A stretch of 7,695 bases of DNA, taken from NCBI GenBank assembly GCA_000004985.1, contig GG739116.1. One strand, written 5' to 3'. The position numbers and the translations under genes were made by a program. A model generated the notes under the pieces. It did no database searches and was not told the origin of the DNA. It saw nothing but the letters and a program-made list of their open reading frames with translations. This document shows, one piece after another, positions 1-7,695 of the stretch; positions within the stretch are counted from its first letter, which is position 1, and each line of letters starts with the position of its first letter. Source of the stretch: Naegleria gruberi. Lineage: Eukaryota.

Positions 1-650
1 TGATTTGGATGCATTGGATAAACCTTTGTCTTGAAACAATTAGAAGCTTGAGTCAACTTTTCAACAATTGAAACAGTTCCTCCAGCTCTAACTTCACTTT
101 CGAATACAGCTTTTGCCTTTTCCTTCTCAACTGGAACAGCATCAACCAATTTACCATTCACTTCCATTGCATAACCCATCATGGTTGCTCCATCAGGCAT
201 TGGCAACACTAATTCACCTTCAATTGTTTTACCATGTGGACTATTAAATGTCATAGTAGAAACCACTTGAACAATAGGATAAGTAACATGACATTTAACA
301 TGATGAGAAACTAATGGCAACAGTGTGGATGCTTTATCGGAAAACTTCTCTCCAGTTACTTGGACATGAATAAAACTATCGGTTGGAAGATCCTTCTTGC
401 TGGTAGTAGTTGTGGTTGCAATTTCTTTTTTGTCATCGGTTGCATTTGTGGTTGTATTTGTAGTTGAACTAATTGATGGTTGACTTGTTTCTTTTGGTTT
501 GTCCAAAACTTCAGTTTTTGCTGGAGTTGTTGCTGTTGGTTGTTTGCTGGATGTTGTTTCTGTGTTGTTTGGTGTCGTTGATGATTTTTCAAGTTCACTT
601 ATTTCTTCATCGACAGCAGCTGCTGATTTCTTACTTTTAAAAAAGCCCAT
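1..650 (-). CDS. 5' part (216 codons, runs off window at pos 1) of a VIT-domain protein (vault protein inter-alpha-trypsin family; probably VIT + vWA architecture). Basic N-terminus MGFFKSKKS, a Thr/Ser-rich linker, then the VIT domain.
   Basis: Minus-strand reading frame from ATG (650-648) down to pos 3 has no stop, and was checked codon by codon. Translation: MGFFKSKKSAAAVDEEISELEKSSTTPNNTETTSSKQPTATTPAKTEVLDKPKETSQPSISSTTNTTTNATDDKKEIATTTTTSKKDLPTDSFIHVQVTGEKFSDKASTLLPLVSHHVKCHVTYPIVQVVSTMTFNSPHGKTIEGELVLPMPDGATMMGYAMEVNGKLVDAVPVEKEKAKAVFESEVRAGGTVSIVEKLTQASNCFKTKVYPMHPN. The stretch LP.PD.A.v.G.ame.nG..v...V.EKE.AKA.fE.....G...S.VE.......F...V matches the VIT domain pattern of ITIH/VWA5A/PARP4-type proteins. 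An in-frame stop lies about 30 codons upstream of the ATG with no other ATG between. The six-frame track omits this ORF because its stop is outside the window. The track ORFs 356..598(-), 499..699(+) and 599..829(-) are other-frame shadows of this gene. Confidence 0.75.
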   Translation of the reverse strand, partial: MGFFKSKKSAAAVDEEISELEKSSTTPNNTETTSSKQPTATTPAKTEVLDKPKETSQPSISSTTNTTTNATDDKKEIATTTTTSKKDLPTDSFIHVQVTGEKFSDKASTLLPLVSHHVKCHVTYPIVQVVSTMTFNSPHGKTIEGELVLPMPDGATMMGYAMEVNGKLVDAVPVEKEKAKAVFESEVRAGGTVSIVEKLTQASNCFKTKVYPMHPN

Positions 651-853
651 TTTTTTTGATTTTCTTGTGGTATGTTCATCTTGCCTGTTCTTTTTATGAT
701 CTGAAGGAAGAAGGATGTGTGAACATGATCCAGGGAGTTACGATTAGTTCTTGAGACCAAAAATTCAACAATGGCTTGTAAGCAAATGGGTAATAGATCA
801 AAATTAACGATAAAGTTAACTCCCTCCAAGCCATTTGATAATTTGTGATCAAA

Positions 854-860
854 GAAAAAA
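854..860 (-). terminator. RNA polymerase III terminator: T6 tract (TTTTTTC on minus strand), 5 nt past the tRNA discriminator base
   Basis: Plus strand gaaaaaa at 854-860 reads TTTTTTC on the tRNA strand, just downstream of the tRNA 3' end at 866. Confidence 0.55.
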
Positions 861-865
861 TTTAA

Positions 866-938
866 TGCTGACGGACGGGATCGAACCGGCGACCAATGGC
901 TTATTAGACCAACGCTCTACCGACTGAGCTACGCCAGC
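866..938 (-). tRNA. tRNA-Ile(AAU): tRNA-Ile, anticodon AAU (73 nt including discriminator A; no encoded CCA, no intron)
   Basis: Reverse complement of 866-938 is GCTGGCG TA GCTC AGTCGGTA GAGC G TTGGT CTAATAA GCCAT TGGTC GCCGG TTCGATC CCGTC CGTCAGC A. The acceptor stem is 7 bp with one G-U. The D arm carries a perfect A box (TAGCTCAGTCGG). The anticodon loop is C-U33-AAU-A37-A. The T arm carries a perfect B box (GGTTCGATCC). There are two non-Watson-Crick stem pairs: 27-43 U.U and 50-64 C.U. Confidence 0.8.
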
Positions 939-984
939 TTGCATTCTTCATTAAATACTTTAATAATTCTCTAATATAACAAAT

Positions 985-1118
985 CACGTAGCGCAGTCAT
1001 TTATAGCAACGTTTATTGAAAGAGCTACGTTACAATTTTATTGAATGTATCAATTTCAATTTTGAATTGAATTACATACCAACGCAATTAACGCAACGTT
1101 AAATGACTGCGCTACGTT
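985..1118. repeat. R1: ~132-bp palindromic, MITE-like element with ~18-33 bp imperfect terminal inverted repeats (acgtagcgcagtcattta ... taaatgactgcgctacgt) and internal hairpins (attga-atgta-tcaat; ttcaatt-ttg-aattgaa at 1055-1071)
   Basis: Left arm 986-1003 is the exact reverse complement of 1100-1117. The extended arms (986-1018 vs reverse complement of 1086-1118) match imperfectly. The paired motif GCAACGTT-N10-GCTACGTT occurs in both arms (1006/1024 and 1093/1111). Confidence 0.6.
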
Positions 1119-1173
1119 AAAATTTTATTTTTTTTAAAGAAAAGGATTATTATTTTTAAATTTAATTTTATCA

Positions 1174-1419
1174 ATGAAAATAGAATTTGATAAAAATTTT
1201 AATATTTATGAATTTAAAGAAAATGAACAAGAAAAAGTTTCACCAATAATTAAAGATTTTAAAGGAAAAAGATCAAAATATTTTCCAAATTTAAATAATA
1301 CATCATATTTATCAGTAGATCAAGTTGAAACAGATTATAGAGCTCAAGTTAATTTTGATCCAATTCATGCACATATTAAAACTAAAAGAAAAACTGGAAT
1401 GAAAATTGTAAATAAATAA
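1174..1419 (+). CDS. Hypothetical small protein of 81 aa, lysine-rich and basic at the C-terminus, sitting between R1 and R2. No recognisable domain.
   Basis: The ORF is complete (ATG ... TAA), MKIEFDKNFNIYEFKENEQEKVSPIIKDFKGKRSKYFPNLNNTSYLSVDQVETDYRAQVNFDPIHAHIKTKRKTGMKIVNK. An 81-codon open frame in roughly 22%-GC DNA is unlikely by chance (about 0.91^81). Third codon positions are almost all A/T, unlike the neighbouring VIT and Rac genes. A T/A-rich tract lies 50 bp upstream. No homology can be assessed without a search. Confidence 0.35.
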   Translation: MKIEFDKNFNIYEFKENEQEKVSPIIKDFKGKRSKYFPNLNNTSYLSVDQVETDYRAQVNFDPIHAHIKTKRKTGMKIVNK

Positions 1420-1421
1420 AT

Positions 1422-1556
1422 TAATTATAGCAACGTTTATTGAAAGAGCTACGTTACAATTTTATTGATAGAGAGCAATGTATCAATTTCAATTTTGAAT
1501 TGAATGACATACAAATTTAATTAACGCAACGTTAAATGACTGCGCTACGTTAAAAT
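1422..1556. repeat. R2: second copy of the R element (~90% identical to R1 over ~130 bp) with a 9-bp insertion (tagagagca). It lacks the outer 18 bp of the left TIR and starts immediately after the stop codon of the 81-aa ORF.
   Basis: R2 (1427-1556) aligns to R1 (1004-1122), sharing tatagcaacgtttattgaaagagctacgttacaattttattga ... atgtatcaatttcaattttgaattgaat ... ttaacgcaacgttaaatgactgcgctacgttaaaattt. The right-arm motif taaatgactgcgctacgt is present at 1533-1550. The left outer arm is absent. Confidence 0.6.
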
Positions 1557-1575
1557 TTAAAATTATTAAATATAA

Positions 1576-1598
1576 TACCGACTGAGCTACGCCAGCTT
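1576..1598 (-). repeat. Solo duplicated fragment of the tRNA-Ile gene: 2 nt of 5' flank plus tRNA nt 1-21 (acceptor 5' strand, D-stem 5' strand and D-loop, containing the A box). It is identical to 918-940.
   Basis: taccgactgagctacgccagctt occurs at 918-940 and again at 1576-1598 (23/23). The flanks diverge on both sides (c917 vs a1575; g941 vs c1599). Confidence 0.8.
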
Positions 1599-1781
1599 CA
1601 CAATTACCTATCCCCTTAATGAACTAGGCAAATACCTAATTTCCATCCAGCTTTTAGTAGGGAATTATAGAAGATGTCACATTTCCAAAGAACATCAGAA
1701 AACTTGCAAAAAAAATAGCAAACAAAGCAGACAAGATTTTGAAAATTAATTTCNGGAGGATGAACTATTCATCAATAAAAC

Positions 1782-1865
1782 ATGGAGAAAGCAAAAAAGA
1801 AAAAACTAGTGTCGCTTCAACGAGAAGAAATATTTTCCGATGATATTTGTTTTGAAATAATTTCC
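1782..1865 (+). CDS. N-terminus of an uncharacterised plus-strand gene (MEKAKKKKLVSLQREEIFSDDICFEIIS...) that continues into the N-masked block
   Basis: ATG at 1782 opens a frame with no stop through 28 codons until the N run starts. The upstream alternative ATG at 1760 hits a stop. Codon usage resembles the flanking genes. The rest of the gene cannot be read. Confidence 0.3.
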
Positions 1866-4800
1866 NNNNNNNNNNNNNNNNNNNNNNNNNNNNNNNNNNN
1901 NNNNNNNNNNNNNNNNNNNNNNNNNNNNNNNNNNNNNNNNNNNNNNNNNNNNNNNNNNNNNNNNNNNNNNNNNNNNNNNNNNNNNNNNNNNNNNNNNNNN
2001 NNNNNNNNNNNNNNNNNNNNNNNNNNNNNNNNNNNNNNNNNNNNNNNNNNNNNNNNNNNNNNNNNNNNNNNNNNNNNNNNNNNNNNNNNNNNNNNNNNNN
2101 NNNNNNNNNNNNNNNNNNNNNNNNNNNNNNNNNNNNNNNNNNNNNNNNNNNNNNNNNNNNNNNNNNNNNNNNNNNNNNNNNNNNNNNNNNNNNNNNNNNN
2201 NNNNNNNNNNNNNNNNNNNNNNNNNNNNNNNNNNNNNNNNNNNNNNNNNNNNNNNNNNNNNNNNNNNNNNNNNNNNNNNNNNNNNNNNNNNNNNNNNNNN
2301 NNNNNNNNNNNNNNNNNNNNNNNNNNNNNNNNNNNNNNNNNNNNNNNNNNNNNNNNNNNNNNNNNNNNNNNNNNNNNNNNNNNNNNNNNNNNNNNNNNNN
2401 NNNNNNNNNNNNNNNNNNNNNNNNNNNNNNNNNNNNNNNNNNNNNNNNNNNNNNNNNNNNNNNNNNNNNNNNNNNNNNNNNNNNNNNNNNNNNNNNNNNN
2501 NNNNNNNNNNNNNNNNNNNNNNNNNNNNNNNNNNNNNNNNNNNNNNNNNNNNNNNNNNNNNNNNNNNNNNNNNNNNNNNNNNNNNNNNNNNNNNNNNNNN
2601 NNNNNNNNNNNNNNNNNNNNNNNNNNNNNNNNNNNNNNNNNNNNNNNNNNNNNNNNNNNNNNNNNNNNNNNNNNNNNNNNNNNNNNNNNNNNNNNNNNNN
2701 NNNNNNNNNNNNNNNNNNNNNNNNNNNNNNNNNNNNNNNNNNNNNNNNNNNNNNNNNNNNNNNNNNNNNNNNNNNNNNNNNNNNNNNNNNNNNNNNNNNN
2801 NNNNNNNNNNNNNNNNNNNNNNNNNNNNNNNNNNNNNNNNNNNNNNNNNNNNNNNNNNNNNNNNNNNNNNNNNNNNNNNNNNNNNNNNNNNNNNNNNNNN
2901 NNNNNNNNNNNNNNNNNNNNNNNNNNNNNNNNNNNNNNNNNNNNNNNNNNNNNNNNNNNNNNNNNNNNNNNNNNNNNNNNNNNNNNNNNNNNNNNNNNNN
3001 NNNNNNNNNNNNNNNNNNNNNNNNNNNNNNNNNNNNNNNNNNNNNNNNNNNNNNNNNNNNNNNNNNNNNNNNNNNNNNNNNNNNNNNNNNNNNNNNNNNN
3101 NNNNNNNNNNNNNNNNNNNNNNNNNNNNNNNNNNNNNNNNNNNNNNNNNNNNNNNNNNNNNNNNNNNNNNNNNNNNNNNNNNNNNNNNNNNNNNNNNNNN
3201 NNNNNNNNNNNNNNNNNNNNNNNNNNNNNNNNNNNNNNNNNNNNNNNNNNNNNNNNNNNNNNNNNNNNNNNNNNNNNNNNNNNNNNNNNNNNNNNNNNNN
3301 NNNNNNNNNNNNNNNNNNNNNNNNNNNNNNNNNNNNNNNNNNNNNNNNNNNNNNNNNNNNNNNNNNNNNNNNNNNNNNNNNNNNNNNNNNNNNNNNNNNN
3401 NNNNNNNNNNNNNNNNNNNNNNNNNNNNNNNNNNNNNNNNNNNNNNNNNNNNNNNNNNNNNNNNNNNNNNNNNNNNNNNNNNNNNNNNNNNNNNNNNNNN
3501 NNNNNNNNNNNNNNNNNNNNNNNNNNNNNNNNNNNNNNNNNNNNNNNNNNNNNNNNNNNNNNNNNNNNNNNNNNNNNNNNNNNNNNNNNNNNNNNNNNNN
3601 NNNNNNNNNNNNNNNNNNNNNNNNNNNNNNNNNNNNNNNNNNNNNNNNNNNNNNNNNNNNNNNNNNNNNNNNNNNNNNNNNNNNNNNNNNNNNNNNNNNN
3701 NNNNNNNNNNNNNNNNNNNNNNNNNNNNNNNNNNNNNNNNNNNNNNNNNNNNNNNNNNNNNNNNNNNNNNNNNNNNNNNNNNNNNNNNNNNNNNNNNNNN
3801 NNNNNNNNNNNNNNNNNNNNNNNNNNNNNNNNNNNNNNNNNNNNNNNNNNNNNNNNNNNNNNNNNNNNNNNNNNNNNNNNNNNNNNNNNNNNNNNNNNNN
3901 NNNNNNNNNNNNNNNNNNNNNNNNNNNNNNNNNNNNNNNNNNNNNNNNNNNNNNNNNNNNNNNNNNNNNNNNNNNNNNNNNNNNNNNNNNNNNNNNNNNN
4001 NNNNNNNNNNNNNNNNNNNNNNNNNNNNNNNNNNNNNNNNNNNNNNNNNNNNNNNNNNNNNNNNNNNNNNNNNNNNNNNNNNNNNNNNNNNNNNNNNNNN
4101 NNNNNNNNNNNNNNNNNNNNNNNNNNNNNNNNNNNNNNNNNNNNNNNNNNNNNNNNNNNNNNNNNNNNNNNNNNNNNNNNNNNNNNNNNNNNNNNNNNNN
4201 NNNNNNNNNNNNNNNNNNNNNNNNNNNNNNNNNNNNNNNNNNNNNNNNNNNNNNNNNNNNNNNNNNNNNNNNNNNNNNNNNNNNNNNNNNNNNNNNNNNN
4301 NNNNNNNNNNNNNNNNNNNNNNNNNNNNNNNNNNNNNNNNNNNNNNNNNNNNNNNNNNNNNNNNNNNNNNNNNNNNNNNNNNNNNNNNNNNNNNNNNNNN
4401 NNNNNNNNNNNNNNNNNNNNNNNNNNNNNNNNNNNNNNNNNNNNNNNNNNNNNNNNNNNNNNNNNNNNNNNNNNNNNNNNNNNNNNNNNNNNNNNNNNNN
4501 NNNNNNNNNNNNNNNNNNNNNNNNNNNNNNNNNNNNNNNNNNNNNNNNNNNNNNNNNNNNNNNNNNNNNNNNNNNNNNNNNNNNNNNNNNNNNNNNNNNN
4601 NNNNNNNNNNNNNNNNNNNNNNNNNNNNNNNNNNNNNNNNNNNNNNNNNNNNNNNNNNNNNNNNNNNNNNNNNNNNNNNNNNNNNNNNNNNNNNNNNNNN
4701 NNNNNNNNNNNNNNNNNNNNNNNNNNNNNNNNNNNNNNNNNNNNNNNNNNNNNNNNNNNNNNNNNNNNNNNNNNNNNNNNNNNNNNNNNNNNNNNNNNNN

Positions 4801-6594
4801 NNNNNNNNNNNNNNNNNNNNNNNNNNNNNNNNNNNNNNNNNNNNNNNNNNNNNNNNNNNNNNNNNNNNNNNNNNNNNNNNNNNNNNNNNNNNNNNNNNNN
4901 NNNNNNNNNNNNNNNNNNNNNNNNNNNNNNNNNNNNNNNNNNNNNNNNNNNNNNNNNNNNNNNNNNNNNNNNNNNNNNNNNNNNNNNNNNNNNNNNNNNN
5001 NNNNNNNNNNNNNNNNNNNNNNNNNNNNNNNNNNNNNNNNNNNNNNNNNNNNNNNNNNNNNNNNNNNNNNNNNNNNNNNNNNNNNNNNNNNNNNNNNNNN
5101 NNNNNNNNNNNNNNNNNNNNNNNNNNNNNNNNNNNNNNNNNNNNNNNNNNNNNNNNNNNNNNNNNNNNNNNNNNNNNNNNNNNNNNNNNNNNNNNNNNNN
5201 NNNNNNNNNNNNNNNNNNNNNNNNNNNNNNNNNNNNNNNNNNNNNNNNNNNNNNNNNNNNNNNNNNNNNNNNNNNNNNNNNNNNNNNNNNNNNNNNNNNN
5301 NNNNNNNNNNNNNNNNNNNNNNNNNNNNNNNNNNNNNNNNNNNNNNNNNNNNNNNNNNNNNNNNNNNNNNNNNNNNNNNNNNNNNNNNNNNNNNNNNNNN
5401 NNNNNNNNNNNNNNNNNNNNNNNNNNNNNNNNNNNNNNNNNNNNNNNNNNNNNNNNNNNNNNNNNNNNNNNNNNNNNNNNNNNNNNNNNNNNNNNNNNNN
5501 NNNNNNNNNNNNNNNNNNNNNNNNNNNNNNNNNNNNNNNNNNNNNNNNNNNNNNNNNNNNNNNNNNNNNNNNNNNNNNNNNNNNNNNNNNNNNNNNNNNN
5601 NNNNNNNNNNNNNNNNNNNNNNNNNNNNNNNNNNNNNNNNNNNNNNNNNNNNNNNNNNNNNNNNNNNNNNNNNNNNNNNNNNNNNNNNNNNNNNNNNNNN
5701 NNNNNNNNNNNNNNNNNNNNNNNNNNNNNNNNNNNNNNNNNNNNNNNNNNNNNNNNNNNNNNNNNNNNNNNNNNNNNNNNNNNNNNNNNNNNNNNNNNNN
5801 NNNNNNNNNNNNNNNNNNNNNNNNNNNNNNNNNNNNNNNNNNNNNNNNNNNNNNNNNNNNNNNNNNNNNNNNNNNNNNNNNNNNNNNNNNNNNNNNNNNN
5901 NNNNNNNNNNNNNNNNNNNNNNNNNNNNNNNNNNNNNNNNNNNNNNNNNNNNNNNNNNNNNNNNNNNNNNNNNNNNNNNNNNNNNNNNNNNNNNNNNNNN
6001 NNNNNNNNNNNNNNNNNNNNNNNNNNNNNNNNNNNNNNNNNNNNNNNNNNNNNNNNNNNNNNNNNNNNNNNNNNNNNNNNNNNNNNNNNNNNNNNNNNNN
6101 NNNNNNNNNNNNNNNNNNNNNNNNNNNNNNNNNNNNNNNNNNNNNNNNNNNNNNNNNNNNNNNNNNNNNNNNNNNNNNNNNNNNNNNNNNNNNNNNNNNN
6201 NNNNNNNNNNNNNNNNNNNNNNNNNNNNNNNNNNNNNNNNNNNNNNNNNNNNNNNNNNNNNNNNNNNNNNNNNNNNNNNNNNNNNNNNNNNNNNNNNNNN
6301 NNNNNNNNNNNNNNNNNNNNNNNNNNNNNNNNNNNNNNNNNNNNNNNNNNNNNNNNNNNNNNNNNNNNNNNNNNNNNNNNNNNNNNNNNNNNNNNNNNNN
6401 NNNNNNNNNNNNNNNNNNNNNNNNNNNNNNNNNNNNNNNNNNNNNNNNNNNNNNNNNNNNNNNNNNNNNNNNNNNNNNNNNNNNNNNNNNNNNNNNNNNN
6501 NNNNNNNNNNNNNNNNNNNNNNNNNNNNNNNNNNNNNNNNNNNNNNNNNNNNNNNNNNNNNNNNNNNNNNNNNNNNNNNNNNNNNNNNNNNNNN
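1866..6594. other. 4729-bp run of N: an assembly gap or a deliberately masked segment. Nothing can be inferred from it.
   Basis: Uninterrupted n characters. The ORF-track entries 1782..6623(+), 1806..6638(-) and 1817..6631(-) are artefacts of translating N as X. Confidence 1.
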
Positions 6595-6998
6595 AAGGGA
6601 TATGCCAAATTGGTTTTTGCTGACCCTTCACATGGCATTTCTAAAAAGAAAAAGAAGTGATTACAAAGTGTTGGGATTGAAAGGTGTAAAGTGAAATAAT
6701 CGCAAAGTATCTCAAATAATTTGAAATCAGATTATTTCCTTGTTAGATAAGATATTGGTATCCATCATCTTTTTGTGGTTATTTCATTAATTTTCATAAT
6801 CATGATATTTCGAGAGATTGTATTGAGAAGAATTTGTTTGAATGAACATGGAACAAGATATGTCACCTGTTCATCTTCAAATTGAAAGTTCGACAGCAGT
6901 TAAAAACGCAAAATGAGGGATTTAATGAGTCGACTCTGAAGTGGCGGAAAGAATAATATACAGTAGAGAGGAGAAGTTATAATAATGGTTTCAATTGT

Positions 6999-7274
6999 TT
7001 ACAACAGACTACATTTGCCAGACTTCTTCTTTTCTGAGCTTTGATCTGGACTCTTTGGATCCAAAACACATTCGATAACATAGTTGAAAGTTTCCTTCAA
7101 TCCTTCTTGTGATTTAGCAGAACATTCCGAATAGTATTGAGCTCCAACTTCCTTGGCTACTTTTTGTCCTTCTTCTGAAGACACTACTTGTAATCCTTCT
7201 CTTTGAAGATAGTCTTTATCCTTACGAAGATCAGCCTTAGTTCCTGTGAGAACAATTGGCACTTTTGGACAGTG
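6999..7274 (-). CDS. Rac/Rho-family small GTPase, terminal exon (91 codons + stop): HCPKVPIVLTGTKADLRKDKDYLQREGLQVVSSEEGQKVAKEVGAQYYSECSAKSQEGLKETFNYVIECVLDPKSPDQSSEKKKSGKCSLL*
   Basis: Contains the G4 motif TKxD (TGTKADLR), the G5 motif ECSAK, a polybasic stretch and the CaaX box CSLL directly before TAA (7001-6999). Acceptor AG (plus-strand ct 7275-7276) preceded by tttaaatag. Reading frame is continuous with the upstream exon, giving ...PEVKH|HCPK... Confidence 0.85.
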   Translation of the reverse strand, partial: HCPKVPIVLTGTKADLRKDKDYLQREGLQVVSSEEGQKVAKEVGAQYYSECSAKSQEGLKETFNYVIECVLDPKSPDQSSEKKKSGKCSLL

Positions 7275-7394
7275 CTATTTAAATAATAAAGTTGTTTGTT
7301 TGTTTACATGCATGTAACAACAGATATGTTCAACATGTTGTTAAAAGTATAAAGAATAAATAAATCTTTTCAAGTGGTGTAGAGTACTACTTAC

Positions 7395-7515
7395 ATGTTT
7401 AACTTCCGGAACCCACTTGGCCTTTACGTTCATTAAACTTGTATGATTGACAACAGAGAAGCAGACGAGGAAAACTTGAGCATCAGGATAAGACAATGGT
7501 CGCAAACGATCATAG
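7395..7515 (-). CDS. Rac/Rho-family GTPase, internal exon (121 nt, phase 2 to 0): (D)[40 protein letters not shown]
   Basis: Flanked by an acceptor ...aataattttcag and a donor gtaagtag. Intron 7275-7394 is 120 bp and intron 7516-7615 is 100 bp, both AT-rich. [20 protein letters not shown] and KWVPEV are near-invariant Rac/Cdc42 blocks. Confidence 0.85.
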
Positions 7516-7615
7516 CTGAAAATTATTTAGCCTAAAAATTCTTCTACTAGAAGATTACTTACTCACTATTAGAAAGTACAATAAATATTGTTGATGAAAA
7601 TTTGAAATTACTTAC

Positions 7616-7695
7616 TCTTGACCAGCTGTATCCCACAAACCCAAAGATACTGTTGTATTCTTGTACATTACGTTAGCAGACGTATTTCACAAAAA
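7616..7695 (-). CDS. Rac/Rho-family GTPase, upstream exon (partial): ...NTSANVMYKNTTVSLGLWDTAGQE followed by donor GTAAGT. An in-frame TGA (7689-7687) lies 7 codons before SANVM, so the true 5' limit is unresolved.
   Basis: The exon ends in ...ggt caa ga|gtaagtaat, a phase-2 donor that joins to c-tat-gat in the next exon. LGLWDTAGQE is the Rac-type G3 switch II motif. SANVM + 7 residues + LGLW has the same spacing as Rac1 (YSANVMVDGKPVNLGLW). The stop codon and the absence of any AG between 7695 and 7669 are anomalous. Confidence 0.7.

What the first reader, a model, noticed from the sequence alone, without database searches (positions are those of the whole stretch)
941..1598. tRNA-flanked composite cassette: two TIR-bearing ~132-bp elements bracket an 81-aa ORF, bounded by a 23-bp duplication of the tRNA 5' end
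Directly upstream of the tRNA-Ile gene lies a 635-bp block (941-1575) that is far more AT-rich than the surrounding genes. It is internally organised as [R1 985-1118] - 55-bp T/A tract - [ORF 1174-1419] - [R2 1422-1556]. Its outer termini are near-symmetric: tttaataatt + 17-nt spacer + acgtagcgcagtcattta on the left, and the reverse complement of both motifs on the right. The block is bounded on one side by the tRNA 5' end and on the other by an exact 23-bp copy of that end (918-940 = 1576-1598). Beyond the copy the sequence returns to ordinary intergenic composition. One reading is a single insertion event, either a non-autonomous element carrying a small cargo gene or a tRNA-gene-targeted element, that duplicated its target. 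Another reading is a segmental rearrangement seeded by the tRNA gene. I do not recognise this architecture (palindromic TIR element duplicated around a small AT-biased ORF, abutting a tRNA 5' fragment) as a described element family.
Basis: seen in the sequence. Interest (0 to 1): 0.72.

Follow-up and report, generated by a model that had tools for sequence, protein, structure and literature searches.

The report
AT-rich insertion splitting a tRNA-Ile gene start
A 635-base, very AT-rich piece of DNA carrying one small orphan gene sits inside the first 21 bases of a Naegleria gruberi isoleucine tRNA gene, flanked by an exact 23-base duplication that keeps the tRNA intact; it looks like one insertion event, possibly by a tRNA-targeting mobile element, but only one copy could be examined.

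Summary
The window is a complete 7,695-bp scaffold of Naegleria gruberi, and it is a second assembled copy of a locus on a 362-kb scaffold.

Confirmed:
- An intact tRNA-Ile(AAU) gene lies at 866-938 (minus strand).
- An exact 23-bp direct repeat (918-940 = 1576-1598) covers tRNA bases 1-21 plus 2 upstream bases.
- It brackets a 635-bp block at 22% GC, against 32-37% in the flanks.
- The 81-codon ORF has strong coding periodicity (GC 35/22/2% by codon position) and no detectable homologue.

Corrected:
- Only R1 (986-1117) is a hairpin with 18-bp perfect inverted arms.
- "R2" is a direct copy of R1's right 125 bp and lacks the left arm.
- The claimed symmetric outer termini do not hold (spacers of 17 and 10 nt).

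New: the 18-bp arms lie 45 and 25 bp inside the block, and their region resembles tRNA-Ile positions 6-47 (p≈0.003-0.016).

Best reading: a single insertion with target duplication, plausibly a non-autonomous or relic tRNA-gene-specific element. It works somewhat like Dada transposons but fails their 6-7-bp duplication test.

The parts
866..938 (-). Intact nuclear-type tRNA-Ile(AAU) gene; its 5' end faces the cassette. A T-run lies just past its 3' end on the minus strand.
   Evidence: ARAGORN; Rfam RF00005, 59.9 bits, full length 1-71; sequence read.
918..940 (.). Left copy of the exact 23-bp direct repeat: tRNA bases 1-21 plus 2 bases upstream of the tRNA.
   Evidence: the repeat finder family D4, 100% identity; boundary bases differ on both sides.
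941..1575 (+). Inserted AT-rich cassette, 635 bp, 22.4% GC.
   Evidence: Composition profile and per-segment GC; no match in plasmid or phage records.
986..1117 (.). R1: a 132-nt hairpin with perfect 18-bp inverted arms (986-1003 and 1100-1117); arm complementarity extends to 33 nt at 82%.
   Evidence: the repeat finder I2; DNA fold -30.1 kcal/mol, z = -6.4, 0 of 200 shuffles as good. No flanking target duplication around R1 (sequence).
1001..1125 (+). Direct-repeat copy 1 (the part of R1 that is repeated after the ORF). On the minus strand, 1117 to about 1070 resembles tRNA-Ile positions 6-47.
   Evidence: Families D1/D2; pairwise alignment A1; tRNA similarity 31/43, p = 0.003-0.016 against 2,000 dinucleotide shuffles.
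1118..1173 (+). T/A tract upstream of the ORF, 7% GC.
1174..1419 (+). 81-aa orphan ORF, lysine-rich and basic. GC by codon position is 35/22/2%. AATAAA overlaps the stop codon.
   Evidence: Length p = 0.005 against shuffles. Periodicity chi-square p = 1.5e-6. No hit in Pfam, PHROGs, NCBIfam or PDB, in 5.8e9 clustered proteins, or in a full HMMER search of 1.84e9 representatives.
1425..1558 (+). Direct-repeat copy 2 ('R2'): equals R1 positions 1001-1125 with a 9-bp insertion. It carries the right arm (1533-1550) but no left arm.
   Evidence: it folds no better than shuffles (z = -0.6).
1533..1550 (-). Right subterminal arm, 25 bp inside the right junction. It is the inverted partner of 986-1003, which lies 45 bp inside the left junction (35 nt, 80% complementary).
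   Evidence: the repeat finder I1; motif positions.
1576..1598 (.). Right copy of the 23-bp repeat: an orphan 21-nt tRNA-Ile 5' stub plus 2 bases. Host-like sequence follows (CACAATTACC...).

Best explanation
A single event inserted about 635 bp of AT-rich DNA into the 5' end of a nuclear tRNA-Ile gene of Naegleria gruberi. The inserted DNA carries its own small gene.

The joining duplicated 23 bp of target, from 2 bp upstream of the tRNA to base 21 at the end of the D-loop. As a result a complete tRNA gene survives on one side and a dead 21-nt stub remains on the other. This much is close to shown by the sequence.

Inferred: the insert is a non-autonomous or relic copy of a DNA element that specifically uses tRNA-Ile genes as a safe landing site. 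It would be moved by an enzyme encoded elsewhere. That enzyme would recognise the 18-bp subterminal inverted arms (ACGTAGCGCAGTCATTTA). Their core, CGTAGCGCAGTC, matches the box-A region of the target, CGTAGCTCAGTC, at 11 of 12 positions.

The 23-bp repeat would then be one of two things:
- an unusually long staggered-cut duplication; or
- the identity core of a site-specific (att-like) recombination between a small circle and the tRNA gene.

The internal 1.3-unit direct repeat is compatible with a circular or concatemeric precursor.

The confidence of 0.45 is for the whole statement, including the mobile-element part. The insertion-with-duplication part alone I put at about 0.8.
For: - The 23-bp repeat is exact and coincides with the composition boundaries.
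- The tRNA is full-length and high-scoring.
- The ORF shows real coding periodicity. Its GC3 is 2%, against 22-27% in the two flanking host genes, so it did not evolve under those genes' codon usage.
- The inverted 18-bp arms lie near both ends (I1). The very ends are not inverted repeats of each other.
- The arm region is significantly similar to the target tRNA.
- The hexamer GCTACG occurs at 928, 1024, 1111, 1448, 1544 and 1586, inverted at 987, and nowhere else in 1-1865.
- N. gruberi has about 924 tDNAs, so the target is multicopy (PMC2888827).
- Dada transposons set a precedent. They are eukaryotic DNA transposons inside tRNA genes, including tRNA-Ile at box A. They have no terminal inverted repeats, but have subterminal ones that echo a motif in the target (PMC3706591).
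- The window is a separately assembled near-identical copy of the VIT-Rho interval of a 362-kb scaffold. That is what a haplotype-specific insertion could produce; this point is inferred.
Against: - Only one copy is known.
- No relative of the arms, of R1 or of the ORF was found in viral contigs, metagenome contigs, prokaryotic genomes, plasmids or phages.
- No transposase or recombinase is present.
- I know of no eukaryotic DNA-transposon superfamily with a 23-bp duplication (own knowledge; Dada makes 6-7 bp).
- The tRNA similarity of the arms is modest. The Rfam tRNA model does not score them at E<=10.
- Extreme AT-richness alone does not prove foreign origin. A related heterolobosean, Willaertia, has native intergenic tracts of 4-12% GC (L015:1-1400).
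Confidence: 0.45

Rival explanations
1. One-off capture of foreign or filler DNA (for example viral or episomal) during repair of a staggered break in the tRNA gene. No dedicated mobility machinery and no family are involved. The arms and internal repeat are simply features of the donor DNA.
For: - The ORF is an orphan with codon usage unlike the neighbouring genes.
- No second copy was found anywhere reachable.
- tRNA genes are known fragile and insertion-prone sites (general knowledge).
Against: - A 23-nt stagger filled in exactly on both sides is not typical of end-joining capture.
- The similarity between the insert's arms and the very tRNA segment that was duplicated would be a coincidence.
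- The mitochondrial genome is an unlikely donor. A 635-bp piece of that compact genome would probably overlap an annotated gene, yet nothing matches.
- The rDNA plasmid is an unlikely donor. Its non-rDNA part is 36.7% GC (PMC5805870), against 22% here.
Confidence: 0.25
2. Local rearrangement with no foreign DNA. Repeated duplication, fold-back and decay of the 5' part of the tRNA gene at a fragile site produced an exact stub, older diverged tRNA-like pieces (the arms and the 44-nt sub-repeats) and AT-rich spacer. The ORF is either a native small gene or fortuitous.
For: - The cassette contains four direct and one inverted tRNA-5'-like segments.
- R1 (33% GC) is compositionally host-like.
- Heterolobosean genomes can hold native, extremely AT-rich tracts.
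Against: - The outermost stub is the perfect one, while the inner tRNA-like pieces are diverged. Successive duplications next to the gene would give the opposite order.
- Identity stops abruptly after 23 bp on both sides.
- The ORF's three-base periodicity (p = 1.5e-6) and length (p = 0.005) argue that it is or recently was a gene. Its GC3 is unlike the host neighbours.
Confidence: 0.15
3. Retroposition. An RNA (the ORF transcript with its hairpins) was copied into a nick in the tRNA gene by a LINE-type reverse transcriptase, which can give long, variable target duplications.
For: - A 23-bp duplication is within the range seen for target-primed reverse transcription (general knowledge).
- The right end is A/T-rich (…AAATTATTAAATATAA).
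- AATAAA lies at the ORF stop.
Against: - There is no poly(A) or simple-repeat tail abutting the duplication.
- No LINE-derived or Pol III promoter module is present, and no hammerhead or tRNA hit falls in the cassette at E<=10.
- The direct repeat flanking the ORF and the inverted arms are not explained.
Confidence: 0.07
4. Assembly or cloning artefact in a small, gap-containing draft scaffold.
For: The window is a 7.7-kb scaffold with a 4.7-kb gap. It duplicates a locus present on a large scaffold.
Against: - A chimeric join makes one junction. It does not make two junctions with an exact 23-bp repeat that restores a complete tRNA gene.
- The cassette matches no plasmid or phage sequence.
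Confidence: 0.03

Closest known systems
Dada superfamily of target-specific DNA transposons (Kojima & Jurka 2013, PMC3706591)
   Same: - Eukaryotic DNA elements found inside multicopy small-RNA genes, including tRNA-Ile at the box-A sequence TAGCTC in Perkinsus.
- No inverted repeats at the very termini, but short subterminal inverted repeats whose motif also occurs in the target gene.
- Internally deleted non-autonomous derivatives exist.
- Here there are subterminal 18-bp arms whose core matches the target's box-A region at 11 of 12 positions.
   Different: - Dada makes 6-7-bp duplications and splits the target gene. Here 23 bp are duplicated and the tRNA stays whole.
- No DDE transposase or zinc-finger protein is present.
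- Dada subterminal repeats are 7-9 bp, not 18 bp.
- Dada was not listed for Naegleria (Table 1).
Integrase-mediated islands, proviruses and casposons that integrate into tRNA genes of bacteria and archaea (general knowledge)
   Same: - A direct repeat identical to part of a tRNA gene flanks the insert, and the gene is regenerated.
- The insert is compositionally distinct and carries orphan genes.
- Recombinase-binding repeats lie near the ends.
   Different: - Those systems are prokaryotic.
- They nearly always use the 3' part of the tRNA gene.
- They encode the integrase next to the att site.
- Here the host is a eukaryote, the 5' 21 nt are used, and no enzyme gene is present.
MITEs (miniature inverted-repeat elements)
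   Same: R1 is 132 bp with perfect 18-bp inverted ends. It weakly resembles MITE-like miRNA precursor hairpins in Rfam (MIR4372, 29.8 bits against a gathering score of 100).
   Different: - R1 has no target duplication of its own.
- The arms do not abut the 23-bp repeat.
- No other copy was seen.
TRIM / Helenus (TRIMp3) non-autonomous LTR elements with tRNA-like LTRs (Kojima 2024, PMC10886601)
   Same: Two direct repeats of 125-134 bp containing a tRNA-like stretch flank a roughly 300-bp interior.
   Different: - There are no TG…CA repeat ends.
- There is no primer-binding site or polypurine tract next to the repeats (sequence).
- The duplication is 23 bp, not 4-5 bp.

Membership tests
Dada DNA transposons | Encodes a DDE transposase with CCCC and CCHC zinc fingers, or is an internal-deletion derivative sharing termini with such an element | tested here: not met
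   The only ORF (81 aa) has no Pfam, NCBIfam, PHROG or HMMER homologue. No autonomous partner could be searched for in the N. gruberi genome.
Dada DNA transposons | 6-7-bp target-site duplication | tested here: not met
   The duplication is exactly 23 bp.
Dada DNA transposons | No terminal inverted repeats, but short subterminal inverted repeats | tested here: met
   The ends GCATTCTTC… and …AAATATAA are not inverted copies of each other. The 18-bp arms lie 45 and 25 bp inside the block.
Dada DNA transposons | [quoted passage not shown] | tested here: inconclusive
   The target has CGTAGCTCAGTC (11 of 12 identical to the arm core), but it lies inside the duplicated 23 bp rather than at a matching offset.
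Dada DNA transposons | Several copies, each in the same site of the same small-RNA gene family | not testable with these tools
   The N. gruberi assembly is not in the look-up index. Scans of other collections were negative.
TIR DNA transposon / MITE | Terminal inverted repeats directly abutting a short (2-11 bp) target duplication | tested here: not met
   The arms are subterminal to the 23-bp repeat. R1's own arms have no flanking duplication (…ACAAATC | TAAAATT…).
Tyrosine-recombinase integrative element (att-type) | Direct repeats identical to a segment of the target tRNA gene, with the gene regenerated | tested here: met
Tyrosine-recombinase integrative element (att-type) | Recombinase gene within the element | tested here: not met
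   The cassette is 635 bp with a single 81-aa orphan ORF.
Tyrosine-recombinase integrative element (att-type) | Excised circular form or an empty attB allele | not testable with these tools
   This needs the other haplotype (the 362-kb scaffold), other strains or reads.
TRIM / Helenus | LTRs with TG…CA ends, a PBS after the 5' LTR, a PPT before the 3' LTR, and a 4-5-bp duplication | tested here: not met
   The repeats begin TTATAGC and end …AAAATTT. No TGG-type PBS follows either repeat. The duplication is 23 bp.
SINE / LINE-mediated retrocopy | 3' A-rich or simple-repeat tail next to the duplication, and an internal Pol III promoter or LINE tail | tested here: not met
   No such tail is present. 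No tRNA, 5S or 7SL hit falls inside the cassette at E<=10.
Organelle- or rDNA-plasmid-derived insert (NUMT / CERE) | Sequence identity to the mitochondrial genome or the rDNA plasmid | tested here: inconclusive
   The ORF matches no known protein, including organelle proteins. The rDNA plasmid's non-rDNA part is 36.7% GC. A direct DNA comparison was not possible.

The most novel reading that the evidence does not exclude
N. gruberi harbours a previously undescribed class of eukaryotic integrative element, possibly of viral or plasmid origin, that homes to the first 21 bases of tRNA-Ile genes. The element regenerates the gene through a 23-bp att-like repeat. It is recognised through tRNA-mimicking subterminal arms. 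The copy here is a miniature that is mobilised in trans. This would be a eukaryotic counterpart of prokaryotic tRNA-integrating islands, using the 5' rather than the 3' end of the gene.
Probability: 0.15. Interest if true: 0.75.

Novelty: new variant of a known kind. Interest (0 to 1): 0.5.

Why it matters
Target-specific DNA elements in eukaryotic tRNA genes are rare; Dada is the only described superfamily. None is known to preserve the target gene by a long duplication.

If this cassette belongs to a family, it would show a new way for selfish DNA to occupy the roughly 900 tRNA genes of Naegleria without cost. It would also point to an unknown enzyme with a 20+ bp recognition site. And it would supply a marker for haplotype and strain history in a genus that includes a human pathogen.

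If it is single-copy, it is a tidy example of foreign-DNA capture at a tRNA gene and little more.

Tried and rejected
Homology of the ORF:
- Pfam, PHROGs, NCBIfam and PDB gave nothing.
- The word-indexed search of 5.8e9 proteins gave nothing.
- Full HMMER against 1.84e9 representatives gave nothing.
- The exact-protein look-up gave nothing.
- The single-sequence AlphaFold model had pLDDT 54, so I ran no fold search.

DNA relatives:
- The 23-mer and the two-arm gapped pattern found nothing in viral contigs.
- The ORF found nothing in viral contigs.
- The 18-mer arm gave 4 hits in metagenome contigs with no flanking similarity, so they are chance.
- The 20-mer and the two-arm pattern found nothing in prokaryotic genomes.
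- Plasmid and phage BLAST found nothing.
- A full-text search for the arm sequences found no paper.
- The tRNA stub occurs in viral contigs only as part of complete phage tRNA genes.

Empty-site test:
- I found the allelic genes on the 362-kb scaffold, but N. gruberi is not in the contig index.
- The N. fowleri and Willaertia orthologous Rho loci are not syntenic and hold no cassette.

Structural ideas rejected:
- TRIM/Helenus: no PBS, no PPT, no TG..CA ends.
- Retrozyme or Penelope-like pseudo-LTR: no hammerhead hit.
- A primer-binding site complementary to the tRNA 5' end: the match includes 2 non-tRNA bases and lies next to the gene itself.
- The loop spanning a hypothetical circle junction is not homologous to the R1 interior.
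- The imperfect inverted repeat 939-954/1616-1631 is within the chance range of the repeat list.
- ARAGORN finds a 'tRNA-Ala' at 1047-1122 (relaxed 80% threshold) and an 'mtRNA-Leu' at 1022-1097 (default mitochondrial mode). I do not trust these, because the relaxed mitochondrial mode 'tRNAs' in the 801 nt scanned (850-1650).
Full report
**Where the window comes from.** The minus-strand ORF at 3-650 is 100% identical to 'predicted protein, partial [Naegleria gruberi]', which lies on a contig of 7,695 bp, exactly the window length. The window is therefore a whole small scaffold of the N. gruberi NEG-M draft. The N run 1866-6594 is a scaffold gap.

That partial protein clusters with a 1,222-aa N. 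gruberi protein, EFC41554.1 (NAEGRDRAFT_80675), on a 362,555-bp scaffold. The two differ at one residue in 209. The Rho-family GTPase at the other end of the window equals EFC41555.1, the next accession on the same large scaffold. The window is thus a second, separately assembled copy of the VIT-Rho interval, most simply the other haplotype. None of the N. gruberi gene models tried (P0001, P0004, P0126) was on record in the exact-protein index, so the large scaffold could not be read.

**Checking the observation.**
- The tRNA is real: ARAGORN finds tRNA-Ile(AAT) at 866-938 on the minus strand, and the Rfam tRNA model gives 59.9 bits over its full length.
- The 23-bp repeat is exact (918-940 = 1576-1598) and ends sharply on both sides. 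About 6e-8 such pairs are expected by chance.
- On the tRNA strand the repeat is AA + GCTGGCGTAGCTCAGTCGGTA. That is two upstream bases plus tRNA bases 1-21, ending at the last base of the D-loop.
- The block between the repeats is 22.4% GC. Flanking coding and non-coding DNA is 28-37%.
- R1 (986-1117) has perfect 18-bp inverted arms and folds at -30.1 kcal/mol (z = -6.4).

Two details of the finding are wrong.
- 'R2' is not a second inverted-repeat element. The alignment shows that homology with R1 begins only at 1001/1425, after R1's left arm. It runs 44 nt at 100%, has a 9-bp indel, then about 89% identity to about 1125/1558. R2 does not fold better than shuffles (z = -0.6).
- The claimed symmetric outer motif has spacers of 17 and 10 nt.

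The true layout is:
- left end (45 bp);
- arm A;
- repeat unit copy 1, which ends in arm A';
- a 7%-GC tract;
- the ORF;
- repeat unit copy 2, which ends in arm A';
- right end (25 bp).

This equals about 1.3 copies of a 424-433-bp unit. The outer pair A (986-1003) and A' (1533-1550) forms subterminal inverted repeats of the whole block (I1).

**The ORF.** An 81-codon ORF is longer than expected in this composition (p = 0.005). GC by codon position is 35/22/2% (chi-square p = 1.5e-6), the signature of a sequence shaped by coding constraint under strong AT pressure. The two host genes in the window have GC3 of 22-27%; the probability of 2 or fewer G/C among 81 third positions at 22% is 5e-7. 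The protein has no detectable relative:
- Pfam, PHROGs, NCBIfam and PDB;
- 5.8 billion clustered proteins;
- 1.84 billion representatives with full HMMER.

A single-sequence structure model is uninformative (pLDDT 54). The ORF is therefore a real or recently real orphan gene. Its composition fits neither its neighbours nor the rDNA plasmid, whose non-rDNA part is 36.7% GC (PMC5805870). A mitochondrial origin is unlikely. A 635-bp piece of that compact genome should overlap a known protein, and nothing matches.

One caveat: a Willaertia locus fetched for synteny contains a native 1.4-kb tract of 4-12% GC. Extreme AT-richness of non-coding DNA alone does not show foreign origin in this group.

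**A link between insert and target.** The arm core CGTAGCGCAGTC differs at one base from tRNA positions 6-17, CGTAGCTCAGTC (box A), which lie inside the duplicated 23 bp. Read on the tRNA strand, the arm region of R1 aligns with tRNA positions 6-47 at 31/43 identity. This is better than dinucleotide shuffles of R1 under three scoring schemes (p = 0.003, 0.016, 0.011). The 44-nt sub-repeats (family D1) carry the exact octamer GAGCTACG of the tRNA. GCTACG occurs six times between 928 and 1586 in one orientation, once inverted, and nowhere else in 1-1865. The signal is modest. The copies are not independent, and the Rfam tRNA model does not score the cassette at E<=10. It is still the one feature that ties the insert to this particular target.

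**Search for relatives.** Nothing similar to the arms, R1, the cassette or the ORF was found in:
- IMG/VR viral contigs;
- JGI metagenome contigs, where 4 hits to the 18-mer have unrelated flanks;
- GTDB genomes;
- plasmids or phages;
- the text of held papers.

The orthologous Rho loci of N. fowleri and Willaertia magna are not syntenic and contain neither a tRNA-Ile stub nor arm-like sequences. Copy number in N. gruberi and the state of the allelic site therefore remain untested.

**Interpretation.** Three features together are best explained by one insertion of pre-existing DNA with duplication of the target (I put this part at about 0.8):
- an exact long repeat at the composition boundaries;
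- regeneration of a complete tRNA gene;
- a gene with alien codon usage inside.

How it was inserted is inferred. Ordinary cut-and-paste transposition does not fit, because the inverted arms do not abut the repeat and I know of no superfamily that makes a 23-bp duplication. LTR/TRIM, SINE/LINE and retrozyme models each fail a defining feature (see the membership table).

Two models remain.
- A target-specific transposase makes an unusually wide staggered cut.
- An att-type recombination occurs between a small circular form and the tRNA gene across a 23-bp identity. In such a circle the two outer arms would flank the core in inverted orientation, 93 bp apart. The 1.3-unit internal repeat would be natural for a circular or concatemeric precursor. 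The loop spanning that junction shows no homology to the R1 interior.

**Closest described analogue.** This is the Dada superfamily. Dada elements are eukaryotic DNA transposons inside tRNA and snRNA genes. They have no terminal inverted repeats but have subterminal ones that echo a motif in the target. One Perkinsus family inserts in box A of tRNA-Ile (PMC3706591). This cassette works like that in outline but is not a member on present evidence. The duplication is 23 bp, not 6-7 bp. The gene is preserved, not split. No transposase is present.

**Rivals.** These are one-off capture of foreign DNA at a break (0.25), a purely local rearrangement of the tRNA 5' region (0.15), retroposition (0.07) and an artefact (0.03).

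**Verdict.** The feature is real and sharply defined. Whether it represents a mobile family, which is the interesting claim, is open. It can be settled quickly with a BLAST against the N. gruberi genome and a look at the allelic site between EFC41554.1 and EFC41555.1. N. gruberi repeats are largely unclassified (PMC12344493), and the genome has about 924 tDNAs (PMC2888827), so an undescribed tRNA-targeting element is plausible. I score interest at 0.5.

Noticed in passing
window 1-7695 (whole): The window is an entire 7,695-bp N. gruberi scaffold with a 4.7-kb gap. It duplicates, at about 99.5-100% protein identity, two adjacent genes (EFC41554.1 VIT-domain protein, EFC41555.1 Rho GTPase) of a 362,555-bp scaffold. 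It is probably the alternate haplotype, left unmerged by the assembler.
   Followed up: partly
window 3-650 (-) and 6999-7695 (-): The flanking host genes are the N-terminus of a VIT-domain protein (Pfam VIT, E = 3.7e-22) and a Rho-family GTPase with at least three introns. The VIT copy differs from the main-scaffold allele by a K-to-Q change at residue 53.
   Followed up: yes
window 1782-1865 (+): An ATG-initiated reading frame (MEKAKKKKLVSLQREEIFSDDICFEIIS…) runs into the gap. On the main scaffold no protein accession lies between the VIT and Rho genes, so this may be unannotated or not a gene.
   Followed up: no
window 1616-1685 (+): A weak Rfam match to mitochondrial tmRNA (24.2 bits against a gathering score of 65, E = 0.17) lies just outside the right repeat. 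It is most likely chance.
   Followed up: no
window 939-954 and 1616-1631: An imperfect inverted repeat (13/16) lies just outside or overlapping the two copies of the 23-bp repeat. It is within the range of chance pairs listed for this AT-rich region.
   Followed up: partly
L015:1-1400 (Willaertia magna JBEGDK010000074.1): A native intergenic tract of 4-12% GC extends over at least 1.4 kb next to ordinary genes. Heterolobosean nuclear genomes can therefore contain extremely AT-rich islands. This weakens composition alone as evidence of foreign DNA.
   Followed up: partly
L007 (ENA metagenome ERZ929261, contig k127_16536): A 1.3-kb environmental metagenome contig encodes the C-terminal 91 aa of the N. 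gruberi VIT protein, with its last 81 aa identical to the N. gruberi protein. N. gruberi or a very close strain is therefore present in that sample, which could be mined for the tRNA locus.
   Followed up: no
window 1754: A single ambiguous base (n) lies in otherwise clean sequence, consistent with draft-quality Sanger consensus.
   Followed up: no

Follow-up and report, generated by a model that had tools for sequence, protein, structure and literature searches.

Prokaryotic and viral integrases that act at tRNA genes leave an exact direct repeat of ~20 bp, which overlaps the end of the gene and regenerates an intact copy of it. With few exceptions, elements of this integrase type make use of the 3' portion of the tRNA (anticodon or T-loop), and they encode a tyrosine or serine integrase. 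The Dada DNA transposons, by comparison, have a fixed insertion site within multicopy tRNA or snRNA genes (Kojima & Jurka 2013, PMC3706591). Dada elements are 4.7-11 kb in length, generate target-site duplications of 6-7 bp and code for a zinc-finger-bearing DDE transposase; they have no true terminal inverted repeats, their sub-terminal inverted repeats also occur in the target gene, and Naegleria is not among their listed hosts (PMC3706591). In Perkinsus, the Dada-tI families (tIA and tIB) are inserted in tRNA-Ile, with a proposed duplication of TAGCTC in the A box (PMC3706591).

The tDNA count of Naegleria gruberi is 924 (PMC2888827), an ample pool of targets for an element that targets tRNA genes. 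We analyzed a complete N. gruberi scaffold of 7,695 bp (the window), for which an initial annotation made from the letters alone had described a repeated bipartite motif beside a tRNA gene. We find that the motif belongs to a repeat, R, which is present twice in an AT-rich block, and that this block is probably a tRNA-gene-associated repeat or insertion. The reading that we prefer, tentatively and with somewhat less than even confidence, is that R consists of tRNA-derived modules and belongs to an element, mobile or integrated but not autonomous, that occupies the tRNA D-loop and is itself tRNA-derived or tRNA-targeting.

The 635-bp block and its flanking 23-bp repeats

ARAGORN identified no tRNA besides the tRNA-Ile(AAT) gene at 866-938 (Table 1), which has a strict B box at 887 and an A-box core at 931 and has the VIT gene on one side and an ORF starting at 1782 on the other. 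A 31-aa ORF overlapping the tRNA had no database record in an exact-sequence look-up. Two exact copies of the 23-bp direct repeat TACCGACTGAGCTACGCCAGCTT, one of them inside the tRNA gene, bound the block, so that its breakpoint falls between tRNA-Ile nt 21 and 22 at this single locus. As a consequence of the 23-bp duplication, the intact tRNA is retained. The GC content of the block is 22.4% and that of the spacer between the two R copies is 17%, compared to 31-33% in the flanking intergenic sequence and 33-37% in host exons. It should be noted that the 23-bp fragment on the far side of the block could be a remnant of a second tRNA-Ile gene; if so, the case for a duplication comes down to its 2 leader nt. 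The 23-bp tRNA duplication, the contrasting composition of the block and its coding ORF were absent from the initial annotation, and we regard them as the most important features.

Table 1. Coordinates of the features in the 7,695-bp window
Feature	Position	Strand	Remarks
VIT-domain protein gene	1-650	minus	100% identical to N. gruberi predicted protein
Intact tRNA-Ile(AAT) gene	866-938	minus	ARAGORN; Rfam tRNA 59.9 bits, E 2e-11
23-bp direct repeat, copy 1, inside intact tRNA gene	918-940	minus	2 leader nt + tRNA nt 1-21; 23/23 identical
AT-rich block, 635 bp (probable insertion)	941-1575		Between the 23-bp repeat copies; holds R1, ORF and R2
Module c	986-1003	plus	Perfect 18-nt inverted copy of module b outer end (ACGTAGCGCAGTCATTTA); R1 left terminal inverted repeat; holds A-box core
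R1	1001-1122
Module a1, tRNA-5'-half-like (tRNA nt 4-35)	1001-1031	minus	GCAACGTT at 1006, GCTACGTT at 1024; 22/30 identities, one gap; BLASTN E 0.04
R1 central palindrome (ttcaatt-ttg-aattgaa)	1044-1086		Minus strand: B-box-like TTCAATTC
Module b1, tRNA-5'-half-like	1087-1118	minus	GCAACGTT at 1093, GCTACGTT at 1111; R1 right terminal inverted repeat; 22/31 identities, one gap
Orphan ORF (ORF81), 81 aa, lysine-rich, basic	1174-1419	plus	In 302-bp R1-R2 spacer
R2	1425-1559
Module a2, identical to a1	1424-1455	minus	GCAACGTT at 1430, GCTACGTT at 1448; 23/31 identities; BLASTN E 0.015
Module b2, identical to b1	1520-1551	minus	GCAACGTT at 1526, GCTACGTT at 1544
23-bp direct repeat, copy 2, orphan tRNA-Ile 5' fragment	1576-1598	minus	Leader AA + nt 1-21; ends at D-loop/D-stem boundary
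N stretch (unreadable)	1866-6594		4.7-kb gap
Rho/Rac GTPase gene, intron-containing	6999-7695	minus

The ORF in the spacer, ORF81, has GC fractions of 0.34, 0.22 and 0.02 at codon positions 1, 2 and 3, respectively, and none of 20,000 permutations was as extreme; its stop-free run has a p value of ~0.03. Given this codon-position periodicity, ORF81 is a coding sequence, now or until recently. Its codon usage is foreign-looking and very AT-rich, with a GC3 of 0.02 vs. 0.22 and 0.27 in the two host genes. We detected no homologs of ORF81 by word-index search, exhaustive phmmer, Pfam, exact-sequence look-up or tblastn of IMG/VR, and its AlphaFold model was uninformative (pLDDT 54), with no recognisable DNA-binding fold. 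No integrase, transposase or reverse transcriptase was found in the readable part of the window, in which positions 1866-6594 are N.

Repeat architecture and the bipartite motif

R is an AT-rich repeat of 122-135 bp. R2 matches R1 without a mismatch over 44 nt and is 89% identical to it over 94 nt. A 9-bp indel and a few clustered substitutions set the two copies apart, and they are arranged in tandem with a period of 424-433 bp. Each R contains two arms, a and b, that are 77% identical to one another across 44 nt. The terminal inverted repeat of R1 is perfect over 18 nt and extends to 33 nt at 82% identity, while R2 has no left arm, since no inverted module c lies ahead of a2. At the scale of the whole block, module c (986-1020) and b2 (1516-1550) form sub-terminal inverted repeats of 35 nt with 80% identity, which sit 45 and 25 bp in from the block ends. 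These sub-terminal arms contain CGTAGCGCAGTC, an 11/12 copy of tRNA nt 6-17 (CGTAGCTCAGTC in the tRNA). On direct reading of the flanks, the terminal inverted repeats of R1 have no target-site duplication next to them (ACAAATC precedes and TAAAATT follows the ACGT...ACGT ends), and neither R1 nor R2 has a flanking target-site duplication of its own or a common, A-rich or simple-repeat tail.

The initial annotation had described a bipartite GCAACGTT-N10-GCTACGTT motif occurring four times, with eight half-sites, and this description is borne out by the counts. Eight exact GCWACGTT sites are present, all on the plus strand (Table 1), compared to 0.09 expected in shuffled sequences, and 0 of 200 shuffles reached eight. 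The sites form four pairs, in each of which the starts are exactly 18 bp apart (N10). Seven of the eight positions originally given were correct, the exception being 1431, which should read 1430, and the spacing is invariably 18 bp rather than 17-18 bp. The additional site reported at 985-992 is indeed inverted, but it matches the motif at only 7 of 8 positions (it reads CACGTAGC, with reverse complement GCTACGTG) and constitutes the tip of the perfect 18-nt terminal inverted repeat (986-1003/1100-1117). The AACGTT palindrome that had been ascribed to each of the paired sites is found in the GCAACGTT sites, whereas the GCTACGTT sites share only the ACGT core.

Since R2 is a copy of R1 and the a and b arms are paralogous, the eight sites did not arise independently. 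The motif recurs four times because R holds two modules and is itself present twice; the four pairs thus reduce to two independent pairs, which are themselves the 77% identical a and b. If the arms come from a tRNA, the apparent binding-site motif would be two tRNA segments multiplied by the repeat structure and should not be counted as eight independent sites.

Pattern scans of viral, metagenome and prokaryotic contigs and BLASTN of plasmids and phages, collections that do not include the N. gruberi genome, turned up no other instance of R or the block. Four metagenome matches to the 18-mer were attributed to chance, as the adjoining AACGTTGC was absent from them. An orthologous empty site was sought at the Rac ortholog loci of N. 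fowleri and Willaertia, which were non-syntenic and had neither a tRNA nor the motif, while contigs with VIT homologs contained too little upstream sequence for an empty-site comparison.

Resemblance of the arms to the 5' half of tRNA-Ile

Read on the minus strand, the sense strand of the tRNA, a and b can each be aligned to tRNA-Ile nt 6-36; 22-23 of 31 positions are identical, with one 1-nt gap, and the arm core CGTAGC[T/G]CAGTC matches tRNA-Ile at 11 of 12 positions. In this alignment, the half-sites correspond to the reverse complements of tRNA nt 4-11 (GGCGTAGC, AACGTAGC in the arms) and nt 23-30 (AGCGTTGG, AACGTTGC in the arms), which are spaced by 19 nt in the tRNA vs. 18 nt in the arms. 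Derivation of the arms from a tRNA would therefore explain the bipartite motif and its fixed spacing without invoking a factor. The positions that a and b have in common are mostly those that match the tRNA. Sites resembling CGTAGCNCAGTC were likewise in excess, with 7 in 680 bp compared to 0.1 expected, and 6 of the 7 are in tRNA orientation.

The proposal that the arms resemble the 5' half of the tRNA holds at the level of sequence identity (22-23/31), although its statistical support is marginal and varies with the scoring scheme. Shuffling, the control by which this similarity was to be judged, gave p = 0.016 with strict local scoring and p = 0.005 with neutral scoring of the non-redundant insert. 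Shuffle p values of 0.005 to 0.03 are no more than marginal, and the signal was lost (p 0.1-0.7) once the target was made larger and gaps more costly. BLASTN of the arms against the tRNA gave E values of 0.015 for a2 and 0.04 for a1, compared to 0.13 for the best match elsewhere in the window; however, unrelated parts of the window produced 14/16 matches to the tRNA, and their raw scores were similar to those of the arms. Module b together with the central hairpin could be extended to tRNA nt 5-61 with p ~0.001 under a transition-tolerant scoring that was chosen post hoc. The tRNA covariance model (RF00005) had no match in 940-1865 at E<=10, the orphan fragment at 1576-1598 included. A homology of R to the native upstream flank of the tRNA (AATTGTGAA vs. 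AATTGTAA) was also considered and was not significant.

From these alignments, we infer, with marginal significance, that the arms are homologous to a tRNA. The arms span both sides of the nt 21/22 breakpoint and thus are not relics of earlier 23-bp duplications; on the evidence of the alignment, they appear to come from, or to mimic, a continuous 5' half of a tRNA. Among the readings offered in the initial annotation, a tRNA-derived element is the best supported, as the arms align to nt 6-36 in tRNA orientation and the block is bounded by a tRNA duplication, with the statistics remaining marginal.

The suggestion that the arms mimic an A box that recruits TFIIIC and the pol III machinery fared less well. 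The A-box core TRGCNNAGT is found in modules b and c and is missing from a. In the R1 centre, the minus-strand TTCAATTC loosely resembles a B box (TTCRANNC), with G53 lost, and lies 43 nt from the A-box core, compared to 46 nt in the real tRNA. R thus has no acceptable B box, and for this reason A-box/TFIIIC recruitment is not supported; the covariance model offers no match either. The minus strand of R and the interval from R1 to the tRNA contain no T4 terminator.

Folding confirmed the internal hairpins that had been noted from the letters. The structured RNA of ~130 nt proposed along with them is plausible for R1, which forms a long hairpin (z -6.0 as DNA, z -6.9 as minus-strand RNA), but not for R2, which is missing its left arm and folds non-significantly (z -1.8). 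Matches to Rfam miRNA, snoRNA and mt-tmRNA families over R were far below the gathering scores (30 bits vs. 100), and we dismissed them as hairpin look-alikes.

Alternative readings and comparison with known elements

Could the likeness to the tRNA be fortuitous? R would then be an AT-rich palindromic repeat of the MITE or foldback kind, or a captured foreign piece, and its proximity to the tRNA gene would be incidental or reflect targeting upstream of tRNA genes only. Such a coincidence would be compatible with the marginal, scoring-dependent significance (p 0.005 to 0.7; E 0.015-0.04), with the 14 of 16 tRNA alignments in unrelated parts of the window and with the lack of a cloverleaf or covariance-model match; moreover, a and b are paralogs and so provide one observation rather than two. 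Yet the arms match the tRNA segment whose duplicate marks the edge of the block, the match lies right at the tip of the terminal inverted repeat, the B-like box lies at a tRNA-like spacing, and the positions common to a and b are mostly tRNA-matching. We therefore consider chance resemblance unlikely. Local rearrangement without any mobile element also seems improbable to us. Here, a fragile tRNA gene would have broken repeatedly and been repaired by template switching, with partial direct and inverted copies of its 5' region, captured AT-rich filler and a duplication of R plus spacer as the result and the arms left as functionless pseudogene debris. This scenario would accommodate the orientation of the tRNA-like motifs (6 of 7 in tRNA orientation, all within 680 bp of the gene), the tandem R1/R2 arrangement with its 424-433-bp period, the perfect 18-nt inverted copy, which fold-back priming would make, and the failure to find a transposition enzyme or a short target-site duplication. 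It is harder to reconcile with a strongly periodic ORF of non-host codon usage, which would mean that the filler was taken from coding DNA of very high AT content, and with sharp block boundaries that coincide exactly with the 23-bp duplication. In addition, arms that are ~72% identical to the tRNA, against 100% for the 23-bp copies, imply at least two separate episodes.

The paired AACGTWGC sites might instead be functional, being bound by a dimeric protein that is encoded by the host or by the element (possibly the product of ORF81), or R might give rise to a pol III or hairpin small RNA. The half-sites within an arm are more alike (7/8) than their tRNA counterparts (5/8) and are held at a fixed spacing of 18 bp, the minus strand lacks a T4 terminator over R and the R1-to-tRNA interval, R1 folds strongly (z -6 to -7), and module b carries the A-box core. 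We nevertheless find a functional role highly unlikely to be the explanation, given that R has no B box, that R2 is unable to form the long hairpin (z -1.8), that Rfam matches are sub-threshold (30 bits vs. a gathering score of 100), and that ORF81 has no recognisable DNA-binding fold (pLDDT 54); two near-identical copies also have no power for covariation. Several narrower candidates were rejected. The Mimivirus early-promoter octamer AAAATTGA occurs in the R centre with 2 matches vs. 1.2 expected, and a CRESS-like nonanucleotide (TAATATAAC) at 971-979 has one mismatch, lies outside any hairpin loop and is expected by chance in AT-rich DNA. A nuclear copy of mitochondrial DNA is compatible with the GC content but unlikely, as ORF81 matches no annotated protein. 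R1 and R2 are direct repeats as in an LTR element or TRIM, but TG..CA ends, a primer-binding site, a polypurine tract and a short duplication are all lacking.

The reading of R as tRNA-derived modules in an element at the D-loop, which we favour with the reserve stated above, draws on the motif, the excess of CGTAGCNCAGTC-like sites, the nt 6-36 alignment and its nt 5-61 extension, the box spacing, the 23-bp duplication, the GC contrast, the periodicity of the ORF, the sub-terminal repeats, the Dada precedent and the tDNA pool. Weighing against it are the marginal tRNA similarity, the lack of a covariance match, of a second copy in the collections searched, of a recombination enzyme and of a target-site duplication at R1, the missing left arm of R2 and the possible stump of a second tRNA. 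Under this reading, R would have been assembled from decayed 5' tRNA gene copies, namely the direct modules a and b (about nt 4-36), with module b plus the central hairpin possibly covering nt 4-61, and with the inverted 18-nt piece c added in R1. The block would then comprise R1, the 81-codon gene and R2, lodged in a nuclear tRNA-Ile(AAT) gene, at its D-loop, and flanked by 23-bp copies. It would most likely have entered by conservative site-specific (att-type) recombination, or else through a long staggered cut. The tRNA-like arms may be a vestige of tRNA origin, or they may be recognition sequences for the integration machinery that are common to element and target, as in Dada. The empty tRNA-Ile site is predicted to read GGTAATTGTGAA followed directly by GCTGGCG, and the circular junction of the excised block is predicted to be GAATGC-AAGCTGGCGTAGCTCAGTCGGTA-TTATATT.

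Both mobility and the mechanism of integration are matters that we infer from one locus, which cannot prove a mobile element. Even if the block is a mobile or integrated element, any single integration mechanism would, at best, be rather unlikely to be the right one. By analogy with integrase systems, an exact 23-bp repeat that regenerates the tRNA end would be a signature of att-type recombination. The fully specified version of this route, in which a Naegleria element entered the tRNA-Ile D-loop by att-type recombination, brought its own tRNA 5' end to regenerate the gene and used tRNA-mimicking hairpin arms as recognition sites, is distinctly unlikely as a whole; ORF81 would in that case be a possible directionality or DNA-binding factor. 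Were it true, it would represent a eukaryotic nuclear mirror image, at the 5' end, of the prokaryotic targeting of tRNA genes by integrases.

Comparison with the integrase-type elements reveals a number of shared features: repeats that are identical at 23/23 positions and overlap the tRNA end, a tRNA that remains intact (59.9 bits), contrasting composition, an orphan gene and motifs near both junctions. The locus differs from them in that the 5' part of the tRNA, at the D-loop, is involved, the host is a eukaryote, and the readable sequence contains no integrase. The block is similar to Dada in that it sits inside a multicopy small-RNA gene, at tRNA-Ile nt 21/22 in this single locus, and in that its 35-nt sub-terminal inverted repeats carry target sequence (11/12 of tRNA nt 6-17). 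In contrast with Dada, the duplication spans 23 bp rather than 6-7 bp, although a 6-7-bp duplication combined with element-borne tRNA sequence is possible, and no DDE transposase was seen, the sole ORF of the block being an 81-aa orphan and positions 1866-6594 being N. Duplications made by target-primed reverse transcription cover a size range that also includes 23 bp.

R itself shares with tRNA-derived SINEs a unit of ~130 bp, a tRNA-like 5' head, an A-box core and B-like box at tRNA spacing, and a sense strand without T4. The B box of R is degenerate, however, and the R copies neither end in an A-rich or simple-repeat tail nor have target-site duplications of their own. R1 is also bounded by perfect terminal inverted repeats, a feature absent from SINEs. 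R1 also resembles a MITE or foldback element in its length (132 bp), its 18-bp perfect (33-bp imperfect) terminal inverted repeat, its AT-richness and its strong hairpin, while it differs in that no target-site duplication abuts its repeats and in that R2 is missing one terminus. The catalogue of transposable elements in Heterolobosea is poor, and the tDNA expansion of N. gruberi (924 tDNAs) would be easier to account for with a tRNA-derived or tRNA-targeting element. If the block is such an element, the gene-internal, gene-preserving targeting of small-RNA genes that is exemplified by Dada in animals and Perkinsus and by the integrases of prokaryotes would extend to a deep-branching eukaryote.

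Differences between the repeats and T runs on the tRNA-coding strand

The two AT-rich repeat copies with tRNA-like arms, R1 and R2, were compared with each other and with the tRNA-Ile(AAT) gene. Relative to R1, R2 carries a 9-bp insertion, TAGAGAGCA (1469-1477), and a group of closely spaced substitutions, CCAACGCAA against CAAATTTAA (1073-1086 versus 1506-1519). Since this cluster removes it from R2, the 8-mer GCGTTGGT, which matches nucleotides 24-31 of the tRNA exactly, is present in R1 only.

On the minus strand, no run of at least four T was observed from R1 to the tRNA terminator (855-860) or inside R2. A pol III transcript begun in R1 could, in principle, continue into the tRNA. Because ~2.7 such runs would be expected from composition in 941-1118 by our own estimate, their absence from this stretch is no more than suggestive.

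Features of the window
Feature	Position	Strand	Remarks
VIT-domain protein, 5' exon	1-650	-	100% identity to N. gruberi partial predicted protein
T-run-free stretches	941-1118 and 1425-1556	-	run of four or more T sought
Orphan ORF, 81 aa, lysine-rich	1174-1419	+	extreme codon-position bias
Lone N	1754		
Run of N, 4,729 bp	1866-6594		scaffold gap or mask
Rho/Rac-type GTPase gene with intron(s)	6999-7695	-	

The ORF between R1 and R2

The 81-aa ORF has a GC3 of 0.02, compared to 0.22-0.27 in the adjacent host genes, and no homologs of it were found among ~15 billion proteins. It has the appearance of a genuine gene that came from a foreign or AT-rich source.

Flanking sequence and host genes

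At 1616-1685 (+), within the native flank upstream of the tRNA, Rfam gave a weak hit to mitochondrion-encoded tmRNA. With 24 bits (E 0.14), this hit stays below the gathering score of 65 and is probably due to chance. Farther along, an ORF from 1782 begins MEKAKKKKLVSLQREEIFSDDICFEIIS..., which we take to resemble the start of an F-box protein, and enters the long run of N, within which any gene or autonomous element would be unreadable.

The N-terminal region of the VIT-domain protein is Ser/Thr-rich, and the identity of this protein to the N. gruberi prediction establishes that the window spans an entire scaffold. At the other end, the scaffold is not syntenic with the GTPase neighbourhoods in N. 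fowleri and Willaertia magna. The GTPase itself ends in a CSLL prenylation box, and it shares 89% identity with a protein of N. fowleri and 71% with one of W. magna.

Follow-up and report, generated by a model that had tools for sequence, protein, structure and literature searches.

An AT-rich block carrying an 81-codon orphan reading frame at a tRNA-Ile gene of Naegleria gruberi: a possible tRNA-gene-targeting mobile element

Layout of the locus

The window analysed here is the whole of a Naegleria gruberi scaffold, 7,695 bp in length, which is interrupted by a run of 4,729 N (positions 1866–6594) and by a single N at 1754. At its left end lies an N-terminal fragment of a VIT-domain gene (3–653, minus strand), the product of which is identical at 208 of 209 residues to the N-terminus of the full-length, 1,222-aa protein NAEGRDRAFT_80675, encoded on a scaffold of 362,555 bp. 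The small scaffold is probably a near-identical second copy of the locus on the 362-kb scaffold, representing an alternative haplotype that failed to merge during assembly. Because a near-identical copy of the locus exists there, the insertion described below may be polymorphic between haplotypes, and hence recently active. The contigs that carry relatives of the VIT gene extend less than 100 bp upstream of that gene, and no empty site is visible in them; the metagenome contigs that carry Rac orthologues (L008–L010) hold no match to the tRNA, VIT, F-box or ORF sequences.

Between the VIT fragment and an F-box-like gene start at 1782, we recognise the following features:

866–938, minus strand: nuclear tRNA-Ile(AAU) gene, intact and with a T-run terminator after it, the apparent insertion target (ARAGORN; Rfam)
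918–940, no strand assigned: left copy of a 23-bp direct repeat, TACCGACTGAGCTACGCCAGCTT (repeat search, 100% identity, spacing 658; blastn self-comparison)
941–1575, plus strand: AT-rich apparent insertion of 635 bp (bracketed by the 23-bp repeats; GC contrast)
986–1117, no strand assigned: R1 hairpin with 18-nt perfect inverted arms, ACGTAGCGCAGTCATTTA / TAAATGACTGCGCTACGT (repeat search; DNA fold)
1001–1127, minus strand: direct repeat R1, with sub-repeats at 1001–1044 and ~1050–1127 (repeat families; tRNA alignments)
1174–1419, plus strand: 81-aa orphan ORF, on the strand opposite to the tRNA (coding signature)
1425–1560, minus strand: direct repeat R2, with the same two tRNA-like sub-repeats (repeat search; blastn self-comparison)
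1576–1598, minus strand: right-hand copy of the 23-bp repeat, corresponding to an orphan 5' piece of the tRNA-Ile gene (repeat search; blastn self-comparison)

The tRNA-Ile(AAU) gene scores 59.9 bits against the Rfam tRNA model (E = 3e-12). The 23-bp repeat corresponds to nucleotides 1–21 of this tRNA together with two upstream nucleotides (−2 to +21), and its two copies are identical. The left copy belongs to the intact tRNA gene. After the right copy comes host-like DNA (1599–1781, 31.9% GC) that leads up to the F-box-like gene. The junctions of the insertion fall at nt 21/22 and at −3/−2 of the tRNA-Ile(AAU) gene. The 635 bp between the repeats have an overall GC content of 22.4%, the spacers reaching 12.6%, the ORF 19.8% and the R repeats 30%, compared with 32–33% in the adjacent intergenic DNA. 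The lowest GC of any 300 bp of the window, 17.3%, is reached at 1121–1420, and in ~21 kb of Naegleria-like DNA from metagenomes every 300-bp window has at least 27% GC.

To judge by the sequence, the anatomy of 941–1575 is that of an insertion accompanied by a 23-bp target duplication or, equally, that of a recombination at a 23-bp core, with the tRNA gene left intact. To our knowledge, 23 bp exceeds the target duplication of any eukaryotic cut-and-paste superfamily. Targets for such an event are plentiful, given that N. gruberi has ~924 tDNAs (PMC2888827). The 23-bp duplication, the second copy of the locus and the tRNA-like character of the R repeats (see below) formed no part of the original prediction made for this stretch of DNA.

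The 81-codon reading frame and its product

The ORF at 1174–1419 runs from ATG to TAA over 81 aa and is the sole ORF of at least 40 aa within the 635-bp insert. Its frame is closed 13 codons upstream of the ATG, the closest in-frame stop being at 1135, and each of the remaining frames across it contains 5–16 stops. When the 635-bp insert is shuffled, by Markov-1 or mononucleotide models, 0.5–1.2% of the resulting sequences contain an ATG-initiated ORF of 81 aa or more; the same simulation applied to 1118–1575 gives 0.2–0.5%. The length of the ORF alone is unusual but not decisive, and it is the codon phase that is the decisive feature.

GC content at the first, second and third codon positions of the ORF is 34, 22 and 2.5%, respectively. 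The only third positions occupied by G or C are those of the two ATG codons, such that every one of the 79 non-Met codons has A or T in its third position. Given the base content of the ORF itself, a GC3 depletion of this extent (1/80 against 18 expected) has a hypergeometric P of 1.2e-8, and a GC3 this low was not seen once in 200,000 random codon strings free of stops. G occupies 25% of first codon positions, against a background of 11%, and the encoded amino acids include more E, D, V, G, A and P than a random AT-rich translation predicts. A microsatellite or decayed trinucleotide repeat was considered as a source of this 3-base periodicity and rejected, as Tandem Repeats Finder detects no tandem repeat inside the ORF.

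The ORF also departs from the genes that flank it. In the VIT fragment and the final Rac exon, GC3 is 22–27% and 232 of 297 codons (78%) end in A or T, a proportion that differs from that of the ORF with a Fisher P of 5e-8; for lysine, the ORF uses AAA and AAG at 13:0, the flanking host genes at 19:17. Taken as a whole, the ORF looks like a genuine or recently genuine coding sequence, one that was shaped in a setting far more AT-rich than that of the host's nuclear genes.

These figures bear out the original prediction in describing the ORF as complete, as statistically unlikely in AT-rich DNA, as using almost only A or T at third positions, and as contrasting in its codons with the flanking VIT and Rac genes. 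The ORF had also been placed between two copies of a repeat, which is where we find it (R at ~1001–1127 and 1425–1560). That the second copy begins 2 nt after the TAA is approximately right, though not as an exact figure: the homology of R2 starts ~0–5 nt from the TAA, anywhere from 1418 to 1425 depending on the alignment.

The predicted product has a mass of 9.7 kDa, a pI of 9.5 and a GRAVY of −1.0, with basic clusters KGKRSK and KTKRK. An extensive set of searches returned nothing to which it can be related. Pfam gave no family at E ≤ 1, the best match in PHROGs was not significant (E = 0.028), and the sequences of the PDB gave no match. A word-indexed search of 5.8 billion protein clusters (90% identity) found none, and phmmer against 1.84 billion representatives (50% identity, viral proteins included) found none at E ≤ 0.001. 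Likewise, tblastn of GenBank phages and plasmids gave no hit, peptide scans of IMG/VR and of bacterial and archaeal genomes gave no match, an exact look-up of the product gave no record, and none of the deposited Naegleria organelle proteins matches it. The expectation of a hydrophilic, basic protein with no recognisable motif in Pfam, PHROGs or the PDB thus holds.

A single-sequence AlphaFold2 model of the product (pLDDT 54, pTM 0.21) is uninformative and predicts no confident fold. Our best guess is that the product might be a small, basic, nuclear accessory protein that binds nucleic acid at repeated GCWACGTT-type motifs.

The R repeats and the origin of the insertion

R1 and R2 are 89.6% identical over 134 alignment columns, and each is composed of two sub-repeats of ~44 nt that are 77–80% alike. 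Compared with R1, R2 carries an insertion of 8–9 nt, and its left inverted arm lacks the initial ~15 nt. The arms of R1 extend over 33 nt at 82% identity, the left perfect arm being 986–1003, and the 132-nt hairpin that they form has a DNA fold of −30.4 kcal/mol (z = −5.96); the left arm of R1 also pairs with the right arm of R2 at 1516–1550. Measured from the insertion boundaries, the 18-nt inverted arms are set in by 45 and 25 nt, and no short duplications flank them. The R copies are not clean transposon ends.

Alignment of the R sub-repeats to the tRNA-Ile gene reveals 61–72% identity over 36–64 aligned positions, in the same orientation as the gene, and one sub-repeat can be aligned from the tRNA T-arm through to the 5' end. 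Assessed against 3,000 shuffles, this similarity has a P of 0.0013 for R1 and 0.0003 for R2, or 0.0027 if R1 is shuffled instead of the tRNA; for the non-R part of the insert, tRNA similarity is absent (P = 0.7 against shuffles). The mismatches between R and the tRNA are biased from GC to AT (16:4, 17:2 and 8:0). The best-conserved block of R, GACTGNGCTACG, with the form GACTG(C/A)GCTACG, matches the duplicated 23-bp target, and blocks resembling it start at 923, 1018, 1105, 1442, 1538 and 1581, with one further fragment in inverted orientation. The similarity between R and the tRNA must be counted as one observation rather than four, given that all R copies descend from one ancestral sub-repeat. 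With that in mind, we consider there to be good but not conclusive evidence that R represents degenerate copies of the target tRNA-Ile gene.

Rfam reports no tRNA at E ≤ 1 besides the real gene and, over R, only sub-threshold matches to generic miRNA hairpins. Since the tRNA model misses R, the R copies are not functional tRNAs, and with nothing beyond the sub-threshold miRNA-family hairpins and no second tRNA we rejected the idea of R as a structured RNA. A reading of R1 and R2 as the terminal repeats of an LTR or TRIM element was also set aside, as R1 is not followed by a primer-binding site complementary to the tRNA 3' end.

The search for other copies covered several sequence collections. 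The 18-mer arm of R had no match in IMG/VR and four in metagenomes, all of them chance matches that do not extend; a 23-mer had none in 185,579 prokaryotic genomes, and blastn of the insert against the plasmids of PLSDB gave nothing. A second copy of R, of the ORF or of the insertion is therefore absent from the collections searched, a result with little bearing on copy number in the host, as these collections lack the N. gruberi genome.

Our preferred explanation, to which we would give slightly less than an even chance, is that the cassette is a small non-autonomous or remnant mobile element that targets tRNA genes and carries the ORF as a cargo or accessory gene. Such an element would insert within the 5' portion of a tRNA-Ile(AAU) gene and duplicate 23 bp of the target, with the result that the tRNA gene stays whole on one flank and is represented on the other by an orphan 5' fragment. 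The chemistry of insertion might involve a staggered cut, target-primed reverse transcription, or recombination at the 23-bp core. The tRNA-mimicking R repeats could have a role in the choice of target, or could be fragments carried over from earlier insertions, and the ORF would encode the element's cargo or an accessory protein. The insert contains no transposase, reverse transcriptase or recombinase and no clear poly(A) tail; as no enzyme is encoded in the block, the element would have to be non-autonomous or a remnant. Mobility as a family, the chemistry of insertion, any enzyme acting in trans and the function of the protein are things that we infer.

The original prediction had proposed a foreign or mobile-element origin for the ORF, and this holds in part: it is favoured by the foreign codon usage and by the insertion-like block with its 23-bp duplication; R does not provide clean transposon ends. 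We also counted in favour of a mobile element that a haplotype-specific structure fits with the failure of the small scaffold to merge, and counted against it the single visible copy, the lack of an enzyme, the subterminal position of the arms and the modest similarity of R to the tRNA (61–72%). A more ambitious version of the same explanation is that the block represents a new kind of very small element in Naegleria (Discoba), one that targets tRNA-Ile, duplicates 23 bp, carries decoys of its target and encodes one basic 81-aa protein, without relatives, that helps to recognise those repeats or the target; we hold this version to be doubtful.

The main rival to a mobile element is a local patchwork, in which an array of partial tRNA-Ile copies upstream of the gene, produced by tandem duplication or by template-switching break repair at a fragile tRNA gene, has since decayed. 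The 23-bp repeat would then be the youngest fragment of the array, and the ORF either a small host gene or repair filler. The tRNA-like segments do recur in one orientation, at spacings of 95, 87 and 96 nt that approximate a tRNA plus a short spacer, R has the GC content of host intergenic DNA (30%), and the bias from GC to AT in its differences from the tRNA is what neutral decay predicts. However, decay towards the host equilibrium (~32% GC) leaves unexplained both the 12.6% GC of the spacers and the complete lack of G and C at synonymous third positions (0% GC). Nor is the similarity as regular as an array would suggest, including as it does half copies and spacings of 337 and 43 nt. Furthermore, the boundaries of the AT-rich block coincide exactly with the 23-bp repeats, and these take in 2 nt from outside the tRNA, as would be expected of a target duplication. 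We consider a patchwork unlikely, and the alternatives that remain are less likely again.

Of these, a one-off capture, at a break in the tRNA gene, of immobile DNA from an AT-rich source (a giant virus, a virophage, a plasmid-like replicon or another organism), with the ORF as a dead relic, would fit the extreme AT bias and foreign codon usage, and proteins without relatives are characteristic of the ORFans of giant viruses and plasmids. It is nonetheless quite improbable, given that no match exists in IMG/VR, in GenBank phages, in plasmids or among the 1.84 billion protein representatives, and that a published analysis saw no enrichment of virus-derived genes among those that are methylated in N. 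gruberi (PMC12344493). A capture would also leave unexplained both the 23-bp duplication and the look-alikes of the landing-site tRNA within the insert; the latter argue against random foreign capture and for an element associated with tRNA-Ile genes. We are more sceptical still of the proposal that the 81 codons are a stop-free stretch of non-coding AT-rich spacer. The ORF is certainly short, lacks a homologue, domain or confident fold, and is unannotated in the NCBI record, with no gene of the same product on record, but the stop-free run alone is a 0.5–1.2% event, an asymmetry between codon positions of the kind reported above (P = 1.2e-8; 0/200,000) is not expected of non-coding DNA, and a microsatellite origin is ruled out. 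An artefact of assembly or cloning, that is, a chimeric join within a very small Sanger scaffold full of gaps, might be suspected of a sequence of only 7,695 bp that contains a 4,729-N gap and a lone N at 1754 and duplicates a locus on a large scaffold. We think this highly improbable, as a 23-bp duplication that is perfect and leaves the tRNA gene whole again is the signature of a biological event and not of a chimeric join, and the insert is unmatched among the plasmids of PLSDB. Finally, the insert, at 22% GC, is close in composition to the mitochondrial DNA of Naegleria, a genome of ~22% GC. That the insert is a NUMT, or a piece of the extrachromosomal rDNA element, is even so the explanation that we find hardest to credit, and the literature contradicts both: a published survey of the N. 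gruberi nuclear assembly against the mitochondrial sequence NC_002573 returned 0 numt BLAST matches (PMC2820518), and the non-rDNA part of the Naegleria rDNA plasmid has 36.7% GC (PMC5805870). The ORF product is, moreover, unmatched among the deposited organelle proteins of Naegleria.

Comparison with known systems

If the block is indeed a tRNA-gene-targeting element, its closest counterparts may be the Dada DNA transposons (Kojima & Jurka 2013), which reside inside small RNA genes and include Dada-tIA and Dada-tIB of Perkinsus marinus in tRNA-Ile; Naegleria is not among their reported hosts (PMC3706591). As in Dada, the insertion occupies a defined site inside a small RNA gene, tRNA-Ile included, within or beside the A-box region, and lacks true terminal inverted repeats, having instead subterminal inverted repeats that recur in the target gene. 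Here the arms (ACGTAGCGCAGTC...) are subterminal, and 11 of 12 positions are shared between GACTGCGCTACG in the arms and GACTGAGCTACG in the target, although the arms are not equidistant from the duplication (45 versus 25 nt). Non-autonomous, internally deleted derivatives of Dada exist. The differences are considerable: the duplication is 23 bp long rather than the 6–7 bp of Dada (TAGCTC in tRNA-Ile), and the insert comprises 635 bp and an 81-aa ORF, unlike the 4.7–11 kb and the DDE transposase of ~1,000 aa or larger of Dada. Between the two there is no sequence similarity, and the insert contains no transposase that Pfam can recognise.

Insertion inside a tRNA or other small RNA gene is likewise a property of the target-specific non-LTR elements of the NeSL/Utopia type, and in the related Euglenozoa target-specific non-LTR elements are represented by CRE/SLACS. 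Among those described are NeSL-1_TV in tRNA-Pro, LIN15/LIN25 in tRNA-Arg/Glu and Utopia in U2, the last of these, a U2-snRNA-specific relative of NeSL, having target duplications of 0–20 bp (PMC4640811). Target duplications of such elements vary in size and can be long; the 23 bp of the present one, seen here in a single copy, falls just beyond the range of Utopia and may be compatible with this pattern, and 5'-truncated or non-autonomous copies of non-LTR elements are common. Unlike such elements, the insert has no remnant of a reverse transcriptase or endonuclease detectable with Pfam, and no clear poly(A) or microsatellite tail: on the plus strand it ends in ...AAAATTTAAAATTATTAAATATAA, with 2.1 copies of a 7-nt unit at 1550–1564, which makes for an A/T-rich end rather than a clear tail. 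The ORF, having its own start codon and in-frame stops upstream, is not a truncated ORF2, and the internal tRNA-like direct repeats of the insert are foreign to non-LTR elements.

In its outline, with direct repeats that are a segment of a tRNA gene and a tRNA that stays intact, the block recalls the att-flanked elements that tyrosine integrases insert in bacteria and archaea, in which small, basic, excisionase-like accessory proteins are often encoded beside the att site. It differs from these in its eukaryotic nuclear setting, in the lack of an integrase, in its size of only 0.6 kb, and in having as its repeat the 5' end of the tRNA with two flanking nucleotides rather than the 3' half. The analogy with integron cassettes was rejected, given the eukaryotic context, the eukaryote-type tRNA-Ile(AAU), the lack of an integrase and core sites that do not fit.

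The AT-rich hairpin of ~130 nt in R1, with its 18-nt perfect inverted arms, is reminiscent of MITEs and foldback elements. However, the second copy of R lacks one arm, and, in contrast to MITEs and other transposons with terminal inverted repeats, the arms at 986 and 1550 are internal and their flanks (…aaatc / taaaa…) are unduplicated. A tRNA-derived SINE would begin with a tRNA-related 5' head containing A and B boxes and would have a tail and a target duplication. Segments resembling a tRNA do occur here, but they lie in the interior of the block, are present twice and share the strand of the tRNA gene, and the real gene is the only tRNA that Rfam recognises at E ≤ 1.

The significance of the block depends on whether it has relatives. 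A single-copy insertion fixed in the population would be a mere curiosity of one tRNA locus. If it belongs to a family, the Heterolobosea, whose transposons are poorly catalogued, would gain a target-specific mobile element, and its design would be an unusual one, combining a 23-bp duplication and target-mimicking repeats with a tiny orphan gene. The ORF itself provides a concrete example of a coding-type ORFan whose origin could be traced. Elements that enter a multicopy RNA gene at a fixed site and spare that gene are of practical interest for safe-harbour gene delivery, as has been argued for Dada (PMC3706591). Target-specific insertion into small RNA genes is a known kind of event; what may be new here, on the strength of a single copy, is its combination with an ORFan, a 23-bp duplication and repeats that mimic the target.

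Copies of a tRNA-like block and the 3' end of the ORF

The tRNA-like block GACTGNGCTACG recurs at the following positions, the sub-repeats of type 'a' carrying GAAAGAGCTACG as their form of it:

923, 1018, 1105, 1442, 1538 and 1581 (starts), + strand: tRNA-like block
987: tRNA-like block, inverted copy

Successive starts on the + strand lie 95, 87, 337, 96 and 43 nt apart. Given that three of these five spacings approximate the length of one tRNA plus a short spacer, the blocks, instead of being sites borne by the element, could represent tRNA-Ile copies from an old tandem array.

The second of the tRNA-like repeat copies flanking the 81-aa ORF, R2, also contains a 27-nt unit present 2.1 times at 79% matches (1436-1489; TRF), which arises from the 8-9-nt insertion (tagagagc) that sets R2 apart from R1. 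Within the region 1380-1424, the alignment of sub-repeat R2a to the tRNA begins at 1415, so that the last few bases of the ORF seem to share in the tRNA-like similarity. Judged from this alignment, the stop codon and last codons of the ORF may therefore overlap repeat-derived sequence.

The scaffold and its host genes

The window is an entire N. gruberi scaffold of 7,695 bp, and its VIT fragment, which encodes an N-terminal VIT-domain piece, matches NAEGRDRAFT_80675, encoded on a scaffold of 362,555 bp, at 208 of 209 N-terminal residues (the sole difference being K53 vs Q53). We consider the shorter scaffold to be, probably, an alternative haplotype left unmerged, and for this reason the 635-bp insertion might be allele-specific. 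Beyond the insertion lie the following:

1754: isolated single N
1782-1865, +: ORF beginning MEKAKKKKLVSLQREEIFSDDICFEIIS, 28 aa, continuing into the gap
1866-6594: scaffold gap, a run of 4,729 N, separating the Rac gene from the F-box-like gene start
6999-7695, -: Rac/Rho-family GTPase gene, its introns short and AT-rich

The 28-aa ORF, divergent relative to the VIT gene, resembles the beginning of a host gene of the F-box type. The last exon of the Rac gene (6999-7262) terminates in the CAAX box CSLL; the 5' end of the gene lies beyond the scaffold edge. Orthologues at 78-94% identity are found on three ENA metagenome contigs (L008-L010); the neighbouring genes there differ, so that synteny with neither the tRNA nor the VIT side is conserved on any of the three.

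Weak likenesses to known elements

Immediately beyond the insertion, in host-like DNA, 1616-1685 (+) gives a sub-threshold Rfam match to mitochondrion-encoded tmRNA (24 bits, E = 0.17, where the gathering score is 65), which is most likely due to chance. Separately, TAATATAAC occurs at 972-980, 6 nt ahead of the R1 hairpin's left arm and outside any hairpin loop. It agrees at eight of nine positions with TAATATTAC, the origin nonanucleotide of rolling-circle ssDNA replicons, a likeness that is probably fortuitous in DNA this AT-rich.
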